A DNA stretch of 64,000 nucleotides, taken from the NCBI RefSeq assembly GCF_054482525.1, contig NZ_JBTHVG010000004.1. One strand, given 5' to 3'. The notes under the pieces were generated by a model. It did no database searches and was not told where the DNA came from. It was given only the letters and a program-made list of their open reading frames with translations. Both the position numbers and the translations under genes were made by a program. Of this stretch, positions 1 through 64,000 are shown piece after piece. How positions within the stretch are numbered: the stretch's first letter is position 1; each line of letters opens with the position of its first letter. The stretch comes from a plasmid.

Positions 1-1
1 A

Positions 2-655
2 GAGCGCACGCTGGCAGTCCAGGCGGCACTCATGCAGCAGCCGGACAAATCTCTGGCACTGCTGGCATGGACGCTCTGCCTGAATGTGTTTGGCAGCGGG
101 GCGTACAGTAAACCAGCACAAATCAGCCTGGAATGTGAACATTACTCGCTGACCAGCGATGCGCCATCGGGGAAGGAAGGTGCCGCATTCATGGCGCTGA
201 TGGCAGAAAAAGCCCGTCTTGCTGCCCTGTTACCGGAGGGATGGTCACGGGACATGACGACATTCCTGTCACTCAGTCAGGAGGTGCTGTTATCCCTGCT
301 CAGCTTCTGCACTGCGTGCAGCATCCACGGTGTTCAGACCCGTGAGTATGGTCACACGTCACGCAGTCCGCTGGACTCGCTGGAAACCGCTATCGGCTTT
401 CACATGCGCGACTGGTGGCAGCCGACAAAAGCAAACTTCTTCGGACACCTGAAAAAGCCGCAGATTATCGCAGCCCTGAATGAGGCAGGACTGTCCGGTG
501 CCGCACGGGACGCGGAGAAGATGAAGAAAGGCGATGCCGCTGAACATGCAGAGTTCCATATGAAAGACAACCGCTGGGTGCCTGGCTGGATGTGTTCACC
601 ACGTCCACAGACGGATGCCACTGAACGCGCCGATAACCTGGCTGATGCCGCCTGA
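2..655 (+). CDS. ParB-like leading-region protein, C-terminal part (5' end lies outside the window)
   Basis: The reading frame is open from base 2 with no stop before the ATG at 32. It lies directly upstream of psiB, as in F and IncI leading regions. The family call rests on my recollection of the conserved C-terminus (HMRDWWQPTKANFFGHL). Confidence 0.55.
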   Translation, partial: ERTLAVQAALMQQPDKSLALLAWTLCLNVFGSGAYSKPAQISLECEHYSLTSDAPSGKEGAAFMALMAEKARLAALLPEGWSRDMTTFLSLSQEVLLSLLSFCTACSIHGVQTREYGHTSRSPLDSLETAIGFHMRDWWQPTKANFFGHLKKPQIIAALNEAGLSGAARDAEKMKKGDAAEHAEFHMKDNRWVPGWMCSPRPQTDATERADNLADAA

Positions 656-706
656 TGAACAACCACACCGCCCCGCCGGAGACGGGGCGGCAGAGGGAGA
701 AATACG

Positions 707-1144
707 ATGATGAATACCGAACTGACACTGAATGCCCTGCAGTCCATGAATGCCCAGGAATATGAAGAAATCCGTGCTGCGGGAAGCGATATGCGCCGTA
801 ATCTCACTCACGAGGTGATGCGTGAAGTGGACGCACCAGCTAACTGGATGATGAACGGAGAGTATGGCAGCGAGTTCGGGGGCTTTTTCCCCGTCCAGGT
901 TCGTTTCACGCCAGCCCACGAACGTTTCCACCTGGCATTATGTTCGCCGGGAGACGTCTCTCAGCTCTGGATGCTGGTTCTGGTGAATGGTGGTGGACAG
1001 CCTTTCGCCGTCGTTCAGGTGCAACATATCTTCACGCCTGTCGCGATCAGTCACACGCTGGCGCTTGCCGCGACACTGGATGCGCAGGGATACAGTGTTA
1101 ACGACATCATCCATATCCTGATGGCAGAAGGAGGTCAGGCATGA
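707..1144 (+). CDS. psiB: Plasmid SOS-inhibition protein PsiB
   Basis: 145-codon ORF whose sequence ([20 protein letters not shown]...) I recognise as PsiB. It lies immediately upstream of, and overlaps, psiA. Confidence 0.9.
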
Positions 1145-1860
1145 GCGCACGTTCACGGGCACTGATCCCCCTCAGCGCAGAACAACAGGCCGCCATGCAG
1201 GCGGTGGCTGTCACAGAACAACGTCGTCGTCAGGGACGCACACTTTCAGCATGGCCTTATGCCACCGCTTTCTTTCGCTGCCTGAATGGCAGTCGCCGGA
1301 TTTCGCTGACCGATCTCCGCTTTTTTGCCCCTGCGCTGACGAAGGAGGAATTTCATGGCAACCGTCTCCTGTGGCTGGCTGCCGTGGATAAACTGATTGA
1401 AAGTTTTGGGGAAGTCTGTGTTCTTCCCCTGCCATCCGATGCGGGGCACCGTCTGTTCCCGTCCGTGCCTTTTCGTGAAGGTGAGCGTCGTCGTCAGAAA
1501 ACCACGCTGACAGAGCAGAAATACAGCCGCCAGCGGGAACGTGAGGCAGAACGACGGGAACTGGAATACCAGACATGTTTTGCTCAGGCGCAGATTGACC
1601 TTGCGTTTCATACTCCCGCCACGGTCGGAAGCTGGTTGTCCCGCTGGTCTGGTGTTGTTGAGGAGCATGATCTGGAAACGATTTTCTGGGGGTGGTGCGG
1701 GCGTTTTCCGTCACTGTCATCATTTGACCGGTTTTTCTGGCAGGAGGAACCACTCTGGCGGCTGATTTTTGAAGCCGGTGAGGCCGGTCGTGGTGCACCG
1801 ATACAGGTACGTGCACTTGAGCAGTGGATGATCCCGAACAAGCTGGAGAACGTAATATGA
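1141..1860 (+). CDS. psiA: PsiA
   Basis: 239 aa. Its ATG overlaps the psiB stop (ATGA at 1141-1144). The sequence is recognised as PsiA of F/IncI leading regions. Confidence 0.9.
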
Positions 1861-2453
1861 TGAAATCAGACGAAAAATACCAGGTTCCCGCGTGGATGCG
1901 ACCTCTGTTGCCGTTGCTCTGCAACACCGGGGGGAACGATCCGGAAGAACTGCTGAATGATACAGAAACCACTGCCAGTGCGAATGTTGTCCGTTATGTA
2001 CTGATAGTTGCTGTGCGGTCGCAGGTTGATCTGCTGCAGCTTCTGTACAGGAAAGGGCTGTTGCGCACAGAGATACCAGGTGGCTTTTCACCGGAAGAAG
2101 CGCAGGCACTCCTGGATAATCTGGTGCGCAGCCATATCAGCAAGGCGCTGTCGGGCGAGCGAATGGCAGCCCGTGACAGAAATGCCGATCTGGCCTGGAT
2201 TAGACAGCAACTGGTCGATGCCGCCTGGTTTGTCCGTGCCACACTGGAAGCGCATGGGATGAGCGTCGGAAATGAGAGTCCCCCTGCTCCGCCGGAGACA
2301 ATGCCGGACATACAGACACGGGAACTGGTGATGTTGATCAAGCGACTGGCATCATCGCTGAAAGCGGTGAAACCGGACAGTTGTGTGGTGCGTGAAGCGC
2401 AGGACTGGCTGCGCGACAGAAAACTTGTGGATATCACAGATATTCTCCGGTGA
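1857..2453 (+). CDS. Leading-region hypothetical protein (198 aa)
   Basis: The ATG at 1857 overlaps the psiA stop, which suggests translational coupling. No domain is recognisable. I prefer this start over the track start at 1824. Confidence 0.6.
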   Translation: MMKSDEKYQVPAWMRPLLPLLCNTGGNDPEELLNDTETTASANVVRYVLIVAVRSQVDLLQLLYRKGLLRTEIPGGFSPEEAQALLDNLVRSHISKALSGERMAARDRNADLAWIRQQLVDAAWFVRATLEAHGMSVGNESPPAPPETMPDIQTRELVMLIKRLASSLKAVKPDSCVVREAQDWLRDRKLVDITDILR

Positions 2454-2640
2454 ACCAGGCATGTATATTTTACGCAGGGACATGCCGGTCATGATCGTTT
2501 CGTTCCAGGGGTGGTCTGGAGATCATGCGGTGTGCTCCCTGCTCTCGCCGGAATAAGGACGTCGCCGCCGGCTCCGCTTTTACCCGGCCATGCGGGGCAT
2601 GGCCTTGTGGGTTTTCAGTTATGTGGCCTCAGCGTCGTGT

Positions 2641-2880
2641 GCGGGCTGTGCCGTGCCTCCATCGTAGCCGGGCTTCTGCGGGCGGGTTGCAAGGTAAGGT
2701 GAACCGCTGCGGTCACCCGGTCCCTCCTTCCCGTCCGCCGTGATTTTCCGGTCGTTCACCCGCTCAGATTTCGCGGTCTCACCCTCCAACTCCCGCCAGC
2801 CGTGTGCGTCAGGCTGCGGCTTCCCTTGCGCCCTTGCAACCCTGCAGGCCCGGCAAAGATGGAGGCACGGCACCGCCCGG
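2641..2880 (+). promoter_or_regulatory. Long imperfect hairpin upstream of ardA (candidate single-strand promoter/ssi-type element)
   Basis: Bases 2641-2694 form an imperfect inverted repeat with 2832-2880. The core ccgtgcctccatc (2651-2663) pairs perfectly with gatggaggcacgg (2858-2870). The structure ends 35 nt before the ardA ATG. Confidence 0.55.
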
Positions 2881-2914
2881 TGTCGCAGAACATGTGACTA
2901 TGGAGGATTCGGGA

Positions 2915-3415
2915 ATGTCTGTTGTTGCACCTGCTGTATACGTTGGAACCTGGCACAAATACAACTGTGGAAGCATCGCCGGACGCTGGTTTGACCTGAC
3001 CACGTTTGATGATGAGCGCGACTTTTTCGCCGCCTGCCGTGCTCTTCACCAGGATGAAGCCGATCCTGAACTGATGTTTCAGGATTATGAGGGATTCCCG
3101 GGGAATATGGCCTCTGAATGCCATATCAACTGGGCCTGGGTTGAAGGCTTCCGCCAGGCACGGGATGAAGGCTGCGAAGAGGCTTATCGTCTCTGGGTGG
3201 AGGATACCGGTGAGACGGATTTTGACACCTTCCGCGATGCCTGGTGGGGCGAGGCTGACAGTGAGGAGGCTTTTGCGGTTGAGTTCGCCAGTGATACCGG
3301 CCTGCTGGCTGACGTGCCGGAGACGGTGGCGCTCTATTTTGACTATGAGGCGTATGCGCGGGATTTATTCCTGGACTCCTTCACCTTTATTGACGGTCAT
3401 GTGTTCCGTCGGTGA
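2915..3415 (+). CDS. ardA: Antirestriction protein ArdA (166 aa)
   Basis: Sequence MSVVAPAVYVGTWHKYNCGSIAGRWFDL... is recognised as ColIb-P9-type ArdA. It is acidic and 166 aa from the ATG at 2915. The track start at 2804 is an upstream extension. Confidence 0.9.
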   Translation: MSVVAPAVYVGTWHKYNCGSIAGRWFDLTTFDDERDFFAACRALHQDEADPELMFQDYEGFPGNMASECHINWAWVEGFRQARDEGCEEAYRLWVEDTGETDFDTFRDAWWGEADSEEAFAVEFASDTGLLADVPETVALYFDYEAYARDLFLDSFTFIDGHVFRR

Positions 3416-3768
3416 TTTACTCCCCCGCTCCGGCGGGGGTATGGCCTGCCAGGCCGCCGGAAAACCCTGGCAGGCTTACGCCTGCCTGAAATGCAGGAGG
3501 GCCGCGCCTGCGGCGCTGCCCTTCCTGCCCGTCATGGTGTGAGGCATTTTTCTGTTATGTCGTTTCTGTTGTTCTGATTTCCGGAGGCGGGGACACCTTC
3601 GGCTCCCGGCTGCCTGGCGGCATCCGGTCGTCAGGCCCGACTCCGACAGGCAGCTGCTGGCGCACCCGCCAGTCTCCGCCGAACCCGCTGGCGCGGTTTC
3701 GGGCTGCCGCTACGGTCCGATGTCTGAAAAACCAGGCTTGCAGCGACCGTTCCGGTCGCGCCGCCCCT

Positions 3769-4105
3769 GTCGCGCCGGAAACGGCGCTCCCTGCACACCT
3801 GACGGTGTGTAAGGCCACTGCGCCTGATGGCGCAGTCAACCCTTCCGCCGCCACCCCTGCGGCCTGTTTCCCGCTGTGGACTTTCCGGGGGCTGGAGTAA
3901 CCACATCCCGTTTCAGCAGTCCAGGGGAAGATATACCGTCCACAAAATTTTTAGCCATAAACCCGGCAAAAAATTTTGCGTCCGCCCCCGGACAGCTGCC
4001 CCGTGACGTGGTGACGGACGCCCCATCGGAAAGGTCCACTGCGGGGAGAAACCCCGAAGAAGTGGACGGCAGAAGGGGCTTTCGCCCCTCCGGGGAGCAA
4101 CCGGT
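3769..4105 (+). promoter_or_regulatory. Frpo/ssi-like repeat, copy I (non-coding, hairpin-forming)
   Basis: About 335 bp, repeated at 6635-6965. It contains a roughly 160-nt imperfect hairpin: ggactttcc (3878-3886) pairs with ggaaaggtcc (4028-4037), with an inner caaaattttt/aaaaattttg stem. It ends 39 nt before the ORF at 4144. Confidence 0.65.
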
Positions 4106-4143
4106 CGGCCCGGCGACCTGATTCAGCAGAAGGAGACGTTTTC

Positions 4144-4578
4144 ATGACTGTCAGCAGCACGATTTCCGTTTTTTGCCGCGACGGGGTGTTCCGTACCGTT
4201 TACTGCCACCTGCACGGTGAGCCGACCTGGAACGGTCGCATCCTGCATACCCACTATGCCACCGGTCAGCAGGCCGAAGCCCTGGTTGAACACGGTGATA
4301 TCCGTTGCCTCGGTCCCCGTTGCGACAAACCCGCCGGGCATACGCTTCAGAACCCGGTGGACGGTGTGACGGCTTATTACGGACGTGACAGTGGTTTCCG
4401 GATGGACAGTGAGGCGCGTGAGTACCGTTCTTTCAGGGAGGCTATTGCCACTGAAAGCACTGAAGAGGTGCGCTTCCATTATGTGTTCATCGACGGCTAC
4501 TGGAAGGTGATGTACCGCACGCCGGAAGGCTGGAAGATGAAAGCGCTCGCGCTGGCACTGCGTCGCTGTCCGAAATGA
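4144..4578 (+). CDS. Leading-region hypothetical protein (144 aa)
   Basis: ORF with a GGAGA sequence 8 nt upstream of the ATG, immediately downstream of Frpo-like copy I. No domain recognised. Confidence 0.65.
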   Translation: MTVSSTISVFCRDGVFRTVYCHLHGEPTWNGRILHTHYATGQQAEALVEHGDIRCLGPRCDKPAGHTLQNPVDGVTAYYGRDSGFRMDSEAREYRSFREAIATESTEEVRFHYVFIDGYWKVMYRTPEGWKMKALALALRRCPK

Positions 4579-4583
4579 AAAAA

Positions 4584-4604
4584 GGCAGGGCGATAAACCC
4601 TGCC
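4584..4604 (+). terminator. Stem-loop after the 144-aa ORF
   Basis: ggcaggg-cgataaa-ccctgcc hairpin 6 nt after the stop codon. The following T-tract is weak. Confidence 0.45.
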
Positions 4605-4670
4605 TCTCTCCGCCGGCGCTTCCCCGCCAGGAAGTCCGGCATCTCAATCACTATCTATGGAGATTATGCC

Positions 4671-4937
4671 ATGAGACCATCAATTATCTTCGCAACCGCC
4701 GAGTATGTAAAGCGTCTGCGTGAAGAGTGCCTGCGGGAGAATAAACCCCTGCACCGCCATACCCGCTTCAGACGTCAGGAGCTGGCACAGGATGAGATTA
4801 ACCCGGACGTCCTGGCGATGAGCGGCCATATCGCCAGACGCTGCAGTGAGCAGAAGCGGGTGCGTATCCCCGCTATGAAAGTCAGCGAATGGGGCCACCT
4901 GCTCCGCGCGCTTGAAATTGAGCGGGTCTGCCACTGA
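4671..4937 (+). CDS. Leading-region hypothetical protein (88 aa)
   Basis: The ATG at 4671 is preceded by GGAGA. The track start at 4575 would read through the hairpin at 4584-4604. The protein is basic and has no recognised domain. Confidence 0.55.
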   Translation: MRPSIIFATAEYVKRLREECLRENKPLHRHTRFRRQELAQDEINPDVLAMSGHIARRCSEQKRVRIPAMKVSEWGHLLRALEIERVCH

Positions 4938-5001
4938 TTAACCCTTGCCGTCTGCCTGTGCAGGCGGCAGGATACGTTCAGACATCTCACCAGGAGGAAC
5001 C

Positions 5002-5892
5002 GTGAGTAAGAAGAAAACCACCACGACGCCCACGCCGCATGATGCCGCGTTCCGGTCGTTCCTGGCGAATCCCGACGTCGCCAGAGATTTTCTGGAACTG
5101 CATCTTCCGGCGGAGTACCGGCAGTTGTGCGACCTGTCCACGCTGAAGCTGGAACCCGCCACCTTTGTTGAGCCGGACCTGCATCAGTACGCCAGCGATA
5201 TCCTCTGGAGTGTGAAAACCACCGGGGGTGAAGACGGCTATGTTTATACGCTCATCGAGCACCAGAGCACCGAAAATCTGTACATGCCTTTCCGCATGTT
5301 ACGTTACAGTGTGGCGGCGATGCAGAGACATCTGGAGCAGCACAAAACGTTGCCACTGGTGATTCCTGTGCTGTTCTATCATGGTGAGCGCAGCCCGTAC
5401 CCGTACAGCATGAACTGGCTGGACTGTTTTGAGAATCCGGCACTTGCGGCTAAAATATACACAAAGCCGTTTCCGCTGGTTGATATCACTGTCGTTGATG
5501 ACAATGAAATCATGAACCATCGCCGGATGGCCGCACTGACGCTGCTGATGAAGCATATCCGCCATCGTGACATGATGGATCTGCTGGACAAACTCCCGCA
5601 GGTCATGGTGGAAATTTCAGACGAGCAGGTGCGTGTTCTGATTCATTACATCGTTAACGCAGGGGACTCTGTATCACCGGAATTTATGCGGGCGCTGGCT
5701 GAGCGTCTGCCGCAGCATGAGGATAAACTGATGACTATCGCAGAACGTCTTGAGCAAAAAGGTCGCCAGGAAGGAGCGCTTGAAAAAGCCCTGGCTATTG
5801 CGTGCCAGCTTCAGAAAATGGGGATGACGCCGGAGCAGATTAAGCAGGCTACCGGACTTTCCGAAGCTGAACTGAAAAAAATCATTCACTGA
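5002..5892 (+). CDS. Rpn-family (YhgA-like, PD-(D/E)XK) recombination-promoting nuclease
   Basis: GTG at 5002 with AGGAGG at 4993-4998. It has the PHDAAFRSF N-terminus and the D...IEHQS nuclease core typical of RpnA-E/YhgA proteins, plus the helical C-terminal domain KLMTIAERLEQKGRQEG. Confidence 0.8.
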   Translation: MSKKKTTTTPTPHDAAFRSFLANPDVARDFLELHLPAEYRQLCDLSTLKLEPATFVEPDLHQYASDILWSVKTTGGEDGYVYTLIEHQSTENLYMPFRMLRYSVAAMQRHLEQHKTLPLVIPVLFYHGERSPYPYSMNWLDCFENPALAAKIYTKPFPLVDITVVDDNEIMNHRRMAALTLLMKHIRHRDMMDLLDKLPQVMVEISDEQVRVLIHYIVNAGDSVSPEFMRALAERLPQHEDKLMTIAERLEQKGRQEGALEKALAIACQLQKMGMTPEQIKQATGLSEAELKKIIH

Positions 5893-5903
5893 TGAGAGCA
5901 TCA

Positions 5904-5930
5904 CAGCCCGGCAAAATGCCGGGCTTTTTT
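5904..5930 (+). terminator. Rho-independent terminator after rpn
   Basis: agcccggc-aaaat-gccgggct followed by tttttt. Confidence 0.8.
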
Positions 5931-5954
5931 GTCAGCAGGAGCAGAGAAAACAGT

Positions 5955-6149
5955 ATGACGCTTGCAGAACGTCTTATACAGAAAGGTTTCGACGAAGGTT
6001 TTAAAGAAGGTTTTAAGAAAGGTGCGCTTGAAGTGGCGCGGGAAGCAGCCTGCCGGCTGCGGGATATGGGCTGGACGCCGGAACGGATTCAGGAGGCGAC
6101 CGGACTTTCCGGTGAAGAACTGAAAAAGCTGTTTCCTGATGAGCAGTAG
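5955..6149 (+). CDS. Free-standing Rpn C-terminal-domain homologue (64 aa)
   Basis: MTLAERLIQKGFDEG...MGWTPERIQEATGLSGEELKKL aligns by eye with the last ~55 aa of the upstream Rpn protein (MTIAERLEQKGRQEG...MGMTPEQIKQATGLSEAELKKI). It starts after the rpn terminator. Its Shine-Dalgarno sequence is weak. Confidence 0.6.
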   Translation: MTLAERLIQKGFDEGFKEGFKKGALEVAREAACRLRDMGWTPERIQEATGLSGEELKKLFPDEQ

Positions 6150-6179
6150 CCTGACATTCTGCCAGGCTGTGAATCACGC

Positions 6180-6431
6180 TCACACATTCCCTGCCGTTTC
6201 CCCCAGTTCATTTTCCAGACGCCTGATGATATCTGCCTTGCGCATCCCCTGCATGTGAGGCAGCAGGTCACGGACTGAAAGTGCCTGGGTGGTCCTCCAG
6301 ACGGTGACGTCCACCTGTTCCGCATTTTCCCAGGCGTGCCATGTTCTCTGCGTCACGCCAAATTCTCTGGCCGCTTTTTCGCGTGACCATAGCATGCTTT
6401 TTCGCCAGATTCGCAGTTCCCAGCCGGTCAT
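6180..6431 (-). CDS. Small helix-turn-helix (XRE-like) DNA-binding protein (83 aa)
   Basis: ORF with an HTH-like segment (REKAAREFGVTQRTWHAWEN). It is divergent from two palindromic boxes. Confidence 0.6.
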   Translation of the reverse strand: MTGWELRIWRKSMLWSREKAAREFGVTQRTWHAWENAEQVDVTVWRTTQALSVRDLLPHMQGMRKADIIRRLENELGETAGNV

Positions 6432-6445
6432 AAAACACCTTTGAA

Positions 6446-6466
6446 AAAGTGAAAAAACTTCACTTT
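6446..6466. promoter_or_regulatory. Palindromic operator-like box 1 (AAAGTGAA-N5-TTCACTTT)
   Basis: Perfect 8-bp arms, 15 bp upstream of the HTH gene start. Confidence 0.5.
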
Positions 6467-6512
6467 ATTTTATCATCACAATTGCCAAATCAGCGCGATA
6501 AATAAGTGTAAA

Positions 6513-6533
6513 AAAGTGAAGAAATTTCACTTT
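6513..6533. promoter_or_regulatory. Palindromic operator-like box 2 (AAAGTGAA-N5-TTCACTTT)
   Basis: Same arms as box 1, with centres 67 bp apart, in an AT-rich intergenic region. Confidence 0.5.
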
Positions 6534-6634
6534 TTTTGTTTGTAAGTGTCGTGCGGTTTTCTCTGTTTTCACCTGTGCGGGAGTGGTGTGCCAGTGACCA
6601 CCACATGCCATTGTTGTGCCGTCGTTTTTCTTCA

Positions 6635-6965
6635 GTCGCGCCGGATGCGGCGCTCCCTGCACACCTTACGGTGTGTAAGGCCACTGCGCCTGATGGCGCA
6701 GCTGTCTCTTGCCTGTCTGCCGCCGCACTGCGGCCTGTTCTCCGCAGACGGACTTTCCGGGGGTACATACACGACCACATCCCGTTTCAGTCGTCCAGGG
6801 GAGAGATGTACCAGCCACAAAACTTTTTGCCGCTGGCGTCAAAAACTTTTGCGTCTGCCCCCGGACAACTGCCCCGTGACGTGGTGAGCGTCCCCCGTCG
6901 GAAAGGTCCACTGCGGGGAAATACCCTAAGACCCGGACGGCAGAAGGAGCTTCGCTCCTCCGGGA
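6635..6965 (+). promoter_or_regulatory. Frpo/ssi-like repeat, copy II
   Basis: Aligns with 3769-4105 along its whole length by eye. The equivalent hairpin runs from 6750-6758 to 6900-6909. It ends about 45 nt before the ORF at 7012. Confidence 0.65.
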
Positions 6966-7011
6966 AATGACCTGGCTGACCCGGCAGTCGTGACGATGAG
7001 GAGACAATGTG

Positions 7012-7860
7012 ATGAATCAGACTTTACCCACTGCTGACCTGAATACTGCCGGCACGACAGATGTTATTCCGTCTGTGGCTATCGACCGCATCATCGCGCA
7101 GCGTAACGAAGGTATTGCACTATTCATGCAGGCGATGGAATGCCTGGCGACAGCGCGCAGGATTCTGCTCGATGCGTCAGGTGATATTTTTCTTTACGGG
7201 TTTGAAGACTGCGTGACTGATTCCGTTCGTCGCATGGATAAGCCGGAAGAAGCGAAAAGGAATATCACCCGTCTTGCCGACCGGAAAATCTGGGACCGCC
7301 TGATGACAGATACGGGCATGTACACCTTCATGAGTTCATGCCAGCGTGATGAGTGGAACAGCCAGCTGATGAGCGACACCTGTCCTGAAATCACCCTGGA
7401 CAATGTACTGGCAACATTCCGCCATCTTAATACCAGCAAGATGCAGACGTTTGAACAGGGACTGATTGATGTCTACCGGAAATTGTCATGGGATTACAGA
7501 ACCAATAATCCCTGCCGTCTGGGCAAGAAAATCATTATTGAAAACATGCTGTACCGCTGGAGTAACGGGCGTGTGACGCTGGACTGCAGCGGACGGGAGG
7601 CACTGGATGACCTGGTACGTCCTTTTTATCTGCTGGAGGGGCGAAACGTTCCTGACTTCCGGAGCAGCATCGGGGCGCAGTATGGTGAATTTCTCGGGAA
7701 CGGCGACAACGTCGGTAAGCTGTTAGAAGGGGAATATTTTACGGTGCGTGGCTACCAGAAAGGGACCGTACACATTGTCTTTAAGCGTCCTGACCTTGTT
7801 GAAAAACTGAATGATATTATTGCACGGCATTATCCTGGTGCATTGCCGCCACGAGTCTGA
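7012..7860 (+). CDS. DUF4942-like leading-region protein (282 aa)
   Basis: ATG at 7012 with GAGGAG 8 nt upstream. The family call comes from recollection of DUF4942 proteins in leading regions and CP4-type islands, so it is moderately certain. Confidence 0.6.
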   Translation: MNQTLPTADLNTAGTTDVIPSVAIDRIIAQRNEGIALFMQAMECLATARRILLDASGDIFLYGFEDCVTDSVRRMDKPEEAKRNITRLADRKIWDRLMTDTGMYTFMSSCQRDEWNSQLMSDTCPEITLDNVLATFRHLNTSKMQTFEQGLIDVYRKLSWDYRTNNPCRLGKKIIIENMLYRWSNGRVTLDCSGREALDDLVRPFYLLEGRNVPDFRSSIGAQYGEFLGNGDNVGKLLEGEYFTVRGYQKGTVHIVFKRPDLVEKLNDIIARHYPGALPPRV

Positions 7861-7870
7861 TTAAACAGAA

Positions 7871-7902
7871 AAGCCCTGGTATTTATGCCGGGGCTTTTTT
7901 TT
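7871..7902. terminator. Terminator between convergent genes
   Basis: agccctgg...ccggggct stem followed by a T8 run. Confidence 0.65.
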
Positions 7903-7945
7903 CTGTAATCATCATAATCTCAGAACACGATGTGACATTGTCACA

Positions 7946-8281
7946 TCAATTGTTGTTCATATCGATGCCATCTTTCCTGCCTGAATCTGTCTTTTTAGGT
8001 GCTGTTTTAGAGGAAGAACGGCGGGATGGTTTTTTCGATTCTGCTTCCCGAATAATGTCACGAAGTGCCTTCTCTCCTACTTCATACCCTGCATTTTTAA
8101 GCGTGTCACGAACATCTGCCAGTGTATAACCCTTTGTCCTTACCAGGACAATGATGTCATCACGAATGGCATCAAGAAAATCACGCAATGTTTTCCGTTG
8201 AGCGGTGAGGTCCGGCAATTCCGATAAGGCAGCTTTTGCCAGCTGGATGTCATCATCTGAGTAAAATTTTTTAGAAGCCAT
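7946..8281 (-). CDS. oriT-adjacent hypothetical protein (111 aa)
   Basis: ATG at 8281 with GGAGAG upstream. The C-terminus is Lys/Ser-rich. Function unknown. Confidence 0.6.
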   Translation of the reverse strand: MASKKFYSDDDIQLAKAALSELPDLTAQRKTLRDFLDAIRDDIIVLVRTKGYTLADVRDTLKNAGYEVGEKALRDIIREAESKKPSRRSSSKTAPKKTDSGRKDGIDMNNN

Positions 8282-8412
8282 TGGCACTTTCTCTCCGTTT
8301 CATGTTGAAGTCTGATTTTATCATCAAAAACTGACTCCTGGCAGGGCTGCGCCCTGCTTCTGCCGTCTGCATAAGACTATGATGCACAAAAATAACAGGC
8401 TATAATGGCCTG

Positions 8413-8470
8413 AAAAACGGGACAGGATGTGCAATTGTAATACCGTCACACGCGACGCTATTACAATTGC
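8413..8470 (-). other. oriT: oriT core: nick region plus 17-bp inverted repeat
   Basis: The minus strand reads gcaattgtaatagcgtc...gacggtattacaattgc (17-bp inverted repeat with one mismatch, 8431-8470), followed 8 nt later by ATCCTG/T. This matches the RP4/R64 nick consensus as I recall it. Predicted nick between 8423 and 8422. Confidence 0.8.
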
Positions 8471-8514
8471 CATCTGGTCAGGGCTTCGCCCCGACACCCC
8501 GTAAGGAGCCTGAA

Positions 8515-8847
8515 GTGAGTGATAGTGCGGTAAGAAAGAAAAGTGAGGTACGGCAAAAGACAGTTGTCAGGACACTCAGATTCTCTCCTGTTGAGGATGA
8601 AACCATCAGGAAAAAAGCTGAAGATTCCGGACTTACTGTATCTGCTTACATCCGAAATGCAGCACTGAATAAGCGAATTAACTCCCGTACAGATGATGCT
8701 TTTCTGAAGGAGTTAATGAGACTGGGAAGGATGCAGAAGCATCTGTTTGTTCAGGGAAAAAGAACCGGTGACAAGGAATACGCAGAAGTGCTTGTTGCCA
8801 TAACCGAACTTACAAATACATTGCGTAAACAGTTAATGGAAGGTTGA
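8515..8847 (+). CDS. nikA: Relaxosome accessory protein NikA (110 aa, ribbon-helix-helix)
   Basis: A GTG at 8515 gives 110 aa (MSDSAVRKKSEVRQKTVVRTLRFSPVEDETIRKKAE...), recognised as R64 NikA. The track start at 8467 would overlap oriT. Confidence 0.85.
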   Translation: MSDSAVRKKSEVRQKTVVRTLRFSPVEDETIRKKAEDSGLTVSAYIRNAALNKRINSRTDDAFLKELMRLGRMQKHLFVQGKRTGDKEYAEVLVAITELTNTLRKQLMEG

Positions 8848-8857
8848 GGATTCTCCG

Positions 8858-11560
8858 GTGAATGCAGTCATTCCGAAAAAGAGAAGGGACGGCAAGTCTT
8901 CGTTCGAAGACCTGGTATCCTACGTCTCTGTCCGGGATGACATGACCGATGAGGAACTGGATTTATCTTCTTCTTCGCAGGCTGAACAACCGCACCGAAG
9001 CCGTTTCAGTCGCCTTGTTGATTATGCGACACGTCTTCGAAATGAGTCATTCGTGGCGCTGGTTGATGTCATGAAGGACGGCTGCGAATGGGTCAACTTT
9101 TATGGTGTCACCTGCTTTCATAACTGTACTTCTCTTGAAACTGCCGCTGCAGATATGGAGTACATTGCCCGGCAGGCACACTATGCAAAAGATGACACTG
9201 ATCCTGTTTTTCACTACATCCTTTCCTGGCAGTCACATGAAAGCCCGCGTCCGGAACAGATTTATGACAGTGTACGTCATACGCTGAAATCACTCGGCCT
9301 TGCCGACCATCAGTATGTCTCTGCCGTGCATACTGATACAGATAATCTGCACGTCCATGTGGCTGTTAACCGGGTACACCCTGAAACGGGTTATCTGAAC
9401 CGGTTATCATGGAGTCAGGAAAAACTCAGTCGTGCCTGCCGTGAGCTTGAACTGAAGCATGGTTTTGCTCCGGATAACGGTTGCTGGGTCCATGCGCCGG
9501 GAAATCGTATCGTTCGCAAAACTGCCGTTGAACGTGATCGCCAGAACGCTTGGACACGCGGAAAAAAACAAACTTTTCGCGAGTATGTTGCGCAGACAGC
9601 GGTCGCTGGTTTACGCAGTGAACCTGTACATGACTGGTTATCCCTGCATCGTCGTCTTGCTGAAGATGGTTTGTACCTGTCTCAGATGGACGGAAAATTT
9701 CTGGTGATGGATGGCTGGGATCGCAACAGGGAAGGTGTACAGCTTGACTCGTTTGGTCCCTCCTGGTGTGCAGAAAAACTCATGAAAAAAATGGGTGACT
9801 ACACGCCAGTGCCAAAAGACATTTTCAGCCAGGTGGAAGCACCAGGACGCTATAATCCGGACTTCATTGCAGCTGATGTTCGCCCGGAAAAAATCGCTGA
9901 AACAGAAAGTCTGCAGCAGTATGCCTGTCGTCATCTTGGAGAACGTCTGCCGGAAATGGCACGGGAAGGACGGCTGGAAAACTGCCAGGCTATTCACCGC
10001 ACACTGGCTGAAGCGGGATTATGGATGCGTGTTCAGCATGGTCACCTGGTTATCTGTGACGGTTATGATCATAACCAGACTCCCGTTCGTGCTGACAGCG
10101 TATGGTCACTGCTGACGCTCGACAATGTGAATCAACTCGATGGTGGCTGGCAGCCTGTACCAACAGATATTTTCCGCCAGGTTACGCCAACAGAACGCTT
10201 CCGTGGTCGTCGTATGGAGAGCTGTCCTGCGACCGATAAAGAATGGCACCGTATGCGTACAGGTACGGGGCCGCAGGGGGCTATCAAACGCGAACTGTTT
10301 TCTGACAAAGAAAGTCTGTGGGGATACAGCATCAGCCATTGTAGCCCTCAGATTGAAGAAATGATCACACAGGGTGAGTTTACCTGGCAGCGTTGTCATG
10401 AGTTGTTTGCACAACAGGGACTGATGCTACAGAAACAACATCACGGGCTTGTTGTCGTTGATGCCTTTAATCATGAGCAAACGCCGGTGAAGGCCAGCAG
10501 CATTCATCCTGATCTGACTCTGGGGCGTGCAGAGCCACAGGCCGGACCTTTTGTGAGTGCCCCAGCAGATTTGTTTGACAGGGTGCAACCTGAAAGTCGC
10601 TATAACCCGGAGCTGGCTGTCAGTGACAGGTACGGGGTCAGCAGTAAACGTGACCCAATGCTGCGCCGGCAGCGACGTGAAGCCAGAGCTGAGGCCCGTG
10701 CTGACCTGCGTGCCCGCTATCTGGCATGGCGTGAACAATGGCGTAAACCAGATCTGCGTTATGGGGAACGTTGTCGGGAAATTCATCAGGCATGCCGTCT
10801 GCGGAAGTCACACATTCGTGCGCAGTACGATGATCCGGCATTACGTAAGCTGCATTATCACATTGCAGAAGTTCAGCGAATGCAGGCATTGATCAGGCTG
10901 AAAGAAGACATCAGGGATGAGCGGCAGAAACTTATTGCTGACGGGAAGTGGTATCCACCCTCTTACCGTCAGTGGGTCGAAATTCAGGCTGCTCAGGGAG
11001 ACAGGGCTGCTGTATCGCAGCTGAGAGGCTGGGATTATCGCGATCGCCGTAAAGATAAGTCACGCACAACGACAACAGACCGCTGTGTCGTGCTTTGTGA
11101 ACCGGGCGGAACGCCGGTATACGGTAATACCGGTGATCTCGAGGCCCGTTTGCAGAAGAACGGGAGTGTTCGTTTCCGTGACCGTCGGACGGGAGAGTTT
11201 GTCTGTACGGATTATGGTGACAGGGTTGTTTTCCGTAATCACCATGACCGCAATGCGCTGGCAGATAAACTGGATTTGATTGCACCGGTATTATTCGGGC
11301 GTGATCCACGCATGGGTTTTGAACCAGAAGGAAACGACAAACAATTTAACCAGGTCTTTGCTGAAATGGTTGCCTGGCATAATGTGACAGGCCGTACCGG
11401 TCACGAAGACTACAGGATTACGCGACCGGACGTGGATCATCACCGTGAAGGAAGTGAACGCTACTACCGCGATTATATCGCGGCGAACAGCAACGATGAC
11501 GCATCACTGCCTCCGCCGGAGCAGGATAAACTCTGGGAACCGCCTTCTCCGATGAGATGA
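8858..11560 (+). CDS. nikB: Relaxase NikB
   Basis: About 900 aa. It has the histidine-triad relaxase motif HTDTDNLHVHVAVN. Its position after nikA and its length match R64 NikB. Confidence 0.9.
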   Translation: MNAVIPKKRRDGKSSFEDLVSYVSVRDDMTDEELDLSSSSQAEQPHRSRFSRLVDYATRLRNESFVALVDVMKDGCEWVNFYGVTCFHNCTSLETAAADMEYIARQAHYAKDDTDPVFHYILSWQSHESPRPEQIYDSVRHTLKSLGLADHQYVSAVHTDTDNLHVHVAVNRVHPETGYLNRLSWSQEKLSRACRELELKHGFAPDNGCWVHAPGNRIVRKTAVERDRQNAWTRGKKQTFREYVAQTAVAGLRSEPVHDWLSLHRRLAEDGLYLSQMDGKFLVMDGWDRNREGVQLDSFGPSWCAEKLMKKMGDYTPVPKDIFSQVEAPGRYNPDFIAADVRPEKIAETESLQQYACRHLGERLPEMAREGRLENCQAIHRTLAEAGLWMRVQHGHLVICDGYDHNQTPVRADSVWSLLTLDNVNQLDGGWQPVPTDIFRQVTPTERFRGRRMESCPATDKEWHRMRTGTGPQGAIKRELFSDKESLWGYSISHCSPQIEEMITQGEFTWQRCHELFAQQGLMLQKQHHGLVVVDAFNHEQTPVKASSIHPDLTLGRAEPQAGPFVSAPADLFDRVQPESRYNPELAVSDRYGVSSKRDPMLRRQRREARAEARADLRARYLAWREQWRKPDLRYGERCREIHQACRLRKSHIRAQYDDPALRKLHYHIAEVQRMQALIRLKEDIRDERQKLIADGKWYPPSYRQWVEIQAAQGDRAAVSQLRGWDYRDRRKDKSRTTTTDRCVVLCEPGGTPVYGNTGDLEARLQKNGSVRFRDRRTGEFVCTDYGDRVVFRNHHDRNALADKLDLIAPVLFGRDPRMGFEPEGNDKQFNQVFAEMVAWHNVTGRTGHEDYRITRPDVDHHREGSERYYRDYIAANSNDDASLPPPEQDKLWEPPSPMR

Positions 11561-11682
11561 CAGATGAAGCTTTATTAGTTTCGTTATAGAATGAAAAAAT
11601 CACCAATATTAAATATGGGTGTGGTGGTAAAAATAAATATGTTAGGCAATGTTAAGTAACTCTATTGACGGAATCATGTTTT

Positions 11683-12501
11683 ATGAGCACTAATCTTGCT
11701 TTTCGTTATGCAAGTGTTGAAACTTTTTTTAAAATGATTGAAAACCAAGAATTATGGTTTACCGATCTTCGGAATATGAATGATCCGGAAGAATACTCGG
11801 CTGGCTATGAAATAGTCAAGAGAATAATAAATGAGGAATTTCCAGATTGCATTAGACTATTAGAAGAAGTATCACCTAATAAGATAGACGAAAATTTTAA
11901 GATATTAATTTGTTGTTTCTGTTCTGATGGAGATCGTTCCAACATGTGGAGCGAGTATGGTGATAATGGCAAAGGCGTTGCTATTGGTTATGATAAGAAT
12001 ATTATAACCCAAAATCATATTTTGGCTCGGTTTGAAGAACATTTTCAACCTATTAGTGGTAGAGTTGTCTTTCATCCTGTTATCTATTCAGAAGAACTGT
12101 TTCGAGAATATGTAAGAAACGCATTGCATGATTATATTAATCGCTCAAGTTTAAATATTAAATATGCACGTGGCATACTTCATGCACATCTTATCAGACT
12201 ATGTTCATTATATAAGAGAGAGAGTTTTGAATGTGAAAATGAGGTCCGAGGACTTATTGAAGTAGATGAACGTACATTCCCACCATACAAACTTGAAAAA
12301 CGTAGTACTGATTACGGAATTGCGTATTATACTAAGGTGAAATTTACCTGTAACAATATTACGGCAATTAGAGAGATTGTGTTGGGGCCTTTATTTGAAC
12401 AATCTGATGAACAGCTTCGGTCAAAATTAGATGATCTAGGGTTAAAGAATATAAAAATTAGACGTTCCATATGTACCTACAATGATGTGGTTAATCTGTA
12501 A
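11683..12501 (+). CDS. DUF2971-family protein (272 aa), AT-rich cargo gene
   Basis: N-terminal hallmark FRYASVETFFKMIENQELWFTDLRNMNDPEE. It is visibly AT-rich relative to nikB and trbC, and is followed by its own terminator. Confidence 0.7.
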   Translation: MSTNLAFRYASVETFFKMIENQELWFTDLRNMNDPEEYSAGYEIVKRIINEEFPDCIRLLEEVSPNKIDENFKILICCFCSDGDRSNMWSEYGDNGKGVAIGYDKNIITQNHILARFEEHFQPISGRVVFHPVIYSEELFREYVRNALHDYINRSSLNIKYARGILHAHLIRLCSLYKRESFECENEVRGLIEVDERTFPPYKLEKRSTDYGIAYYTKVKFTCNNITAIREIVLGPLFEQSDEQLRSKLDDLGLKNIKIRRSICTYNDVVNL

Positions 12502-12505
12502 TCTG

Positions 12506-12533
12506 AATGCTGGTATCTAGTACCAGCATTTTT
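12506..12533 (+). terminator. Rho-independent terminator
   Basis: aatgctggta...taccagcatt stem followed by ttttt. Confidence 0.75.
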
Positions 12534-12573
12534 AAATAGGTTTTTTGCGGGAAGACCAAAGTATGGTCACAGT

Positions 12574-14865
12574 TCAGTACATTCCGTCCCAGTCCGGACG
12601 GTTGTTTTTTTTATGATGAAACCCGTTTACAGGACGCCCTGTCGGGTGGTTATTGTCCTGTGGAAGCGTTAACAGGTTTATACCGGCTCTTTCTGCTCTC
12701 ACTGATATCTGATTTTCCTCATTTGTTTCAGGTAGTTCTGGTCTGTTCAGTGTGATATAGCGAATTCGTCGCTCTTCCCGGGTGGTCGTTTTAAGCGTAT
12801 TCACCGCTGTTTCCCATAAGGCACTTTCACGTGCGTTGATATCCGTGTCGTACTCTTCCAGCATTGCCATAGCCGCCTGACGTCCTGCAATGCGTTGCTG
12901 GAATGTATCCACGATCGTGTGCGGCTCTGTGCGAATTTTTCGTCTTTTTCTGGAGGGTTTTGCAGTCAGGACGCCAATGATGGCACTGACATTTTCCGGT
13001 GACGGTATTCGACGTTGAGTAGTACGGGGAACAAGACGGCGGAGACGGTCCAGGCGTGGCGCATCCACGCTGATATACCTGTTTATAACAACGGGATCGC
13101 TGCTGCAGCTTTTCTCATCGTCAGGGATGAAGAATGATGCTGATGGTACGGTTTCTCCCCGGAAAATAGAAAAGAACTCGCCAGGATGAAGTTCAATCAA
13201 CTCCTGAACATTTATCTTGCTTTCCATCAGGATGCTGATTTGTGGGCTGTCAATCCATGATTCACCAAATATGCCGTCCTGACGCTGCAGGTTGTTCATC
13301 CTCGCCCTGGCTTCTTCACCGGCGGCGCTTTTCAGCGTTCTGGCCGTACTACCCTCGCTGACAATCCTGCCGGCAAATTTTGTCCCCGTGTTCTGCATCA
13401 GTGTTGCAGTATTCGTGGCTGTTGTCTGTCCTTCTATACGTTCCTGGTCCTGTGCCATCAAAATCAGAGCAAAATCCAGTGAACGCACCTGAGTGGCTTC
13501 CACAGCAATACGGTCCGTATAGTATGCCCCCACTTCATCAAGGAAACACAGATAAGGGAAACGCCCCTTATATTTTTTGACTTCCAGTGCATCGGAATCA
13601 GTTCCTTCGAGGCGGTAGCCCAAATCACGGGCGAGAATCATACTTTTCTGGGTGATAAACATTCGTCCAAGAGCAGACGTTGTATGCGCTGATGTATCCA
13701 GAGCGGGGATCATTACCATCAGAATCCTGTCGCTGTGAATGCTGTCACGGATATCGATATCACCGGAATCTTCAGCAAAAATATCCCCGAATGCTTCCGT
13801 GAATGTGCTGAAAGTTTCAGAAAACTGCCCGGAGAGATAAGCATGTTGTTTTCTGGGTTCTTCCGTCCAGGCTGATGGTGTCCTGACCAGCGACAGGTCG
13901 AAACCGGGAACGTCCTGAAGGTAGTTACGTAACGGTGCGATAGCTTCTTCCGGCCACTGATCATCGAGGCCACGACAGTAAAGTTTGGCCATCCCTTCGA
14001 GAGTCATATGTTCACGGAGCATCTGCAGCGACATTGTTTTGCCTTCGCGCACACACCAGAATTTAGTACCAAATACCAGTGCCTTATTCATGGCAATGGC
14101 CCGGGACTGCCACTCGCCCCCCTGGACGTTCTGGGGCAGCATTGACTGCATTGTCTCCGCTGTGAATGCCTCAGTGCTGTAACAGAAGGGATTCCAGGTA
14201 TTTGACTGAGGACGCGTTTTTTCACCACTCAGAATGATTTCACTGCGGGATTTTCCTCCGTTCATGAAGTTAATGACTTCCACATCGTCTTCACGTCCAA
14301 AGCGTCTGGCCAGATACCAGATCGTTCTTGCCGTATCATTCTGTGCCTTGCCATCGACAAGGGTGAATCCTCTTGCCCAGCAAAGTGGGTTAATCGCCCA
14401 GGCAAAGATGGTTTCCGTTTTACCGCCACCGGTGGTGGCGAAAAACATTATATGGCGGGTCAGATCGTCCATACTCAGCCATAACTCCCTGCCAATATCC
14501 CTGACGCGTTGATAACCAACATAGAATATGCCGCTGGCCGGTGATTCCAGAATGACCTCATACTGGAACAGGGTTGGCCAGAAGCTGAAAAGACTTCTTT
14601 TAATCATTCTGTCCTGTGACGGGTCAGCACATTCCAGCGTCATGGGCATACGAAGAGGGCAGCGCCATCGCTGCAGACTAAATACCAGCATTGTTATCAG
14701 TGTGAACAACAGACATGCCGGTAATGCAAGTGGCCAGATAAAACTGGCCACAAGACTTGCCACCAGGCAAAAGCCATAGATATTGAGACTCTGGAGTGCA
14801 TTCCAGACAGGATTTCCCCAGGCTGTACGGTGTAAAAGCTCGGGGTTAACGCGATGTTCACTCAT
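12574..14865 (-). CDS. trbC: TrbC, type IV coupling protein (DotL/IcmO-like)
   Basis: 763 aa, with N-terminal transmembrane segments and the Walker A motif TTGGGKTE. Order and length match R64 trbC. Confidence 0.85.
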   Translation of the reverse strand: MSEHRVNPELLHRTAWGNPVWNALQSLNIYGFCLVASLVASFIWPLALPACLLFTLITMLVFSLQRWRCPLRMPMTLECADPSQDRMIKRSLFSFWPTLFQYEVILESPASGIFYVGYQRVRDIGRELWLSMDDLTRHIMFFATTGGGKTETIFAWAINPLCWARGFTLVDGKAQNDTARTIWYLARRFGREDDVEVINFMNGGKSRSEIILSGEKTRPQSNTWNPFCYSTEAFTAETMQSMLPQNVQGGEWQSRAIAMNKALVFGTKFWCVREGKTMSLQMLREHMTLEGMAKLYCRGLDDQWPEEAIAPLRNYLQDVPGFDLSLVRTPSAWTEEPRKQHAYLSGQFSETFSTFTEAFGDIFAEDSGDIDIRDSIHSDRILMVMIPALDTSAHTTSALGRMFITQKSMILARDLGYRLEGTDSDALEVKKYKGRFPYLCFLDEVGAYYTDRIAVEATQVRSLDFALILMAQDQERIEGQTTATNTATLMQNTGTKFAGRIVSEGSTARTLKSAAGEEARARMNNLQRQDGIFGESWIDSPQISILMESKINVQELIELHPGEFFSIFRGETVPSASFFIPDDEKSCSSDPVVINRYISVDAPRLDRLRRLVPRTTQRRIPSPENVSAIIGVLTAKPSRKRRKIRTEPHTIVDTFQQRIAGRQAAMAMLEEYDTDINARESALWETAVNTLKTTTREERRIRYITLNRPELPETNEENQISVRAERAGINLLTLPQDNNHPTGRPVNGFHHKKNNRPDWDGMY

Positions 14866-15928
14866 GGCCAGACTCGCTGTCGGTGGTTTTCAGGAATAAA
14901 TTAAGCGTGCCAGTTTCCTGCAGAATTCCTGTAGGCAGATGCCAGCCGGTGTCGGACAGCACCCATGGGGTACCGGCAAATCCGAACTTACGGAAGGCGA
15001 CATTGTTAACATCAATCGCAGCTCTGGCTGCTTTCAGGCATGTTTCATCTGCAGGCGTTGTTTCTTCTGATGGCGTCATCATTCCGTTATCTGCGGAATA
15101 CAGTCGGTGCCAGCCGGCAGCACGTTTCTGAGCATCTTTTTCACACAGCAGTGGTGCCACACGGTCGGTGGATTCCTCTCCACCAATAACTGAAACCGGG
15201 TAGATAACGACATTGAAGTCGCTGGCCAGGCGTTTTAAGGCCGGCTCCAGAAGTCTGCAGTTAGGACAGGCAGGATCGAGAAATGCGAACAGGGTTCGTT
15301 CATGACCGGATGACAGGTTGATGGTAAACATGCCCCGATCGGCGTTCCGCTTCAGAACAGTAGCCAGATTATGTCGCGCAGCTGCGGCTTCCGGATTTTT
15401 GCTTGTGATTGTTTTCTCCGGGACCTGGACGTCTTTTTTCGGGGGAACCGGGAGTTGAATGCCTTCATTTAATGGCACAGTGTGATTCAGGTGAGGGGGT
15501 AGCAGTCGTGGCTCACCTGCTGTCTGTACTGCTTCAGGCGTTGTATCATCCCAGAATACACGATCAACATAGCGGAACAGAGAGAAGCCAATCGTTGCCA
15601 TTACGAACAGCACAACGCTGGCGATTATGCCACGGAACAAAGGTGTTCTGCTGAAGCGGCGTTCCATCAGATATTCAAGGCGCAGGCAGGAATCAATAGC
15701 TGTAAGTATCTGGTCAGCGTTATGCTCCTGTTTATCAATCAGGACGGTTTCTCTGTTACGGGTGCCCATGGCGTCAAAGGCTATATGAATCAGTTGATTA
15801 TTTCGTGTTACCAGCCCTGACAGGGCATCCCGTGGAAGGACAGCAATAATTTCTGTCCTGCCATCCGGCCAGATTGCCTGCACGGAAATATGTTTTGCAA
15901 TGCGTGTTGCAAAGTACTCGATTGTCAT
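14858..15928 (-). CDS. trbB: TrbB, periplasmic thioredoxin-fold (DsbC-like) protein
   Basis: 356 aa with a CPNC active-site motif (DPACPNCRLLEP). It overlaps the trbC start. Confidence 0.85.
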   Translation of the reverse strand: MTIEYFATRIAKHISVQAIWPDGRTEIIAVLPRDALSGLVTRNNQLIHIAFDAMGTRNRETVLIDKQEHNADQILTAIDSCLRLEYLMERRFSRTPLFRGIIASVVLFVMATIGFSLFRYVDRVFWDDTTPEAVQTAGEPRLLPPHLNHTVPLNEGIQLPVPPKKDVQVPEKTITSKNPEAAAARHNLATVLKRNADRGMFTINLSSGHERTLFAFLDPACPNCRLLEPALKRLASDFNVVIYPVSVIGGEESTDRVAPLLCEKDAQKRAAGWHRLYSADNGMMTPSEETTPADETCLKAARAAIDVNNVAFRKFGFAGTPWVLSDTGWHLPTGILQETGTLNLFLKTTDSESGHE

Positions 15929-15946
15929 TTTCAGTTCTCCGGATAA

Positions 15947-17155
15947 TCAGAATTCGTTGTCTGTAGCAGGTGTGCGGGGCAGGATGTCGTCGGTGAGGGA
16001 CCAGTTGGTCAGGATGCGGCGTTTCCGGTCGCGATCTGGTTGTGGTTCATCCCAGATAAGACCGAGACTGAGCATATCCCGCCGTAAGCCTTCCACCGCT
16101 TCATCAACACAGGGTTCAGGGCAGGGAAGACCAAAACGCATGGCTTCGGCCTCTGCACGTGCAACGGCCACCACGCCAGCGCCTTCAATAAATCCTTTCG
16201 TGGTATTGGCGCGGTGTAATGCATAAAACAGCGTTCTGTCCACGCCTTTCAGCCAAATCCAGTTGGGTGGCGTAAGCCGCAGGTCATGTGCATACAGCCA
16301 GACCAGCCCACTGCGGACGTAGCGATGTTGTTTCAGCCATTGCTGTGCTCCGTTGCTTTTAATCACTCTCTGGAAAGCTGATTTGGCCAGTGAATAAACA
16401 GGGGTACAGAATTTCCCGCTGTCCCGTTTGCTTTTAATTCTGCATGAGAGGTTCAGTGTATCCATGAGCTTTAATGCTGCCTTCCGATCATCCAGGAAAT
16501 ACTGAAGGCCAAATATGGCAAAGAGCGCTTTTTCATGTGGTGCCATGTCTTTCCAGGACGTTAAAGGTTTACCCAACTGGGCCATGAAACATCGTCTTGC
16601 AGCTGCAACATCGAGCTGCATATTGGTGATGAGAGTATGCTGTTCGACAAATGCTTCCGGGGTGAGAGCAACCCGCCGTTCAGGTCGTTTACCACCATGA
16701 AAGAGTTTTTTCGGATCACCATCTGCCAGTACAGGGGCGATAGCAGGGGATAACGAAGCAAAGATGTGTGGCAGTCGGGTAATATCTACTGGTCTGCGGG
16801 TGAAACGGCTTTGTCCCGGATGTTGATACCATTCCCACAAACACCAGAGTGTCACAGGTAAGAGGTACATCCACAGAATACCTATGGTCTGTTCCATGAC
16901 GTTAACCCACTGGCTATAGCTTATGTTGGCGGCGTTGTTACCGGTCATGGCAAGCAGGTTGTATCGTGGTGCTGCATAGTTATGAAATGGTCCCCAGTCG
17001 ACCAGTCCCCATAAGGTATGAAGAATCAGGCAGCTGGTGTAAACCACTTCCGGCAAGAATAACCATATGACGAATAGCAGCAGGATAAGAAGGACACCAA
17101 CAGCGCCCCATATCTGCATAGGATCTTCTGCGACAGGCTGTCGATTGTAAGACAT
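15947..17155 (-). CDS. trbA: TrbA (DotM/IcmP-like inner-membrane protein)
   Basis: 402 aa with N-terminal transmembrane helices. It is the first gene of the trbABC operon, as in R64. Confidence 0.85.
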   Translation of the reverse strand: MSYNRQPVAEDPMQIWGAVGVLLILLLFVIWLFLPEVVYTSCLILHTLWGLVDWGPFHNYAAPRYNLLAMTGNNAANISYSQWVNVMEQTIGILWMYLLPVTLWCLWEWYQHPGQSRFTRRPVDITRLPHIFASLSPAIAPVLADGDPKKLFHGGKRPERRVALTPEAFVEQHTLITNMQLDVAAARRCFMAQLGKPLTSWKDMAPHEKALFAIFGLQYFLDDRKAALKLMDTLNLSCRIKSKRDSGKFCTPVYSLAKSAFQRVIKSNGAQQWLKQHRYVRSGLVWLYAHDLRLTPPNWIWLKGVDRTLFYALHRANTTKGFIEGAGVVAVARAEAEAMRFGLPCPEPCVDEAVEGLRRDMLSLGLIWDEPQPDRDRKRRILTNWSLTDDILPRTPATDNEF

Positions 17156-17248
17156 GACAAAGTCTCCATTTCTGGAATTTAAATCAAACGGAAAGGTTAA
17201 AAATTTATTTGCAGGCGATAAGAGCTAACCAGAGGAATTAGCCGTGTG

Positions 17249-17419
17249 ATAAAAGGATTGTTGCAGATACGAAAGTCGTTAGAATAGCCGCGGACGCTTG
17301 AGGCTGTATGCCGAAAGCGTTTTGTGGATGGTATACAGCAGAAAGCCCCCTGGAGATTTTTTATCAATCAACCAGGGGCTCTACTGTAATGCCTAGACAA
17401 CATTATAGTAGCCTGATAA
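17249..17419 (+). repeat. Duplicated, truncated copy of the pnd promoter/leader
   Basis: 171 bp matching 18670-18840, with 8 substitutions and two 1-nt indels by hand alignment. It includes TTGTTG-16 bp-TAGAAT (17258-17285) and the first 10 pndC-like codons, then diverges. Confidence 0.85.
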
Positions 17420-17461
17420 TTTAGATATGTGTACATCCTACCGGAAAAGATACTTTTCAGG

Positions 17462-18553
17462 TCATTTATCAATGGGTGTTATTACCACCGGTAGTTTGTT
17501 TACGTCTTCTAAATTAACTGGTACCGGAGGTAACCATATTAATCTAGGTTTACGCTCATGGGCTAGTTCTGGTTTCTTACTTCCTGTCCAGTATGTATGC
17601 CAGTGTCCCCGGCGTATATGAGGACGTTTGCTACCTATTGTTGTCCGCTCTTTCCCTGTGGGTTCTGCTTGGCGATATTGCCGTATGGCTTGCCCCATTC
17701 GAATACCAACGTCCCACTCCCGAATGTTTTGTGCTGGTAGTTCATGGTGAGTGTGAACATGCTTTTTGTGCTTTTCTGACCGTTTAAATTGATTTTTTTC
17801 TTTTATATCATTGATCTGTGAACAGATATAAAGCACCATTGATATCTGTGCGTTAAGAAGATTAAACTCCCTGTCTCTGAAATCTTTGAGCTTTTCGTTA
17901 ACTGTTACGACGACTTCACCATCGATACACTCCATCTTTCTGGAGTCAAGAAGTCCTTCACGAGAGTCCTTTATTCTGATGATATTATTGACGACGTCAA
18001 CATCCTTTTCTTTTAGCCCTGTAGTTCCTTGACTTTGTTTCAGATCATCAATAATGAAAAGCCGGATAATATTTCCATTATTGTCCAAAAATGGATAAAA
18101 GAAAAATCCATGTATCGGATAGGACGTAGGAAGTATAGTATGCAGATTTTCGGCTGAAACATAGATACTCCATGAAGGGAGTTCCTTGAGGATCTGTGCA
18201 GGAATGTTATCAACATAGGTGTTAGCCACATCACTGATGATGTCCTCGCTTAGGCGATAAATTTTCTTTGTATAGCGCCAGTATATAAAACACAAAATAC
18301 TGTGTGGTGACGATAATTCGTTTCCATGAAATAAAGATTCTAGTTTAGAAGCCAGTTCTTCATTTTTTTGTTGGCTCTGGAGACGACTCATTAGTATGCG
18401 TTCTTCATCTTTTCTGTCGATAAATAATAATGGATTGTCGCTGCGTTTTTTATTTCGGCATGCAAAGATTTGCTCTTCAAGCCCAGGGATTGTGTTGATG
18501 ACTTTTTTTATCTTTTTCAGGAAAATAGGTTGTTTTAACTGCGACATTTCCAT
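17462..18553 (-). CDS. Orphan AT-rich protein (363 aa), unknown function
   Basis: Long ORF in a visibly AT-rich insert between the two pnd-leader copies. The C-terminus is basic and His-rich, with the motif RPHIRRGHWHTYWTG. No family recognised. Confidence 0.7.
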   Translation of the reverse strand: MEMSQLKQPIFLKKIKKVINTIPGLEEQIFACRNKKRSDNPLLFIDRKDEERILMSRLQSQQKNEELASKLESLFHGNELSSPHSILCFIYWRYTKKIYRLSEDIISDVANTYVDNIPAQILKELPSWSIYVSAENLHTILPTSYPIHGFFFYPFLDNNGNIIRLFIIDDLKQSQGTTGLKEKDVDVVNNIIRIKDSREGLLDSRKMECIDGEVVVTVNEKLKDFRDREFNLLNAQISMVLYICSQINDIKEKNQFKRSEKHKKHVHTHHELPAQNIREWDVGIRMGQAIRQYRQAEPTGKERTTIGSKRPHIRRGHWHTYWTGSKKPELAHERKPRLIWLPPVPVNLEDVNKLPVVITPIDK

Positions 18554-18669
18554 CTCCTAAGGGGATTCTTTTATTAACTAAAATCAGCATAACATGCGTT
18601 GTTGTGAAGTAGAGAACCATGTATTGGGTTGGTTGTTAACTTCAAAAACAACGCTGAATCATTCAAATA

Positions 18670-18840
18670 ATAAAAGGATTGTTACAGATACGAAAGTCGT
18701 TAGAATAGCTGCGGGCGCTTGAGGCTGTATGCCGAAAGCGTTTTGTGGACGGTATACAGCAGAAAGCCCCTGGAGATTTTTTTATCAATCAACCAAGGGC
18801 TCTACTGTAATGCCTCAACAACATTATAGTAGCCCGATAA
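18670..18840 (+). repeat. pnd promoter/leader (intact copy)
   Basis: The partner of 17249-17419. It continues into pndC and pndA. Confidence 0.85.
18760..18820 (-). ncRNA. pndB: PndB (Sok-like) antisense RNA, approximate limits
   Basis: Minus-strand TTGCCT-17 bp-TACTAT (-10 at 18826-18831), antisense to the pndC start. A terminator-like stem (agcccttgg/ccaggggct) lies downstream. The limits are inferred by analogy with hok/sok. Confidence 0.5.
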
Positions 18841-19013
18841 CCGCCGGAAGGCAATGGAGGGGCTATGATGCCACAGCGAACGTTTTTAATGATGTTAATC
18901 GTCGTCTGTGTGACGATTCTGTGTTTTGTCTGGATGGTGAGGGATTCGCTTTGCGGACTCCGGCTCCAGCAGGGAAACACAGTGCTTGTGGCAACGTTAG
19001 CCTACGAAGTTAA
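18810..19013 (+). CDS. pndC: PndC (Mok-like overlapping reading frame)
   Basis: The ATG at 18810 opens a frame that overlaps pndA, as in hok/mok-type loci. Confidence 0.6.
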   Translation: MPQQHYSSPITAGRQWRGYDATANVFNDVNRRLCDDSVFCLDGEGFALRTPAPAGKHSACGNVSLRS

Positions 19014-19020
19014 ACGTTAA
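18868..19020 (+). CDS. pndA: PndA, Hok-family type I toxin (50 aa)
   Basis: MPQRTFLMMLIVVCVTILCFVWMVRDSLCGLRLQQGNTVLVATLAYEVKR is recognised as PndA/Hok family. It is too short to appear in the ORF track. Confidence 0.9.
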   Translation: MPQRTFLMMLIVVCVTILCFVWMVRDSLCGLRLQQGNTVLVATLAYEVKR

Positions 19021-19030
19021 CGGGCAACAC

Positions 19031-19051
19031 GGCGGCAGGTTTTCTGCCGCC
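19031..19051 (+). terminator. pnd terminator hairpin
   Basis: ggcggcag-gtttt-ctgccgcc stem-loop 11 nt after the pndA stop. Confidence 0.6.
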
Positions 19052-19091
19052 GCTTTGTTGCGAAGGCTGACCTCATTGCGCCCTTTCTTCT

Positions 19092-19343
19092 TCAATGAAG
19101 CGTATCTGGTATTGTTTCATTTTCCCTGAAGCCGATTAGCTCCAGCCGAATGCCTTTGCCATCGGGGGCCACGTTCTGCATTTCGCAGATACCACGTCGG
19201 GTCATGAGTGTGAAGGCTGTCATTGCCAGCATGGCTAACGCGTTTTCCTCGCTTCCGCTGCGTTTCTCGAGAGCATCGGCAATTTCTTCTATGCTCCCCA
19301 CCTGAAAGCAAGAGTCGAATTCTTTACTCCACTTTTCTGACAT
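19092..19343 (-). CDS. Hypothetical protein (83 aa)
   Basis: ORF with moderate coding appearance. No recognised domain. Confidence 0.5.
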   Translation of the reverse strand: MSEKWSKEFDSCFQVGSIEEIADALEKRSGSEENALAMLAMTAFTLMTRRGICEMQNVAPDGKGIRLELIGFRENETIPDTLH

Positions 19344-19496
19344 CGGATTTTCTCTCTGTATTTATGGGTAGTTATCGAACTGAATGTGCCAGTTTTTTCA
19401 GGAGACGGCAAAGTTGAGATGATTGGTTCTGATTCAAAGCATGAGTTTCCCCGGTGTGACGGGCATGTCGGGCGGATTTTGAGAAACAACAGATGT

Positions 19497-19527
19497 AAAA
19501 AAACCGACTGGTGAGGTCGGTTTTTTT
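19497..19527. terminator. Bidirectional rho-independent terminator
   Basis: aaaaaaa-ccgac-tggtgag-gtcgg-ttttttt. It has a U-tract when read on either strand. Confidence 0.85.
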
Positions 19528-19583
19528 ACTGTTCCGTTACAGAGTGGGTGGCTCTGGTCGGAAAAGAACTGTCTATAACTGAC
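19497..19583 (-). ncRNA. Predicted AgrB/IstR-like antitoxin sRNA (~85 nt)
   Basis: A minus-strand promoter (TTGCAG 19618-19613, 17-bp spacer, TACTAT 19595-19590) places the transcription start near 19583. The first 32 nt are complementary to 19740-19771 (31 Watson-Crick pairs plus 1 G-U). It ends at the terminator at 19497-19527. Confidence 0.6.
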
Positions 19584-19739
19584 TTGTAGATAGTACGTCT
19601 GGAATTATATTTCTGCAAGTACTGGATAAGTGTATACTCGGCATGTCAGCTCTGAGGCATGTTCTGTCCGACATATTGTTCAGCGGGAAGAACAGGTTGC
19701 AAGTCCTGGCCAAAACATCAGGTGGTGCTGGTTTTGGTG

Positions 19740-19771
19740 CTCTGGTCGGAGAAGAACTGTCTATAACTGAC
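19740..19771 (+). promoter_or_regulatory. Predicted sRNA target box in the toxin mRNA leader
   Basis: Direct repeat of 19552-19583 (31/32 identical), 73 nt upstream of the small ORF's ATG. Confidence 0.6.
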
Positions 19772-19843
19772 ACTATAGAAACCGTTGTGACAGGCAGTGT
19801 AAGAGCGAACAACGGGGTTCTTTCTCCAGTGATGGAGAAGCGG

Positions 19844-19939
19844 ATGATTAATCTGTTAATCATCGTTCTCAGGGCAGTAGTTGCCGTTGCAAACGCGCTG
19901 ATTGCTGTTCTGGAACTGATCCGGGAACTTATCGACTGA
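19844..19939 (+). CDS. Predicted DinQ/TisB-like type I toxin peptide (31 aa)
   Basis: MINLLIIVLRAVVAVANALIAVLELIRELID. GGAG lies 6 nt upstream and can pair with ctcc at 19824-19827. The peptide is a single amphipathic helix with polar residues at 7-residue spacing, and it resembles the DinQ and TisB sequences as I recall them. Confidence 0.6.
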   Translation: MINLLIIVLRAVVAVANALIAVLELIRELID

Positions 19940-19958
19940 TAAGCCTGGAAACGTAACT

Positions 19959-19988
19959 AAGGGCAGGGAGTTACCGCTTCCTGCCCTT
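19959..19988. terminator. Hairpin between convergent small genes
   Basis: aagggcagg (19959-19967) pairs perfectly with cctgccctt (19980-19988). There is no clear T-tract. Confidence 0.45.
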
Positions 19989-20003
19989 TAACAAAAAGAG
20001 ATC

Positions 20004-20180
20004 TCACGTTAAAAATTTGTACCCTTCTTTAACTTCCAGTGCCTGCTCCTTTGACTCAAACATCAGTCTTGTTTTCCCGGGAACACCCCATGAAATGTAT
20101 TCAACATCTATCCACCATTTTCCATATTCTTCATATGGCTCGGATATTACTTTTTTGACAAAGGCGTCTACCAGATTCAT
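20004..20180 (-). CDS. Small hypothetical protein (58 aa)
   Basis: The internal ATG at 20180 is preceded by aaaaaggaaaaaac. The sequence is MNLVDAFVKKVISEPYEEYGKWWIDVEY..., soluble and Trp-rich. The track's longer form (94 aa) lacks a Shine-Dalgarno sequence. Confidence 0.45.
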   Translation of the reverse strand: MNLVDAFVKKVISEPYEEYGKWWIDVEYISWGVPGKTRLMFESKEQALEVKEGYKFLT

Positions 20181-20571
20181 TGTTTTTTCCTTTTTGTGTT
20201 GAAAATAATTAATGCCAGAGCACAGCGAAAATAATGAATGCGCTGGCTGTGATAATTGCGATTTTCTCCCATATGATATTTTTCTCATGGGGGTTTCTAC
20301 GGAGATTATTTCTTCGCATTGAGATACCGGTATTCATGTTTTATCTTGGATTTTTGTTTTGTTGTCTGTCTGGCAGGCTGTTCTGCGCCCGTTTGTGACA
20401 AGGTTAGCTTATGGGGTTAAATGGTCACGGACATCATGCGGACGGTTCCCTGTCACATGCCATCTGGTTTTTTCATTCAAATTGAGAGATATTGCTAAGT
20501 TGAGTCGCTTGCGATAGTGGACTCCTGTTTGCAAGTGAGTGCCATTGTTTATTTCATGAAGAGGATTGATT

Positions 20572-20781
20572 ATGAGCATGCCTCCTGCGATAGCTAATAC
20601 TTTCTTGTTTGAAATGATGAAGAGTAAATCAAAAGACGTTACACTTGCTGCGATCTATGCATTAGGTGAAGGCCGGTGTCAGGCGGAGAACATTACTCGT
20701 GAATTACATAGATTGAGTCAAAGTGATGATATGGAAATAAAAATTGCTGCGATTAAAGCACTTGGTCGAATTTATCGGTAA
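20572..20781 (+). CDS. Short HEAT/PBS-lyase-repeat protein (69 aa), possibly a remnant
   Basis: It contains two HEAT-like repeats (DVTLAAIYALGEG and MEIKIAAIKALGRIY). The ATG at 20572 is preceded by gaagagg. Confidence 0.45.
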   Translation: MSMPPAIANTFLFEMMKSKSKDVTLAAIYALGEGRCQAENITRELHRLSQSDDMEIKIAAIKALGRIYR

Positions 20782-20852
20782 CGGCATAAGTTATCTGTTG
20801 TAATGAACAAAAGCCGGCTCATTTGAACCGGCTGTTATGGAGGGAGCTTATC

Positions 20853-21515
20853 TTAAAATACTTCGGCTACAGGTATGCCTGCAATCTGCTCCCACTCCTT
20901 ACGCTTTTCCTGAATCAGGCGAGGAAAGTCGACAGGGTAATCATATCCTCGACTTGCCATCGCGTGCATGGTGTTTGATGCGGTTTCTGGATGAGTACAC
21001 CATGATGGAATAGGAACCATTGGCAGGTTGATGTATTTCGTATGAATTTCCAGTGTTTTGTCGTCTGTTACAGTACGAGTGAAATTATGAATGTCAAAAC
21101 CGATAACATCCATAATGTTGCCTGGATAAATACGGACATACAACATTGTGCCATTTTTAAGGTCAATACCGAAATAAGCTCCCTGAGTTAAAGATAATCC
21201 TTCATACCCCTTCTCTGGAGAGTAGAAGCCTGACTCTTTTATTGTTTGTACAACTTTTCTTATTTTTTCTCTCCTTGTTTTTGCACGTGAGTACATCCAT
21301 ATGCCTGGCGCAAGTAATAAGAACCAACTACCAAAAGTGACAACATAATCTTCGACCTTATTTCCGAAATAACGATCAGAACATAGCATTTCGGTAAAGC
21401 CTAATGCGCAGAACAGAAAAAAAGGTATTCCAAGAAAGAAATAAGCTTTTCTTAATACATAATAAAATAGCCACCAGGTTGGAAATCTGTCTGTTGTTTC
21501 TTTTTTAGCTTTCAT
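20853..21515 (-). CDS. excA: Entry-exclusion protein ExcA
   Basis: 220 aa membrane protein, the last gene after traY. Length and position match R64 excA. Confidence 0.8.
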
Positions 21516-21585
21516 ATAATGCCTCCCCTCGTACTATCTATTATTTTAATGCCGATGGGGAGGTTGTGCAATATTTATATTGATA

Positions 21586-23823
21586 TTATCCTTTTATTCC
21601 GTCCTTGTCGTCACTTCCTTTTGTATTATCTTTAAGACGATCTGTTTTCATTCCAGGAGTATGTCGGATATTGCGACTTCCTCCAATAAATATTTCTTTA
21701 ACAGAATTTGCCATGCTGCCAAGCGTGTTGGCTCCATCACGTCCCCCTAGGAAGTTAATAACATGATCAGGTAGGTAGGCCTGAAGGGCAAATATGGCAG
21801 CTACAGTGGTTGTACAAATTCTGGCGTATATCAGCAAGAAACCAGCAAGACTGAAAATACCGGTCAGCGAATTGAACTGTACGTTAACCAGGGCAGCGCC
21901 AAATAATGCATTCAGTATTGTGCCTACGGCGATGATGGCTACAGAAGCAAAGAAAAAACCAAAGACCATGATGGGCGGCCTTATCATACTATCAATTAAG
22001 TATATATAACCGTAGGCTGCCCGACTTCCTCTGTCTTCTGATGTCCCGAGATGTGTTGCAGCCCACAGCGGCCCGGCGGTACATCCTATTAATACGCTGA
22101 CTATCCAGTTCCCGATGCCTGTCATCCAGAAAATAAACGGAATGAATGGCAGGTAAATTGATAAGGAAAATCCAGCACAGAACATCAGGAACAAAAGAAA
22201 ATAAACAGGTGGTGCAAGTGCTTCAAACAGCGCGGTAAGCATCGAAGCGGCACCTGTTAGTGAGTTAAAGAATTTTACAAGAATTGAATCTTTGCCACCG
22301 GCAACGACAACTCTGGCCGTTGTATATATAGTCCAGATTCCTTCTGCACTTACCATTGTTATATCTCCGATATTTTTCATTTTTATCAGAGGATTAATTT
22401 GAGCACTGGTTGTGCCTGTGCCACTTGTTTCCGTTGCAATCCTGTTAGTGAGACTAACAAGGGGGCCCATAATTTCAGACAAGGCAGATTTCGGATCTTG
22501 TGCATTTGCCATGCGTTGTTCACTGGATGATACTACTGTGCCCAGCGGTGGCGTATAGGAGGAATTCTGCAGTTGCGTCCTATAGGCACTCATGACCGCA
22601 CTGAATAAGTCAGTATCACCAACTTCTCCCAGTGATGACATTGAAGTTACAGCTGGAGCTCTGTCAGCCAGCTCTGCCAGACGCTGGTTAGCAGTGGCAA
22701 AGGTCTGATACCATGCGCCAAGCGTTACCCACCCGTAGGTTGTGAGATAAGATTTAAGAGCCTCTTTTCTGGATTGCTCTCCGTTATCAGTGGGTAGCGA
22801 TTTTTGCACAGCACGTTCGTATTCGTCGGCTGCTTTCTGAATTCGTGTCTCGATATCCGGCAGTGTTCCGTTGCCAGAATTTCTTTTTTCCAGAAATGTT
22901 GTCACAAACTCACTGGCAGCGTTGTCCATGTCGCTAATCATATTATCCATGGCTGCACGTTGTGCTGAGATAACACCGCTGTATTCGTTTTTACTGAAGG
23001 GATTAAAGAATTTTCCAATCGTCGACTGATCTGTTGTTCCGTTCCCTTCTACTGACAGGCTGGCAGTACCACAGATACCGCTGCCATTGGATATTGTGAC
23101 AGTGTAATTACCACTGGCGGTTTTAGCTGATTCTGTCATCAGTGAAGTCGAGGATTTGGCCGTCTGATTAAAATCATTTAGCCCTGCGTTAACCGCATAC
23201 TTACACAGTTCCATTTCAAAAATGCCACGCGCTGCTGTTCGTGTGGATGCCTGAACTGGCTGTACAGTCATTGAATAACCATTTGCGATATTATCAGCGG
23301 CAACTTGCACCATCACATTGGCGGACCCAACCCCCATTATCGATGCGCCCCATAACATAATGAGCTGAGCGAGACTCCAGCCATTTCCGGTAGGAACGAT
23401 CATCAGAAAACCTGCGACGAAACTCAGTATGCCGACAATATCGCGCCCGACGCTGAATACCTGTCCCTGATGCCCCGAACGCACAACATGGCGGATACTA
23501 ATGAAGATACACCAGACGATAGCAAGTACGGCAATGATATTGTTGAACACCCAGAACATGCTTCCGATCAGGGTGGGGTCGCTGGTTGACAGTGGATTGG
23601 TGACCACATCACCGAATATCGTGACCAGCGCCTGGCGGGACAGATCGTCAGGATTGGTGGCGGCAGACACAATATCCTGATAGGTCACTGAAGCCATTGC
23701 CGGCAGTGAGGATATAGCAAGGCCTGCACAGAGTGCGCGAAGTAAAATTTTCACAGTAACTCCGGAATAGAATTGCGTATGGGCAAAGGCCACACAGGAT
23801 TTAATTAAGGGGGATGGCGACAT
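21586..23823 (-). CDS. traY: TraY, polytopic membrane protein (DotA-like)
   Basis: 745 aa with many transmembrane segments. Order and length as in R64. Confidence 0.85.
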   Translation of the reverse strand: MSPSPLIKSCVAFAHTQFYSGVTVKILLRALCAGLAISSLPAMASVTYQDIVSAATNPDDLSRQALVTIFGDVVTNPLSTSDPTLIGSMFWVFNNIIAVLAIVWCIFISIRHVVRSGHQGQVFSVGRDIVGILSFVAGFLMIVPTGNGWSLAQLIMLWGASIMGVGSANVMVQVAADNIANGYSMTVQPVQASTRTAARGIFEMELCKYAVNAGLNDFNQTAKSSTSLMTESAKTASGNYTVTISNGSGICGTASLSVEGNGTTDQSTIGKFFNPFSKNEYSGVISAQRAAMDNMISDMDNAASEFVTTFLEKRNSGNGTLPDIETRIQKAADEYERAVQKSLPTDNGEQSRKEALKSYLTTYGWVTLGAWYQTFATANQRLAELADRAPAVTSMSSLGEVGDTDLFSAVMSAYRTQLQNSSYTPPLGTVVSSSEQRMANAQDPKSALSEIMGPLVSLTNRIATETSGTGTTSAQINPLIKMKNIGDITMVSAEGIWTIYTTARVVVAGGKDSILVKFFNSLTGAASMLTALFEALAPPVYFLLFLMFCAGFSLSIYLPFIPFIFWMTGIGNWIVSVLIGCTAGPLWAATHLGTSEDRGSRAAYGYIYLIDSMIRPPIMVFGFFFASVAIIAVGTILNALFGAALVNVQFNSLTGIFSLAGFLLIYARICTTTVAAIFALQAYLPDHVINFLGGRDGANTLGSMANSVKEIFIGGSRNIRHTPGMKTDRLKDNTKGSDDKDGIKG

Positions 23824-23850
23824 GCCACTGGTACTGGCATCTGGACGTGA

Positions 23851-24435
23851 TCAGTATTGTTTACTGGTTACGGCAATTAATGTGGCATTGCGCCAGCCAT
23901 TGCGGTCGTTCAGAAAATCACGGAAAGTCCCCTGCTCGGGTTCGCTGACTTTTCGTTCATGCAACTGCCAGAGGCGGTATGTAACAATCAGTGCTCTGGA
24001 AGCACAAAGAGCGACGCCTGACAGTATCAACACAAGAGTGCTGATGGCGCGTACCAGAGTCGTAAGAGGTAATGAAGAGGCGGCAAAGAGCATACCACTG
24101 AGAAACAAAGCGATGGCCAGCAGACTCCAGCAACAGAATCGCCATACTGTTCTGCGCCGGCGGAAACGACGATCCAGATCGTCTACTGACATATGGCTGG
24201 CCTGCAGAGCTTCTTCCCACGTGAGGTGGAGTTGCGCCTTTTTATTATTTACCTGACGAAATCTGTCCAGCCTGCGTTTTTGTTGTTCCAGCATATGCTG
24301 TACAGAATTCGTTATCAGGCGAGTCTCCATCAGCGGAACAAAAATGTTAATAATCCTCCGGGTGGCTATGCGGGTTATGGATGGTGATTTTTTGACGTTT
24401 TTCGTCTGGTCTGAATTTTCCGGTAACTTATTCAT
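23851..24435 (-). CDS. traX: TraX
   Basis: 194 aa with two transmembrane segments. Order and length as in R64. Confidence 0.8.
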   Translation of the reverse strand: MNKLPENSDQTKNVKKSPSITRIATRRIINIFVPLMETRLITNSVQHMLEQQKRRLDRFRQVNNKKAQLHLTWEEALQASHMSVDDLDRRFRRRRTVWRFCCWSLLAIALFLSGMLFAASSLPLTTLVRAISTLVLILSGVALCASRALIVTYRLWQLHERKVSEPEQGTFRDFLNDRNGWRNATLIAVTSKQY

Positions 24436-24463
24436 TTTTTCAGTCCTGTTCTGACGTCAGCTT

Positions 24464-25666
24464 TCAACGTGCGTTTGCCTGATTGATTGTTTTCTCAAGG
24501 CTACCGAGTTGTTTTTCATAATACTGGCGGGCAGTCAGAGCCAGTTGCTGGCCAGAGATAACATTACCCTGGCGGATCTGTTCTTTCAGATCGTTCAGCT
24601 GCCAGTTCATTTGCGCAGTGATTCTTACCAGTTCACGGAGCAGGTTATCCCCCTGCATTTCCTGTAAATCCACCAGGTATGCTGTGTTGGCGTAGCGCCG
24701 GCCAGCCTCAAAAGCTTCAAACTCACGGGTACTCATATATCCCCGTGCTTTTGCTTCTGGTGAAGCCACCTGGTCGAAGTAAGCGGCCGCTGAGTCTGAC
24801 TGCAGTGTTTCAGCCAGTGCTTTACGTGTGCTTTCATTAGGCGTGCTGTCAGCAATCAACGTCAGTTGGGGATTCGACGCAGAATCAATGATGCCGTTGT
24901 ATTCGTTCTGGAGTCCGACGTAGGTTCGCCCACTCTGGGTATTCACTTCTCCTTTACCCAGAGCACGACCGGCAGAGGGGCGGGAAGTGTTTTTCATGTA
25001 AGCCGTCGCTGCATCTATTTGCTTCTGATCCCATGTCAGTGCCGCAGGTGTGTCCGCTGTACCTGCGCCGTGGTAAATCGAGCGTACCTGACTGTCTCCA
25101 CCTGGTATTTCGCCCACAGAAGGACAAACGGCGGTTCCTCCAAAACGTGCATATTCTGCTTCTGTACAGTAACTGGCGTGTATGGCCGCGCCATCATAAG
25201 CTTCCCGCACGGGAGAGTTTGCTGCGCTGGCCAGACGGTCGCGGATGCTACGGTTGCTCACACCGCCACCTTTACTGAGTTTTGAGGCTGCGGATGCTGA
25301 GGCACTTTTGCTTTCTGTTGCAATCCCTGATGCGGATTCACTGCAGATGGAGTCTGGCACGGTGAAGCTTTTCCGTGCCTCCTCGAGGCGCTGAGTTTCA
25401 TTACTGAAAATCATCTGCTGACGTGTCGCCTGTCCGTTCTGGGCAATGACACTTGCCAGCTTTTCAGAGTTCTGATTGATAGCGGTACCCGTGGCTGTCT
25501 GGGTACTCAGTATGTCACTCAGCACACCTTTGATGGCCTCCATTCTGGGGACGACCTGCTGTTCAACGGGACGGCTGGCGACGACGGTGACTGAATAAGC
25601 ATGAGCCTGGTATGCCGTTCCATTCAGGATAGCTATAAGGGCTGCGAGTAATGTTTTTCTTTGCAT
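24464..25666 (-). CDS. traW: TraW (secreted/periplasmic T4BSS component)
   Basis: 400 aa with the signal peptide MQRKTLLAALIAILNGTAYQAHA. Order and length as in R64. Confidence 0.8.
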   Translation of the reverse strand: MQRKTLLAALIAILNGTAYQAHAYSVTVVASRPVEQQVVPRMEAIKGVLSDILSTQTATGTAINQNSEKLASVIAQNGQATRQQMIFSNETQRLEEARKSFTVPDSICSESASGIATESKSASASAASKLSKGGGVSNRSIRDRLASAANSPVREAYDGAAIHASYCTEAEYARFGGTAVCPSVGEIPGGDSQVRSIYHGAGTADTPAALTWDQKQIDAATAYMKNTSRPSAGRALGKGEVNTQSGRTYVGLQNEYNGIIDSASNPQLTLIADSTPNESTRKALAETLQSDSAAAYFDQVASPEAKARGYMSTREFEAFEAGRRYANTAYLVDLQEMQGDNLLRELVRITAQMNWQLNDLKEQIRQGNVISGQQLALTARQYYEKQLGSLEKTINQANAR

Positions 25667-26247
25667 TTTATTGTCTCCTGCTCGGGGTGGAGCACAAGGT
25701 CAGGAAGGCTGTCGTATTTTCTGTCTTCAGGTAGTGGGGCCAGTGGGAAACACTGATATCGCCTGGTGATATAACCTTTCCTGTTCCGGTTATCGATGAT
25801 GCTGAAAGAACGACGTCTGACGCGCCGTAAGGTGGAAGGGTCAGTATCCATTACAGGCCAGTCACCGGCACTCAGTGCCGGCGTTCCGGGAACGGATGGC
25901 CATAACCAGGTATCATCGGACATCAGCGAAGCCAGCGGTGAAGGGAGTATCCACTGGATGACATGCTGAACGTCGAATGGTGCTTCATCCGGGACAGAAA
26001 CCTGCCATATTGCCGTTGTTATCAGCTCATCTGTGCTGGACGGCAACAACAGCCGCATGCCTGTAACCTTTCCCTGTGTTCTGGCATCCGAGGCGTATAT
26101 CACTCTGGGATTGGGGGCCGGATGTAACCTGAAGACACGTGACGGCAGAGTGAATGAGAAACTGTCACCTTTTACCTCAAGTTTTTTAAGAAATACCTGC
26201 CCTCTGGCAGGTCTCCGGCAGCGTGGGGTGATATGAATTGTACACAT
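25633..26247 (-). CDS. traV: TraV
   Basis: 204 aa ORF between traU and traW. The start codon is uncertain. Confidence 0.7.
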   Translation of the reverse strand: MCTIHITPRCRRPARGQVFLKKLEVKGDSFSFTLPSRVFRLHPAPNPRVIYASDARTQGKVTGMRLLLPSSTDELITTAIWQVSVPDEAPFDVQHVIQWILPSPLASLMSDDTWLWPSVPGTPALSAGDWPVMDTDPSTLRRVRRRSFSIIDNRNRKGYITRRYQCFPLAPLPEDRKYDSLPDLVLHPEQETIKCKEKHYSQPL

Positions 26248-29200
26248 CAGAGATTGTATCCCTGTTTTCGGATGAGCTCCGAGGCCAGTTCTTCAATAAC
26301 ATTGTCACTGTTATGTTGGCCCGCCCGGTGCTCAATTAATGACGTTGCAGAACCTCTGGGGAAGTTTTCGGCCAGAATCTTACGTGCCCGAACTGAACCT
26401 AACTTATTTGTCAGTGTTTTACGCAGGGCACTGTCTTTTGGCGATGAGTTCAGCGCCCATAGCTCCAGTGGACCGACGGTAAATTTGAGTATTCTCGCAA
26501 GCGTGCCACTTTTTACCCTGAATACTCCCAGAACAGGAACACCACTACCATCTGGTGCCGGGCCTTCCGGCATTTTCAGGAAGCGTTTCAGCATAAATTC
26601 AGGCACGTTGAAGTTATCCCTCAGTACGGGGATATCTTCGGGTTTGTAGCGCAGTAACCAGAGAGTATTTGCTGACTTAAGAACGCTTTCCGGGTAGTCC
26701 CTCAGATACTGCGTACTCAGAACCGTGCGGATAGCAAACTTGCGTTGCTCACGCTCCTGGGTATCCAGATTTTCCCAGATGAAGTCAATGCCCCGGGCGT
26801 TATGCAGTTCATCATAAACTTTTGTCTTAACCTCCTGATCAAGTTGGTTAATACGTTTAAGAGCGATTTCATGGTATTCCCGTGGAAGCTGCTTTAACAC
26901 TTCATCCCTGTATTGTGGCAGGGTGAAGTCACCACCGGCGATCTGACCTGCAAGCAGGTACATGATGCCGGTTTTAAGCCTGCCTGCAGGCGTTTTGTCA
27001 CCGGCAACATTATTCAGATCGACAGCGATGACCCGGGTTTCCGGGTTGATCATAAACCGGGTATACCCGGATATCATGGGGTAGTCGTTATGTCCCTGCT
27101 CGAGAGCGCGGCGGATGTAGTCCAGCAGAAGTTCGTTTGAACCATCACGCTGAACAGTACCGAAAACATCCCTGAGACTGGTATGGCCCAGCATCGAGGA
27201 CACTTCGGGAAGCTGGGGCATTGCCTGATAATGTGCCCGCTGAGCCGCCATGATATACCCGGCATTGTGGAGCATATCCCGGACTTCGAACCAGGTTGAT
27301 CTGGCCCACCAGGCTGCATCATGTTTTTCATACAGTCCCGAGTCCTGCAGTGCTGAATCCACCAGTTCTTCCGTTGAGGCGCGATAAAGTCGCGGATTAT
27401 TTTCACCGTACTCTTTAAAAGCCAGCTCGATAAGCTGGTTGATAATTTGTCGGGTGTCTCCGGGGTTACAGGGTTGACCGGTACCGGTATCGACACAGAG
27501 AGCACACAGCACAGATGACATGAAATTCTTTTCCGGCGTAATAGGCTTTTTAGCGCCGTACATCACGTCAAAAAGGTTACGGGTGTATTCCGGATCATTG
27601 CTCAGAATAATACCGACAGCTTCGTCTTTTCTTTCCGGAGGAAGACTGTCGCGAATAAGCTGAACCAGTCCCTGAGCACTGTATCCCTTATCGATATAGG
27701 CAATGAAGGGCAGGTTTTTCTGAGCAGATGATATCTGTATTTCCGACAACGTATTAATCAGAACTGATTTACCCAGTCCCGGATCGCCTGGTGCCAGTTC
27801 TGTATGTTTATTTTGTTGGGATGACGCCAGACCAACCTCAAATGCGGAACCGTCTTCTGTATGTAACATCAGATTCCCTTTGCCTCGCCAGACAGAGCCT
27901 GCCCTGTTAAGCGGGAAAAGCGAGATGGCATGTGACAACGGGGGATACAGGGGAACCGGGCCGGAGCCTCCGGATGCCGCGAGAATGGTATTCACCCAGG
28001 CGCGTCGGGGATCGCCAAATGTTGTCGTGGTGCCACATACGCCCCAGCCTTCAATGGCCGATTTCAGAATGGCCTGGTTTCGTGTGCATATTTCACGTGT
28101 TTTTCCCCACGTGGAGGCCATGATGGTCATTATGCAGACAGGTTCTTTTTCATCCGTTGCAGCCAGGGTCATAACGGATTCATACATTGGACGAACGGCA
28201 GAAATGAAGCTGCTGTAAGTCAGAAGCGTTTTCTTCAGATTAAGAGCCTTCATCCCGCCGGGCATCAGATCCATTCTGATGCGCCAGGGGACTGCGCGGG
28301 GGACGGCACGGACCAGTTCGTTAAACGTCTGCAGATTTTGCGGAGGTAAAGTAATCGATACCATTCCGTGCCAGAGTCCGCCCGCCTGAACCAGGTTGCC
28401 CTGTGTGGTCACCTGAGTGTTGAATAACTGCAAATGCAATGAAGGAGCATGTAGTACGGATTCATCGTCAGTCCAGCGATATCCCGCTGGCTGGGCATCT
28501 TCAGGCAGGTGGGGTTGCCAGTTACGCGGTGTGCTGTGCCGTTCTGTCTGACGACGTATTTCACGCCCGACCTCGTGTATATCCAGTAGCCGGAGAATCA
28601 GGCCATCAGATGAATGTCTCAGTGCCTGTTCCACATTATCAAGAAAAGCTTCGTGGCGGATTTTCAGTGCAGATAAGGCCCACTGCCAGGGGGACTGGGC
28701 AAAGCGTGCTTTCGGTACCCGTTCAGCCAGTCTTCTGACAAGCTCATCATGGGCGGTGCGATCGCTGTTGCTGATAAGGTCGGGTCCACTCCAGATCGCC
28801 AGCCAGCAACGCTCCCGGACCAGCCATGGGGACAGTGTTGTGACTTTCTCATCGACCACATCCTGTAACTGGATACCTGTATTAGCCAGTGAGCGCTTTT
28901 GTGGGGCGACCATGTCTTCGATTTCTTCTTTCCCCATGTCAGGATCACGCTCAAAAACGAAGCTGATTTTATGACCGCTGTTTTTATATGCCGTATTCAG
29001 GCTGTCACTCATGCTGGTGATCAGCGATTCCAGTGAACCTGGGCCAGTCTGGTCGGATGCTTCATCCATTTCCCTGAAAGCACCGCTGACTTCAAAGACA
29101 GAGAGATATTCTCCACGCTTTGTGGCTGCAATATAGGGCGAATTCAGCCATGGGCGGCGTTCACGATCCTGTCTGTCCAGACCAATTACAGTACGTAAAT

Positions 29201-29291
29201 CGCAATATTCAACAAAACTGCTTGCGACAGAGAAACGGGATAGCGTGTTCAGACAGTCTTCGATAGTGAAGATTAAACGGTTTATGTTCAT
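26247..29291 (-). CDS. traU: TraU ATPase (DotO/IcmB-like)
   Basis: The Met at 29291 (MNINRLIFTIED) gives 1014 aa, the R64 length as I recall it. It has the Walker A motif GDPGLGKS. The track's start at 29384 is an extension. Confidence 0.85.
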   Translation of the reverse strand: MNINRLIFTIEDCLNTLSRFSVASSFVEYCDLRTVIGLDRQDRERRPWLNSPYIAATKRGEYLSVFEVSGAFREMDEASDQTGPGSLESLITSMSDSLNTAYKNSGHKISFVFERDPDMGKEEIEDMVAPQKRSLANTGIQLQDVVDEKVTTLSPWLVRERCWLAIWSGPDLISNSDRTAHDELVRRLAERVPKARFAQSPWQWALSALKIRHEAFLDNVEQALRHSSDGLILRLLDIHEVGREIRRQTERHSTPRNWQPHLPEDAQPAGYRWTDDESVLHAPSLHLQLFNTQVTTQGNLVQAGGLWHGMVSITLPPQNLQTFNELVRAVPRAVPWRIRMDLMPGGMKALNLKKTLLTYSSFISAVRPMYESVMTLAATDEKEPVCIMTIMASTWGKTREICTRNQAILKSAIEGWGVCGTTTTFGDPRRAWVNTILAASGGSGPVPLYPPLSHAISLFPLNRAGSVWRGKGNLMLHTEDGSAFEVGLASSQQNKHTELAPGDPGLGKSVLINTLSEIQISSAQKNLPFIAYIDKGYSAQGLVQLIRDSLPPERKDEAVGIILSNDPEYTRNLFDVMYGAKKPITPEKNFMSSVLCALCVDTGTGQPCNPGDTRQIINQLIELAFKEYGENNPRLYRASTEELVDSALQDSGLYEKHDAAWWARSTWFEVRDMLHNAGYIMAAQRAHYQAMPQLPEVSSMLGHTSLRDVFGTVQRDGSNELLLDYIRRALEQGHNDYPMISGYTRFMINPETRVIAVDLNNVAGDKTPAGRLKTGIMYLLAGQIAGGDFTLPQYRDEVLKQLPREYHEIALKRINQLDQEVKTKVYDELHNARGIDFIWENLDTQEREQRKFAIRTVLSTQYLRDYPESVLKSANTLWLLRYKPEDIPVLRDNFNVPEFMLKRFLKMPEGPAPDGSGVPVLGVFRVKSGTLARILKFTVGPLELWALNSSPKDSALRKTLTNKLGSVRARKILAENFPRGSATSLIEHRAGQHNSDNVIEELASELIRKQGYNL

Positions 29292-29380
29292 AGGTGAGGG
29301 AACTCCGGACTTACAGGAGGGAGGTTTGTGCAGTTTGATTTTTTTAATGCCACCCCGCGCTGGAGTGGCATGAAGAAAAA

Positions 29381-30181
29381 TCAATCAACGTATTCTTTTT
29401 TGATGAATGAATCTGGTGTCAGAATCAGGGCAATCCCGTTCATTTTTTCACGCAGGGGCGAACGACCGGAAGGTGGATAGCGACGAAAAACGTCAGCGAA
29501 ATCGGCCGGGCGGAAACTGCGGAATTTATCCTCAACCGCCAGTCTGTTTTGCATCAGTGCAGAGAGCGCTTCCCGTCCCCGCCGGACCCGGAACTTATCA
29601 TTACTGAAAACTTCCTGTAATGAACGGCGGTTAAGGGCCACGACTGTGGATGGATGAAGGTCGGGTAGCCACACCATAACGCCCTGTGCTGCGGCATAAC
29701 CATTCAGTGAATGCCAGGCGTGGCAGAAAGCACATAAGCTGTAAGGCGGGCCGTCTTCATGAAACAGTTCCTGCTCTTTCTCTGACAACGGCTCTGTACT
29801 GGTGATTTCAGCTTTCTGTACATGGCGGAGTGAAAGACGTCTGGCAGACAGACGGGCCTGCTCAAGCGCCCGTTCAGCGGCTTTTACTGCCGTGTTGTAC
29901 TTTTCCTTTTCGCCGGTTGCGACTGGTTCACCACGCCTGATTAACTTAACCAGATGTTCTGTGGCCTTATTAAGACGAACTCGTGTGTCACTGATTGTGT
30001 CGGTAAGCTGTCTGAGTGGCCATGAGTCATCCAGTCTGAAACGGTGCCTGACGTTTTGCCGGCAGCAGATACATCGACCGGGCGTTGTTAATTCCGGTTC
30101 CGGTAACAGTGGCTCCTGTGTATGAACCACATCAATTTCTGGAAAGGGATACAACCACAAGTTTTTAATGCTGTGTTGCAT
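29381..30181 (-). CDS. traT: TraT
   Basis: 266 aa. Order and length as in R64. Confidence 0.75.
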   Translation of the reverse strand: MQHSIKNLWLYPFPEIDVVHTQEPLLPEPELTTPGRCICCRQNVRHRFRLDDSWPLRQLTDTISDTRVRLNKATEHLVKLIRRGEPVATGEKEKYNTAVKAAERALEQARLSARRLSLRHVQKAEITSTEPLSEKEQELFHEDGPPYSLCAFCHAWHSLNGYAAAQGVMVWLPDLHPSTVVALNRRSLQEVFSNDKFRVRRGREALSALMQNRLAVEDKFRSFRPADFADVFRRYPPSGRSPLREKMNGIALILTPDSFIKKEYVD

Positions 30182-30353
30182 GAGCAGGCTCCGTACTGGT
30201 GTAACGTTTCACGGCTTCCAGAATGATGTTTGCGATTTCATCGGAACAGCATTCTGCAAAAATGAATTCCTGATCGTCCCGACTGTCGTGGGCAATCACA
30301 TTGCCGTTTTCTGTTCGTCGTAACGTTATGTGCTCCGGGCTCCAGGCAGACAT
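30165..30353 (-). CDS. traS: TraS
   Basis: 62 aa ORF that overlaps the traT start. Confidence 0.6.
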   Translation of the reverse strand: MSAWSPEHITLRRTENGNVIAHDSRDDQEFIFAECCSDEIANIILEAVKRYTSTEPAHATQH

Positions 30354-30416
30354 ATGTGCCTCCTTGTATTGCCGAACAGGAAGGGCACCGGATAAATGCC
30401 AGTGCCCTGGACAAGA

Positions 30417-30821
30417 TTAGCCAATGGAAATTGAGGAAATCCCCAACTGTTTCTGGCTGCGACTCATCATTTCAGGTCCGGCGACAAGTACCGCCCCAAT
30501 GACGATAGATACAATGCAACTAGCCAGTCCCATCCCCCCTTGTTTCCCAACTTTTTTCAGGCCAATCAGGCCCCCGAGAAACAGAATTACGCCGATGAAC
30601 TGCGCAATAGTCAGTGATGATGACTGTGCTGTTTTGGCACCTTGTTCGACATTGCGAACCATATCGGCAAGATCTCCATCGGCAAGAACGGCTTTGGGCA
30701 GCAACATCATGGGAATGAGCAGCAGGAACTTAGTCAGTTTGCTCCGGCATGACATTACAAACAGTTGTGCGTGGATAAATGCGGCGTACAGACGGGCCGC
30801 TACGACACGAATACGTGACAT
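30417..30821 (-). CDS. traR: TraR (membrane protein)
   Basis: 134 aa with hydrophobic segments. Operon position as in R64. Confidence 0.7.
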   Translation of the reverse strand: MSRIRVVAARLYAAFIHAQLFVMSCRSKLTKFLLLIPMMLLPKAVLADGDLADMVRNVEQGAKTAQSSSLTIAQFIGVILFLGGLIGLKKVGKQGGMGLASCIVSIVIGAVLVAGPEMMSRSQKQLGISSISIG

Positions 30822-30871
30822 AGTTTCTCCTTAAATGGATATATCAGTGGTTTATATGAAGGTGAAAAAAA

Positions 30872-31399
30872 TCAGAAGACGATTCCAATGCTTGCCAGCA
30901 GGGCATTGAGGACACGATCGATAAAGACCAGCAGGACGCCGGCAATAAATTTGACGTTTCCCTTACTGACGGATTCACTGGCACTCAGTGCGGTATGTCC
31001 ATCGAGTCCGGCCTTGCGCCAGATGGATATCCCGTTCATTACAAATCCAACACCGGCCAGCTTGGCCAGCGACAGAACTGCATTTGCTGCGCCAGCAGCA
31101 GCGCCAAACGTCTGAGGTTGTACATATGCAATCGGGCCAAATGAGTCAGCCCTGAATCCCATTTGTACGCCTCCGGCGTTAATCATTGCCGGGAGTGATA
31201 CGAGCATGCAGCTGGTTAACATCCCCGCAATAAATTTTCCGGGAGACATTTTTACCGGACCGGCTGAACGGGCGCGGGCAAACAGGGTAATCATGCTGAT
31301 CACCCCGATGAATTCTCCCCAGGTAAACAGGAAATCCATTCCGGCACTGAAAATACTGCTGGCAAAGTTCTCAATGGCGGTCAGGGCATCCATGTTCAT
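30872..31399 (-). CDS. traQ: TraQ (membrane protein)
   Basis: 175 aa polytopic protein. It abuts traP. Confidence 0.75.
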   Translation of the reverse strand: MNMDALTAIENFASSIFSAGMDFLFTWGEFIGVISMITLFARARSAGPVKMSPGKFIAGMLTSCMLVSLPAMINAGGVQMGFRADSFGPIAYVQPQTFGAAAGAANAVLSLAKLAGVGFVMNGISIWRKAGLDGHTALSASESVSKGNVKFIAGVLLVFIDRVLNALLASIGIVF

Positions 31400-32103
31400 C
31401 AGCGTAACGTCCCTGCACTGGTGATGATGGTCCGGGTAGTCGGATCAATCCGCTGGATCACCACATTGCCCAGCGTCTGACCTTCTCTGACAGCCCAGGT
31501 ACTACCCTGCCAGCGAATCCAGGCCATACCAGTTTCCATCGACATGATTTTCATTCCGTTAAGTACAGACGACGTTTTTTTCTTTGCTGGATGCGGTGTG
31601 GAAGAGGATTCAGTGACGCTTTTCTGTGTCATTATTCCGTTCAGGCGGCTCCGGATATCATCCAGCTGACGGCGTGTTTCCTGTGCGTATTCTTCATCCT
31701 TTTTTATAGCTTCGCCCAGCTTGTTAATGCTGTCGTGAAGCATATTCAGTGTTGCCTGAATTTTTTCATCGCGGTTATCCAGCTCTGTTTTTACATCCCG
31801 GGCAAGCTGGCTCATATCTTCTCCTGTCCGGACAGTCATAGTCTCAGTGGACTGAACGGAAGGTGATGATTCTTGTGTGGTTTGCCAGGTCTGTACGCCA
31901 GCATCCGCATCATTAAACGGAGGCATGCCTGTTTCCGATGGCGCTCTCAGGAACAGATACCATATGGCTGCGAGCAACACGATTGCACATAGCCCCCATG
32001 TTGCTACAGATATCCCCCAGACGGAACGTTTCCAGAAGGGGGCGGGTTTCTCTTCGGGTTCACCGAAGCTGCCGGTTTCATCTATTTCTGTTTCAGGTTT
32101 CAT
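31399..32103 (-). CDS. traP: TraP
   Basis: 234 aa with one transmembrane segment. Its start and stop codons overlap the neighbouring genes. Confidence 0.75.
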   Translation of the reverse strand: MKPETEIDETGSFGEPEEKPAPFWKRSVWGISVATWGLCAIVLLAAIWYLFLRAPSETGMPPFNDADAGVQTWQTTQESSPSVQSTETMTVRTGEDMSQLARDVKTELDNRDEKIQATLNMLHDSINKLGEAIKKDEEYAQETRRQLDDIRSRLNGIMTQKSVTESSSTPHPAKKKTSSVLNGMKIMSMETGMAWIRWQGSTWAVREGQTLGNVVIQRIDPTTRTIITSAGTLR

Positions 32104-33392
32104 TATGGTGTCTCCGGTTGTTCATCATACCGACGTTGCATCACAGCTTTTCTTTGCTCCATGGCTGTCTGCATTCGTGCCTGCGAGCGTTGTTCCGCCT
32201 GTGATGTACGATTAACTGAAGGGGAAATGCCACTGGAAAGGGAAGATGACCTGGCGTCGTTTGTCATTACCGGGTCAACAAACAGAATTGATACGACTTC
32301 ATGCTGATACACTTCTACCTGTTTATAGGGCTCACTTTCTGCCTGGCGGGTTAATATCTGACTTCCTCTTTCCGCCATACCACCGGCAATAACGCCCGCA
32401 ACAGCTTCACCACTGGGCATTCCCACGCGTCCGGTAACCGTGCCATAGTTACCCTGAATAACCTGCGTGTTGGCATCTTTATAAAGTGTGCCAATACTGC
32501 CCACACCTCCTAACACTGACGGCAGAATGATATGTTTAAACCAGCGTGTATTCACATTGCTGGCCACGGATGACATCAGGTTGTCTTCCCGTTGAGCATA
32601 TGCATTGACCTTAAGGTCCATGCCGTTCCAGCTCATCCGGTCGAAATGGATCTCCACGCCGTTACCCACCAGTTTGACTCCCGGACTGAACAGCGTTGCC
32701 CCTGCCCAGGGGCCAGCGGGAATGGTTGCGATAACCTTGGATGACGGGTTATCAGAATCCACTGCAGTATCAATATATGCCGGTATACGGGTCAGAGCAG
32801 GTATCAGTTGTATCCCTTTTTCTGCTACAGGCGTGGACAGGCTGGCATTCTGTAATGCGAATTGCTGCGTACCATTCTGCCCTGTTGTTTCTGCCGGAGA
32901 TTTATTCCACATAGTCGTTGCTATGGTTGGTGTACTACCGGCAGGATGCTGATCTTTTATTCTTACAATCAGCTTTTGCAGCCGCTCCATACGTTTTTCA
33001 CTGGCTGCTCGATCCTCCTGTGGTGTGCCGGAAGCCTGGCGATGAGCATAGTTTTCCGGTTTTGCTGCAGGCTGTTGTTGCTTTTCCGGAGTGTCCGGAA
33101 TATCAAGCCCCTGTGGAAGACTGGCAATGAACGTCTGATTATTGCGGGCTGCAGCTGCGGCCCCTCGTTCATTATCCGCTCTTAACAGTTCACGATAGTG
33201 AGGCGTTTCGGTAACGCTGCGCGTTCCGCCGCTTGCTGCACTGTTAATGTTCACGGCTGACTGCATATCGCTGTTACTCCCTGATAGTTTGGAAAACGCG
33301 ATATAGCCGCCGCCAAATAAGATGATGCTGCCCAGTCCAAGCAGGGCAGCCAGTTTCTTTCCGGATTTACCGGCATCCTGTTCAGCACTCAT
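32103..33392 (-). CDS. traO: TraO (DotG/IcmE, VirB10-like)
   Basis: 429 aa with an N-terminal transmembrane segment and a conserved C-terminal beta domain. Confidence 0.8.
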   Translation of the reverse strand: MSAEQDAGKSGKKLAALLGLGSIILFGGGYIAFSKLSGSNSDMQSAVNINSAASGGTRSVTETPHYRELLRADNERGAAAAARNNQTFIASLPQGLDIPDTPEKQQQPAAKPENYAHRQASGTPQEDRAASEKRMERLQKLIVRIKDQHPAGSTPTIATTMWNKSPAETTGQNGTQQFALQNASLSTPVAEKGIQLIPALTRIPAYIDTAVDSDNPSSKVIATIPAGPWAGATLFSPGVKLVGNGVEIHFDRMSWNGMDLKVNAYAQREDNLMSSVASNVNTRWFKHIILPSVLGGVGSIGTLYKDANTQVIQGNYGTVTGRVGMPSGEAVAGVIAGGMAERGSQILTRQAESEPYKQVEVYQHEVVSILFVDPVMTNDARSSSLSSGISPSVNRTSQAEQRSQARMQTAMEQRKAVMQRRYDEQPETP

Positions 33393-33394
33393 GA

Positions 33395-34378
33395 TTACTC
33401 CAGTTCTGGTGTCACGTGAACGGACTGGCCATTCACAGAGAAAGTCAGTAGTGGGGTGACGGGAAGTTTCCAGAGATGAGTTCCGTCGGCAGAGGACAAG
33501 GTCTGTTCAAATTCATCGCGCAACATCGCCCGGGAACGAACCAGAAGGTCATCGCCGTGTTGCCAGATCGTTGTATCCGGGACATTACCTGTGAATTTCA
33601 GCCTCTTAACTGAAGGGTCCCGGGGAGGAATACCATCCAGAAATGCCTGTAATGTTGCATCATGCAGGGCGATCTTATCCGTCGGGATGGAGACAACTGG
33701 GCTGGTTGGTCCCTGCCGTGGTATTCGCAGATCCAGACGACTGTCCATTTCCTGACTGGATGACGGCGTATCTGTTTCGCCACTGGTTACGTTCAGGATG
33801 ACCGGTACCGACAGACCTTTCAGGTAGACAGAAATATTTCCGGATGCCCATGGCCGCAATGGTGTGATTGTCACCATGTTCTCGTTGTACTGCACATCAA
33901 AGAGTTTTGGTGCCGCGTTATAAGGAGGATCGGATTGTGGCCATGGTGAACCGTTGATATCGGTAAATGTCACCACGCTCAGGTTGTTCATGGCTGTGCG
34001 AACAAGAGGAAGGCTGGCACCGGGGGACAGATTAACTGTCAGAGAGCTGATACGGGGTACAACACTGGTGATGGGCGCATTGATGGCCCGCTCGTTATCC
34101 GCCATGAGACTGCGTAGTGAGCGAATCTCATCGGCGGAGAGCTCAGAATCAAGCCTTGCCGCATCCTGTACCAGCGGGCTGGCCTGCCCGGGGGCAGGCA
34201 GCTCACCTTTTACCAGTGTTGCCGGAACACCTCCGGTGTTTTGGGAGGTGTTCTGAACGTGATCGCTGGCAGAATTTGTCGTTTGTGGTGTGCGTGCGTT
34301 CTGCCATCCTGCGTTATCTGCAGACGTGGCGGCGCTGCACACCAGGAGCAGTGTGCTCAGTAAATAACGTGATTGCAT
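33395..34378 (-). CDS. traN: TraN (DotH/IcmK-like)
   Basis: 327 aa with a signal peptide. Confidence 0.8.
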   Translation of the reverse strand: MQSRYLLSTLLLVCSAATSADNAGWQNARTPQTTNSASDHVQNTSQNTGGVPATLVKGELPAPGQASPLVQDAARLDSELSADEIRSLRSLMADNERAINAPITSVVPRISSLTVNLSPGASLPLVRTAMNNLSVVTFTDINGSPWPQSDPPYNAAPKLFDVQYNENMVTITPLRPWASGNISVYLKGLSVPVILNVTSGETDTPSSSQEMDSRLDLRIPRQGPTSPVVSIPTDKIALHDATLQAFLDGIPPRDPSVKRLKFTGNVPDTTIWQHGDDLLVRSRAMLRDEFEQTLSSADGTHLWKLPVTPLLTFSVNGQSVHVTPELE

Positions 34379-34388
34379 ATTACTTATC

Positions 34389-35081
34389 TCAGGAGTTCGG
34401 TCCGGCGTTACGGGAGATCATCTGCCGGATTTCCATACCGGATGGTTTCAGTCTGGGGTCAACACGCTGGATGGTGATTTCGAAAACAAAAGACTGTTCT
34501 GGCTTGCTGGTTGTCTGGCCGACCAGACGCATACGGACAGGATACTGGAATGTCCAGAACCATACGCCGTCGGACATTTGTCCCTGTCGTACCAGAACGC
34601 CAGCACCTGTCGTGGCGGTCAGATTCATCTTCTCTTTCTTGATCGTCTCCAGAATGTTAGATGCCTGTAATGCATTCACATATCCGACAAAACCTTCGTC
34701 AGAAAAACGCGGAGACAGGGAGGAGATCTGTGAACGATAGTGCACAAAATCCAGGTTGAATGCGGTCGCCAGTGCCTGGCTGCCAAAGGCCATTGCATCA
34801 TTCTGACTCCATGCTGGCTGACTTGTTGGTGCCAGCCTGACCAGACGACCATTGTCTGTAGCGAAATATTCGCGCTCCACATTCGTTGAGTGCCAGTACT
34901 GAATGGCGTTACCAGTAATACTGATAAGAAGACATGTGCCCGTACATAAAAGCGCTTTTATCAGCGCAGGGACATTATTTGCCCGCTGTTCTGACTGCTT
35001 CATAGCCCTGATTGTGCTCTTCAGTATTTCCGGGTCAGGTGCCGGATGTGATGGCGAGGATGGCTCGGTATTTTCGGTCAT
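34389..35081 (-). CDS. traM: TraM (DotI/IcmL-like)
   Basis: 230 aa with one transmembrane segment. Confidence 0.8.
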   Translation of the reverse strand: MTENTEPSSPSHPAPDPEILKSTIRAMKQSEQRANNVPALIKALLCTGTCLLISITGNAIQYWHSTNVEREYFATDNGRLVRLAPTSQPAWSQNDAMAFGSQALATAFNLDFVHYRSQISSLSPRFSDEGFVGYVNALQASNILETIKKEKMNLTATTGAGVLVRQGQMSDGVWFWTFQYPVRMRLVGQTTSKPEQSFVFEITIQRVDPRLKPSGMEIRQMISRNAGPNS

Positions 35082-35425
35082 AGGTTGTAGTCCTTCCAGG
35101 GATCAATATTCCCCGGCAGCTTTTCATTCACCTTGTCCACGACCGCGTCGCAGACCTGGTTTTCCAGCTGCGACAGAATGTCGTCAAGGCTGGGGAACTG
35201 GGGGAGGTTTATGCTGATTTTTTTGATTCGTGACAGACAGGACTGCAGGGATGAGGAAACATCGTTTTCACGTTGTGACCATGCATCCGCAGCTGCACGT
35301 GCTCGCTCATATCCTGTATTACTACCGGCCTGTGCCGCGCTACCCGCACGACAGGTTGCAGCACTTGCCGTGGATGAAATCAGGATAAGGCCGAGCACGG
35401 CAACCAGAGACTTATGCATGTTCAT
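35078..35425 (-). CDS. traL: TraL
   Basis: 115 aa with a signal peptide. Its stop overlaps the traM start. Confidence 0.75.
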   Translation of the reverse strand: MNMHKSLVAVLGLILISSTASAATCRAGSAAQAGSNTGYERARAAADAWSQRENDVSSSLQSCLSRIKKISINLPQFPSLDDILSQLENQVCDAVVDKVNEKLPGNIDPWKDYNL

Positions 35426-35442
35426 ATGGCTTCCTTACCGGC

Positions 35443-37977
35443 TCATCGGCCGGGGCTGTGGGAGAGATCCTGATGCAGAGTTTTTTCCTGCCTGTCCTCC
35501 GGCTTTTGGCTGTTGGACCACTGCTGCCATGACTGCTCGAAGCCCAGGTTCCGGTACAACGCATCAGGTTGTTTTTCCGGCGTGTAGACAGCAGCAAAAA
35601 GCGGTTCTTCCCGGGTTTTCAGATGAAACTGCATAAGCTCCGGTGCAGGGCGATTCGTGCTGTCAGCATCGTGGTTTACCGCTTCACCATAACCTGCAAA
35701 GCGTAAACCTTTGTCGGTCAGCGCATTGATAACCAGCTGACTGTTGTCGGCTGATGGGGTGGCCAGTGCCGGATACAATGTGCCGTTCAGCCGGACCACA
35801 CCCTGCAGATGTTCATCGGCACTCTGGACAAGTAGCAGGTTGAGTTCACGCGTATCCTTATCCACTGATCCCAGAACAGGTGTCAGCTTGTCAGGGGCTG
35901 CGCTGGTTATTTCTGTTACCTGATTTGCGTTCTGTGGCGCGGAGACCGGATGTCGGTCTTCACCGATAAACAGATGTGAGCCGACGTTTTCTGGCATACG
36001 TAACGCTTTCATCTCTTCGGGCCACCCCTGGCTGATTTGCGCAGCCACTTTCATAAAGGTTTCGACCGGAATCGCCTGAATACGCTGACCTTTATCCGGA
36101 TTATCATGTGATACCGAGATCCCGTTGGTAACTGACTCCATGGACCACTTATTCCGGAAACGTGCTTTTTGCTCTCCCGGGAGGATGAATTGTTCGCGGT
36201 TCTGAAGTGTCAGTGTCACCACGTCACCTTTCTGATGGTTTTTGACCAGACTTTCCAGTTGTTCCCCCCAGTAGAGTTTGCTGCCACTGCGGTTTTTAAG
36301 CTCAACAAAGAAACTCTCTCCTTTGCCGGGTGCATATTCAGCACGACCAAAATTGTGCAGTACGGCAGTCACGCTCTCTCCCGGGCGAAGTTTTCCTGGT
36401 GGTTCTTCACCTTGTGCCGCATCTGCCGTTTTGCCAGGTTCAGCCGGTGATGATGCAGGGACGGTGCTGACGGTTGATGCTTCAGGGGCTACTGGGGACG
36501 CCGGGGATTGTGTGGCTTCTTTTTCCTGAACAGGGTCTGGGACTGCTGGTTGTTCAGGGGTATTCCGGTTAAGTTCCGGTGTTGGCTTATGGGTGACAAC
36601 AGTATCCTTACCGACAGCCATTTCCTTGCGTAATTTTTCGAGCGCCGCTCGCTGATCCGGGAATTTCATGCGCACTTTGATGTTGTGCTCGATGATCAAC
36701 TGCATCGCTTTTTGCTTAAAGGCATCACTGCCCGTCAGCTCAATGACACCACCATAAAAATCAGTGGCCACAGCAAGTGCAGCCAGAACACTGCGATCGT
36801 CATTGCTGGCACCGTTGACCATTTCCAGCCGGTTTACCCGGTCAATGAAGGCAGGTTTGCCATCCAGTTTGTACAGGACGGTTCTGTCTGCTCGTTCTTC
36901 ACCTTCCAGCGATTTAATGATTTCGTCCAGATTGAGCGATATCGGTGCATCAGGGCGTTCCGGGGCGTAGACAATACTGTCAGGTGCCGGTGTGGTCGTC
37001 GTGGTTTCCGGTGAGGGTGTGGGATCACTGTTCTCATGCGCCTGGGAATCCGTTTTTTTACGCGTAAAAAAGCCACGCGCTTTGTCGAGAAACGATGAAG
37101 TATTATCAGAAGATGATGTGCTCTGAACAGGTTGCTGTGGAGTGGGGTCATCCCGGACAGCCGGTTCTACTGTATCTGTTGTGGCCTGAAGTTCTGACTC
37201 ATCAGCCTGAACGTGGCCTGTGTCCGGTTGCGACGGCATATCACTGTTTTCCTGCAGATGCTCAGGATTTTCATTGTTCATCAGCTCCTGATATGTGCTG
37301 TAGTTTTCGTATTCTTCGGGGCCATCTGACTCAGGAAGGAACGGCTCTGGCTGAAGGGGAATGTCTTCAGTTACATGGTTGACCGCCTCTTCCCGGGGAG
37401 TATCCGGGGATATTCCGGTGCTTTGTTTGTCATCAGGCTCCGTCATCACGGTCATTTCCTCTTTGACTGCATCAGGGGAAGGTGATGGCTCGGCTGATTC
37501 ATTCATGGTTTCAGATGAGGGACTGTCTTCAGGGGATGCGGTGGTGGCAGCAGGGGCCGGTATTTCAGGTGAAGTGCCGGATTCCTGTTGTGACTCGTTT
37601 TTTTCCGGTTGTGACAGTTCAGCTTCAAATTCACGCCAGTCTTTATCTGTGGCCACCGAGACAACTTTTTCCGGAGGTTCCGCCGGATGAGCGGGTTCAT
37701 CAGGGGCAGACGCCGTTGTACTTTCCGGGGACGCCAGTGATTCTGCAGGGGAGTCCTGAACTACAGAGCTTTCCGTTTGCGCCTGAACGTTATCAGCGTG
37801 CCGCTCATCTTTGCCGTTATTTTCAGTGGCGTGACTGGTAAATGACTGTGTTTCATCAGCAATGTTACTGCTGGAAGCAGCTGGTTGTTCCTGCTGCGTG
37901 GCGGACGGCAGAGAAGGTCCCTGGTCATGGCTGTGCCCTGTATCGGGTGATGTTTCAGGATATTCTGTCGGAGTCAT
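35443..37977 (-). CDS. sogS: SogS, in-frame internal-start product (predicted 844 aa)
   Basis: An internal ATG at 37977 is preceded by GAGGA 7 nt upstream. Nested sogL/sogS products are established for IncI1. The exact start here is my inference. Confidence 0.55.
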   Translation of the reverse strand: MTPTEYPETSPDTGHSHDQGPSLPSATQQEQPAASSSNIADETQSFTSHATENNGKDERHADNVQAQTESSVVQDSPAESLASPESTTASAPDEPAHPAEPPEKVVSVATDKDWREFEAELSQPEKNESQQESGTSPEIPAPAATTASPEDSPSSETMNESAEPSPSPDAVKEEMTVMTEPDDKQSTGISPDTPREEAVNHVTEDIPLQPEPFLPESDGPEEYENYSTYQELMNNENPEHLQENSDMPSQPDTGHVQADESELQATTDTVEPAVRDDPTPQQPVQSTSSSDNTSSFLDKARGFFTRKKTDSQAHENSDPTPSPETTTTTPAPDSIVYAPERPDAPISLNLDEIIKSLEGEERADRTVLYKLDGKPAFIDRVNRLEMVNGASNDDRSVLAALAVATDFYGGVIELTGSDAFKQKAMQLIIEHNIKVRMKFPDQRAALEKLRKEMAVGKDTVVTHKPTPELNRNTPEQPAVPDPVQEKEATQSPASPVAPEASTVSTVPASSPAEPGKTADAAQGEEPPGKLRPGESVTAVLHNFGRAEYAPGKGESFFVELKNRSGSKLYWGEQLESLVKNHQKGDVVTLTLQNREQFILPGEQKARFRNKWSMESVTNGISVSHDNPDKGQRIQAIPVETFMKVAAQISQGWPEEMKALRMPENVGSHLFIGEDRHPVSAPQNANQVTEITSAAPDKLTPVLGSVDKDTRELNLLLVQSADEHLQGVVRLNGTLYPALATPSADNSQLVINALTDKGLRFAGYGEAVNHDADSTNRPAPELMQFHLKTREEPLFAAVYTPEKQPDALYRNLGFEQSWQQWSNSQKPEDRQEKTLHQDLSHSPGR

Positions 37978-39210
37978 GGTTTTTTCCTCAGTGTGGACCG
38001 GTGTAAAAACGAGGTTGCCTATCACCAGTGCCTCGCGCATTTCCGGGGTGTTACTGTTGGGGGTGGAAACCCCGATGTGTTCTAACTGGGCGTTGATGAC
38101 ATGCTGAAAAGCGGCCCGTCCCCGGCTTGCGTCCAGGTCATTGAAATCGGTCAGCCCCTGCGCTTTTTCGGCATCGGTGAACGCAGGAAAGATGACCGAT
38201 CCTCCTGTCAGTTCTGCGGCTTTTGTTGCACTGACGATACCTTTGTTAACCCGGATTGCATGATCGTTGTCGGCACAGAAGATAAAGGGGCTTTGCGTCC
38301 ACTTTTGCCGGGCATTTTCGGCAACGGCAATCATGTTGCCTCCATCCACCGTCATCAGTACCGGAAGGCCCGTGGCTTCGTGCAGGGAGGCCGCAGTGGC
38401 ATAGCCCTCGGCAAACAGTACCGGCTGACCGTTGCGCGGTGTGCCCAGCGCAAACCAGTTACCGGTTTTCTCCGAATCTATCAGGATGCGGGCATCTTTC
38501 CCCCCGGTGACCGGAATACGCTGGTAAGAGCGTATCGCGCCGTTACGGTTACTGAAGGGAATAACCAGTTCATTTTTGTTGTTTACCCGCACCCCCGGTG
38601 CAGCCTGAATGCCTTTCCGGGTCAGGTATTCATGTGCTGTGGCCTGCGGCCATTTGTTGATATAGCGGCGGGCATACGCGGCCTGTCGGTTGTACTGTGC
38701 TTTCAGTTCCCGCTCCGCGTCCTCCCTGCGTTGCATTGAATGCGCTTTCAGGTGGAGTCTTGCGCGGGGATCTGTCTGTTCTCCGCCGGAGAAGGTCCAG
38801 GTGATCGGCGAATTATCCGCGCTGCGATAATCCCTGTACCAGCCGGCAGGTCTGCCGTCCAGGAATCCGCGATATGCGCCACTTTTTTGTCCTTTTTTGT
38901 CATCGGCGGTCGGGACACGGTGGATTTTCCCGTCCATGACCGGCAGTTCTTTCAGAACCAGTCCGGCATTCTCCAGAACCTGGGCAAACTCGGTGACCGG
39001 ATCACTGCCGTTCATGGAGACGTCCTGTGGCCGGGGCAGCCAGCGGTCCAGCCTGGACAGGTCCGCCCCCGGGCGGGCGAACCAGAGTTTGTGCTCCTTG
39101 TCCCAGATGACGGGCGTGTGCCCGTTCATCGGGGGATGTGCTTTTTTGAGATCTTCTATTTCATCTGCAGGCACGGCAAGCCAGGTGCGGTAGCGGGATA
39201 CAGACGGCAT
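35443..39210 (-). CDS. sogL: SogL DNA primase (transferred to the recipient)
   Basis: The Met at 39210 gives 1255 aa. It has the EGYATA primase motif (FAEGYATAASL). Length matches ColIb-P9/R64 Sog. Confidence 0.9.
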   Translation of the reverse strand: MPSVSRYRTWLAVPADEIEDLKKAHPPMNGHTPVIWDKEHKLWFARPGADLSRLDRWLPRPQDVSMNGSDPVTEFAQVLENAGLVLKELPVMDGKIHRVPTADDKKGQKSGAYRGFLDGRPAGWYRDYRSADNSPITWTFSGGEQTDPRARLHLKAHSMQRREDAERELKAQYNRQAAYARRYINKWPQATAHEYLTRKGIQAAPGVRVNNKNELVIPFSNRNGAIRSYQRIPVTGGKDARILIDSEKTGNWFALGTPRNGQPVLFAEGYATAASLHEATGLPVLMTVDGGNMIAVAENARQKWTQSPFIFCADNDHAIRVNKGIVSATKAAELTGGSVIFPAFTDAEKAQGLTDFNDLDASRGRAAFQHVINAQLEHIGVSTPNSNTPEMREALVIGNLVFTPVHTEEKTMTPTEYPETSPDTGHSHDQGPSLPSATQQEQPAASSSNIADETQSFTSHATENNGKDERHADNVQAQTESSVVQDSPAESLASPESTTASAPDEPAHPAEPPEKVVSVATDKDWREFEAELSQPEKNESQQESGTSPEIPAPAATTASPEDSPSSETMNESAEPSPSPDAVKEEMTVMTEPDDKQSTGISPDTPREEAVNHVTEDIPLQPEPFLPESDGPEEYENYSTYQELMNNENPEHLQENSDMPSQPDTGHVQADESELQATTDTVEPAVRDDPTPQQPVQSTSSSDNTSSFLDKARGFFTRKKTDSQAHENSDPTPSPETTTTTPAPDSIVYAPERPDAPISLNLDEIIKSLEGEERADRTVLYKLDGKPAFIDRVNRLEMVNGASNDDRSVLAALAVATDFYGGVIELTGSDAFKQKAMQLIIEHNIKVRMKFPDQRAALEKLRKEMAVGKDTVVTHKPTPELNRNTPEQPAVPDPVQEKEATQSPASPVAPEASTVSTVPASSPAEPGKTADAAQGEEPPGKLRPGESVTAVLHNFGRAEYAPGKGESFFVELKNRSGSKLYWGEQLESLVKNHQKGDVVTLTLQNREQFILPGEQKARFRNKWSMESVTNGISVSHDNPDKGQRIQAIPVETFMKVAAQISQGWPEEMKALRMPENVGSHLFIGEDRHPVSAPQNANQVTEITSAAPDKLTPVLGSVDKDTRELNLLLVQSADEHLQGVVRLNGTLYPALATPSADNSQLVINALTDKGLRFAGYGEAVNHDADSTNRPAPELMQFHLKTREEPLFAAVYTPEKQPDALYRNLGFEQSWQQWSNSQKPEDRQEKTLHQDLSHSPGR

Positions 39211-39299
39211 GAGTGCTTCTCCTGAAAAAAGACGGAAAAAAACCACCGCCGGAAGCCGGGGGTGGCTGGGGGGATAGAAAATCGGGGGAGAAATGTTTG

Positions 39300-39851
39300 T
39301 CAGGGTCTCCAGTCTGTACCCTTATTCCAGCGATCCTGCCAGTGTTCAAGATATTGTGCGGCTACATCCGGCATATTCTTGAGCACAACGACATTCTCTG
39401 AATTCTTGCGTGCAGCAGCACGAGAGAAGTTATAGGAGCCAGTTTCAACCGTGTTTCCGTCAACAATGATGACTTTGTCGTGATGGATGGGGAAGGCATC
39501 TACAGTCCGGAGAGGAATGTCCAGCAGGTTGATATATTTCATCGCTTCCTGACTTGCCCGGTTCGTATTCCCCTTGTCATCAACAACAATACGGACGTCC
39601 ACTCCGCGTTTTTTCGCTTTTGCCAGCGCATGCATTACATCCGGGTCGGTGAAGGAATATGCCATCATCCTGATGGAGCTTTCCGCACTGTTGATTGTGT
39701 CAAGCACCAGAGCGGATGCGCTTCCTTCAGGAGAAAAGCCGACCTTCACGGATGGCGTGTCGATCATTGCAAACGATGGTGTCGTGAACAGTAACGGGCA
39801 TGCCAGTAGCGATACCCGGAGCAGAGTAACGATAGTTTTTTTACCTGACAT
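39300..39851 (-). CDS. nuc: Nuc, periplasmic phospholipase-D-family endonuclease
   Basis: 183 aa from the ATG at 39851. It has a signal peptide and the HxK(x)4D motif (HHDKVIIVD). Confidence 0.85.
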   Translation of the reverse strand: MSGKKTIVTLLRVSLLACPLLFTTPSFAMIDTPSVKVGFSPEGSASALVLDTINSAESSIRMMAYSFTDPDVMHALAKAKKRGVDVRIVVDDKGNTNRASQEAMKYINLLDIPLRTVDAFPIHHDKVIIVDGNTVETGSYNFSRAAARKNSENVVVLKNMPDVAAQYLEHWQDRWNKGTDWRP

Positions 39852-39865
39852 AAAGACTCCAGAAT

Positions 39866-40156
39866 TTAATCGAGGCCAGTCCAGTCTCGTGGTGATTCCG
39901 TATGGTGGCGATACCACCATGGACGACCGGAGGCGATGGCCCCTCTCAGAATGCTGAAAATGCGAGTACAGATCGTCCTGACAGTCCAGCCTGAACGGTC
40001 GAGAATGACGAAAAATAAAATGATGCCGGTGCAAATCCAGAAGGTTGTTTTGGAGGGAAAGGGGCATATAAACAGATAAATCATGGTGAACGGCAGAGGT
40101 ACGCCCTGGATGTTGACTGGCGGTGTTGCATATCGCCAGAAACCTTCTCTTTTCAT
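39866..40156 (-). CDS. traK: TraK (IcmT-like small membrane protein)
   Basis: 96 aa with two transmembrane segments. Its start overlaps the traJ stop by 4 nt. It resembles IcmT as I recall it (FFVILDRSGWTV...). Confidence 0.7.
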   Translation of the reverse strand: MKREGFWRYATPPVNIQGVPLPFTMIYLFICPFPSKTTFWICTGIILFFVILDRSGWTVRTICTRIFSILRGAIASGRPWWYRHHTESPRDWTGLD

Positions 40157-41301
40157 GACCGTAACTCCCCTGGCGGGATAAAAAGAATCGCTTCTCTTCG
40201 GTCAACTTCATTCCGGATATACATTTCCAGAATCTGGTCCCGGATACGGCGCTTCTCCTGCCGGATTATGGCATCAATGTGATGCCCCCACTCTGCATGC
40301 GGCATTCCGGAAAGATTGTCGCGAAGCTCATCGTTAATGACGATATATTCCCGGACGGCTTTACGACCACCGTCATTTGTTCTGACCAGAACCTGAACCA
40401 GAATGAACTGCAACAGTGACAGGACAGCCCAGGCCATCGAATCCCTGATGACAGGGGGAAACAGCCCAAGAAGACGTGCCAGCGTTTCACCAGGAGATTT
40501 CGTATGCATGGTGCTCAGGCAGTAATGCCCGGTGTTGCCTGCCTGTACCGCTGCGTCGGCGGTTTCGTTATCCCTGATCTCACCAACACCGATAATTTCG
40601 GGATTACGTCGTACAGCAGAACGCAGTCCGGCAGCAAAACTGACCACATCACGCCCGATTTCTGCCTGATGCGGTGGGAGCAGATCGTTTTCATTTCCCA
40701 GGATATATTCCACCGGGTCTTCATATGTCACGATTTTGGCGTCGGGGAAATTGTCCATAATGTAACGGTACAGTGCTGAACACAGCGTTGATTTTCCTGA
40801 CCCGGTTTCACCACATACAAATCCCAGACCGCTTTTGCAGACCATTGCTTCAAGCAGGTCTGGTTCAATGTTCATGGAGAGAATGTCCGGTATTTCTGTC
40901 GGGATGACACGCATGGTTATTGAGACTGCTTTCTCCTCTGCACCAGATGTGCCCTGAATGAGGTGAGAGCGTAACCGGATGCGTTCTCCGCGTTTAAGAC
41001 CATAGCGACCGGATGCATCCCCGTTAATCTGTATCGTCCTGTCAACCGGATTGCCTGCCAGAACGCGGGGAACGACTTCCCGACCGAACAGTTCATCAAT
41101 CAGGGAGGACATGAGTGTGGTTGGTAACGTTGCACTGGAACAACGCACCCGTCGGCCAAAGCGACTGACAGATACAGGTGACCCACCGGTCAGATCCACA
41201 TCACTGACTTTATGTGCGGCACACCAGACAAAGAAATGCCGTAATTCATCTGCAGTGAAACGCTGAAACGGAAAAAGACCAAACTCATCAGGAATATTCA
41301 T
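40153..41301 (-). CDS. traJ: TraJ ATPase (DotB / PilT-like)
   Basis: 382 aa with the Walker A motif GETGSGKST. Confidence 0.9.
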   Translation of the reverse strand: MNIPDEFGLFPFQRFTADELRHFFVWCAAHKVSDVDLTGGSPVSVSRFGRRVRCSSATLPTTLMSSLIDELFGREVVPRVLAGNPVDRTIQINGDASGRYGLKRGERIRLRSHLIQGTSGAEEKAVSITMRVIPTEIPDILSMNIEPDLLEAMVCKSGLGFVCGETGSGKSTLCSALYRYIMDNFPDAKIVTYEDPVEYILGNENDLLPPHQAEIGRDVVSFAAGLRSAVRRNPEIIGVGEIRDNETADAAVQAGNTGHYCLSTMHTKSPGETLARLLGLFPPVIRDSMAWAVLSLLQFILVQVLVRTNDGGRKAVREYIVINDELRDNLSGMPHAEWGHHIDAIIRQEKRRIRDQILEMYIRNEVDRREAILFIPPGELRS

Positions 41302-42116
41302 CGGGAGCCTCCTTCAGTGCCTATAAGCGGACGCCAGTGAGATTTCTGAAGATTGAATTCCGCATGATTTTTAAGGCGACGAACACGATCTCCAGTGACC
41401 AGTTTTTTCCCGTCACCTGTAACGGTTTGCATTTGATCAGAAACATCCGGACGGGTGATCATGCCCTGACGCCAGAGAAGTGAGTACAGCATCATGCCCC
41501 GGTAATCACGGGTGAGGGTTTTCTGGTTGGCTTCAAGCGTCAGGTCGGCGTTTTGTCTTCCTTCCTGCCATCCCTGCCGTAATGCGGTTTCCCACACTTT
41601 TCGTTGCACGCTGTCTTCTGGAACGACGCTGCCTTCTGTACCCGGAGTGGCTGTTGTTGAAAGCCCCCGGAGAAGCCAGTCACGCCAGCCCGGTGGATTG
41701 CTGACAAAGCGTTCAGGGCGAATGATGGTCCAGACCCGGGAAGAGGTCCGGATTTGATCTGGCGTGATATGAGCTACGTCCTGTGCTTCATCAATAACCG
41801 GTGGTAGCCAGCCTTCCGGGCTAATCAGTGGCCGGAAATCGTATAAGGCATTAAGTGTGCTTTCCCGGGCGTTGAGTGCCTGAATCAGCTCCCATGAACG
41901 CTGAGCCTTGCCACCACGAAATCCAAGCGTTTTACCTGCGTCGGTCAGCATTTTCCAGCGTGTTTCTGACAGACTATCCGGCTTTTCACTTCGTGGTTTA
42001 AGCCATGCATTAATGTCAGGTGGTGGCGTATTGACACCACCTGGCGAGATGGTAGGGGAAGAAGAACAACCAGTAAGCAGTATTACTGGCAAAATGAGAG
42101 AGGTGAGTGCTTTCAT
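41298..42116 (-). CDS. traI: TraI lipoprotein (DotC-like)
   Basis: 272 aa with the lipobox LLTGC. Confidence 0.85.
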   Translation of the reverse strand: MKALTSLILPVILLTGCSSSPTISPGGVNTPPPDINAWLKPRSEKPDSLSETRWKMLTDAGKTLGFRGGKAQRSWELIQALNARESTLNALYDFRPLISPEGWLPPVIDEAQDVAHITPDQIRTSSRVWTIIRPERFVSNPPGWRDWLLRGLSTTATPGTEGSVVPEDSVQRKVWETALRQGWQEGRQNADLTLEANQKTLTRDYRGMMLYSLLWRQGMITRPDVSDQMQTVTGDGKKLVTGDRVRRLKNHAEFNLQKSHWRPLIGTEGGSR

Positions 42117-42571
42117 TTTTTCCGGTTCTCCGGCTGCATGAAGCTGACCTGTAACAAGCCCGGATATTGATGGATTGTTGCTCTCCAGGCTGTCTGGGCT
42201 TCAATAAGTCTCAACGTATTGGAAAACGTCATATCCCGGACGTGAAGGTTGACTGGTAACGGCAGGCGGACACCATTGTAGTTAAACTGCATCCCCCTGA
42301 CTCTGGCCAGTTCGTTCAGTAATTCAATTGCATCACCTTCCCAGTCAAAGGAAAGGCGATCGCTGTTAGCTGTCAGAAGATGAGACCCCGTTGAAACCGG
42401 AAGTTGGCCGGAAAACACACCTTTGTCCCATAATGTGTACTGAGTGTGCCGGGTAACCGCCACATCAGAGGCAGCACCGTAGTTACGCGGAACAGGAGTA
42501 TGCTGAGAAGGGGAGTTGCAGCCAGCCAGAAAAAGGGCGGCAAGACACCCCGCAGGTATAATACGGTTCAT
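42113..42571 (-). CDS. traH: TraH lipoprotein (DotD-like)
   Basis: 152 aa with the lipobox FLAGC. It is the first gene of the long minus-strand operon. Confidence 0.85.
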   Translation of the reverse strand: MNRIIPAGCLAALFLAGCNSPSQHTPVPRNYGAASDVAVTRHTQYTLWDKGVFSGQLPVSTGSHLLTANSDRLSFDWEGDAIELLNELARVRGMQFNYNGVRLPLPVNLHVRDMTFSNTLRLIEAQTAWRATIHQYPGLLQVSFMQPENRKK

Positions 42572-42779
42572 AATAATTCCTGAGCAGTTAAATCAGAATG
42601 GGATATACCGGTGCTCCGGTACAGACAGGATGATGTTTGTTTCCGGCTATACTTGCGTTACCGGAAATAAATGCCAGTGTGGCCAGGTAAATAGCCTCAT
42701 AGTTTACTGAAGGTGATTATTCCTGATACTGGCTGGTTGATGTGTCGTCAGACATAAAACGAATATGAGCGTAATCTTT

Positions 42780-42904
42780 AACGCTCCGCGCCGAATCGAT
42801 CCATGATGGATGACTCGACGATTTATGAATCGAACGTACCGGCGCTTGTCCCTGAAACAGTTCCCGGCCCTCGTCCGGATGACCTGCAATTCAGACAGGC
42901 ACAT
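42780..42904 (-). promoter_or_regulatory. Conserved tra leader module, copy A (upstream of traH)
   Basis: One of three ~125-bp homologous elements (with 62171-62293 and 63233-63357). In minus-strand sense it begins ATGTGCCTGTCTGAATTGCAG and ends GGATCGATTCGGCGCGGAGCGTT. Confidence 0.7.
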
Positions 42905-42965
42905 GTGCCCGTACACTCTTGTATCTTACTGAGTATATCAGAATTTATGTAAATTCAAATATCCT

Positions 42966-43550
42966 CTATGCCTCTTTGTTGTATTTTCCGTCAAGTATGA
43001 GCCGGGTACCATCGTAATGCATGATCAGGGCATCAAGGTACGCCGGTTTGAATTTCTTGCCGAGCCTATCTCTGGCCAGAAATGATAAACAATGATTATG
43101 TGTCATTATTACTATGTTCCTTTTATGAGATTCTCTTGCGATTGATTCAAGCGTCTTATAAAGATCATTATTGCAGTCTGATAAACTGTCCATAACGACG
43201 GGGTCTTTACCGGAGAAGAATTTTGCAGTTTGTATGGTTCTTACCGCATTGCTGGAGTAAATATCATATTCACTGAAGATTGTTGCGAACTTAATACCTT
43301 CCTGCTGTGCTTTCTCTGTACCGGTAATAGTGATTCCGCTTTTATCCGAATAGCATGGCATATCTGAACGGTCGCAACGTTCTCCATGGCGGAAAAGGAA
43401 AATAACGGTGTTATCAGCATTAATTTCTTTTGCCTGTTCTAGGGTGATATCGGGAAGCGAGCTTTTTGCTTTTGTCACTGCAGCTACCAGGAAAACAGAA
43501 AATAAAAGAATGAATGCTGTCTTTGAATAAGAAGAACGTGGTTTCATCAT
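42966..43550 (-). CDS. traG: TraG, periplasmic histidine-phosphatase-family protein (Ais/PmrG-like)
   Basis: 194 aa with a signal peptide and the RHGE catalytic motif (FLFRHGERCDRS). It is collinear with E. coli Ais as I recall it (YSSN-VRTIQ, THNHCL, FKP-YLD). Confidence 0.75.
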   Translation of the reverse strand: MMKPRSSYSKTAFILLFSVFLVAAVTKAKSSLPDITLEQAKEINADNTVIFLFRHGERCDRSDMPCYSDKSGITITGTEKAQQEGIKFATIFSEYDIYSSNAVRTIQTAKFFSGKDPVVMDSLSDCNNDLYKTLESIARESHKRNIVIMTHNHCLSFLARDRLGKKFKPAYLDALIMHYDGTRLILDGKYNKEA

Positions 43551-43609
43551 GTTATTTAAAATGAATATAAAAATACCCCCGGGTTTAGTGCCGGGGGCGG
43601 GGACAGTAA

Positions 43610-44812
43610 TCAGAAAGTGAACTGAAGTTGTGCCATTGCACCGTAATCGTGGTCAGTTCCTACCAGGCCGGAAACATCGATATGTACGACGTCAAATGGA
43701 GAGATACCAACGCCAGCGGTGAAGGCGCTTCCGGAGTTTGATGCCATGTTCTGACGATAACCGGCACGCAATTGCGCCCATTTCCATGCGTTAAATTCAG
43801 CACCAACACTTGCAAACTGACGTTTGCTGTCAGAAGTGAAGCCACTGGCAGGAGTCAGATCAACGTCAAGAGCAGTGGTAAACAGGTCATTATGCCAGGA
43901 TACACCGGCGGTTGCCTGTGGACGAACTTTGAAGGTTTCTTTAAAGCCATTGACGACTTTAGTATCAATACTGCGTGGAATGATGTTCTGGGCAACAAGA
44001 CCGACAGTCCAGTTGTCATTCAGGTCTGTATAAGCACCAATATCGGCGTTGAATCCGTTTTTCGTGTTGTGGTACTTGTCACCGTCAAAATCGTCTTTGT
44101 CGTAATCACGAACCGTTACGTTGTAGTTAAACAGGTCCACACGCTGATATTTTGGTGTGACGCCAAGAGACCATTTTTGTCCGGCCGTTTCCAGTTCTTT
44201 GGCAAATGAAATTCCGACGTCGGTAATTACAGCTGCACGCCCGAATGCGCGTGAGGTCAGGGCATTCTTATCGACGTCGGTAATTGTTCCATTGGCAACT
44301 TTGTCCAGATAATCCAGGTCTGCATCGTTTACTTTTCCGTTTACGCTGACAGTTCCGTAAGACTTGACCATAAGGGCAAACGGCAGAGTGTCATTTGCCA
44401 TGGCTGCTACAGCTGATACACCTACCTGAGCATCTGCATTGATATTGCGGAATTCCTGCAGACGATGTTTAAGATTTGCCGCTGCCTGTTGTACGCCATG
44501 CTGGTTATCTACAGCACTGTCAAACAAATCCCAGTCATCTTTAACATCATCAGCTTTATTTGATACATCATCAGGATCAGCAACTTGTGCCCCAACAGAC
44601 GGCAGAAGAAGGCTGAAATCATCATTGCTGTTGTGCTTTGTCAGTAAAGCCGGGTTTGCCAGAGGTGCCACACCATAATGGGAAGATGCTACCCCGGTGC
44701 CACCCATTGCATCGTTACGCGCTTCAAAATATGACGTTGCTGCTGCAGCGTTAAAGGAAAATAATACAGCAGATGCAATGATGGTGCGGGTAATATGATT
44801 TTTCTTCATCAT
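43610..44812 (-). CDS. traF: TraF, outer-membrane beta-barrel-like protein
   Basis: 400 aa with a signal peptide and a C-terminal Phe (..AQLQFTF). Alternating beta-strand pattern. Confidence 0.75.
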   Translation of the reverse strand: MMKKNHITRTIIASAVLFSFNAAAATSYFEARNDAMGGTGVASSHYGVAPLANPALLTKHNSNDDFSLLLPSVGAQVADPDDVSNKADDVKDDWDLFDSAVDNQHGVQQAAANLKHRLQEFRNINADAQVGVSAVAAMANDTLPFALMVKSYGTVSVNGKVNDADLDYLDKVANGTITDVDKNALTSRAFGRAAVITDVGISFAKELETAGQKWSLGVTPKYQRVDLFNYNVTVRDYDKDDFDGDKYHNTKNGFNADIGAYTDLNDNWTVGLVAQNIIPRSIDTKVVNGFKETFKVRPQATAGVSWHNDLFTTALDVDLTPASGFTSDSKRQFASVGAEFNAWKWAQLRAGYRQNMASNSGSAFTAGVGISPFDVVHIDVSGLVGTDHDYGAMAQLQFTF

Positions 44813-44897
44813 TTAATTTCCTGTTTATCAGAATTTAGACAAAACAACGCTATGACACGGATGTGCCGTAAATTTTTACTTTGGTACTATCTGGTAT

Positions 44898-45722
44898 TTA
44901 CCAGGGTAATAAAGACGTATTAAATAAGCTAACAGGTAGTATTTGCCCTGTAATAAGGTTTCCGGCAAGGCCAGGTCTCAACGTAACGCGTCGCAAAGAC
45001 ATTGTTGTATTCTGCCTGGTTGTATATTCAGTTAACCATTTTCTTTTTTCATCGTTCAGAAGTGTTGGTGATAATGATAGTGCCGGATATATTACAGAGC
45101 CATTTATTTCTTTTTCCTGTCTCAATATTACCCCGCAATATTCTCTTTTCGTGTTTCCTGCGAAGGGGAAACTATGCCAGAAAATAACTTCAGTGTTGCT
45201 GCTATTATTAATAAGCATTCTGAAATTATCAGCAGTATCTGGCCATTCACCGGACAACGCTATCGGATAGTTTTCATGGCCATTCAGCCAGTCCGGATTG
45301 AGATTAAAACATTCAGCAAGATGTTCGAGAGCGTCAGCTGAAAGATAGTCTGCAAGTCTGGCCGGGTCCTGTATAACCGTGGAGCGGATATTCCATGGCG
45401 ACAGCAATGTTGCCAGTAATGGCGCATTTATATCATGCGACAGCATGATGTATTCAATTCTGCTTATTATGTTTCCTGTGGTGTTATCCGCAGGCATAAA
45501 CATATTATGAAGAGCATCCTCAAGCAGGATTCGGGTTAAATCAGCGGTGGATATGGCTAATTGTTCGCTCATTATCCCCAGAACTTCTCTTACCCCTTGT
45601 GGGTAACGGACCTGCAGAGGTGTCGGGTTTATCTGACGACCGTTGATGAGTTTTTCGCCGATTGCTTTTTTGTCCAGCGAGAGCATCATTCGGGCCGCAA
45701 TACCGGTCGTATTCAGTCTCAT
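44898..45722 (-). CDS. traE: TraE
   Basis: 274 aa ORF between traF and rci, as in R64. Function unknown. Confidence 0.65.
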   Translation of the reverse strand: MRLNTTGIAARMMLSLDKKAIGEKLINGRQINPTPLQVRYPQGVREVLGIMSEQLAISTADLTRILLEDALHNMFMPADNTTGNIISRIEYIMLSHDINAPLLATLLSPWNIRSTVIQDPARLADYLSADALEHLAECFNLNPDWLNGHENYPIALSGEWPDTADNFRMLINNSSNTEVIFWHSFPFAGNTKREYCGVILRQEKEINGSVIYPALSLSPTLLNDEKRKWLTEYTTRQNTTMSLRRVTLRPGLAGNLITGQILPVSLFNTSLLPW

Positions 45723-45872
45723 TGTTCCTCCGACTGAAAAAGTCTTTTCAGCTCATGTGGTTATTGTATCTTCGGTGTTTTTTCTGGTGAAACGAATAAT
45801 TTCGATCATGCAGATCGAATGTGTTTGGCGAGTTGTTGCAACTCGCCTTTCTGTATGTGTTTTGAATGATGT

Positions 45873-47027
45873 TTACAGCGGGGTGCTGCCCGGGTTCAGA
45901 GGGCAAATCATAATGTAGTCAGGGTCGTTAACAGGTAACGCTCCGGGAGATGGGACACGTTCGCCTTTCTGTGCTGCAATGGCCAGTGTACGCAACAAAA
46001 CCTCACTGGCGCGGTGAACTGCTTCCTCTTTCGTTGTGGCAGTGACGTGAAGGTTATCAAAATCACCGATCTCAATACGATGCGCTTTCTGCCCATTTTC
46101 TTCATCGATGGTCGTGATATGGGCAGGATACGGCACAAACCATGCTGCCACTTTTTGTGTCTGCCGCCGGCGGGCATCAAGCTTACTGACCAGTTGCCAT
46201 GCACGAAGATGAGTATACCGTTTCAGCATATTCATGGAACGATGTCCTGATATTGCAGCAATCTCCATTACATTCAGGCTACCCAGTTCGAAGAAGCGGC
46301 TTATTGCTTCATGCCGTAGATCGTGAAAATGCAGGTCCTCGATGCGAAGTCGTTGTGTGGCTATTCTCCAGGCATTTTTAAAGCCGGATGCGGTGTAATC
46401 AAAAACATTGCCGTGGAGATTAACGGGCATCATCTGAAGAAAGTTACGGGCACGTCTGGACAGAGGAACATCCCGTGAGTGACCGTTTTTGGTTTCAGGT
46501 AAATGAGCCACACCGTGGCGCAAATCAATGTGTTCCCAACGTAAGGCCAGTATTTCGCCCTGCCGCATGGCTGTTTCAAGGGCAAGATGGAAAATGACAT
46601 ACAACATCAGATTTTTTTCGCGGAAATAGCGAGAAAGGCGACGTTCTTCTGAAGACGTTAGCCGACGATCTCGTCCGGAGGATACTTTCGGCTTGCGAAC
46701 CAGTTCAACCGGGTTAGTACGACAGGTTCCCCATTCAACACGAGCAATATTGAACAGAGATGACAGAAGGGCGAGTTCAAGACGTACAGTATTACCTGTA
46801 ATGGCTTTACCCGTTCGGGGGTTGATTTCTGCTAAACGAACGTCTCTGTATGTAGCAATATCAACGGTTGTTATTTCGTCCATATTCCGAAGGGCAATGG
46901 GATATCGCTTGATAACATTGCTCCGGTAAAACTCCTGTTGATGCCCTTTCTTGTGAACAGAAACTGTTTTCAGGTACTTATCCAGTGCGCGTGACAGGGA
47001 CATTTTACGGATGCGTGGAGACGGCAT
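45873..47027 (-). CDS. rci: Rci, shufflon-specific tyrosine recombinase
   Basis: The Met at 47027 gives 384 aa. It has tyrosine-recombinase motifs ([11 protein letters not shown] and LKRYTHL) and lies adjacent to the sfx repeats. Confidence 0.9.
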
Positions 47028-47077
47028 GCTAACCTCAAAAGAGGAAAAAATAATGCCAACAATCATTCTCTGCAAGC

Positions 47078-47096
47078 GTGCCAATCCGGTACCTGG
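47078..47096 (+). repeat. sfx site
   Basis: gtgccaatccggtacctgg. Confidence 0.9.
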
Positions 47097-47378
47097 CGTA
47101 AAAGCAATTCTGGTAGTACGGTGATAACTGGTCGTATAGCAAATGGTCAGCAAATACCGCTGCCAACAGGATTTTCTGCCAGTCAGTGCTCATGGAGTGT
47201 GAGCAATGCAGAAAACCCTCAAGGTTGGAAGCCGAATTACTTTGCTGGATCAGTTGCAACTTATGATGCAAATCGAATTGTTAAATGTGGTTTTTATGAT
47301 GAATACAATTTCCATAAAGGGACATTTAGAGCTGATTTAACCGGAAAATGTAGTTATGTCGTCGCGTGTCAGAACTGA
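47097..47378 (+). other. Silent pilV C-terminal cassette
   Basis: In frame with sfx 47078 (..[25 protein letters not shown]...ACQN*). Confidence 0.75.
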
Positions 47379-47406
47379 GATTAAATTGCTGGCGCTGCTG
47401 GCCTAC

Positions 47407-47425
47407 GTGCCAATCCGGTACCTGG
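47407..47425 (+). repeat. sfx site
   Basis: gtgccaatccggtacctgg. Confidence 0.9.
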
Positions 47426-47671
47426 AGAAAGGTAGGATCTGGTGAGCTTCAAATTGCTACAGCACAGGCGACAGGTTGGCGCTTTCCTGGAGCAACAGCT
47501 ACCTGTCCAACTGGAAAACGTGTTACAGGTGGCGGCGGAATATGCACCTCACGAACTGGTTACATATGGCTTACCAGGTCATTCCCATCAGCCAATAACT
47601 CATGGTCGGCTGCGTGCGATACAACCGAAGATCAGAATGGTTCAATAACTGTATATGCCATTTGCCAATAA
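47426..47671 (+). other. Silent pilV C-terminal cassette
   Basis: In frame with sfx 47407 (..[20 protein letters not shown]...YAICQ*). Confidence 0.75.
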
Positions 47672-47672
47672 G

Positions 47673-47912
47673 CTATTTCAAGCAAGTAATCTTCATAAAG
47701 TAGGACGAATACTGTGTGTAGTTTTTGGCTTGCCAAGTCATCTCGCCGTTAGAGTCAGGCATGTCAATAGGAACGACTTCTGTTTCTGCCATTTCACGCC
47801 CGTCAATACGATAGGTGTTAATACACAGTTTAAACCTCCCTAAGACCTGTGTGTTTTTGGGATATAACGTAAATGTTTTTATATTCGTCCATATCGACGC
47901 TGATGATGATTT
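47673..47912 (-). other. Silent pilV C-terminal cassette (not in the ORF track as such)
   Basis: My translation of the minus strand from sfx 47913-47931 gives [20 protein letters not shown]...MKITCLK*. It is convergent with the previous cassette. Confidence 0.65.
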
Positions 47913-47931
47913 CCAGGTACCGGATTGGCAC
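47913..47931 (-). repeat. sfx site
   Basis: ccaggtaccggattggcac (reverse complement of the consensus). Confidence 0.9.
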
Positions 47932-47939
47932 TGGCCTAC

Positions 47940-47958
47940 GTGCCAATCCGGTACCTGG
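47940..47958 (+). repeat. sfx site
   Basis: gtgccaatccggtacctgg, 8 bp from the preceding inverted site. Confidence 0.9.
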
Positions 47959-48204
47959 GGCGCTCCTAAAACTCAATTCACAACGCAGACCTACAACATA
48001 GCTAAAAACACTCGTAATTTAAGGCTCGGGGTCCATGCATATTGCTCATGGACTTACCTGAATGGCTCACCCTTTGGTGGTTTTCAACAGGTATATTCCG
48101 ACCAAAACAACGTTTGGTATGTGAGTAATTATGCTTGGGGAAATTATGAGTCTGGTGGGACCATATCAGTCACATGCCTCAATCTTCCTGGTGCTGGAGT
48201 TTAA
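47959..48204 (+). other. Silent pilV C-terminal cassette
   Basis: In frame with sfx 47940 (..[19 protein letters not shown]...LPGAGV*). Confidence 0.75.
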
Positions 48205-48413
48205 TTAAAGGGGCAACAGTAGGCATCGACATGTTCCTCATCAACACCATCACCAATACCGTACATGCGTGTTCCAGTCATAATGTATCCAGTCGGACAT
48301 TGAATCGGCTTGTAATAGATCGAACCACCACTCTTACCGCCGATAAAGTGATTCATTGCTACGGATGATTTGTACCAATTACATGCTGAGTAATTAATTT
48401 TATTACCCCCTGA
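48201..48413 (-). other. Silent pilV C-terminal cassette
   Basis: In frame with sfx 48414 (..CQSGRWSGGNKINYSACNW...YCCPFN*). Confidence 0.75.
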
Positions 48414-48432
48414 CCACCGACCGGATTGGCAC
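48414..48432 (-). repeat. sfx site
   Basis: ccaccgaccggattggcac. Confidence 0.9.
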
Positions 48433-48440
48433 GTAGGCCA

Positions 48441-48459
48441 GTGCCAATCCGGTACGTGG
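48441..48459 (+). repeat. sfx site
   Basis: gtgccaatccggtacgtgg, 8 bp from the preceding inverted site. Confidence 0.9.
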
Positions 48460-48795
48460 AAGACTTCTGGTTCGCTCAATGGTTCTTACACAAACTTAGG
48501 TTCACATAGAGGTTCATTCTCAGGGCGGAATTCAGGGGGCAGTACATTGTTTATTTATGCATCTGGAGGTAATGGAGGATCTGCCGGAGGTGCATGTGCA
48601 AATACATCCCGACTGCAGGGATATGTTGGTGGGACGCTAATTAGCGTGAATGCCAGCAATAACCCTGCATATGGAAAAACAGCCTTTATCAGCTTTGCTG
48701 TACCTGCAGGTACTTCCTATCAGATAACATCCTATCCAACAGAAAATACATCATGTGGTGCCGGGGTATTTTCAGTATTTGGATATCAAACTTAA
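48460..48795 (+). other. Silent pilV C-terminal cassette
   Basis: In frame with sfx 48441 and ends ..SVFGYQT*. Confidence 0.7.
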
Positions 48796-50084
48796 TTGAG
48801 CGTTACACACGACGCAATACAACCTGTCTTATGCTCGTATTTGTACCATTTACGTGAACCTGCTGGGCTCTCAACTACCTGGCAGTAGTGGGCATCCTCT
48901 GCGTTGCCCATTCTGGCAATGGCACAGAAGTCGAATTGCCCCAGATAACCTGTGGTGGAAAGCTGAGTAACTTTGAGTTTTCCACCTATTGTCCTCCACG
49001 TACCGGATTGGCACGAAAGTATTGCCCCTGTATTATCGCGGCCTACAAGGCCGTTAGGCGAACATGATGCGCCAGCAACGGCAGTTCTTTCCAGTTGTAA
49101 GTATTCACCAGTATAAAGGCGACCATCAGCACGAACAGTACCGCCTTTCACCTGACCGCCGGTATAGATGCCCTTGTTGTTTACACTTCGAACCCATGAT
49201 CCGTCGGACATATAAAATCCGCCACCGTGAGTTTCATTGAGCCAGCCTTTGCTGTTACGAGTAATTAACCAACCATTATTACTTCTGATATCACCGCCAG
49301 CGGTGACATTTACGTCAAAGTTTCCGCTATTGCCTTTTACCTGACCGCTGAAAGTGCCATTTACACCATTCACATTGCCGCTGAAATTACCAGTCTGGGC
49401 ATTTACTGCCCCAATGTTATTCAGGTTATTTGATCCCATATCAATGGCCGTGTGCATTTTGTTTAAGTCAGGGCGACCATTGACCTGGAATCTGTAAAGA
49501 CGATCAGTGTCCTCTGCTGCACCACTAAGTTCATCTGTCGATAACAGTACGGCAATATGCCCGTTACCGCTTTTGGCACCATAATTACTTAAAGCTACTG
49601 ACCAGGAACGTAATGCACCTGTGGCTGTTTTGCCGTCCTGGATATATCCACCAAGACCAGTGGTAATATCCTTAGCCATCTGGATAAGTGCTTTCACTGG
49701 ATAAGGGGTGCCACCACTGGATACAACCATTGCCTGTAGTAATTCCGGGTTTTGGGTGTTTCGAACTACATATGCCTGTAACCGCTGCCCCTCGCTGTTT
49801 GTCTCAGTAAAGCCGCTGGACAAAAAGCCGGTATTTTTCAGCATGGTTGTCGTGATAACGGCAGGGGTTGTTGTGGTACTACTGGCCTGGAGAGTTGTGT
49901 AGTTTTTCCCTATATAAGAGCGGGCTGCACTGGCCCAGTTGCTGACAAGACGAGCTTCAGCCTGCCAACCTTTGGTTTTTAAATAGTCCTGCCATATGCC
50001 TGCACCCCAGGCAACTATGATCATAACAATCAATAAAGCCGCGCCAATTTCCAGCGATGCCCAGCCTCGGTCATATTTTTTCAT
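48792..50084 (-). CDS. pilV: PilV thin-pilus tip adhesin (prepilin-like), current shufflon configuration
   Basis: [20 protein letters not shown] is a type IV prepilin-like N-terminus. The constant region runs to sfx 48996-49014, followed by the C-terminal cassette ..[12 protein letters not shown]...CVTLN. Confidence 0.9.
48996..49014 (-). repeat. sfx site inside the expressed pilV
   Basis: ccacgtaccggattggcac. It encodes SCQSGTW of the current PilV. Confidence 0.9.
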
Positions 50085-50740
50085 CAGATTACCCATAGTG
50101 GTTGATAAAGATTATCCAGTAGCAAAAGGACATGGCCAAGACACAGCCATGGACCCAGTGGGCCTTCTTTATGTCCTTTTATGCACCATGTTGAATGCCA
50201 TAAGACAAATCCTCCTGCGCCCAGCAACACACTCCATATGGCGTTATATAGCCCTGACCATGCGGTAATACCTGCAATAAGCCACAGGTCTCCTGTGCCA
50301 ATATTAAGACGATGGCGGTTAACCAGTTTATGCAGACAGAATAAGACAATTGCGGCAGAGACAATTTCTGTTGCACGGAGCCACCATATATCAGTTGTGA
50401 TTTGTGATAATATTCCAGCGATTAAAAAACGCCTGGTGAATGTACCCGGTAAGAGGCCTGTTAGTGCATCCGTTACTGCCATTTGCAGCATGAACGAAAG
50501 AATAAGAACAGCATGAATACGGTAGATAAGTGGGGATGACGATAAAATAATTAATGCCACAGCTATACTATATAGCCATATTCCTGACAGAACTGCAGTG
50601 TGTGTCTTATACCAGAGATGTTCTGTATCAGATAAAAAATAACGAACTCTGAATAACAGAGTTCGTCCAATAATGGAAAATATGAACATCAATGGGAGGA
50701 TATAAACAGGGGAGAGACTTATGCCTACGATTGTCTGCAT
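50084..50740 (-). CDS. pilU: PilU prepilin peptidase
   Basis: 218 aa from the Met at 50740. Polytopic membrane protein. Order and length as in R64. Confidence 0.8.
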
Positions 50741-51285
50741 TGTCTGCCTCCCTGCCCGGGAAGGCATATCCCTTTCATGTCACGATAAATTCTCCATACT
50801 TTATTAGCATATTGCTCTCTTGTTTCATGTCTGTCCTTACGGAATCCGGCATTGTATGACCCAAGGCAATTCCAGCTGACGCCACATATCTGAAAATGTC
50901 TTGCCAGTATCCAGCTTCCTATATGGATATTAAGACATGGTTTGGTAATTAAATCCTCAGACTTTTTGATTACGCCCATCTTTATAAGCTTTGGAATATG
51001 GGTTGAGTTTATTTGCATCAACCCATAATCCGTACTACTGGCTTTGCCTGTTTTTCTGTCCTTATTTATGTTAATTGCGCCCGGCTTCAATGAAGATTCC
51101 CCGGCAGAAATGGCCTTCAACAATAATGGTTCAATTTGATAGCGTGCGCCGGCGGCGGCAAAGCAATTGTCCCACTTGTTAGTCCAGATTTGTTTGGGGG
51201 CGATGTATGAAGCTCGGGCGGGATAAATAAGAGAACAAAGCAGGATTAATGAAATAAGTCTGAGGGGCACTTTACCCCCGGACAT
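50725..51285 (-). CDS. pilT: PilT lytic transglycosylase (SLT domain)
   Basis: 186 aa with a signal peptide and an SLT-like catalytic region (AISAGESSLKPGAININ). Confidence 0.8.
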   Translation of the reverse strand: MSGGKVPLRLISLILLCSLIYPARASYIAPKQIWTNKWDNCFAAAGARYQIEPLLLKAISAGESSLKPGAININKDRKTGKASSTDYGLMQINSTHIPKLIKMGVIKKSEDLITKPCLNIHIGSWILARHFQICGVSWNCLGSYNAGFRKDRHETREQYANKVWRIYRDMKGICLPGQGGRQCRQS

Positions 51286-51294
51286 TAAAACTCC

Positions 51295-51909
51295 TTAGCC
51301 ATTGATGGTGAAGATTAGTTTGTTTGTACCGGTGCTGCCATTATCAGCTGTGCATTGCGCACTGGCTTCTTCAGTAGTGACTTTTCCATCACTGTGAGCC
51401 GTACTGTTCAGGGTAATACCGTTAGTTAAACCAGTACGACTGATTTGTGTGGCAATCTGGATACAGGCATCCTGTGGGACTTTTTCATAGGTGACGGTAA
51501 AACCATTGTTGAAACCTGATGTTGAAGCCGGAGCAACAGTTACGGCACCGCCCCATGAGTTATAGAGCGTTGCTGTACCTGATGATGGAGTACCACGCAC
51601 TGTCATGGTCTTGGGTACGCCACCCATCTGAATGAGAGCACCCGTCATTTTGGCTCCACTGGTAAACGTATATCCATCGCTACCTTTTAGCAGCCCCTGA
51701 GTACTTGTGATGATTGTCTGTATGTTCGAACTTTCATTTGCCACACCGGTTCGTGAACGCAACATATACAATCCACCAAAAACAAGGGCAAGTACGATAA
51801 TTACAACAAGTGCTATTGCACCCTGTTCCATAATACCCCAGCCTTTGTCATGAGACGTTTCTTTCTCATTTTTCTTCAGAACGTTAGCATTAATATTTTG
51901 AATTAACAT
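51295..51909 (-). CDS. pilS: PilS type IVb prepilin (major thin-pilus subunit)
   Basis: 204 aa. A long leader is followed by a G/W..E hydrophobic N-terminus (KGWGIMEQGAIALVVIIVLALVFGG). Confidence 0.85.
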   Translation of the reverse strand: MLIQNINANVLKKNEKETSHDKGWGIMEQGAIALVVIIVLALVFGGLYMLRSRTGVANESSNIQTIITSTQGLLKGSDGYTFTSGAKMTGALIQMGGVPKTMTVRGTPSSGTATLYNSWGGAVTVAPASTSGFNNGFTVTYEKVPQDACIQIATQISRTGLTNGITLNSTAHSDGKVTTEEASAQCTADNGSTGTNKLIFTING

Positions 51910-51925
51910 AAATACCTCGTTTTAT

Positions 51926-53011
51926 TTAAATACTACCCATACTGTTGTCGCCAATAGACTGAATGTCTACAACGGCCATGACCAGTAACAGGAGTGACAT
52001 GACAAGAAATATCAGCATAATTAAACGCACAACAGCTGCTCGTTTTTTTACACGCTCCAGCGTTTGTACAAGCCACCGTTGGCCATAATTGCCGATTAGC
52101 TCCGTTGCACCATCTCCCTGTAATAAAGACAGAAAGTTGGCAGACTCCCTGGAAGGGAAATGATAACCGCACTGTCGTAAAGCCAGCCCAAGGTGATCCC
52201 CCTGGCGGACGCGGTAAATAATGCTGTCAAGGCGTGTACTTAACCATGGTGATGCAAATTCCTGAAGAACGTTCAGTGAGTTGAGCGTTGTCATTTTGGC
52301 TTTCAGAAGTGCAGCCATATTCAGGAGGAATGCTGCCCCCTGTATATCCTTATAAATACTCCATGGCATTATATTGTCAGCCAAAGAGCGGCTTTTCCAG
52401 TTTTTCAGAGACCATGATATTACACCTGTGACCACTGCAAAAAGAACGGCACATATAGCGCCGTAATTATCGACAAACAAAGATAATCCATAGAGAAAAC
52501 CAAGAGCACCACTCCATGAATCAGGGGAGCTTATTTTGCTCAGTACAGGTATTAGCTCTGTATTAAGAACATATAATGTCCCCGTCATCATGATTAACAA
52601 TCCCACCGGGTAAATAGCCATTTGCCATATGGCCTGATGGAGTTGCTTTTTGGCATCTGTAAGCGTGGTGGCAAATTGTAATGCATCCACAATGGAACCA
52701 CTTCTTATTCCGGCACTGATTACTGCAGCCTCTTCCTGGGGAACCCATAAACCAAGAGTATATTCCAGAGAGTTTTCGCCACTGTTTTCACGAAGAGACT
52801 CAATACAGTCTGTGGCCAGTTCAGCAAAGGGGTGCCATTTTCGTCCAAAGTCTGTCCAGGCATCCCGCATCTGTTCCAGTGCGGTCTTTAATGGCTGTTT
52901 ATTTTCCAGCAGAAAACGCAGAGCTTCGTAAAACTGCACCCTGTAGGGGGCGCTGAACGTTTTTCTGACAATGAAACGTCTCAGCCGTTGACTGAAATTC
53001 ATTTCACGCAT
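51926..53011 (-). CDS. pilR: PilR platform protein (GspF/PilC family)
   Basis: 361 aa polytopic protein. Order as in R64. Confidence 0.85.
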   Translation of the reverse strand: MREMNFSQRLRRFIVRKTFSAPYRVQFYEALRFLLENKQPLKTALEQMRDAWTDFGRKWHPFAELATDCIESLRENSGENSLEYTLGLWVPQEEAAVISAGIRSGSIVDALQFATTLTDAKKQLHQAIWQMAIYPVGLLIMMTGTLYVLNTELIPVLSKISSPDSWSGALGFLYGLSLFVDNYGAICAVLFAVVTGVISWSLKNWKSRSLADNIMPWSIYKDIQGAAFLLNMAALLKAKMTTLNSLNVLQEFASPWLSTRLDSIIYRVRQGDHLGLALRQCGYHFPSRESANFLSLLQGDGATELIGNYGQRWLVQTLERVKKRAAVVRLIMLIFLVMSLLLLVMAVVDIQSIGDNSMGSI

Positions 53012-53023
53012 GTTGTTCTCCTG

Positions 53024-54577
53024 TTAGGCATCATCGATGCTGAGGCGTTCGTCTTCGTCCAGAGGGATGATTCTGTCGGCTTCAAGAGGGTCCACCAGGC
53101 CTTCATTGATACGGCGAAGCAGATGCTCCACACGACTGATGCCATGCATGTTTTCAAGCCAGTATTTACGTGCTGCAACTTTGCCGCGTGTTTTCAGAAT
53201 CTGAAATAAGCGATTATCAGGTTCTATCACTTCAGCAATTACGGTCCTGCCGGTGAGGCCTTTACCTATTTCACCGCGCTTTCTGCCGTTAATAATTACG
53301 TCGTGATTACAGTCGGAGCATCCGTGAGGATTTCGGAACCAGATATTATCTGTACTGCAGAGTGAATCTTTATTGCAGTGCCGCTCAAGGTAAGCGCGGT
53401 CGTCTTCGCTAAGTTCAGGTACTCGCTTTTCCCATGGAATACGGCAGGAGGGACACAGCGTTGGTACAAGGCGCTGGCTTATCATCCCAATCAGTAATTG
53501 CGCATCACAAATAAGATCGGCATTCATACCCATCGTAATCATTCGCTCCGGTATACCCAGAGCTGAGTTTGTATGTAATGTCGTCAGAACGATGTGACCG
53601 GTCTGAGCCGCGTAGGTGGTTGACATCATCGAGACAAGATCGCGCATTTCCCCTTCCATGATGGCATCGGGGTCAAGTCGCATTGCCGATGAAATAGCAC
53701 GACTCCATGCCAGTTTGACGGCCTCTTCGTCGGATTTGTCACAGATAATCGGGGTTTGTGTTGCCCCCAGTATCTGTCCTTCCAGCGGATCTTCGATCGT
53801 CAGCAGGTGTCGCCCCTGATTATCGTCAAGATATACACGGCAGGCACTGCGTAACGTTGTTGATTTACCCGAACCTGTTGGACCAGACAGAACAATTTTC
53901 CCTTCCGGGCGGCGCAGCATGACGTTCAGCAACCGGATTTGCTCCGGTATAAAGCCCAGTTGCTTAAACGTGGGAACTTTGTCTCCGTCATCGGGTATCA
54001 GGCGCATAACCGCAATCAGACCATCTCCCGTAGGTCTGTGACTGTATCGTGCACCAAATATTCCTATTTTTCGCATTAATTGTGGGGACAGGCGCGCATC
54101 CTGTTCCCTTTGAGGGAAGAAACTGGTTTCAGTGACATCAGCCATTGACAGAATGGCTGTTGCGCAAAGTGAATAACCCAATGCAGGTTGATCTTCATCT
54201 ACAGTCTGCAGTTCACCGAATATTCTCATGCGAACTTTGAAAATAGACTCTGAAATTAAAAAATGAATATCCGAAGCACCAAGTTTTCTGGCCGTTTCAA
54301 AATAGGAGAGAACTTTCTTCTCACTTTCACTGACATCTGCAAGATCTTTCAGATGAATAATCCGTTCTTTCGGACCTTTATTTTCATCATCCTGACCGGC
54401 TTCCTGTAACTCAGACAGCGAGACTACTTTTGGGGTGATGTCAGGGTATAACTTTAGCAGTTCCTGGAGATTACTCTGTACGTCAGGTCTTGTTCGCTGA
54501 TTTGTTTCGATGAGAATTTCATGGGTGTCTCCCCGGGATATAAAAAGGAGAGCATCCTTCAGATTATATTTGTCCAT
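53024..54577 (-). CDS. pilQ: PilQ assembly ATPase (GspE family)
   Basis: 517 aa with the Walker A motif GPTGSGKSTT and a tetracysteine region. Confidence 0.9.
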   Translation of the reverse strand: MDKYNLKDALLFISRGDTHEILIETNQRTRPDVQSNLQELLKLYPDITPKVVSLSELQEAGQDDENKGPKERIIHLKDLADVSESEKKVLSYFETARKLGASDIHFLISESIFKVRMRIFGELQTVDEDQPALGYSLCATAILSMADVTETSFFPQREQDARLSPQLMRKIGIFGARYSHRPTGDGLIAVMRLIPDDGDKVPTFKQLGFIPEQIRLLNVMLRRPEGKIVLSGPTGSGKSTTLRSACRVYLDDNQGRHLLTIEDPLEGQILGATQTPIICDKSDEEAVKLAWSRAISSAMRLDPDAIMEGEMRDLVSMMSTTYAAQTGHIVLTTLHTNSALGIPERMITMGMNADLICDAQLLIGMISQRLVPTLCPSCRIPWEKRVPELSEDDRAYLERHCNKDSLCSTDNIWFRNPHGCSDCNHDVIINGRKRGEIGKGLTGRTVIAEVIEPDNRLFQILKTRGKVAARKYWLENMHGISRVEHLLRRINEGLVDPLEADRIIPLDEDERLSIDDA

Positions 54578-54587
54578 ATCACATCAC

Positions 54588-55040
54588 TCAGAAAGTAAGG
54601 GTGGTGCCATCACTTAACGTGACGCCAGACAATGAGATCGACTTCACCGTGACGGATGTACCCGGAAGCTGGCTACCAGTGGTGACGCTTGTCTGACGTC
54701 CATCAGCCATGCGAAGAACGGCATGAAGACGTTTATCTTTGCCGTTTATTTCCATAATAACGGGCAATTCCTTTCTGTTTTTAGATGTCGGCTGCTCTGA
54801 AACTGATGGCAAGGAGGCAGTCACACCAGAGAAACCTGAAACAGTTTCTGATGACAGATTAACATCTGATTCTTCGAGTTGTTTCTGTAGCTGTGCGCCC
54901 TGAACTTTTGCCTGTAAAAGAATATTCCGGTTTTGTTGTGCTTCAAGTTCTCCTATTGTGACAAGAGGTTGTGTTGTTGCAAATGAAAAACCAGAGAAGA
55001 AAAATATGGATGGAATAATGAGTAATTTACCTGGACGCAT
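54588..55040 (-). CDS. pilP: PilP
   Basis: 150 aa with a signal/anchor sequence. Order as in R64. Confidence 0.75.
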   Translation of the reverse strand: MRPGKLLIIPSIFFFSGFSFATTQPLVTIGELEAQQNRNILLQAKVQGAQLQKQLEESDVNLSSETVSGFSGVTASLPSVSEQPTSKNRKELPVIMEINGKDKRLHAVLRMADGRQTSVTTGSQLPGTSVTVKSISLSGVTLSDGTTLTF

Positions 55041-56322
55041 ATATATGACCTTCTGAGGAATAACTGAAAGTACCGCCGTTTAATTCAAAATGGATATTGC
55101 TCAGACGAACGCCGGTATCCTGAAATAAAGGGAACAACTCATCAGGATTTACAGGCGTTGATAAACTGAACTGATATTCTTTCCATTTCTGAACAGGGGC
55201 TGGTTCACCATCGTTACCTGGTAATGGTTCCTGTATGGCTATTTCATTAATGGCCGGCGTTAACTGTTTTTTCTGAAACCACGTGAACACCCGCATCAGT
55301 TGTTCTGAGGGGGCAGGGACTGCCTCATCCCTGCGGGGCAGGGAAGGCAGTGGCCGGGTTACAGAAGCCAGGCGTGCACCATCTTTAAGGTTAAAGTCAG
55401 GAATAACATTAAAGATTTCTTTGCTTCTTGCCAGAAAGCCTTCAATAGTTCCTCCTGGCTGTCGTTCGTAAATCAGTGTGAATGTCTCGGGAGTACATGT
55501 TCCACCGGTAAGTTTCCAGCCTTCTAGCGCGACCGGTGATGGTTTTCGAAGGTCCGCGCAGGCTTTCAGAAAATCACTGATTACAGGTTGTGACGCCCAT
55601 GGATGCGGGAGCTCCGGTGGTGGTTCGGGCTTTTTAAACTGTAATCTTGCCCGTGCAGCTATCTCCTCGGCGGTCGGTCCTACATCAGGCTCTGGCTGAG
55701 TCATCCAGAATACTGTGCCTGCGCCGGCTGCTACTAAAAACAGTACGGCAGGAAGTGTGAATTTGCTGCGATTGCCGACAGTAAGTTTGCAACGGCGGAG
55801 GTCTGCTGATGATAACCGGGTAATAATACTTTCCCAGTTATCAGGATGTTCCAGAGACGATACAACCTGCCATTTTTCGGGGGGCTCTTCGTTCATCGCC
55901 AGAAAAAGGCTGACCTTTTGGGCAACGTCGGCATCATTTCCTGATAAGTCAGCCATAACGGCAGGCTGGCCATTAATGGAAGCAAGGAATAAGAGCTCCT
56001 TATCGCTGTACCGGAAGACACCGTATCCATTTCTGACCCATGAGCAGAAAGCCAGTGCCAGGGAAAAATAATGATTGCGTTCTGGCCTGGTCAGTATTCC
56101 TGTGCCGGTAAGGCGGCTGATCTCTCCACGGGAATTTCTGCTGCCTACAGTCACTTTCAGGGAGGTAAGCCGTCTGGGTTTTACATGAGACTTGTGTTTA
56201 TGATGTGAGGGGACGCGCTGTTTTTTTACGACAGGAGTCCATTTAAGACAGGCAGCCCACACGCGATGATTTACTTTAGGATCTGCGAGAAGCACTACCG
56301 GGTTGATATCTTCATCAGCCAT
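55027..56322 (-). CDS. pilO: PilO
   Basis: 431 aa with one transmembrane segment. Order as in R64. Confidence 0.75.
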   Translation of the reverse strand: MADEDINPVVLLADPKVNHRVWAACLKWTPVVKKQRVPSHHKHKSHVKPRRLTSLKVTVGSRNSRGEISRLTGTGILTRPERNHYFSLALAFCSWVRNGYGVFRYSDKELLFLASINGQPAVMADLSGNDADVAQKVSLFLAMNEEPPEKWQVVSSLEHPDNWESIITRLSSADLRRCKLTVGNRSKFTLPAVLFLVAAGAGTVFWMTQPEPDVGPTAEEIAARARLQFKKPEPPPELPHPWASQPVISDFLKACADLRKPSPVALEGWKLTGGTCTPETFTLIYERQPGGTIEGFLARSKEIFNVIPDFNLKDGARLASVTRPLPSLPRRDEAVPAPSEQLMRVFTWFQKKQLTPAINEIAIQEPLPGNDGEPAPVQKWKEYQFSLSTPVNPDELFPLFQDTGVRLSNIHFELNGGTFSYSSEGHIYASR

Positions 56323-57997
56323 TATTGCCTCCTGACGGGAAAGTCGGGGTAATGATGATCACAAGCGTGCTGCGTTCATTTTTCCCGGTTTGTGAACCAC
56401 CAAATAATGGATTTGCTGGCGTAAACGTACCGGCTTTACTTGTCGTCGTATTGTTCTGATCGAAACCAGTAACGACAAGTGATTGCCCTTCTTTCAGATT
56501 GACCTTCTGGCTCAGTGAACGCAGTTTGGTATATGGCATTTCGATGTAACTGTTTCCGTCTTTTGACGTAAAGCTACGGATAGTCGGGGGATCAGACAGA
56601 TTAAAGTTCATCTGCAACTGGAGATTGCCTGTTTTCTGAATTAAAGGCAGCAGGGTCATATTGAATCCAGTGGTGATCATGCCCGGTGTTAATGTTGTTG
56701 TTGCCCCTACATCCGTAGTCGTAGTTGTTGCTGACTGGGCGACGTAAACTGTCTGATCTGCCATCTGGATAGGTACCGGCGTCAGGTTTGTGACCGTGCT
56801 TTCTTGTGAAGTTACAACGCTGACATCGCCTTGTTCACTCAGTGCTTTAATCAGAAGGCTGGAACCGCTGAATTTGGCGGCATTCCCTGTTGCCGTATCC
56901 AGAATTGATACGCCTGCAGATGTAGCGCCTGTAAAATCTCCGCTTGCATTGTTCAACGTTGCTCCGGCGGAATGTAGCGATTTGTAAACAAGGTTCCAGT
57001 CCAGACCGAACTGCTCGTTTCTGGTATTGCTGACGCTCAGAACCTGTACGTTCAGGGCTACCTGGCGGTTCATAATACTGTTTTGTTCGTCCACATATCG
57101 TGCGACGGCTTCCTGGACAGCAGGAGTATCAGTGACTGTTAGCGTTGAGCTCGATGCAGATAACCAGTAACGGCCTTTTTCTGGTGTCAGCATCGCTTCA
57201 ATAGTTTTCCGGATGTCTTCATACAGGTCGTATTCCTGACCGACGGTTGTGCTCTGAGAGGACGTAGCATCACCGGATGCTGAGTTATCCTGGCCTCCTG
57301 TTGCCCCCATTGTGCTTGTTGAGCCAGAGCTGACGCTGGAACTGCTGCTGGTTTTGGTGTTCAGCATATGAAGTGGATACGTTCTGGTTTCAGTCAGATA
57401 GAATACAATCCGACCATTATCCATGCGCCAGTACAGACCGCTTCGGCTGGCCATCAAATCCAGAAGACCATTGATATCTCCCTGCCACATGAGGTTATTC
57501 AGCGTTAATGGCTGAGTGGAGGTAGTCATTGTTGTGCTGCCCAGGCTGCTTAACGGCAGACGACCATTTTCATCAGGTGCTGGTAGTGTCCCAGTCATCT
57601 GGCGGGTAGCGCCTCCTTCAAGAGTTGAATTGGCTGCGTCAGGGGTGATGATTACGGGGATGCCGCATACGGCAGTAATACGTTGCCCCAGTTCCTGTAG
57701 AGTGATCTCTCCTTTTCTTGCCTGCGTGATGTAGCAGGCCGGAGCTGTTTGTTTTTTCTCTCTTGATACCTGAGCGACCGGAACAGGGTTTATCCATTGA
57801 TTATCGAGCCAGGTAAGAGCCTGTGATTTGCGGGCAGAAAGGGCTGATACCTTTTCCCGTGCATGTGCTGAGTCCTCCTGTGCTTTTTTCTGCATTTTAT
57901 TGATTTCGCTGAAAGTACATCCGGAGATGGAAAGAGCGACGGCGATCATGCAGGGGAGCACCGCCAGCTTCATTGAACGCTGGTGTGATTTTTTCAT
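56315..57997 (-). CDS. pilN: PilN secretin lipoprotein
   Basis: 560 aa with the lipobox LSISGC and a secretin-like C-terminal half. Confidence 0.85.
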   Translation of the reverse strand: MKKSHQRSMKLAVLPCMIAVALSISGCTFSEINKMQKKAQEDSAHAREKVSALSARKSQALTWLDNQWINPVPVAQVSREKKQTAPACYITQARKGEITLQELGQRITAVCGIPVIITPDAANSTLEGGATRQMTGTLPAPDENGRLPLSSLGSTTMTTSTQPLTLNNLMWQGDINGLLDLMASRSGLYWRMDNGRIVFYLTETRTYPLHMLNTKTSSSSSVSSGSTSTMGATGGQDNSASGDATSSQSTTVGQEYDLYEDIRKTIEAMLTPEKGRYWLSASSSTLTVTDTPAVQEAVARYVDEQNSIMNRQVALNVQVLSVSNTRNEQFGLDWNLVYKSLHSAGATLNNASGDFTGATSAGVSILDTATGNAAKFSGSSLLIKALSEQGDVSVVTSQESTVTNLTPVPIQMADQTVYVAQSATTTTTDVGATTTLTPGMITTGFNMTLLPLIQKTGNLQLQMNFNLSDPPTIRSFTSKDGNSYIEMPYTKLRSLSQKVNLKEGQSLVVTGFDQNNTTTSKAGTFTPANPLFGGSQTGKNERSTLVIIITPTFPSGGNNG

Positions 57998-58010
57998 GAA
58001 TATATCCAGA

Positions 58011-58448
58011 TTAGTTAACGTAGACGACAGAACCAGCAGTAATGCCTGCCGGGGGTGTCAGACCGGTTGCAGTTCCTGATAGCCAGGTGAGTTGCCCGTT
58101 TTGGAAGATCCCTATTAGTGCAGAACCACGACTTTTTGAACGCAAAGTTTCAACAAGTCCTGGTTGTTCAGGCATCCATACCCACAGACGTCCCTGTTGT
58201 AACTGATGTTTAATTCGGGAGTCCGGAGTGACAGGGAGAGCCAGTTTATCTGAAGAAATTACTCCGTCCTGCTGGCCTGATACGTATCTGATATCATTGA
58301 TTCTGTTAGCAATCATTAGTATCTGACTTGCCCATACAGACGCACTTGCATATTGCTGGGCGTTCGTGGTTTCAGACATCTGCTGATTCTGGTAGCTTCC
58401 AGTGATAATCAGAATGGTCAGGCCGACGGCCATGACCAGCCATCCCAT
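58011..58448 (-). CDS. pilM: PilM
   Basis: 145 aa with an N-terminal transmembrane segment. Order as in R64. Confidence 0.75.
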   Translation of the reverse strand: MGWLVMAVGLTILIITGSYQNQQMSETTNAQQYASASVWASQILMIANRINDIRYVSGQQDGVISSDKLALPVTPDSRIKHQLQQGRLWVWMPEQPGLVETLRSKSRGSALIGIFQNGQLTWLSGTATGLTPPAGITAGSVVYVN

Positions 58449-59515
58449 TAGCGACCATCCCTTGTATCAGAAACTGTAATGATGCACTGCATGCGGGAGG
58501 CCTGTGCGTATAAAGGTTTTTGCGCGGTCCGATATAACTCAAATACCTGCTCCATGGCTGATTCAAATGATCCCCGGAACATCAAAGGCGCATCAAGACG
58601 GTAATCGGTTACAGAAAGTGGCCATATGACCATCCAGTGCGTTGATGCCATGCTTTCGCATTTTGTTTCTTCTGCCCACTTAATAATGTTTTCCCTTAAT
58701 GTAGTGCCTGCCGGCGCACGCCACTCTTTACCCTGAGATACCGGTTTGACAGGTGTCCCGGTCATGAGTGGGATAGACTTGACTGTGGAGCCGGTCGGAG
58801 TCGGGATTGCAGCGGGCGTAGACGGAGATACGCTGTTTCCCCTGAATGGGTTTCGTGGTTTGTTCTGGCTATTTGCTGTCGTTGAAGACTCCGGGGAAGT
58901 GGATGTGGTTACCATGGCTGCTGGCGAGATAGTGGTTGCCGTGTCCTGTGCCGGTGCAGTAGCCGATGTTGTGACGGTCAACGTTTTATTATCCCAGTCC
59001 AGATGGCCCCAGAGGTGTTGTTCTTCCAGCAACCGGTTCAGAGAACGGGTCCACTGATCATTGGCAGACCATGAAACCAGTTTGGTATTCAGTTTGGGCG
59101 TGGCTGCATTCTCTTGTCTGAATTTCCATCCTTCCGGTAGTAATGTTTTTATCCACTGACTGACGGTCCGGTTACGGGCCGTCGGCGATAGTGTTACAGG
59201 GGCGCTACCAGGCTTGCCTGTAATGATTAACCGGGAGAAATTCTGACTTATTGTTGGTGAAGGTAACGGTCGGGATTCGCTTACTGGCTGTGCTGTTTTT
59301 ACTGTCTCTGGCACGCTGACTCTCGGGGGCGGAGTTATTTTAGGTGGAGAAAGTCGTTGTTGCGTAAGTGCCAGGACGCCAGCACTCTCACTGATTTGTC
59401 CGTCAACAAAAACCAGAGCAGGCGTATCTGATGGTGCCACGTTATTGCCGCCGGAAATTCCGGCACAGCCGGACAATAATGACGGCAGTATAAGTGTCAG
59501 ACAGTTTTTTTTCAT
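58448..59515 (-). CDS. pilL: PilL lipoprotein
   Basis: 355 aa with the lipobox LLSGC and a Thr/Ser/Pro-rich middle region. Confidence 0.8.
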   Translation of the reverse strand: MKKNCLTLILPSLLSGCAGISGGNNVAPSDTPALVFVDGQISESAGVLALTQQRLSPPKITPPPRVSVPETVKTAQPVSESRPLPSPTISQNFSRLIITGKPGSAPVTLSPTARNRTVSQWIKTLLPEGWKFRQENAATPKLNTKLVSWSANDQWTRSLNRLLEEQHLWGHLDWDNKTLTVTTSATAPAQDTATTISPAAMVTTSTSPESSTTANSQNKPRNPFRGNSVSPSTPAAIPTPTGSTVKSIPLMTGTPVKPVSQGKEWRAPAGTTLRENIIKWAEETKCESMASTHWMVIWPLSVTDYRLDAPLMFRGSFESAMEQVFELYRTAQKPLYAQASRMQCIITVSDTRDGR

Positions 59516-59548
59516 AACGGAGACTCCGTGTTCGTATATACGAGTTTG

Positions 59549-60142
59549 TTAATTGATGTGAGGCGGCTGGAGAGGACGAATGACGACTGTCATTCCGTCC
59601 GAATGCAAATGCGGGAAAGACCACTGAAATAAGAGATATATAAAAGGAATTGATAATTTTTCGTACAGACTTGTTTTCCGTGGGTATGTAATAACTGAAA
59701 AACTCAAATCATAAGATTTCAGTCTCTTTATAAGTTTATTTATTCTTGCTGGAGTAAAGAGATGTGAATGCATGACAATGATTTCATCATTATTAATTGC
59801 TTTTGATATCAGAGAAAGCAATACATCCCAGTGTTTCCTCATTGACTTCGGGCAACGTGTGTCAGCATAGGGGCTAAGATGTATAGTTGATTTCTTGCTT
59901 CCCTTTTTCTTCTTCACAAAGAATGTGAAGTCGTATTTAGATGCAGACCTTACAATAAGAAGTACACATCTGAAAAGTAGTGGGAAAATGCAAATCACAA
60001 CCACCACACAGAAATATAACATATAAGGCAATGATAAGTTGTCAGTGTATGGATAACGTAAGTATTGCCATGGGGTAGTGATGTACAGACAAAGCGTACA
60101 CCAAAGCAACCAGAGATATAATGGTACGTTATTATTTTTCAT
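59549..60142 (-). CDS. pilK: PilK
   Basis: 197 aa, AT-rich, with N-terminal transmembrane segments. Order as in R64. Confidence 0.7.
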   Translation of the reverse strand: MKNNNVPLYLWLLWCTLCLYITTPWQYLRYPYTDNLSLPYMLYFCVVVVICIFPLLFRCVLLIVRSASKYDFTFFVKKKKGSKKSTIHLSPYADTRCPKSMRKHWDVLLSLISKAINNDEIIVMHSHLFTPARINKLIKRLKSYDLSFSVITYPRKTSLYEKLSIPFIYLLFQWSFPHLHSDGMTVVIRPLQPPHIN

Positions 60143-60266
60143 GTTGGCTGAGGCAGGCGACTAAAATAACAGACTAAGGAGGATTAACTGTTTAATTCTT
60201 TGGAACAAAAAAATGCAGTTCCTGATCATCACACACCATTGAATAAACATTTTGCTTCGGTTGCGT

Positions 60267-60521
60267 TCATGATAGCCAGTCCTGTAGATGCTGATGGCGG
60301 GAGCTGCTGCCCTTGTGCCAGCGGCAGTGGCTGCCGGGAGCACGCTCCAGTCGGAACAGAAATCGGTTGTCGCGTAGTACCACCACGAGACAGTTATCCG
60401 GCGTGCAGAAACGTCGGGCAAGCTCATCGGGGTCTGTCGGTGTTTTCGTTGAAAACAGCCTGCGTTTGCAGTGTGCGTCGACGACCAGTATTTGCAGTCG
60501 TCCGGGATGTTGCTGTGGCAT
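60267..60521 (-). CDS. pilI: PilI (84 aa)
   Basis: The ATG at 60521 has AGGAG 6 nt upstream. The length of 84 aa matches my recollection of R64 pilI. Confidence 0.6.
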   Translation of the reverse strand: MPQQHPGRLQILVVDAHCKRRLFSTKTPTDPDELARRFCTPDNCLVVVLRDNRFLFRLERAPGSHCRWHKGSSSRHQHLQDWLS

Positions 60522-60692
60522 CAAAGACTCCTTCCGGAACGGGAAAAGAAGCAGCTGTACCGTCATAACTGCACGTACCGGTTGCGAAAAAACGGCACAA
60601 GCGAGTAGTGACAGAAAGAATGTCGGAAACGGCAGGAAGGGCGGTACAGGCTGCGAAGACTGGAAACGGGGTATGCCGGGGATTACACATCC

Positions 60693-61376
60693 TCAGTGTA
60701 ATGTGATAGTCGTCTGCTCCTGTGTTGCACCCCAGACATCTTCTGGCAAGCTGGGCAGCCCGATAAATAGGGTGTGAAAGAGGGTTTCTCTGCGTTCGAT
60801 CCCGAATTGATGTTCGTATCCTCTCACCACCTGAAATCCTTCGTCGGAGAATATTAACTCTGCCGTTTCCAGAAGCTGCATAGTTTTGCGGTGTAGTGGA
60901 GTGATCAGCTGCAACGTAACTGGTGCCCTCATATCGCCTGTCGGTAGAAAACACTCTTCGGTGCGACTTAGTTGTAGCAGATGGCGTTTCCCGGAACAGG
61001 CCCGTTCAATGGATTCATTGAACACCCTCTCAGGCCATGGGCAGACATAAGTGCGCCAGCCTGCTTTCTGTAATTTACCCAGCGCAGCCCGAAAACGAAA
61101 CAACGGACATTCCCCGACAGTGGCAGAGCTGAGAAAGAGCGTATTCAGCGTTCCGATGATGGGAATATTGCGATCTTTTTCGGTCAATGCTTTTAACGCC
61201 ATGATTTCGCCAGGGAGACTACTGAACTCAGGATGTCTGCTGGCACCAGAAAGCCATTCAAGCAGGTAATGCCGTAATCCGGTTTCACTGGTTATATTGT
61301 GGTTTTCCTGTGCCGTTTTCAGGGCATTCAGTGCACACCAGAGCAACTGGCGCACGGGATGTTCTGTCGTGGTCAT
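60693..61376 (-). CDS. traC: TraC (positive regulator of transfer genes in R64)
   Basis: 227 aa ORF downstream of traB. Assigned by position and length only. Confidence 0.65.
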   Translation of the reverse strand: MTTTEHPVRQLLWCALNALKTAQENHNITSETGLRHYLLEWLSGASRHPEFSSLPGEIMALKALTEKDRNIPIIGTLNTLFLSSATVGECPLFRFRAALGKLQKAGWRTYVCPWPERVFNESIERACSGKRHLLQLSRTEECFLPTGDMRAPVTLQLITPLHRKTMQLLETAELIFSDEGFQVVRGYEHQFGIERRETLFHTLFIGLPSLPEDVWGATQEQTTITLH

Positions 61377-61595
61377 GCGAATGTCCTACTGTGAGATGAA
61401 AAGAAGACCGGTATCCGTTCTCTCCGCCACACGTGATGGCACGGGCCGGCCTTTGATAAAACGAATCAATACTCTGGGGTGAAGCCTTTTATTTCTTTCG
61501 CCATTAAGAAATACACGGTTCCATCAAAAGACAGGGGGAGTCCATGGTGGGGATGGCTTCGTGCAGGCTTCACTCCGGAATATTCTCTTGAATTG

Positions 61596-61620
61596 AAAAA
61601 AGCCCGGCCCGAAGGCCGGG
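61596..61620 (-). terminator. Hairpin plus U-tract downstream of traB
   Basis: In minus sense it reads cccggcc-ttcg-ggccggg followed by cttttttc. Confidence 0.65.
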
Positions 61621-61629
61621 AAATACTGG

Positions 61630-62163
61630 CTATGGGATGTTTACAAGGCGCTCCATAAAGCCGTGATGTTCGGCATTTGATACCAGTTCCAGGAGCAGGG
61701 ATATCCTCGACTCAGGCTGGAGAGTATTTTCCATTCTGAGGAGATACTGATATTGTGCTTTTGTCAGCCATATGCTGGAAGCCGCATTCAGCTCTTCCCT
61801 GGCTCCCGGATTTAGCACAGGGTCCGGGTAAATCTTCATTAATCCATCAACAATATCTTTATTGACGGGTTTTATTTCACCGCCAAACTTCACGAAATCA
61901 ATGAAGGCGCTATGGCGACGTAATGCCGATACTGGTTGAATGTCAAAATTAGCCAGAATAAAAAAGTACCCTGGAAAAATAGCGAATATTCTTTCACGGT
62001 AACAGCACCTGGAGTCTGCCCGTCTTATCTTTCTTGTTATTAATGGAGTCCATGGTACGACGTTTTGCTCATTCAGCCATGAGAATAAAGATTCTCTGTT
62101 TTTGCCGGCTGTATTATATTGCGCAAGATACCAGTTCCGGTTATTCAGGTGTTCTATATTCAC
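61630..62163 (-). CDS. traB: TraB, RfaH/NusG-like (NGN-domain) transcription factor
   Basis: It is collinear with RfaH by eye: NWYLAQY with SWYLLYC, IFPGYFFILANFD with LFPNYLFVEFD, FVKFGG with FVRFGA, and ESRISLLLELVSN with EARSMLLLNLINK. The GTG at 62163 is preferred over the track's TTG at 62184, which lies inside the repeat element. Confidence 0.75.
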   Translation of the reverse strand: MNIEHLNNRNWYLAQYNTAGKNRESLFSWLNEQNVVPWTPLITRKIRRADSRCCYRERIFAIFPGYFFILANFDIQPVSALRRHSAFIDFVKFGGEIKPVNKDIVDGLMKIYPDPVLNPGAREELNAASSIWLTKAQYQYLLRMENTLQPESRISLLLELVSNAEHHGFMERLVNIP

Positions 62164-62170
62164 GAAGTTC

Positions 62171-62293
62171 AACGCTCCGCGCAAAACCGATCCATGATGG
62201 ACGATTTTGCGATGTCAGGCGAATATGCTAAATCATATGTCTGAAGCAGTGTCCAGCCCATATCTGGATAAACTGCAGTTCTGACAGGCATAT
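62171..62293 (-). promoter_or_regulatory. Conserved tra leader module, copy B (immediately upstream of traB)
   Basis: Homologous to 42780-42904 and 63233-63357. It ends (minus sense) in GGATCGGTTTTGCGCGGAGCGTT, 8 nt before the traB GTG. Confidence 0.7.
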
Positions 62294-62578
62294 AACCAGC
62301 AGACTCTAGTACGTTCTGTATCGGTGATTTGGCGAACTCACAGATAAAGAACGGCTAAGCACTAATATCAGCAATACAGTGGCACAGTATTGTGATACGC
62401 GAAATAAAACATCAGCACGTCAGTTCAGAGTAAGGTCGCCATATATCGGGCATGAGCCAGATACAAATAATTGGGACACCGTCTGAAGTGATTTGCTTTA
62501 TTAAAGTAACTTGTGCTTGGTGTTTATGTTTATCAATTTGGGATCGCCTGTAAAGTGCAAAATGCAATTTCCATGAAA

Positions 62579-62601
62579 GTGTCCCCTTTAATGGGGACAC
62601 C
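62579..62601 (-). terminator. Hairpin after traA
   Basis: gtgtcccc-tttaat-ggggacac stem-loop directly after the traA stop. Confidence 0.55.
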
Positions 62602-62604
62602 TGT

Positions 62605-62913
62605 TCACATTTTTTCGTTTTCTTTAGCTGTATTGCTAATCATGAAAACGAACGTTCGCATCAGCACAGCAGAGCGAAGTGCATCATATCCTTCCAGATT
62701 TAAGTTCTTCAGGCTTCGCTTCAGGTAGGTTCGTACCGTTTCGGGAGAAAGCCGACAGTTCTGAGCAATGGCGTCGTAAGGAACACCCATTGCGTAAAAA
62801 ACGCAGACTTTAAGCTGGTTTGTTGATAGCTCGGGAAACATGCCTTCCAACAGAGTGATGGCCGGGAGTTTCTGTATCAGTTGAGGTGACATAGCAAAGG
62901 TCTCCGATGACAA
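62605..62913 (-). CDS. traA: TraA, LuxR/GerE-type HTH regulator
   Basis: 102 aa with a GerE-like HTH (LSTNQLKVCVFYAMGVPYDAIAQNCRLSPETVRTYLKRSLKNL). Confidence 0.75.
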   Translation of the reverse strand: MSSETFAMSPQLIQKLPAITLLEGMFPELSTNQLKVCVFYAMGVPYDAIAQNCRLSPETVRTYLKRSLKNLNLEGYDALRSAVLMRTFVFMISNTAKENEKM

Positions 62914-63232
62914 CTAAAAACGCTATCACTGAGTTCCTACGCTCATTGGTGATAGCCCAGACGGGGGTAGGAATACCGGCGTCATCGGAAACCGGCCAGG
63001 CTAATGCCTGCCCCGCCTGAGCTACCATAGATGACGACAAGAAATACAAGTTCCTGTCTTTATGGTATGGCAAAAAACGACGCCAAATGAAGAAATTAAC
63101 TTCTGCGCCGACGATGACTACGCGGGTTCCTACGCCCGATCACAGTTTTGCCTGTGACCAGTAAAGGGTACTTAGTATAACGCACCGAGTCAACTAACAG
63201 CTTAAAAAACATACAAAAAAGCGTCAAAACTT

Positions 63233-63357
63233 AACGCTCCGCGCCGAAGCGATCCAGGCGTGATGCTTCTGCTTTGTGGCGTTCGAACATGCTGGTCCAT
63301 ATGCACGAAACGGTGTCTGACCCTCGTCCAGACAATCCGCAGTTCTGACGAACATAT
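63233..63357 (-). promoter_or_regulatory. Conserved tra leader module, copy C (upstream of traA)
   Basis: Homologous to copies A and B. It ends (minus sense) in GGATCGCTTCGGCGCGGAGCGTT. Confidence 0.7.
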
Positions 63358-63446
63358 GAACAAATATGCTCTTGTAGAGGCTGTTGTTACACAATTGGCG
63401 GGTTGTGTAACAAATGGTTTTATCATCTAAGAATTATTCTATTTAC

Positions 63447-63700
63447 GATCGAATGATCTACAAAATGATTTTTTAAAGGTTTTTTAGATCGTTTAATTGC
63501 ATTAAAACAGAATATTATTCTGTTAGGTGGATCGGTTGTAAGATAAATGATCGTGAGCAGGACAAAAGTCGATCTTTTAATCCAAAAGAAGGATCTAAAG
63601 CAGAAAAATCTGCTTTTAAAAATAGATTTTATTTTTTTGACGCAGGTCAAGATTAACTTATTAGAGGTATCAGTGAGGAGGCACTGGAAGAGAAGAGATC
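63447..63700. other. oriV: GATC-dense AT-rich region, probable IncI1 oriV
   Basis: I counted 8 GATC sites in 254 bp, seven of them within 63447-63595. The region is AT-rich and lies downstream (minus sense) of a terminator hairpin, as expected for the repZ-CIS-ori order. Confidence 0.5.
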
Positions 63701-63892
63701 GTTGTAATGCTTTTCAAATTAACGTAAAGCGGGTATATTTCGGCTGTTATTAGCTGTGCAGAGGGTGGCACTCTGTGGAGCAAAGCGGCGAAAGTCGGAC
63801 GGCAGAATGCGCCATAAGGCATTCAGGAGAGATGGCATGTACGGGCAGTAAGTCAGAAGACTGAAGATGTTCCGGAAGCCATAAAAGGAAAA

Positions 63893-63943
63893 CCCCCACT
63901 ATCTTTCTTACGAACTTGGCGGAACGACGAAAGATAGTGGGGG
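63893..63943 (-). terminator. Strong hairpin terminator (candidate CIS terminator of the rep operon)
   Basis: Perfect 15-bp stem, cccccactatctttc / gaaagatagtggggg. In minus sense it is followed by ttttcctttt. Confidence 0.6.
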
Positions 63944-64000
63944 CCTCACAGAATACGGGTAAAGTATAATGAAACCGTACCAGAGATTCAACCCTGTGCA

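Follow-up and report, generated by a model that had tools for sequence, protein, structure and literature searches.

The three elements ssi1, ssi2 and ssi3 of plasmid ColIb-P9 were reportedly described in 1999 by Bates and colleagues and in 2004 by Nasim and colleagues. On plasmid F, the element Frpo (ssiD; Masai & Arai 1997) is now listed as Frpo1 and Frpo2 or as ssp1a and ssp1b (Couturier et al. 2023; Fraikin et al. 2026 preprint). For F Frpo, transcription from single-stranded (ss) DNA by host RNA polymerase has been published both in vitro and in vivo, and Couturier et al. (2023) found the F homologues to be needed for early expression in vivo. The Frpo-type hairpin has been described as reconstituting -35 and -10 boxes (Wen et al. 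2025; Couturier et al. 2023). Samuel et al. (2024) counted 13,089 Frpo homologues across 6,006 conjugative elements and tied them to anti-defence islands; a link of this kind, which the first-pass annotation of the present locus had mentioned, is thus a published one.

For plasmid pESBL, recipient RNA was sequenced after the donor cells had been eliminated (Wen et al. 2025; PMC12672017). In that study, leading-region operons were induced up to approximately 500-fold 15 min after mating. Six upstream intergenic segments all fold into large stem-loops, and 5'-RACE start sites, obtained for all six promoters, 'matched their in silico predictions'. The elements ssi1-3 were grouped with Frpo1 and Frpo2 of F as 'class 1' ssDNA promoters, which are the strongest of those on pESBL. 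Induction had faded by 30-60 min; in a uvrD recipient, in which ssDNA persists, it was both stronger and more prolonged (PMC12672017). Class 1 was renamed ssp1 in a later preprint (Fraikin et al. 2026). Class 2 ('ssp2') and class 3 ssDNA promoters of IncI1 plasmids and F are also long leading-region T-strand hairpins that drive early genes (Wen et al. 2025; Fraikin et al. 2026). In F, ssp2 acts as a replication roadblock, and class 1 has not been reported as one (Fraikin et al. 2026 preprint).

The window analysed here, a stretch of 64 kb of plasmid DNA, carries a repZ pseudoknot at 63885-64000 (Rfam), which points to an IncI1-type replicon. The other Rfam matches comprise two sok-type antitoxin RNAs, an AgrB antisense RNA and a C4 antisense RNA. 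The gene map of the left end was drawn from annotated relatives including ColIb-P9 and pESBL (Table 1). At about 8420 the minus strand reads 5'-TTGCACATCCTG/TCCCGTTTTT (in short TTGCACATCCTG/TCCCG; slash, nick), preceded by an inverted repeat, and represents a nick motif of the IncP/IncI type with CAGGAT on the plus strand at 8423-8428. The exact nick position, 8423/8422, is presumed from established knowledge of the IncP/IncI oriT sites of R64 and RP4. With the nick on the minus strand and the relaxase on the 5' side, the minus strand would enter the recipient from 8422 toward base 1. As the strand that enters first it would be the template for plus-strand genes, which would hence be transcribed toward oriT. 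Judged from the sequence, the segment from 8422 to 1 is a leading region of the IncI1 type, and the minus strand is the T-strand. The first-pass annotation, which had placed the motif on the minus strand at 'about 8423' with entry toward base 1, agrees with this reading, the motif lying directly beside nikAB.

Table 1. Features of the 64-kb window referred to in the text. Positions are those of the window; a slash in the nick motif marks the presumed nick.
Feature	Position	Strand	Evidence or remark
psiB	707-1144
psiA	1141-1860
Hypothetical ORF	1824-2453
ardA	2915-3415		Pfam ArdA, E 2e-29
Copy I, very probably ssi2, a class 1 (Frpo-type, 'ssp1') ssDNA promoter	3767-4092	-	325/326 nt to ColIb-P9 AJ238399:4353-4678
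Three small GC-rich hairpins (3772-3787, 3794-3809, 3818-3835)	3772-3835	-	Folding
ssi2 main imperfect hairpin, 88 pairs including 6 G.T wobbles, apex loop 3957-3964	3842-4075	-	Minimum-free-energy fold and family covariation
Mismatch bubble, 3' arm, T-strand TTACTCCA, opposite 4013-4019	3893-3900	-	Internal loop in fold
Invariant helix, T-strand CCCCTGGACT, partner 3985-3993	3918-3927	-	6/7 pairs invariant; flanking helices vary with compensation
Unpaired bulge, 3' arm, T-strand GTATATCTT	3928-3936	-	Unpaired in folds; consensus GTnCATnT, CAT.T nearly invariant
A/T-rich apex helix and loop (3941-3952 paired with 3969-3980)	3941-3980	-	7/11 pairs invariant in family
orf144, first gene after ssi2, 144 aa	4144-4578	+	ORF; hypothetical in ColIb-P9 and pESBL
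orf88, second gene of ssi2 unit, 88 aa, no family relative	4671-4937	+	ORF; Pfam, NCBIfam
Rpn/YhgA-family recombination-promoting nuclease, ssi2 unit	5002-5892	+	Pfam Transposase_31 E 3e-78; NCBIfam TIGR01784 E 5e-52
HTH gene	6180-6431	-
Copy II, very probably ssi1, the class 1 ssDNA promoter closest to oriT	6633-6962	-	98.5% to ColIb-P9 AJ238399:1459-1787
ssi1 main hairpin, 86 pairs including 7 G.T wobbles	6716-6944	-	Minimum-free-energy fold
DUF4942 protein, 282 aa, after ssi1	7012-7860	+	Pfam DUF4942 E 9e-51
Small minus-strand gene	7946-8287	-
oriT nick motif CATCCTG/TCC, nick presumably between 8423 and 8422	8420-8429	-	Sequence; nikA/nikB adjoining
nikA	8467-8847
nikB	8858-11560
Other Rfam matches (all)	17292-17449, 18713-18870, 19495-19582, 62945-63032

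A GC-rich element of about 335 bp had been noted twice in this region, and BLAST within the 64-kb window returned both copies at the expected places. Copy I (3769-4105) and copy II (6635-6964 or 6965) share 81.4% identity over 338 nt (E 1e-80), and the GC content of the repeat is approximately 0.62. With 3769-4105 as query no third copy was detected within the 64-kb window; the third copy of the family, ssi3, lies upstream of ssb just left of base 1, outside the window, where it heads the ssb-psiB-psiA operon. No Rfam family covers copy I or copy II. The earlier observation that each copy ends a few tens of nt ahead of a plus-strand gene was confirmed. The gap amounts to about 40-50 nt between the end of copy I and the ATG at 4144 and to approximately 45 nt between copy II and the ATG at 7012, and both downstream genes possess a Shine-Dalgarno sequence.

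To identify the repeats, ssi reference coordinates were taken from Supplementary file 4 of Samuel et al. (2024), and the sequences were BLASTed against the window. The entry labelled 'Frpo2' in that file is ssi2 and corresponds to window positions 4092-3767, while 'Frpo1' is ssi1 and corresponds to 6962-6633. Copy I is 99.7% identical to ssi2 and copy II 98.5% identical to ssi1 of ColIb-P9 (ssi1-3, AJ238399), and the order counted from oriT is likewise copy II as ssi1 and copy I as ssi2. Compared with pESBL-EA11, copy I is identical at 326/326 positions (65169-65494) and copy II at 98.5% (68569-68897), and positions 1-8422 of the window are 97-98% identical to pESBL throughout. The early transcription burst, which the first-pass annotation had listed as a check, has already been measured in a plasmid whose ssi2 equals copy I and whose ssi1 is 98.5% identical to copy II (PMC12672017). 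ssi3 is 86.9% identical to copy I. Among PLSDB plasmids, 2,254 match copy I, 1,512 of these at at least 99%; the carriers are nearly all conjugative, belong to Escherichia, Salmonella and Shigella, and usually harbor the element at three places per record.

These data support the Frpo/ssi-like reading of the first-pass annotation and extend it, in that the copies are not merely similar to ssi elements but correspond to ssi2 and ssi1 of ColIb-P9 themselves. The alignment that had been suggested as a check gave near-identity to ssi1 and ssi2 as well as colinear homology to Frpo1 and Frpo2 of F. Sequence homology to the published Frpo/ssi elements (ssi2, 325/326 nt; ssi1, 98.5%) thus places both copies in class 1, as do position and orientation: the copies are located 1.5 and 4.4 kb from the nick, and all genes downstream of them are on the plus strand. 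We consider it highly probable that the repeats are the IncI1 class 1 ssDNA promoters ssi2 (copy I) and ssi1 (copy II). Both elements have been described previously, and the finding is not new. The function assigned to them here is a predicted one, taken from publications on identical or near-identical sequences.

The genes downstream of the copies had been regarded as unknown. This description applies to orf144 and orf88, which lack a family, but not to the Rpn/YhgA-family nuclease and the DUF4942 protein, which were both recognised. Sequence searches with orf144 gave no match in Pfam, NCBIfam or PDB, and a PDB sequence search with the DUF4942 protein found no relative. An 85-aa fragment ORF (5892-6149) that follows the Rpn gene is a diverged duplicate of the Rpn C-terminus (TIGR01784 215-273, E 5e-8), and the DNA segments 5731-5879 and 5955-6127 are 72-75% identical. 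Between the HTH gene and ssi1, region 6432-6560 contains an AT-rich inverted repeat (6444-6469 / 6510-6535) built on AAAAAGTGAA...TTCACTTTTT. It looks like the operator/promoter region of the HTH regulator, and duplex transcription might also proceed from there toward ssi1 and the DUF4942 gene.

Region 1-8422 was scanned for T-strand folding as done by Wen et al., using segments of 300 nt, steps of 10 nt and a criterion of -75 kcal/mol. Only three zones fell below this value (2571-2940, 3341-4140 and 6571-7010; mean -50.7, sd 13.1), and copies I and II account for two of them. Folding of the complete elements on the T-strand yielded -110.8 kcal/mol for copy I (z -8.9) and -106.1 kcal/mol for copy II (z -8.1), and 0/100 shuffles were as good. 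Both copies thus form a long, stable but imperfect T-strand stem-loop, as is characteristic of class 1. The pairing of 3878-3886 with 4028-4037 and the inner pairing CAAAATTTTT / AAAAATTTTG, both proposed in the first-pass annotation, are part of the minimum-free-energy structure; the hairpin length of about 160 nt given there was too short, as the fold spans approximately 230 nt in either copy.

The main hairpins are 11-14 kcal/mol more stable on the T-strand than on its complement (-70.1 vs -59.1 kcal/mol for ssi2; -65.7 vs -51.3 kcal/mol for ssi1), and they contain 6-7 G.T wobbles as compared to 0-1 in the best fold of the complement. Since G.T wobbles turn into C.A mismatches on the other strand, the higher stability of the T-strand argues for selection on the strand that is transferred. 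However, folding of the complement is likewise strong (-98.7 kcal/mol, z -8.1), an unavoidable property of inverted repeats, and folding alone does not identify the functional strand.

Further, 13 hairpin cores were aligned (alignment A2), comprising the two copies of the window, ssi3 of ColIb-P9, Frpo1 and Frpo2 of F, elements of five IncF plasmids found in E. coli and Klebsiella, and, taken from Samuel et al., the Serratia and insect-metagenome sequences. The consensus fold of these cores recovered the hairpin with 48 pairs. In the alignment 96.8% of the cells were paired, compared with 88.9% in column shuffles (0/500 reached the observed value) and 37-51% in shifted registers. Compensatory changes on both sides were seen in 14/48 pairs, against 1-5 in shifted registers. 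The family consensus of the invariant helix is GTCCnGGG/CCCnGGAC (3919-3927 with 3985-3993), whereas compensated variation is seen in the base-proximal helices and in the helix that separates the TGGAC box from the mismatch bubble. In copy II the counterpart of the unpaired bulge is found at 6802-6811 (GTACATCTCT), where it separates the invariant TGGAC helix from the A/T apex helix. The small hairpins at 3772-3835 belong to the published ssi2 unit, in which they follow the main hairpin on its 3' side on the T-strand; all three ssi elements conserve them, and F does so in part.

This pattern bears on the idea that the repeats have no sequence function of their own and are scattered substrates for recombination or what is left of a mobile module. 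Recombination between them does explain the loss or gain of 9.7 kb of leading region between pO26-CRL125 and pO111-CRL115, and Couturier et al. pointed to possible recombination between the Frpo copies in F. However, compensatory changes maintain the hairpin between copies that are just 70-80% identical, and specific helices are invariant, which indicates selection on structure and sequence rather than neutral repeats. Repeats without a function of their own are therefore extremely improbable, and recombination between the copies is better seen as a side effect.

The open reading frames within the repeats, of 59-99 aa and on both strands (e.g. 3555-3854 on the minus strand), could in principle encode small proteins, and some records do annotate a CDS across the repeats. 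Most records, however, annotate nothing there, and long open frames are expected at a GC content of 62-70%. In nine out of ten gap runs between ssi1 and ssi2 the length is not divisible by three, so that the frame is broken, and a Pfam search with the nine ORFs that lie within or overlap the repeats returned no family. Neither a conserved frame nor a family match thus speaks for coding sequence, and the probability that real small proteins are encoded is negligible. The proposal of the first-pass annotation that these ORFs, which overlap each other on both strands, are non-coding is therefore upheld. Hypothetical proteins are nevertheless annotated across ssi repeats or their flanks in NZ_CP018625.1 (11816-12100, corresponding to window positions 3555-3839) and in other RefSeq records; given the frame-breaking indels between the copies and the lack of a family match, they are very likely spurious.

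Inspection of the stem for -35/-10-like boxes revealed a bubble at a distance of 17 nt from the invariant TGGAC helix, with hexamers (TGGACT / TTACTC) that are far from consensus. A consensus sigma-70 scan of 3543-4200 found no hexamer pair that passed in or near copy I. From apex to base, the 3' arm consists of an A/T tract, the bulge, TGGACT, 17 nt, TTACTCCA within the bubble, and a nearly perfect helix. This order resembles the succession of UP element, -35 box, spacer, pre-melted -10 box and downstream duplex, and would position the start near 4020-4030. In the layout that we propose on this basis, the 3' arm would serve as the non-template strand and the invariant A/T apex helix may act in an UP-element-like manner. 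The invariant CCCTGGAC helix may function as -35 mimic (TGGACT at 3923 to 3918) and the bubble (3900 to 3893), 17 nt away, as pre-melted -10, such that the boxes would read TGGACT-17 nt-TTACTC. Transcription would then start at approximately 4020-4030 on the template arm, generate a 5' UTR of about 120 nt and exit through the base of the stem.

On the opposite arm, F-type members hold the better-looking pair TTGAGA-17 nt-CATCAC, which would direct transcription toward the apex. The IncI copies have GTGGAC in place of TTGAGA, and this sequence changes along with its pairing partner, which argues that it behaves there as a structural helix. The layout on the 3' arm is therefore moderately favoured over that on the 5' arm. 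The conserved bulge (TATATC/TACATC) was also considered as a pre-melted -10 box and discarded: most members lack an A at position 2, and no -35 box fits. With respect to F, the mismatch bubble reads GGGGCATACTGCC in the ssiD sequence of 1991 (D90178) and GGGGCATCACTGCC in the F reference (NC_002483, 15575-16032), the one-base difference being located in the candidate -10 hexamer of the 5' arm.

Taken together with the published work, the following course of events is proposed. During conjugation the minus strand would be nicked at 8423/8422 and enter the recipient 5' end first, so that the region next to 8422 would arrive early and single-stranded. Each element would fold back to form an imperfect hairpin about 230 nt long, whose stem may mimic a duplex sigma-70 promoter and thereby allow host RNA polymerase to transcribe the T-strand before its complement exists. 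Transcription would proceed toward oriT into the plus-strand genes, i.e., from ssi2 into orf144, orf88 and rpn, and from ssi1 into the DUF4942 gene. The same transcripts might also prime synthesis of the complementary strand, as published for F only. Once the duplex has formed, the hairpin would be lost and the promoter switched off, resulting in a transient burst of expression.

Priming leads to the question of whether the elements are mainly single-strand initiation sites at which RNA polymerase makes a primer for complementary-strand synthesis, with mRNA as a secondary product. The name 'ssi' itself derives from single-strand initiation activity, and Frpo RNA of F primes DNA synthesis in vitro. 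In vivo support for transcripts priming complementary-strand synthesis in F has come from rifampicin-sensitive early conversion events downstream of the class 1 promoters (Fraikin et al. 2026 preprint). Such a role is, however, compatible with that of a promoter, as both would use one and the same transcription event. Moreover, the downstream genes of pESBL are induced up to about 500-fold, and each copy is positioned 40-50 nt ahead of a gene with a Shine-Dalgarno sequence. Priming as the main role is thus unlikely; it is best taken as a further use of the transcripts made from these promoters, one that does not compete with their role in expression.

Alternatively, ordinary duplex promoters might express the downstream genes, and the repeats might be structured spacers or terminators between operons. 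A promoter-like sequence, GTGAAA-16 nt-TATCAT (9/12 matches), is indeed present at 6449-6476 upstream of copy II, next to the AT-rich inverted repeat and the HTH repressor gene, but this site is weak, and no promoter-like site exists in 3543-4200. Except for one weak match, the plus strand of the copies is devoid of a T-run terminator; the fold favours one strand, and the hairpin covaries. Published expression is transient and recipient-specific, and it is prolonged while ssDNA persists. Ordinary duplex expression is therefore very improbable as an explanation, and we retain the ssDNA promoters ssi2 and ssi1 as the preferred one.

It is conceivable, though improbable, that a class 1 element holds a separate additional module that serves in exclusion of SSB, in positioning of RNA polymerase or its sigma factor, or in slowing complementary-strand synthesis as ssp2 does. 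Candidates for such a module would be (i) the GTnCATnT bulge; (ii) the three or four small GC hairpins (3772-3835); and (iii) the structured flank of ssi2 and ssi3 of about 170-350 nt (3416-3766). This same improbable reading would also allow the promoter geometry of the IncI elements to differ from that of F, with the 3' arm as non-template strand and TGGAC as a non-consensus -35.

The spacer between ardA and ssi2 (3416-3766) has a GC content of 0.64-0.71, is non-coding and folds on the T-strand with -104.3 kcal/mol (z -6.0). A second copy of its part 3597-3766 precedes ssi3 (90% identity across 499 nt when the ssi is included), and approximately 3712-3766 is common to F. A class 2 copy is present directly upstream of ardA at about 2555-2914, with inverted repeat arms at 2642-2673 / 2848-2879; its T-strand hairpin (-91.9 kcal/mol, z -4.7) is about equally stable on both strands. 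Window positions 2454-3086 share 88-93% identity with the sequences that precede ardA and klcA/ardB in pESBL, ColIb-P9 and F. This class 2 region (2454-3086) did not match copy I or copy II, and neither copy is thus a member of class 2.

Elements of this kind let conjugative plasmids express genes for anti-restriction, SOS inhibition and establishment within minutes after entry, before the duplex is formed, and such early expression from ssDNA is central to resistance plasmids getting past the defences of the recipient. For annotation, 3767-4092 should be labelled ssi2 and 6633-6962 ssi1 instead of hypothetical CDS. In addition, orf144, orf88, the Rpn nuclease and the DUF4942 protein are early leading-region genes and as such reasonable candidates for anti-defence or establishment functions. 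Current understanding is left unchanged by the identification of ssi2 and ssi1.

Compared to F, the hairpin architecture and the placement in the leading region upstream of genes templated by the T-strand are the same, and Frpo1, Frpo2 and the IncI elements are colinear homologues over their full length including the 5' flank. The parts of Frpo common to the IncI elements are the apex helix, the CCCTGGAC helix, the bulge and the small 3' hairpins. Nucleotide similarity to the two copies is patchy, with 73-88% over stretches of 56-118 nt, and the original Frpo, ssiD, matches just around the apex (73-74% over 92-116 nt). The base-proximal helices of Frpo differ from those of IncI, with compensation, the 5' arm reading TTGAGA in the F type and GTGGAC in IncI. 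Unlike the genes of the window, those downstream of Frpo in F are ygeA/ygeB and the ssb operon. In ColIb-P9 and pESBL, by contrast, the elements occupy the same positions with respect to ardA, the Rpn gene, the DUF4942 gene, oriT and nikAB, and follow the same strand logic. From their ColIb-P9 counterparts, copy I differs by one substitution and copy II by four substitutions and one indel, none of which is material.

Follow-up and report, generated by a model that had tools for sequence, protein, structure and literature searches.

A free-standing RpnS-type gene behind an rpn nuclease gene in the leading region of an IncI plasmid, probably the last unit of a tail-cassette array

The window analysed here is a stretch of 64,000 nucleotides of plasmid DNA (NCBI RefSeq assembly GCF_054482525.1, contig NZ_JBTHVG010000004.1), and the locus of interest lies in the leading region, with ardA and psiB upstream and nikA/nikB downstream, all of these genes pointing to oriT. 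A Frpo/ssi-type single-strand DNA promoter hairpin is located at 3760–4110 on the minus strand, which is the transferred strand, upstream of the ygcA-ygdA-rpn operon; folded as single-stranded DNA it reaches −109.6 kcal/mol (z = −9.1 against shuffled sequences), and a second copy, 81% identical to the first, is found at 6635–6964. A folding criterion of below −75 kcal/mol per 300 nt and the class-1 ssi promoters of IncI1 plasmids have been described (PMC12672017). On the plus strand, the first gene upstream of rpn is ygcA (4144–4578; from the ORF list and annotated in L001 and L020), encoding a 144-aa hypothetical protein, and ygdA, directly upstream of rpn (4671–4937), encodes an 88-aa hypothetical protein, its coordinates being those of the CDS annotated at 5772–6038 in L001 minus an offset of 1101. 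No Rfam family was found between 4000 and 7000. In work on IncI1 plasmids and phage-type change, ibfA and other genes have been implicated, not rpn (PMC8004404).

The rpn gene itself (ygdB in R64-style naming) occupies 5002–5892 on the plus strand, from a GTG at 5002 to a TGA at 5890–5892, and encodes a predicted Rpn/YhgA PD-(D/E)XK nuclease of 296 aa, here designated an RpnL with tail cassette B. AGGAGG at 4992–4997 precedes the start codon, and its anti-SD duplex of −10.3 kcal/mol ranks within the top 1% of the ATG contexts of the window. The product matches PF04754 (Transposase_31/YhgA-like) with E=3e-78 over profile positions 1–197 of 203 and scores 177 bits against TIGR01784 of NCBIfam (Rpn family; cutoff 52), and PGAP labels it an Rpn family nuclease. 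The SD(I/V)LWSV...IEHQS motif common to RpnA, RpnB and RpnE of E. coli K-12 is retained (SDILWSV in the window), while K-12 RpnC carries the variant TDVLYSV in place of SD(I/V)LWSV. PADLOC 2.0, whose model set is without Rpn, returned zero matches. DNA endonuclease activity, toxicity and phage defence are known for RpnA, RpnB and the plasmid-borne RpnP2 (PMC10400941). The same work introduced the concept of an internal translation initiation site (iTIS) in these genes and the antitoxin role of the intragenic RpnS (PMC10400941). At the sequence level, the C-terminal RpnS domain of the window rpn is likewise present with an in-frame internal start and a ribosome-binding site: a 53-aa RpnS-B is predicted (5719–5892, plus strand), opening with MTIAERL at codon 244 of rpn, with the Shine–Dalgarno sequence GAGGA at 5719–5723 (duplex −6.1 kcal/mol) ending 6–7 nt before the in-frame ATG at 5731. 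By analogy with the published systems, this intragenic RpnS-B is presumed to be the cognate antitoxin of the window RpnL.

Downstream of rpn, an intrinsic terminator (5905–5931, plus strand) consists of a 9-bp stem with 7 GC pairs and a loop of 3 at 5905–5925, followed by T6, and lies 24 nt upstream of a second, smaller gene. This mini-ORF, separated from rpn by 62 nt on the same strand, extends from the ATG at 5955 to the TAG ending at 6149 and encodes a predicted free-standing RpnS-family protein of 64 aa, identified by BLASTP, TIGR01784 and a profile of Rpn tails and here called tail cassette C. An SD-like AGGAG at 5937–5941 (plus strand; duplex −6.6 kcal/mol) ends 12–13 nt before the ATG, so that its spacing is sub-optimal, and the motif is kept upstream of all free cassettes. 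The sequence-only reading that preceded this analysis had described the 296-aa ORF with its strong AGGAGG and its YhgA/Rpn hallmarks, the terminator, a separate 64-codon ORF homologous to the Rpn C-terminal domain but with a weak Shine–Dalgarno sequence, and a position in the leading region; all of these features, coordinates included, are upheld by the data given above and below, and both genes are directed towards oriT.

The likeness of the mini-ORF to the Rpn tail is far above chance: BLASTP against Rpn residues 244–294 gives 33/59 identities with one 8-aa gap (E=1e-16), and TIGR01784 matches the C-terminal part of the mini-protein (profile positions 218–273, E=1.4e-7). At the nucleotide level, the likeness of the rpn tail and the mini-ORF sets in precisely at the two ATGs (5731 and 5955) and runs to TGATGAG; homology 5' of the ATG, as expected from a larger duplicated unit or a carried-over ribosome-binding site, was not significant against shuffled sequences (P=0.14), nor was homology beyond TGATGAG that a larger duplicated unit would give (P=0.05). 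The profile of tails matches the sequence of RpnA-S, whose crystal structure (PDB 7TH0) is a three-helix bundle, with E=8e-8. An AlphaFold2 model of the mini-protein (pLDDT 74) has four helical segments with a low-confidence break within the repeat tract, and 7TH0 is also the best PDB match of this model in Foldseek, with a TM-score of 0.70 normalised to the target, though at an E-value of 2.2 owing to the small size of the protein. A single-sequence search of the PDB with the mini-protein returned only repeat proteins (DotG and designed repeats), which reflects low complexity and is not meaningful. The sequence-only reading had regarded the mini-ORF as a copy of the Rpn's own C-terminal domain; this has to be revised, since fused tail B and free cassette C are only 56–62% identical (62% globally) and contain one and three four-residue repeats, respectively, and the mini-ORF is, as judged from these comparisons, a diverged paralogous tail.

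Public annotation starts the mini-ORF either at 5955 (64 aa) or at an ATG at 5892 (85 aa). The longer reading, from PGAP, was rejected: it has no Shine–Dalgarno sequence (+0.4 kcal/mol), and L002, L005, L008 and L009 do not preserve the frame upstream. The gene is called 'RpnC/YadD family protein' by recent PGAP versions, and homologues of the mini-protein carry the precomputed label PF27070. In some species, RpnS proteins with a gene of their own carry the annotation DUF4351 (PF14261; Zhong et al., PMC10400941), a family that the Pfam scan did not report for the mini-ORF. Among 1.84 billion cluster representatives, a HMMER scan detected many homologues 50–100 aa long, and no phage-encoded homologue of the mini-protein was found.

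The same rpn body occurs in related IncI plasmids with different orders of tail cassettes, namely A|C, A|B|C, B|C (the window) and C fused alone (R621a), in each case with no cassette but the first joined to the nuclease body. For instance, tail A is fused and C is free in L002, L005 and L008, while L003 (A|B|C) has two free cassettes, the first of which is the fused tail of the window Rpn. A tblastn census of complete plasmids showed that R621a and no fewer than 15 further IncI-gamma plasmids have C joined in frame to the body and lack a free cassette. The sole match to this body-C fusion in the protein database, P0258, comes from the N-gapped draft scaffold L017 and could by itself be an assembly artefact; the complete plasmids show that genuine fusions exist. 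Cassette C is 94.6–96.4% identical to the fused tail of the R621a-type Rpn (48 aa, body end plus cassette C), against 62% to the adjacent tail B and 59–63% to the tails of the pESI lineage; free cassette and fused tail share 93% identity in pESI-like plasmids. When the locus is compared across plasmids, as the sequence-only reading had proposed, free cassette C lies directly 3' of rpn on the same strand in all sampled loci that retain it, and the converse association does not hold, as rpn without any free cassette exists in L011 and in the R621a-type plasmids.

Every cassette opens with the conserved internal-start sequence ATGAC-N4-GCAGAACGTCTT (M-T-I/L-A-E-R-L) and has its own 12-nt repeat tract, and the spacers of the related plasmids are conserved, with a homologous terminator after every cassette but the last. 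The first codons differ by position: fused cassettes open with ATGACTATC/T, the tail-A type (L002, L008) opens with ATGACACTG, and free cassettes mostly open with ATGACG(A/C)TT, the exceptions being cassette C of L003 and the free cassette of the pESI-like L004, which open with ATGACTATT. The fused C of R621a opens with ATGACTATC and continues with C-specific sequence. The body-linked codons ACT ATC are retained at the junction in both B- and C-fusions. Additional mosaicism and gene conversion are found in the free cassette of L004 and the tail of L006. The different cassette orders on one nuclease body make the locus a tail-cassette array, reshuffled by recombination within the conserved first 21 nt of each cassette. 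The body-C arrangement of R621a could instead be the older one, into which A and B came later; the junction codons favour deletion over such later insertion.

Cassette C is widespread and well preserved. Matches of at least 60% identity occur in about 2,000 plasmid records, 2,092 of 2,100 records cover at least 80% of the cassette in frame, and more than 99% keep the frame undisturbed. The cassette is carried by 1,340 of 5,426 complete E. coli genomes, in which the DNA-level matches comprise 2,619 plasmid places and 30 chromosomal ones. The IncK2/Z and IncB/O types also have an intact mini-ORF with the same start methionine, as does the pESI lineage at 78% identity. Outside the repeats, the 13 changes among seven IncI sequences comprise 10 synonymous and 3 non-synonymous ones, where 75% non-synonymous changes would be expected under neutrality (binomial P=1.3e-4); for this small sample, the pattern shows purifying selection on free cassette C, which occasional exchange with the fused, selected tails could mimic. 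The repeat tract itself (5980–6023, plus strand; TRF period 12, 2.8–3.7 copies), which encodes the four-residue repeats (F-D/K-E/K-G) of the first helix, is polymorphic: cassette C has 0–6 copies in sequenced loci, corresponding to proteins of 52, 56, 60, 64, 68 and 76 aa, and a 72-aa form is represented by protein P0062 and by 216-nt database matches. In seven plasmids, the repeat counts of fused and free cassettes (1/3, 1/2, 2/6, 4/0, 5/4 and 5/1) show no co-variation.

Taken together, the mini-ORF is probably an rpnSs-type gene that closes a small tandem array in which alternative tail cassettes follow a single rpn body. A fused cassette would yield RpnL together with its matched intragenic antitoxin RpnS, as the work of Zhong et al. 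(2023) suggests. As the natural variants show, short-homology recombination in the first ~21 nt of the cassettes deletes the intervening units and gives the nuclease a new tail. Since the internal start travels with the cassette, a tail swap would alter the oligomerisation domain of the toxin and its intragenic antitoxin together. Switching of this deletion type is one-way. As an intact ORF under purifying selection, free cassette C is probably translated, and the poorly spaced Shine–Dalgarno sequence and the position after a terminator point to a low level, which could even be negligible. The resulting protein would be small, helical and RpnS-like, and would most probably act by dimerising with a C-type tail through its helices, as RpnS proteins do; that it inhibits the B-tailed nuclease next to it is less probable. 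Tail switching by deletion may have an adaptive value as a 'reservoir', and the cassette variants could also be neutral by-products of a recombination-prone repeat. A more far-reaching form of the array explanation, in which the IncI leading-region rpn locus is a functional tail-cassette array with free RpnSs ORFs as replacement modules, is considered rather improbable. According to it, each module would bring its own internal start, so that one short-homology event would re-specify oligomerisation domain and intragenic antitoxin, and the switching would be driven by an arms race with counter-factors of phages or plasmids. On the single-stranded template of fresh transconjugants, transcription might also pass through the terminators between the cassettes, and the free cassette protein would then be made during establishment only.

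The adjacency of the mini-ORF to rpn on the same strand and its membership of the RpnS family also suit a trans-acting extra antitoxin, in which the cassette C protein would bind the adjacent B-tailed RpnL and supplement the intragenic RpnS, for example early after transfer. Toxin/antitoxin ratios are then unsettled. The 93% identity of free cassette and fused tail in pESI-like plasmids fits such a role, as does the K-12 precedent YpaA/RpnESs, which is 82% identical to RpnES and is made as a protein (PMC10400941). It has been reported, however, that inhibition in this family is paralogue-specific and is abolished by a single-repeat mismatch (PMC10400941, PMC10400984), whereas the two tails of the window are merely 56–62% identical, their repeat numbers are unequal (1 vs 3) and a terminator separates the two genes. 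The lack of repeat co-variation across plasmids and the stable presence of rpn without a free cassette in L011 and the R621a-type plasmids make a cognate-antitoxin role unlikely, and the first proposal of the sequence-only reading, that the mini-protein is the antitoxin of the adjacent nuclease, is disfavoured on these grounds. Its second proposal was an anti-defence decoy against Rpn nucleases resident in the recipient. In such a role, the cassette C protein would be made early in the recipient from a leading-region transcript driven by the single-strand DNA promoter and would neutralise a resident C-tailed Rpn, such as that of an R621a-type plasmid or a chromosomal paralogue. In favour of this, the mini-ORF is located in the leading region, directed towards oriT and downstream of an Frpo/ssi-type hairpin, and leading regions are enriched in anti-defence genes (PMC11541004). 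Full-length C-tailed Rpn proteins exist in nature, which makes a matching target conceivable; they are known, however, on related IncI plasmids only. These are subject to entry exclusion and incompatibility. The tails of K-12 RpnA, RpnB, RpnC and RpnE are only 32–50% identical to cassette C, which leaves a decoy role against them unsupported, and merely 30 of the 2,649 E. coli DNA matches are chromosomal. An exact repeat-number match to the target would be needed, the search gave no phage homologue of the mini-protein, and the poorly spaced Shine–Dalgarno sequence and the upstream terminator speak against it as well; the decoy gains no positive support and is very unlikely.

It is also conceivable that cassette C is a non-functional leftover, a displaced old tail that is neither translated nor selected and has been kept since IncI backbones are young and closely related. 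Common ancestry with the R621a fused tail, the weak translation signals and the location after a terminator all agree with this, the backbones are 94–99% identical, so that little decay would be expected anyway, and the K-12 analogue ypaA is a pseudogene in RefSeq annotation. Yet the YpaA protein is detectably made (PMC10400941), and the 10:3 synonymous excess, the in-frame match in more than 99% of the 2,100 records and the intact ORF with the same methionine in the pESI, IncK2/Z and IncB/O plasmids are not what such a leftover would leave; a tblastn search near the mini-ORF (5893–6500) found none of the degenerate rpn N-terminal sequence that a decayed gene should have upstream. A mere leftover is therefore highly improbable. 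The third proposal of the sequence-only reading, the remnant of a second, truncated rpn, thus survives in its ancestry, the same cassette being fused in the R621a-type rpn, and fails as regards decay.

Rpn toxin–antitoxin nucleases are a newly recognised phage-defence family whose specificity resides in a hypervariable tail. Roughly one in four complete E. coli genomes carries the present plasmid locus, which therefore provides a natural series of one body with tail A, B or C and zero, one or two free cassettes; this series could show whether free cassettes act in trans and how tail switching occurs. The tail-cassette locus is context for a known system and not a new principle: stand-alone RpnS genes, a novel prospect in the sequence-only reading, have already been described as RpnSs, plasmids included, and cassette C is a further instance of the free-standing downstream arrangement published in 2023.

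It has been reported by Zhong et al. (PNAS 2023; PMC10400941) that both chromosomes and plasmids carry separate RpnSs genes downstream of rpn, that the RpnESs/YpaA protein is detected, that rpnSs genes can disappear through deletion or through fusion with the N-terminal domain, and that the 4-aa repeats of RpnSs vary. Like the mini-ORF, RpnSs genes such as RpnESs/YpaA and RpnCSs are small separate genes directly 3' of rpn on the same strand, and they are copies of the RpnS domain from the internal-start methionine of MT(I/L)AERL with a variable number of four-residue repeats; loss by N-terminal fusion corresponds to the state of the R621a-type plasmids. However, YpaA shares 82% identity with the RpnE tail, from which 12 nt and no terminator separate it, and has a strong Shine–Dalgarno sequence, while cassette C is 56–62% identical to the fused tail and stands behind a strong terminator with a poorly spaced Shine–Dalgarno sequence. 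Unlike published RpnSs, cassette C can be one of two free cassettes (L003), and published RpnSs cluster with their own upstream RpnS (PMC10400941), which the pESI-like cassette does (93%) and cassette C does not. The intragenic RpnS proteins (RpnAS, RpnBS, RpnCS and RpnP2S; 7TH0) belong to the same domain family as the mini-protein (profile E=8e-8), and the window rpn has an internal Shine–Dalgarno sequence and ATG for its own RpnS just as they do; they are nested in the toxin gene, whereas the mini-ORF is not nested and, under the specificity rule published for the family, does not match the toxin beside it. Similarly, Neisseria pilS/pilE and the IncI1 pilV shufflon, the latter on the same plasmids, resemble the rpn locus in that one expressed body has alternative C-terminal segments nearby and recombination sets which segment is fused. 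The shufflon uses Rci and sfx sites, whereas the rpn array is without a dedicated recombinase or specific sites, its switching proceeds by deletion or gene conversion at 12–21-nt homology, and it is seen between plasmid lineages only. Another difference from silent-cassette systems is that each stored rpn cassette is a full ORF with a start codon of its own.

The rpn gene of the window runs on the + strand from GTG 5002 to TGA 5890–5892, with AGGAGG at 4992–4997 ahead of the start, and encodes 296 aa that are plainly recognisable as an Rpn/YhgA nuclease (Pfam PF04754, E = 3e-78; NCBIfam TIGR01784, 177 bits with the cutoff at 52), also similar to the RpnA and RpnC equivalog models. A terminator hairpin at 5905–5931, with a 9-bp GC-rich stem and then T6, separates it from the mini-ORF, a 64-codon ORF from ATG 5955 to 6149 (+). 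The two ORFs and the terminator had been noted in the sequence-only reading and are borne out; the residue-level likeness of the mini-ORF to the Rpn C-terminal domain likewise holds, with 33/59 identities to Rpn residues 244–294 and a single 8-residue gap in BLASTP (E = 1e-16). The DNA similarity of the two tails starts exactly at ATGs 5731 and 5955 and stops at a common TGATGAG, and their flanks align no better than shuffled sequence. The plasmid mini-ORF is labelled 'RpnC/YadD family protein' by PGAP in its recent runs and hypothetical in older ones.

It has been reported that rpn genes produce a toxic nuclease, RpnL, together with its C-terminal domain, RpnS, from an internal start, the latter an inhibitor that binds RpnL (Zhong et al., PNAS 2023, PMC10400941). 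The inhibition is specific: RpnB is not blocked by RpnAS, and one additional 4-aa repeat abolishes inhibition of RpnC (PMC10400941). The plasmid-encoded RpnP2 provides defence against T-even phages; downstream RpnS copies were named RpnSs (ypaA = RpnESs, and RpnCSs), of which RpnESs is detectable as protein, and the 4-aa repeats vary in RpnSs proteins too (PMC10400941). Because RpnSs are described there, downstream free RpnS-like genes of the kind flagged by the sequence-only reading are already known; a limited literature search found no later paper on RpnSs function.

The reading of about a dozen loci gives the picture of an array, in which between one and three tail cassettes stand behind a single conserved nuclease body. 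All cassettes open with ATGAC-N4-GCAGAACGTCTT, which encodes M-T-I/L-A-E-R-L, and each has its own four-residue repeat (A, QGIQ; B, EGR(Q/M); C, EGFK); the spacer after each non-terminal cassette is the same (TGATGAG, a terminator hairpin and CAGCAGGAGCAGAGAAAACAGT, then the next ATG). B is fused to the body and C is free in the window, L001, L006, L007 and L009; A is fused and C free in L002, L005 and L008; A is fused with B and C both free in L003 and at least eight more plasmids sharing a span of ~850 nt; and C is fused, with none free, in R621a (NC_015965.1) and no fewer than 15 IncI-gamma plasmids from Shigella sonnei or E. coli. The fused rpn-C of R621a (L018, 616–1539) is in frame and encodes 307 aa without a free cassette, and L019 has the same form. 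The window's mini-ORF is therefore one and the same cassette as the true C-terminal domain of R621a-type Rpn, and the window's fused tail B is a free cassette in L003.

Fused cassettes begin ATGACTATC/T, the tail-A type (L002, L008) begins ATGACACTG, and free cassettes mostly begin ATGACG(A/C)TT, the exceptions being cassette C of L003 and the free cassette of the pESI-like S. Infantis plasmid (L004), which begin ATGACTATT. The crossover lay in the shared GCAGAACGTCTT, because the fused C of R621a joins a ATGACTATC start to C-specific sequence, and longer arrays shortened by deletion seem to have given the fused-C and fused-B forms. Sequence is also exchanged inside cassettes, since the L006 tail is B-type in its 5' part and A-type at its 3' end, and the unannotated 70-aa free cassette of L004 (2616–2828) matches the fused tail of L004 exactly over its first two thirds, minus one repeat, with a C-like end (ELKKLFAD); the latter case suggests gene conversion between the two cassettes of L004. 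In L010 (NZ_CP045763.1, 1–1650), insertion of ISCro1 (IS66 family) has deleted rpn together with 14 codons at the start of the mini-ORF, leaving a truncated cassette.

In PLSDB, 2,041 plasmids carry the locus, and matches to the mini-protein come from 2,100 plasmid records, 2,092 of them with at least 80% in-frame coverage. Among 5,426 complete E. coli genomes, 1,340 contain its DNA, and 2,619 of the 2,649 matching places are plasmid and 30 chromosomal; none of the phage records searched encodes a homologue. A sensitive scan returned many homologues of 50–100 aa. RpnS-like ORFs without an adjacent rpn, which the sequence-only reading had proposed seeking on other plasmids, do exist: an Arsenophonus plasmid (L012), for example, carries a 73-aa RpnS-like ORF at 1501–1722, with QEGI-type repeats and no Rpn N-terminal domain within 1.5 kb on each side.

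One reading takes the mini-ORF as a simple remnant of a truncated rpn. Its ancestry is right, the same cassette being fused in R621a, but decay is contradicted by the conservation data. The free ORF starts at the same Met in every case, and its lengths (52, 56, 60, 64, 68 and 76 aa in sequenced loci, 72 aa added by database matches) correspond to a 12-nt unit present 0–6 times. Seven IncI sequences, compared without their repeat tract, differ by 10 synonymous and 3 non-synonymous changes, against a neutral expectation of ~75% non-synonymous (binomial P = 1.3e-4), and the pESI lineage, only 78% identical in DNA, also retains an intact free cassette. Degenerate upstream rpn sequence, named as a sign of decay in the sequence-only reading, was sought, and no remnant of Rpn's N-terminal domain was found near the mini-ORF or across the rest of the window. 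A profile of the tails matches the RpnA-S crystal structure 7TH0 (E = 8e-8); the AlphaFold model of the mini-protein is helical (pLDDT 74), and its best PDB match is also 7TH0, not significant at so small a protein size. Counting against a gene are the strong terminator ahead and the poorly spaced SD-like AGGAG 13 nt before ATG 5955 (−6.6 kcal/mol). The mini-ORF is probably an RpnSs gene expressed at a low level, with the evidence for selection coming from a small sample. Some annotations start the ORF at ATG 5892 instead (85 aa); this reading was rejected as its frame is not conserved and it is without an SD.

As for function, a cognate antitoxin of the adjacent nuclease, the first option of the sequence-only reading, is unlikely. 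Fused and free tails are only 56–62% identical, and their repeat numbers are unequal and do not co-vary (fused/free 1/3, 1/2, 2/6, 4/0, 5/4 and 5/1), against the published rule that a single-repeat mismatch abolishes inhibition (PMC10400941, PMC10400984); L011 and the R621a-type plasmids carry rpn without a free cassette, and inside the window's rpn an SD and ATG are well placed to give a predicted, matched RpnS. A decoy against resident Rpn nucleases is an improbable reading with points on either side: the mini-ORF lies in the leading region and C-tailed Rpn exists on related plasmids, but cassette C shares only 50, 42, 34 and 32% identity with the tails of RpnA, B, C and E from K-12, and its chromosomal DNA relatives are almost absent. 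A tail-cassette array is the reading that covers all observations: on it, the free cassette is an alternative tail carrying its own internal start, which short-homology recombination can bring onto the nuclease body and which, until then, is kept as an RpnS-like small protein. Such a reservoir role may be either selected or simply what a recombination-prone repeat gives rise to.

The window belongs to a conjugative plasmid of IncI type; in the nearest record, psiB, psiA and ardA lie upstream and MobC, nikA, nikB and trbC downstream; the local genes, in R64-style names, are ygcA, ygdA, ygdB (= rpn), the unnamed mini-ORF, ygeA, ygfB, yggA and nikA. All of these neighbours except ygeA, yggA and trbC are oriented to oriT. 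As ssDNA, the complementary (transferred) strand of 3760–4110 has a folding energy of −109.6 kcal/mol (z = −9.1); this element precedes ygcA-ygdA-rpn, and a second copy at 6635–6964 (81% identical) precedes a DUF4942 gene at 7009–7860. Frpo/ssi single-strand promoters have been mapped on the IncI1 plasmid pESBL (PMC12672017), and both elements fit predicted promoters of this type. Given the neighbour genes, the orientation to oriT and this folding element, the leading-region, early-strand location noted for the pair is sound. Adjoining the mini-ORF, ygeA (6180–6431, −) is a convergent 83-aa HTH regulator with a weak PADLOC match to mad1 (E = 0.003), and a 65-aa ORF, annotated in some records, sits upstream of ygeA at 6465–6662 (−). 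Rfam matches at 17292–17449, 18713–18870, 19495–19582, 62945–63032 and 63885–64000 comprise two sok-type antitoxin RNAs, an AgrB antisense RNA, a C4 antisense RNA and a repZ regulatory pseudoknot, all consistent with an IncI backbone.

The locus reveals no new principle and offers a handy natural series for testing RpnSs protein function. The closest known counterpart of the mini-ORF is the RpnSs of Zhong et al., for instance K-12 ypaA (L013, 3817–4002), which is a pseudogene in RefSeq, yet its protein has been detected (PMC10400941). However, ypaA shares 82% identity with the RpnE tail, follows rpnE at a distance of 12 nt and has a strong SD without an upstream terminator, whereas cassette C is far less like its neighbour tail, lies 62 nt downstream of rpn with a poorly spaced SD behind a terminator and, unlike ypaA, can belong to a multi-cassette array.

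Follow-up and report, generated by a model that had tools for sequence, protein, structure and literature searches.

Type I toxin–antitoxin loci of the hok/sok type are regulated by a small antisense RNA, and sequestration of the 5′ tail of the Sok-type RNA sets off killing (PMC1635323). One such locus, pnd, lies next to a stretch of IncI1-complex plasmids that is known to vary. In RD1, a 1,250-bp FinQ insertion follows a 173-bp intergenic sequence of R64, and this sequence is duplicated (PMC8004404); in work on IncI1 pMLST, the length variation of trbA-pndC was ascribed to insertion of finQ in the 5′ end of pndC (PMC2887853). FinQ, a protein of 361 aa in the literature (PMC8004404), has been named as a homologue of AcrVA2 and tied to reduced F tra mRNA (Marino et al., bioRxiv 10.1101/2022.11.29.518452). 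The mRNA lowering concerns the F tra operon in the case of FinQ and is translation-dependent in that of AcrVA2 (bioRxiv 10.1101/2022.11.29.518452).

Here we analyse this region in a plasmid sequence of 64,000 nucleotides (RefSeq assembly GCF_054482525.1, contig NZ_JBTHVG010000004.1; the whole stretch is referred to as the window), which contains the IncI1 transfer region in the order trbA – insert – pndCA (Table 1). The arrangement, noticed in a first-pass annotation of the window, is already known. It is the finQ insertion polymorphism of trbA-pndC in IncI1-complex plasmids, published in PMC2887853 and, including the duplicated intergenic sequence, in PMC8004404. With a probability of about three in four, the locus is a case of this documented polymorphism that goes back to one ancestral illegitimate event, the downstream pnd copy being functional and the upstream copy a truncated leftover. 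What is possibly new here is that the pnd target loop has at least four common alleles and that the two copies carry differing alleles in 18 of 18 plasmids.

Table 1. Features of the trbA–pnd region, in window positions
Feature	Position	Strand	Evidence and remarks
trbA (IncI1 conjugal transfer protein, DotM-like), left backbone flank	15947..17155	-	ORF; PF23127 DotM_C E=1.6e-49; trbA annotation in identical plasmid records
Upstream truncated pnd promoter/leader copy, 171 nt	17249..17419	+	Direct repeat; RF01794 84.6 bits
Candidate orphan PndB′ unit	17343..17433	-	TACACA (17433-17428, insert DNA), 17-nt spacer, TACTAT (17410-17405), about 62 nt, terminator-like hairpin
Upstream antisense-target hairpin	17381..17411	+	Stem CTACTGTAATG/CATTATAGTAG, 9-nt loop CCTAGACAA (17392-17400); Rfam structure line; retained in RNA fold
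finQ cassette, 1,250-bp AT-rich insert	17420..18669		Missing from empty-site plasmids; GC 36-46%
finQ, fertility-inhibition protein, AcrVA2 family	17462..18547	-	361 aa from ATG at 18547; ORF reaches 18553 (363 aa)
Terminator-like hairpin with T-rich tail, opposite finQ start	18552..18566	+	Consensus scan only
Downstream functional pnd promoter/leader copy	18670..18840	+	Direct repeat; RF01794 132.8 bits at 18713-18870
PndB antisense RNA unit of intact locus (predicted)	18764..18854	-	-35 TTGCCT (18854-18849), 17-nt spacer, -10 TACTAT (18831-18826), then about 62 nt with terminator hairpin
pndC overlapping reading frame	18810..19013	+	ATG at 18810; ORF
pndA Hok/Gef toxin	18865..19020	+	PF01848 E=2.9e-12; Hok/Gef family annotation
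fbi-like 3′ element (GACCTCATTGCGCCC)	19069..19083	+	Complementary to downstream leader 5′ end GGGCGCTTGAGG; fuzzy reverse-complement search

The duplicated leader

A repeat search of the window returned the two leader copies as a two-copy direct repeat of 171 nt, with 92% ungapped identity and a spacing of 1421. The gapped alignment shows 8 substitutions and two 1-nt indels between them, in full agreement with the first-pass annotation, and similarity is lost sharply at either end. Three of the substitutions lie, as had been stated, within the ctactgtaatgcct..gataa stretch. At 94% identity over 171 nt within 1.6 kb, the resemblance of the copies is far beyond chance. The motif GATAA is present at both repeat boundaries.

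The layout itself, a leader duplicated around an inserted gene of opposite orientation, also holds; a minus-strand ORF (17462-18553) lies between the copies. The description of the insert as AT-rich, with a 363-aa gene on the opposite strand, agrees with this ORF and with a GC content of 36-46% versus about 50% in the flanks. The downstream copy does enter intact pndC/pndA, as seen from the Hok/Gef domain in Table 1. The upstream copy, said to end after about 10 pndC-like codons, has 11 sense codons (ATG CCT AGA CAA ... ATT TAG, 17389-17424) and is followed by unrelated DNA.

The inserted gene

The inserted gene, which the first-pass annotation left unnamed, is finQ, long known for inhibiting the fertility of the F plasmid and now assigned to the AcrVA2 family. 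It is annotated so in public records, and 2.5-kb matches at 100% identity in IncI1 plasmids are annotated trbA / finQ / Hok-Gef. The true start of finQ is likely the third codon of the ORF, giving 361 aa; AGGAG is found 6 nt ahead of this ATG. In a PDB sequence search, FinQ matched the AcrVA2 structure (PDB 7CI1) with E=3.8e-17. The C-terminal HxRxxH motif region, KRPHIRRGHWH, is conserved, and FinQ and AcrVA2 align residue for residue over PHIRRGHWH. Homologues of FinQ carry the AcrVA2-like domain PF26125 in precomputed annotation, and FinQ has the homology, including the conserved C-terminal HxRxxH motif, that defines this family. Local searches of FinQ against Pfam, NCBIfam and PADLOC were uninformative.

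Homologues of finQ with 64-87% protein identity occur in Serratia and in metagenomes; the stretch shared with them is only 18609-17458, with no hok/sok leader nearby, and finQ can be regarded as a stand-alone gene. Three metagenome matches (L015-L017) were considered as a new context of the upstream junction and rejected, being IS-bounded relics in which IS1 cuts at the equivalent of window position 17449. Were the upstream pnd promoter to give rise to an antisense transcript, the terminator-like hairpin opposite the finQ start could be the place where it stops.

The intact pnd locus and its truncated copy

At the sequence level, the downstream unit (18670-19083) contains what characterizes a hok/sok-type locus: a Hok/Gef ORF, a mok-like frame, an antisense gene with its terminator, and tac-fbi complementarity. 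Its leader scores more than twice the gathering score (59) of the hok/sok leader model RF01794 (Table 1), and is thus a leader of this family. The downstream promoter, TTGTTA (18679-18684) and TAGAAT (18701-18706) with a 16-nt spacer, matches the consensus at 9/12 positions and passes the promoter scan, and the target hairpin (18802-18832) has the loop CCTCAACAA. The intact PndB unit folds with -23.9 kcal/mol (z=-4.6); the predicted ends of the RNA were placed from the promoter and terminator positions and by analogy to the 64-nt Sok (PMC1635323). Post-segregational killing should be preserved via the downstream copy, because this copy leads on to complete pndC and pndA genes with the fbi element at the 3′ end.

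The pnd promoter hexamers are kept in both copies, in accord with the first-pass annotation. Upstream they read TTGTTG (17258-17263) and TAGAAT (17280-17285), again with a 16-nt spacer, and match the consensus at 8/12, one under the scan threshold. The RF01794 match to the upstream copy is above the gathering score and spans 17292-17449, with true alignment only over about model positions 1-126; the 5′ end of an upstream mRNA, inferred from the start of the Rfam model, would be at about 17292. The start codon of the truncated pndC′ frame (17389-17391; ORF 17308..17424) lies inside the upstream target hairpin. The copy is without the native PndB -35 element, the greater part of pndC, all of pndA and the fbi partner at the 3′ end; no Hok/Gef ORF was found for the upstream unit (17249-17419) among the ORFs, and no fbi-like match in the insert.

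The claim that the PndB antisense promoter is duplicated stands for the -10 element, TACTAT, which is in both copies, and fails for the -35 element, TTGCCT (18854-18849, minus strand), which is outside the repeat. Upstream, the -35 position is taken by the insert-derived TACACA at 17 bp, and the hybrid promoter scores 8/12, equal to the native TTGCCT-17-TACTAT. The minus strand of 17343-17405 folds with -22.3 kcal/mol (z=-3.2) and keeps the 3′ hairpin. The sequence allows both consequences put forward in the first-pass annotation: it is plausible that the upstream copy is transcribed rightward, convergently with finQ and antisense to it, and that leftward transcription yields an RNA resembling PndB.

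Distribution and origin of the insertion

The full layout was found in 387 of 1,954 matching records, and also on metagenome contigs. An empty site, with a single leader and no insert, is present in R64 (compared via RefSeq record NC_005014), ColIb-P9, L002, L009-L011 and most others. The comparison with R64 and ColIb-P9 that the first-pass annotation had proposed therefore shows that the layout is no invariant backbone feature. In 104 records the site holds a different cassette; the protein encoded by that of the L003/L004 type has 317 aa and begins with a FitA-like RHH domain. L004 derives from L003 by a deletion in which the leader repeats recombined with each other, and such leader repeats therefore do recombine. 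The finQ insertion explains the length classes of the trbA-pndC typing locus and the unannotated RefSeq gap around finQ.

All finQ+ sequences examined have identical junctions and share two variants close to the insert (A at 18684, T at 17414), neither of which occurs in the sampled empty sites; the finQ+ plasmids have at least 7 different TrbA protein accessions. Because all finQ+ plasmids examined share the junctions, we infer one ancestral event that was spread by recombination. In this event, a foreign 1,250-bp AT-rich finQ segment would have entered the pnd locus after codon 10 of pndC by a single illegitimate step that left it flanked on either side by the 171 bp with the pnd promoter and leader. 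This would most likely have come about through a switch, guided by microhomology, from one to the other of the GATAA motifs at the ends of the 171-bp segment; homologous recombination would then have carried the arrangement into many IncI backbones. The microhomology available for the proposed switch is only 4-5 nt. A donor context for the cassette was sought among the diverged finQ loci (Serratia pE36_2 and metagenome contigs L029-L032) and not found; these are other gene neighbourhoods without a hok/sok leader, and are therefore uninformative on how the duplication arose. Precise excision products, that is, single leaders with upstream-specific variants, were not seen in a spread sample, where single-leader plasmids had at most 95.9% identity to the upstream copy, a comparison blind to any excision whose crossover lay near the left end.

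Variation of the upstream copy and its possible function

In an alignment of 14 finQ+ plasmids, partly clonal, 23 of 173 columns (13.3%) are variable in the upstream copy, versus 2 of 171 in the downstream copy (Fisher p=1e-5); in the non-coding flanks of the insert the count is 1 of 158 (p=2e-6). The upstream copy is about 10 times as polymorphic as the downstream one. Variation so far above that of the neighbours counts against strong selection on most of the upstream copy. The L007-type upstream copy is the same as the downstream copy of the window apart from two end sites, and the upstream loop alleles CCTAGA, CCTCAA and CATGAA are all found in functional pnd loci. The pattern fits a faster evolution of the upstream copy under relaxed constraint, partly by exchange with functional pnd alleles and partly by private mutations.

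Among the alternatives to a truncated leftover, one is that the upstream copy is a working orphan module, which we consider unlikely. The module would make a PndB-like antisense RNA and/or a truncated, always-open target RNA and could neutralise the killer mRNA of a rival IncI-complex plasmid with a matching loop (anti-addiction), the two loops being kept different so that the decoy spares the plasmid's own antitoxin. The hybrid promoter, as strong by consensus as the native one, and the retained antisense terminator and target hairpins would suit such a role. The upstream copy is also not simply decaying. Its promoter region (roughly the first 40 nt) shows no variation in any of the sampled IncI copies, the main haplotypes retain the target hairpin and the N-U-N-R loop pattern, and in L005/L008 a T-to-C change turns a G.U pair into G-C, all of which leaves room for a function. 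However, private mutations and indels fall within the putative antisense RNA body and terminator in L014, L024, L025 and L028, and the -10 element is weakened to TACTGT in L005/L008. The tenfold diversity of the copy likewise speaks against the module.

The loop alleles bear on the same question, since the loop is the first-contact site of the Sok-type 5′ tail whose sequestration triggers killing (PMC1635323). The pnd alleles comprise CCTAGA, CCTCAA, CTTCGA, CATGAA and others, at least four of them common. In functional loci they are balanced, with 441, 359 and 575 records, plus CATGAA in IncK2/Z, and all keep N-U-N-R. The upstream allele of the window, CCTAGA, is that of about a third of functional pnd loci. 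In all 18 finQ+ plasmids checked, the loop alleles of the two copies differ, and 5 of 6 possible copy-pair combinations were seen, only the homoallelic one being missing. With about 1.9 homoallelic plasmids expected and the plasmids non-independent, however, this deficit is non-significant, and we dropped avoidance of identical loops as a claim, the sample of 18 plasmids and 5 combinations being underpowered. Loop-dependent specificity is, moreover, an argument by analogy. The N-U-N-R target loop might be a specificity code that defines non-cross-reacting killer classes among IncI-complex plasmids, and the upstream leader an expressed orphan of a second class, whose antisense RNA would disarm rivals and whose loop would stay distinct from the resident one, sparing the resident antitoxin from titration by the decoy transcript. 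This extended proposal is likewise unlikely. If it were true, the trbA-pnd spacer, with finQ and the orphan leader, would be a small island devoted to competition between plasmids.

Among IncI1 plasmids the pnd recognition loop comes in three common alleles, contrary to one plasmid-curing study, which describes it as uniform; this may be relevant to curing with one supplied PndB. The additional leader fragment of finQ+ plasmids, with a loop code of its own, might serve as a further antitoxin or as a decoy.

Alternative origins of the repeat

A local duplication would not be required if finQ had come joined to a complete second pnd module, an origin that we find quite improbable. The GATAA/TTTAG joint would then have truncated the resident pnd, a homologous crossover would have fallen inside or beyond pnd, and the downstream copy would be the immigrant. 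The left boundary of the repeat (AAAAGGATTGT) is the natural left similarity limit of pnd modules in four unrelated contexts; it lies within about 3 nt of the point where similarity is lost among the IncF, IncK2/Z and L003 modules, a coincidence that would also fit the arrival of finQ with a whole module. However, the boundary would also come to lie just upstream of the -35 element if selection had kept the promoter of the surviving copy whole. The private downstream -35, TTGTTA, is shared only with L003, whose leader likewise follows an insert, and the Hok variant WP_001387489 came, within the sample, only from finQ+ plasmids. Yet the downstream pnd region compares with that of empty-site plasmids at 98.8%, within ordinary backbone variation, no replicon was found with finQ beside a pnd module lacking the truncated copy, and the diverged finQ loci are all without hok/sok leaders.

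That the repeat is the target-site duplication of a transposable element or an assembly artefact is close to impossible, even though the insert is foreign in base composition and lies between direct repeats: known target-site duplications are shorter than 171 bp by an order of magnitude, there are 10 differences between the copies, the insert has neither terminal inverted repeats (best match 12/30, about chance) nor a transposase or recombinase gene (finQ is its only ORF of size), on which grounds the transposon model was rejected, and the structure, identical in 387 independently sequenced plasmid records and on metagenome contigs, is therefore no assembly artefact. The first-pass annotation was right in excluding a target-site duplication, which would be short (2-14 bp) and identical, and in reporting no IS ends or recombinase.

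Comparison with described systems

The locus is the same thing as the finQ insertion of PMC8004404 and PMC2887853: a 1,250-bp segment between trbA and pndA with a flanking duplication of ~171-173 bp, R64 representing the empty state. There is no structural difference; the two papers are silent on the retention of the upstream copy, its variability and the loop alleles. The alternative cassette of L003/L004 has the same trbA-pnd location and also a minus-strand gene, followed in L003 by a partial leader repeat. In contrast to the finQ cassette, it has other junctions and takes the place of the initial 83 nt of the leader, so that the pnd promoter is missing. FinQ is like the AcrVA2 anti-CRISPR family (PDB 7CI1) in the C-terminal motif region, whereas its N-terminal, target-recognition part diverges; its target is F-plasmid transfer and not Cas12a.

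Compared with hok/sok of R1 and its homologue pnd of R483/R64, type I toxin–antitoxin systems of post-segregational killing, the downstream unit has every part. The upstream unit, in contrast, has only the promoter-proximal 171 nt, with no toxin, no fbi and a foreign antisense -35 element. Orphan antitoxins can serve as anti-addiction modules, as chromosomal ccd does against the ccd of F. The upstream copy is likewise antitoxin-only, without an adjacent toxin, and could in principle neutralise the related killer of a competitor; here, however, an RNA is the candidate antitoxin, and constraint on the copy looks relaxed.

The finQ insert and its two flanking pnd leaders

A repeat search of the window returned a two-copy direct repeat family (Table), and a gapped alignment of the copies gave 8 substitutions and two 1-nt indels, with abrupt loss of similarity on both sides, exactly as the first-pass annotation had described. 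The downstream copy continues into pndC/pndA, while the upstream copy runs into unrelated DNA. The insert between them contains a single large open reading frame, and we found neither terminal inverted repeats (best 12/30 matches) nor a transposase gene in it, in line with the earlier statement that IS ends and a recombinase are absent. The reading of a leader duplication around an insert was correct, yet it is already in print (PMC8004404), and a passage of PMC2887853, citing the IncI1 pMLST scheme, attributes trbA-pndC length variation to finQ inserted in the 5′ end of pndC.

Features of the trbA-pnd region and other elements of the window
Feature	Position	Strand	Remarks
Upstream leader copy	17249-17419		171 nt; spacing to downstream copy 1421
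Upstream pnd promoter, kept	17258-17263, 17280-17285	+	TTGTTG, 16-nt spacer, TAGAAT; consensus-level prediction
Upstream leader, kept	from ~17292	+	inferred mRNA start
Upstream target hairpin, kept	17381-17411		9-nt loop 17392-17400
Upstream pndC-like codons	17389-17424		11 codons; most of pndC and all of pndA lost
Upstream antisense -10, kept	17410-17405	-	TACTAT
Upstream antisense terminator hairpin, kept			predicted
Insert	17420-18669		1,250 bp; GC 36-46% vs ~50% in surroundings
finQ open frame	17462-18553	-	363 aa; third-codon ATG at 18547
Terminator-like hairpin	18552-18566		consensus scan
Downstream leader copy	18670-18840		171 nt; 9-nt loop 18813-18821
Native antisense -35	18854-18849	-	TTGCCT; lost upstream
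Hok/Gef domain	18865-19020		PF01848
3′ fbi-like element	19069-19083		at downstream locus; lost upstream
AgrB-like antisense RNA	19495-19582	-	RF02891, 53.7 bits
33-nt direct repeats	19551-19583, 19739-19771		at AgrB/DinQ-like unit
C4-type antisense RNA	62945-63032	-	RF01695, 77.5 bits; marks phage-P1-like immunity element
repZ regulatory pseudoknot	63885-64000	+	RF01087, 144.9 bits; cut by window end; marks IncI replicon

The comparison with IncI1 references that had been proposed earlier recovered the two-copy finQ layout in 387 of 1,954 matching plasmid records, but not in R64 and ColIb-P9, which, like the retrieved sequences L002 and L009-L011, have an empty site (one leader, no insert). 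Another 1.3-kb cassette, encoding a 317-aa minus-strand protein with a FitA-like RHH N-terminus, occupies the site in 104 records (L003 1814-3331; L004 1814-3117). The first 83 nt of the leader give way to this cassette, as does the pnd promoter in the L004 form, where pnd could be silent or re-wired. In L003 two leader repeats come after the cassette, first a partial one belonging to another hok subtype and then a complete one; L004 arose by deletion through recombination between the two. Given three site states and this deletion product, the trbA-pnd site is a variable spot whose leader repeats do recombine.

Downstream of pnd, L007 (3298-3439), L018 and L003 (3118-3199) have a third hok-type leader remnant that is more diverged (RF01794, 67.5 bits) and absent from the window; the region is pieced together from hok-leader fragments, which can serve as portable homology. 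In three human-gut metagenome contigs (L015-L017), a relic persists in another replicon, between IS elements: it comprises the upstream leader from 17286 onward and 30 nt of the finQ cassette, and IS1 truncates it at the site corresponding to window 17449. Just downstream of pnd in the window is a second type I toxin-antitoxin unit. It combines an AgrB-like antisense RNA with a DinQ-like toxin gene, publicly annotated as dqlB, and its 33-nt repeat probably provides the pairing between antisense and target.

The finQ gene

Over 2.5 kb around the locus, the window matches many IncI1-complex plasmids from E. coli, Salmonella and Shigella at 100% identity, and these carry the annotation trbA / finQ / Hok-Gef; judged by this identity, the insert gene is finQ, the fertility inhibitor of F-like plasmids. 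RefSeq/PGAP gives finQ a 259-aa product (780 nt), and the common annotation lacks the N-terminal ~100 residues. An AGGAG 6 nt before the third-codon ATG suggests a true length of 361 aa, in agreement with the literature and with 361-aa homologues. FinQ homologues contain PF26125 (AcrVA2-like), and FinQ itself can be aligned to AcrVA2 in crystal structure 7CI1 (E=3.8e-17), the stretch KRPHIRRGHWH being conserved; the link to AcrVA2, and the idea that FinQ lowers F tra mRNA by an AcrVA2-like route, come from Marino et al. (bioRxiv 10.1101/2022.11.29.518452). finQ is also a well-known site of ISEcp1-blaCMY insertion.

For homologues elsewhere (64-87% protein identity), similarity to the window is confined to 18609-17458 and no hok/sok leader lies close by, which indicates that finQ travels alone and that the leader copies belong to the IncI backbone. 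In the closest non-IncI contexts (L006 3339-5830, Serratia pE36_2; L029) a DUF2913 gene lies directly upstream of finQ and a 220-aa gene downstream, arranged as if in an operon; the IncI cassette retains only finQ and 56 nt upstream.

Origin and spread

The same two junctions were present in every finQ+ sequence examined (17 plasmids including the window, and one E. ruysiae contig, all with both copies). All of them also have A at 18684 (pnd -35 TTGTTA, not TTGTTG) and T at 17414, both absent from the sampled empty sites, and the plasmids represent at least seven TrbA protein accessions. We infer a single finQ insertion, then spread by recombination. The middle of the leader copies is mosaic, and the L007-type upstream copy equals the window's downstream copy except at its two end sites, which requires either copy exchange or cassette excision and re-integration through the repeat.

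Two GATAA motifs (GTGTGATAAAAGG ... CCYGATAA) delimit the duplicated segment, an arrangement that would fit duplication via a microhomology-guided template switch or an illegitimate joint. Alternatively, finQ may have arrived together with a whole second pnd module: the repeat's left end coincides with the position at which similarity among the pnd modules of other plasmid families breaks off, but a donor with finQ and a whole pnd module was not found.

With TTGTTA, the functional pnd promoter of every finQ+ plasmid comes nearer to the consensus (9/12) than with the TTGTTG found in empty-site plasmids and in the upstream copy (17263). The A is also found in L003, whose leader likewise follows an insert; the two may have a common origin, or the up-mutation may have recurred once the sequence upstream had changed.

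The upstream copy as a probable recombining relic

The Rfam hok/sok leader model scored 132.8 bits for the intact copy versus 84.6 bits for the truncated one. The first-pass annotation is corrected on one detail: the antisense -35 lies outside the repeat and is not duplicated. In its place the insert contributes TACACA at the proper 17-nt distance from the upstream -10, giving a predicted hybrid promoter of 8/12, equal to the native score (consensus-level). Transcription starting at the upstream pnd promoter would be expected to read through finQ in antisense, since a consensus scan predicted no plus-strand terminator between 17420 and 18552. The functional consequences put forward earlier, convergent transcription into finQ and a second PndB-like RNA, are reasonable conjectures.

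Among 14 finQ+ plasmids, a small and partly clonal sample, 23/173 alignment columns of the upstream copy varied (13.3%; pi 0.0455; 8 haplotypes), against 2/171 downstream (2 haplotypes; Fisher's exact test, p=1e-5) and 1/158 in the insert's own non-coding flanks (p=2e-6); finQ had 14/1,092. The upstream excess is partly templated, since entire blocks, and each of the three upstream loop alleles, have counterparts among the alleles of functional loci; it is partly made up of private point mutations and indels (L014, L024, L025, L028). This fits a mostly unconstrained leftover that still exchanges sequence with functional leaders. The evidence favours such a recombining, largely unconstrained relic, at a probability of roughly three in four.

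An expressed orphan antisense or decoy unit of a different loop class, with a role in plasmid competition, is an unlikely alternative reading of the upstream copy. Loop alleles differ between the copies in all 18 finQ+ plasmids compared. The upstream/downstream pairs were CCTAGA/CCTCAA (the window, L001, L021-L024), CATGAA/CCTCAA (L008, L038), CCTCAA/CTTCGA (L007, L018, L026, L027, L042), CCTAGA/CTTCGA (L014, L028, and L025 with CCTAGAA) and CATGAA/CTTCGA (L035, L037). Five of six possible combinations are present; the identical pair, CCTCAA/CCTCAA, is alone missing, which is suggestive and, with ~1.9 expected, not significant.

Polymorphism of the target-hairpin loop

Within an otherwise conserved leader, variation peaks in the 9-nt loop, which doubles as codons 2-3 of pndC. 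Exact matches of allele-specific 63-mers including the functional right flank found CTTCGA in 575 records (R64 and ColIb-P9 in this group), CCTAGA in 441 and CCTCAA in 359; IncK2/Z plasmids have CATGAA in functional loci, two further alleles are CATCGA and CGTGAA, and all alleles retain N-U-N-R. This common, multi-allele polymorphism in functional loci is possibly new. It conflicts with the statement that 125 IncI1 plasmids have identical pndB sequences (PMC5330492), unless pndB was defined more narrowly there, and bears on plasmid-curing strategies built around one supplied PndB.

For hok/sok, first contact is made between Sok, through its 11-nt 5′ tail, and a loop of the refolded mRNA, and sequestering this tail triggers killing (PMC1635323). 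With the antisense start inferred ~7 nt after TACTAT, the loop complement falls in the PndB 5′ tail and, by this position, the polymorphic pnd loop would be the corresponding first-contact site.

Follow-up and report, generated by a model that had tools for sequence, protein, structure and literature searches.

Positions 19495-19992 of the window, by which we mean the whole 64,000-nt stretch of plasmid DNA analysed, very probably constitute a complete agrB-dqlB type I toxin-antitoxin module belonging to the plasmid branch of the dinQ-agrB family and working by the mechanism set out below; we put the probability of this reading at about 0.93. The host is an IncI1-type (repZ) plasmid, in which the module sits between pnd and excA. 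An earlier, sequence-only reading of this DNA had proposed a DinQ-like toxin with a divergent AgrB-like antisense sRNA, and this biological reading is supported because NCBIfam and Rfam profiles match, the locus is homologous to K-12 dinQ, the two antisense boxes co-vary, the ORF is under selection and a longer, 98-codon ORF is not conserved. All the sequence features that it listed are present, exactly where it placed them or within one base, and the module (ORF, SD trap, antisense box, sRNA and terminators) had been reconstructed correctly from raw sequence. Its claims of novelty did not hold. It had called the module unannotated and undescribed on IncI1 plasmids, but the dql family was defined in 2016 (Kristiansen 2016, PMC5066626), RefSeq annotates dqlB at exactly the same ORF in 100%-identical plasmids, and a published census places dqlB on 67.4% of IncI1 plasmids (PMC12365149). 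In 2025, agrB-dqlB was reported on IncL and IncX3 plasmids as a toxic, antitoxin-rescued stability module (PMC12365149, PMC12317039). The module has thus already been named and annotated, and tested in sister plasmids, and is not new. What we observed here directly are its sequence elements, its family membership, the homology to dinQ, the co-variation of the boxes, the selection on the ORF and the direction of a predicted structural switch.

On the minus strand, an agrB-like antitoxin sRNA gene of ~87-89 nt was found at 19495-19583. The Rfam AgrB model (RF02891) matches 19495-19582 of this strand over its full length (model positions 1-84) with 53.7 bits, compared to a gathering score of 40, which bears out the minus-strand sRNA of ~85 nt predicted earlier. 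The predicted RNA begins with a 5' targeting region of 33 nt, followed by an internal stem-loop and a terminator hairpin, and its fold (-28.8 kcal/mol) has a z of -6.4 against shuffles. Of 14 homologous loci scanned, 11 likewise have an AgrB match upstream of dqlB in divergent orientation. The gene ends in a bidirectional Rho-independent terminator at 19495-19529, recovered both by the terminator scan and as inverted repeat I1, with perfect 14-nt arms (19495-19508 and 19516-19529) that form a 14-bp stem around a 7-nt loop and are flanked by A and T runs; this is the perfect bidirectional terminator previously noted at 19497-19527. Though above the Rfam gathering score, the AgrB RNA is absent from the annotated features of the sampled RefSeq E. 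coli plasmid records.

A putative agrB promoter lies at 19591-19619 on the minus strand, with a -35 element TTGCAG (19619-19614), a 17-nt spacer and a -10 element TACTAT (19596-19591), and would start transcription near 19583, in agreement with the Rfam AgrB model, which begins at 19582. It had been described as a good promoter: both hexamers and the spacing are indeed present, but the strength was overstated, as only 7 of their 12 positions agree with the sigma-70 consensus (manual count) and the promoter scan did not pick them up. Read by eye, a TTGCA-type -35 element and a TAnnAT-type -10 element recur at a fixed distance in most of the homologous loci shown. For dqlB, a candidate -10 element TATACT was assigned at 19633-19638 on the plus strand by homology to dinQ, and the +1 was placed by a by-eye alignment of the window to the K-12 dinQ locus. 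Since G88-A119 of K-12 dinQ is the agrB site and G184-G187 the SD (PMC5066626), the +1 was fixed at G19645. TATAAT-like elements occur at the equivalent place in those homologues whose promoter region aligns. When 19300-20100 was scanned for consensus promoters, those of agrB and dqlB both went undetected, and they were therefore assigned by homology and positional conservation only.

The same region bears on the idea that the module acts like chromosomal dinQ, as a LexA-controlled, SOS-induced toxin of the stress or DNA-damage response and not in plasmid addiction, which we consider improbable. Its homologue dinQ is LexA-repressed (PMC5066626), and a CTG-N10-CAG motif at 19706-19721 matches, by our own comparison and on the opposite strand, the candidate SOS box (HI 11.64) of dqlB on the IncI1 plasmid pTF2 (PMC12211044). 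However, this motif is situated ~62 nt inside the transcribed leader, within a predicted RNA stem. In the promoter interval, CTG-N10-CAG is present in K-12 dinQ but in none of the 13 plasmid modules, on which ground LexA control at the promoter was rejected; the homologous place in the window (19620-19639) retains only a 13/20 vestige that has lost the CAG half. Moreover, DqlB was not detected in the proteome analysis of pTF2 (PMC12211044), and plasmid homologues behave as addiction modules (PMC12365149, PMC12317039).

The antitoxin and its target are linked by a direct repeat. The upstream copy (19551-19583; minus strand; repeat family D1) has as its reverse complement the 5' 33 nt of AgrB, which would pair with the dqlB leader, and the second copy (19739-19771; plus strand) is the predicted AgrB binding site, at +95 to +127 of the mRNA and 72 nt upstream of the ATG. 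This leader box includes the anti-anti-SD GGAGAAGAAC. The repeat had been reported as 32 nt long with 31 identities; the repeat and its G-U pair were confirmed, but it extends over 33 nt, of which 32 are identical. The sole difference, A/G, becomes a U.G wobble in the RNA duplex, giving 32 Watson-Crick pairs and one G.U. No further copy of the box was found in the 64,000-nt window, and 100 shuffles gave zero matches.

The box pair is present in all homologous modules examined (15/15), ending 69-77 nt upstream of the ATG. Co-variation of the boxes in homologous plasmids, proposed earlier as a check, was seen across 13 homologous modules: over the variable 20 nt, the boxes show 93% identity inside a locus and 55% from one locus to another, and predicted cognate duplexes average -56 kcal/mol against -35 kcal/mol for non-cognate ones. 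The cognate duplex of the window is predicted at -63.5 kcal/mol, and its pairings with leaders of other box classes at -22 to -38 kcal/mol. As an ungapped, in-register comparison of the full 33-nt boxes under-counts identity in those loci where the 5' half seems shifted by 1 nt, we relied on the 3' 20 nt and on the duplex energies. Judged by these sequence comparisons, the two boxes change together across homologous modules.

Between IncI plasmids that are otherwise nearly identical, a recognition core of ~290 nt is exchanged, which consists of the 5' end of AgrB, the two promoters and the leader of dqlB. When two IncI plasmids are compared, identity is 98-100% for the flanks, the toxin ORF and the 3' half of AgrB but only 38-68% for the core. 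Modules of two different box classes occur in tandem on one IncK2/Z plasmid, and the allele in the window belongs to a box class of its own. Tentatively, the antitoxin-recognition core might be an exchangeable 'specificity cassette' whose classes are diversified by selection, such that co-resident or competing plasmids cannot neutralise each other's toxin, although we rate this as possible rather than probable. No statement of this idea was found in the dinQ/dqlB literature cited here, which was consulted without a dedicated search. If true, box classes would amount to addiction 'immunity types' that shape plasmid competition.

The predicted full-length dqlB mRNA covers 19645-19992 on the plus strand (~348 nt), its 5' end being predicted from homology and its 3' end from the terminator; the dinQ +1 mRNA is 331 nt long (PMC5066626). 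Its predicted fold has an energy of -138.4 kcal/mol and a z of -6.7 against shuffles. In the minimum-free-energy structure, the first 28 nt (19645-19672) pair with 19745-19771 and bury the AgrB target, forming a putative 5' lock equivalent to 'sequence 1' and a/a' of dinQ (PMC5066626). Further downstream, the anti-SD element (19817-19828) and the SD hairpin, together spanning 19817-19839, were identified from the minimum-free-energy and truncation folds. The RBS-sequestering pairing noted earlier at 19823-19827 exists and is widened in the minimum-free-energy fold to a 7-bp hairpin, in which 19822-19828 pair with 19833-19839 around a GUGA loop and the GGAG core (19834-19837) is enclosed. The start codon is placed inside a separate predicted 9-bp hairpin (19843-19864), to which the mechanism proposed below gives no role. 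At the 3' end, inverted repeat I2 (19959-19988) is a candidate terminator hairpin, with TTT after its 12-nt arms, and has its homologue in the hairpin that ends K-12 dinQ; the terminator scan does not call it because its T run is too short.

In a consensus fold of 14 sequences, the box columns 10-21 pair with the anti-SD columns 85-95, and some of these pairs are kept through two-sided changes. The predicted switch was examined in silico at eight 5' truncation points. In the full-length fold, the probability of the SD being unpaired is 0.0. In the 5'-truncated forms, this probability rises to 0.10-0.46 for the first G of the SD, and blocking the box in silico returns the SD to 0.0. Because the SD opens only in part upon truncation and its hairpin persists in the minimum-free-energy fold, the modelled switch is consistent in direction but not decisive.

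The dqlB toxin ORF (19844-19939; plus strand) consists of 31 codons and a stop, running from the ATG at 19844 to the TGA at 19937-19939, and as read directly from the DNA its product is MINLLIIVLRAVVAVANALIAVLELIRELID. Both this ORF and its GGAG at 19834-19837 had been recognised from the letters alone, as had the polar residue at every seventh position of the peptide (3, 10, 17 and 24), a spacing that continues to position 31. The peptide matches the NCBIfam model NF041473 'DinQ-like type I toxin DqlB' with 67.8 bits, nearly twice the cut-off of 35 bits, with residues 1-31 on profile positions 1-31, and in a plasmid of 100% identity RefSeq has the CDS WP_000609148.1 at exactly this place. Across 13 homologous modules from divergent Inc groups, pN/pS is 0.15 in the dqlB frame and 0.88 and 5.4 in the other frames, indicating at the level of codon comparison that the 31-codon ORF is under purifying selection and is the translated unit.

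It is also very unlikely that the module is an inactive remnant, conserved only through a young clonal IncI backbone. Hundreds of plasmids are at least 99% identical across the region, so identity among them says little on its own about function. Against this reading, however, Inc groups that have diverged to 72-85% DNA identity still preserve the peptide (pN/pS 0.15), the SD, the fold of AgrB and the pairing of the boxes all persist through coordinated changes, and both boxes in the window are essentially perfect. We see almost no chance that the real gene is the 98-codon ORF at 19643-19939, whose conservation the sequence-only reading had named as a point that would refute it, or its 35-codon MEKRM... 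version from 19832, encoding an ordinary small protein beside incidental repeats: the 98-codon frame runs uninterrupted in the window and likewise in one IncK2/Z module (L002b), and many Dql peptides were once annotated with longer N termini (Kristiansen et al., PMC5066626), but of 14 further plasmid modules checked, 12 have an in-frame stop 1-22 codons upstream of the ATG, the segment upstream of dqlB reaches only 38-68% identity in IncI plasmids that agree at 98-100% in the ORF itself, the conserved SD and its spacing fit the 31-codon start, the NF041473 model spans exactly residues 1-31, and both longer ORFs were rejected because the upstream extension is not conserved.

For the working of the agrB-dqlB module, we infer the transcription starts, 5' processing, RNase III cleavage, toxicity, relative RNA stabilities and the role in plasmid stability from homologues (PMC5066626, PMC12365149, PMC12317039). 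In the proposed mechanism, back-to-back promoters in 19591-19638 would drive both genes, yielding AgrB (~87 nt) from the minus strand and, from near 19645, the dqlB mRNA (~348 nt) from the plus strand. The full-length mRNA would be translationally inert, as its first 28 nt would pair with the leader box at 19745-19771 and leave the anti-SD (19822-19828) free to close the hairpin over the SD (19833-19839). Once the 5' end had been removed, by analogy with the +1 and +44 forms of dinQ, the box would be free, and its GGAGAAGAAC would compete for the anti-SD and open the SD. Pairing of the 5' 33 nt of AgrB with the box would close the SD hairpin again and create an RNase III substrate. Upon plasmid loss, AgrB would no longer be replenished, and translation of the stable mRNA would yield a 31-aa membrane helix by which the cell is killed or arrested; the outcome would be post-segregational killing. 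By analogy with the IncL and IncX3 homologues, for which these properties were shown, the peptide of the IncI1 allele is expected to be toxic, to be neutralised by agrB and to stabilise the plasmid.

IncI1 plasmids rank among the major carriers of ESBL and AmpC resistance genes, and a second addiction module beside pnd would therefore be relevant to plasmid-curing strategies. The same point was previously raised for pOXA-48 and IncX3.

The agrB-dqlB modules of pOXA-48 (IncL) and pOXA-484 (IncX3) are on conjugative enterobacterial plasmids, as is that of the window, and share with it the NCBIfam family, a 31-aa peptide, the divergent layout, about the same distance from box to ATG (69-77 nt), the GGAG core and its spacing to the ATG. 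DqlB of the window is identical to that of pOXA-48 at 25 of 31 residues and to that of IncX3 at 26 of 31 (manual count). The pOXA-48 DqlB is toxic, is rescued by agrB and kills upon plasmid loss (PMC12365149), and the IncX3 module is toxic, is neutralised and stabilises its plasmid (PMC12317039). The box class of these two modules is wholly different, with predicted cross-duplexes of -22 to -29 kcal/mol compared to -63.5 kcal/mol for the cognate duplex. The IncL/M agrB is too divergent to be found by the Rfam AgrB model at E <= 0.1, whereas agrB of the window passes the gathering score, and the module lies between pnd and excA in the window but between repA and trbC in pOXA-48.

With K-12 dinQ-agrB/agrA (Weel-Sneve 2013, as cited in PMC5066626; Kristiansen 2016, PMC5066626), the window shares, by inspection, nucleotide homology along the mRNA leader, the box position, the SD hairpin, the ORF and the terminator; its AgrB matches an Rfam model built on K-12 AgrB, and the same four-element switch can be drawn. 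The peptides differ: that of the window has 31 aa and starts with ATG, whereas DinQ has 27 aa and starts with GTG, with 16 residues identical and a 7-residue insertion. The DinQ sequence given in the sequence-only reading is right except for its start codon, the K-12 gene starting with GTG. The NCBIfam model for DinQ proper (NF041472) scores 20.3 bits on the window peptide, below its cut-off of 30, with only residues 18-29 aligned. K-12 has agrA and agrB in tandem, whereas no second agr gene was found in the whole window, which holds a single AgrB match and only two box copies. Different from K-12 dinQ, the window has no LexA box at the promoter, and since the module is plasmid-borne, addiction is its likely role rather than an SOS function.

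The tisB-istR-1, shoB-ohsC and zorO-orzO systems share the architecture of divergent genes with an antitoxin whose pairing site in the 5' UTR is distant from the SD, and in them, too, an inert primary mRNA becomes active through processing at its 5' end (PMC5066626). The SD of dinQ is thought to open by a structural switch, not through a standby site (PMC5066626). The likeness to TisB/IstR and zor/orz drawn earlier is an analogy and not membership, which was rejected on profile scores. No TisB family appeared among NCBIfam or Pfam matches up to E = 10, a search in which HMMER speed filters can drop very weak ones, and no IstR match was found in Rfam up to E = 10; Rfam OrzO-P reached 33.8 bits, below its gathering score of 60, the aligned part being mainly the terminator hairpin. 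The classical pnd neighbour that had been pointed out is present as sok/Hok (pnd) at 18713-19020, ~800 nt from agrB-dqlB and on the same strand. Like dqlB, this hok/sok-type locus is a type I system whose toxin is a small membrane protein, and it counts among the classical plasmid addiction modules, but its toxin belongs to the unrelated Hok/Gef family (51 aa). In pnd, the antisense RNA overlaps its target in cis and activation proceeds by 3' processing of a fold-back structure (PMC5066626), whereas dqlB would use a trans-encoded, divergent sRNA and 5' processing.

The 31-codon plus-strand open reading frame proposed in the sequence-only reading was confirmed by direct reading of 19200-20300 and by the ORF listing; it starts at ATG 19844, stops at TGA 19937-19939 and encodes MINLLIIVLRAVVAVANALIAVLELIRELID, and GGAG was read directly at 19834-19837. 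The peptide matched the NCBIfam model NF041473, "DinQ-like type I toxin DqlB", over its full 31 positions (67.8 bits, cut-off 35), while the DinQ-specific NCBIfam model fell short of its cut-off of 30 (20.3 bits), and a Pfam search with the peptide returned no significant match. Pooled pN/pS was 0.15 in the 31-codon frame versus 0.88 and 5.4 in the two other frames, a contrast that is clear even though the pooled sequence pairs are non-independent; the frame is under purifying selection. The 98-codon ORF, conservation of which had been named as an argument against the toxin, was rejected as a conserved protein, as 12 of 14 other plasmid modules have an in-frame stop 1-22 codons before the ATG. 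All 14 retain the GGAG core at the same distance from the ATG.

Upstream of dqlB, a repeat search found a direct repeat (box) at 19551-19583 and 19739-19771, the former copy being the 5' end of the divergent antitoxin RNA and the latter its target in the dqlB leader. The copies are identical at 32 of 33 positions, one base longer than reported, and their single A/G mismatch becomes a U.G wobble when sRNA and mRNA pair, as claimed. The 64-kb window held no further copies, nor were any expected (100 shuffles). The minus strand of 19495-19582 matched Rfam RF02891 (AgrB) end to end with 53.7 bits (gathering score 40), supporting the proposed antisense sRNA. An OrzO-P identity for this RNA was rejected, the match reaching only 33.8 bits against a gathering score of 60, mostly via the terminator. 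That terminator, a perfect 14-bp hairpin flanked by A and T runs at 19495-19529, was recovered by both the terminator scan and the inverted-repeat search; the latter also found a second hairpin 3' of the dqlB ORF (19959-19988). In the predicted AgrB fold (-28.8 kcal/mol, z = -6.4), a free 5' tail precedes an internal stem-loop and the terminator. The minus-strand promoter hexamers TTGCAG-17-TACTAT exist, but calling them good was an overstatement, as they match the consensus at 7 of 12 positions by count and were not reported by the promoter scan. In sampled RefSeq E. coli plasmid records, the AgrB-like RNA (19495-19583, minus strand) is absent from the features under the match, where only dqlB is given, which leaves a gap in annotation.

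The sequence observation is therefore confirmed, and its interpretation as a DinQ-like toxin with an AgrB-like sRNA is supported by the NCBIfam and Rfam matches, homology to dinQ and the comparative tests below. The claim of novelty is refuted. Kristiansen et al. 2016 defined the dinQ-like (dql) genes, dqlB among them, on Enterobacteriaceae chromosomes and natural plasmids, and noted promoters, terminators, SD (ribosome binding site) sequences and conserved 5' UTR elements (PMC5066626). Far from being unannotated, the ORF coincides exactly with the PGAP CDS "dqlB: DinQ-like type I toxin DqlB" (WP_000609148.1) on plasmids 100% identical to the window. The pOXA-48 agrB-dqlB module is toxic, is rescued by agrB and kills on plasmid loss, and a census in the same study places dqlB on 67.4% of IncI1 plasmids (PMC12365149), contrary to the suggestion that the module was undescribed there. 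Toxicity, neutralisation and plasmid stabilisation were reported for an IncX3 module (PMC12317039), and dqlB was discussed on pTF2, which we take to be that study's IncI1 plasmid (PMC12211044). The agrB-dqlB module was therefore already known, IncI1 plasmids included.

BLAST of the region against PLSDB matched 1,938 plasmid records with megablast sensitivity; with blastn sensitivity, the count was at least 5,000. Nearly all of these are conjugative enterobacterial plasmids. Of 5,426 complete E. coli genomes, 1,007 also contained a match, with dqlB annotated at the matching position in 11 of the 12 E. coli records listed. The matching places in these genomes numbered 1,087, of which 21 were chromosomal rather than on plasmids. 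We compared 14 loci from IncI-gamma/K1, IncK2/Z, IncF, IncX3/4/5/1, IncHI2 and IncL/M plasmids. An Rfam AgrB match lies divergently upstream of dqlB in 11 of them, the exceptions being three IncL/M loci, and every module carries both box copies, the leader copy ending 69-77 nt before the ATG. The suggested covariation of the boxes was borne out: box sequence differs between loci, but the copies of one locus track each other, their variable 20 nt being 93% identical within a locus versus 55% between loci. Predicted AgrB-leader duplexes averaged -56 kcal/mol for cognate pairs versus -35 for non-cognate pairs; the window's cognate duplex reached -63.5 kcal/mol, compared with -22 to -38 with any other box class, chromosomal dinQ included.

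A mosaic pattern was observed between the window and another IncI-gamma/K1 plasmid (NZ_CP055101.1). Identity is 98-100% in the flanks, in the 3' half of AgrB (19495-19544) and in the ORF (19839-19938), versus only 38-68% across 19545-19838 (counterpart, 847-1142), which takes in the 5' end of AgrB, the two promoters and all of the dqlB leader; both boxes switch together. Segment 19545-19838 looks like an exchanged antitoxin-specificity cassette, and such exchange or diversification is the sole aspect that might exceed the literature consulted. An IncK2/Z plasmid (NZ_AP022817.1) carries two tandem agrB-dqlB modules of different box classes (58-559 and 799-1243), with asymmetric predicted cross-pairing (-23 and -48 kcal/mol; cognate pairs, -52 and -58).

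The dinQ numbering (agrB site G88-A119, SD G184-G187; PMC5066626) fixes the dinQ +1, and the dqlB +1 was accordingly placed by homology at G19645, 7 nt after a plus-strand -10 element, TATACT (19633-19638). The mRNA is predicted to be about 348 nt long, versus 331 nt for dinQ, and its full-length fold is far better than shuffles (-138.4 kcal/mol, z = -6.7). In this fold, the first 28 nt (19645-19672) pair with 19745-19771, the AgrB target, and 19822-19828 forms a 7-bp hairpin with the SD (19833-19839), in line with the proposed SD sequestration. In the consensus fold of 14 leaders, the box 5' half (GGAG.AAGA.AC) instead pairs with the anti-SD segment, several pairs being maintained through changes on both sides. 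Together, these predicted folds reproduce the mutually exclusive pairings 1:2, 2:3 and 3:4 described for dinQ, whose inert +1 mRNA has its SD opened once 44 nt are removed; AgrB, on binding the box, closes the SD again and generates an RNase III site (PMC5066626). In silico, SD P(unpaired) was 0.0 in the full-length mRNA, was 0.10-0.46 for the first SD G in eight 5'-truncated forms, and returned to 0.0 when the box was forced single-stranded to mimic AgrB binding. This modelled behaviour agrees in direction with the published switch without being decisive; in every form, the minimum-free-energy fold still has the SD hairpin. Where transcription starts in this module, how its mRNA is processed and cut by RNase III, that the peptide is toxic and how the RNA half-lives compare are all inferred from homologues. 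The start codon lies inside a perfect 9-bp hairpin in the predicted mRNA fold (19843-19864, GAUGAUUAA-UCUG-UUAAUCAUC), a possible additional layer of translational control; a similar hairpin can be drawn by inspection at the K-12 dinQ start.

The neighbouring pnd locus was recovered as an Rfam sok match (18713-18870) followed by a Hok-family ORF (18865-19020). With 84.6 bits (gathering score 59), another sok match was found on the plus strand at 17292-17449, some 1.3 kb upstream of the first and just past the 3' end of a 363-aa minus-strand ORF (17462-18553); it may represent a hok/sok-type module, either a second one or a remnant. A C4 antisense RNA match was found at 62945-63032 (minus strand, 77.5 bits). 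The repZ regulatory pseudoknot at 63885-64000 (plus strand, 144.9 bits), truncated where the window stops, marks an IncI1-type replicon.

The plasmid context and the lack of a promoter LexA box in any plasmid module suggest constitutive expression and a role in post-segregational killing, as opposed to SOS induction; the window has only a 13/20 vestige at 19620-19639, whereas K-12 dinQ has a LexA box. A CTG-N10-CAG motif, TCCTGGCCAAAACATCAGGT, lies at 19706-19721, within a predicted RNA stem some 62 nt into the predicted leader of dqlB; by our own comparison, it is the opposite-strand match to the candidate SOS box given for pTF2 dqlB (PMC12211044), and it probably arises as a by-product of RNA structure.

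From E. coli K-12, dinQ-agrA-agrB was retrieved and turned to the orientation of the window, and homology was judged by eye. The two are alike at the nucleotide level in the mRNA 5' end (GCTCTGAGGCAT...), the box (GCTCTGG.CGGAG...) and GTGACAGGCAGTG block, the anti-SD and SD hairpin, the terminator, the ORF start (ATGATTAAT... versus GTGATTGAT...) and the CTGGAACTGATCCG core. They differ in that the window has one agr gene and K-12 two, and in that DqlB has 31 residues and an ATG start whereas DinQ has 27 and a GTG start, the peptides sharing 16 identical residues and being set apart by a 7-residue (two-turn) insertion.
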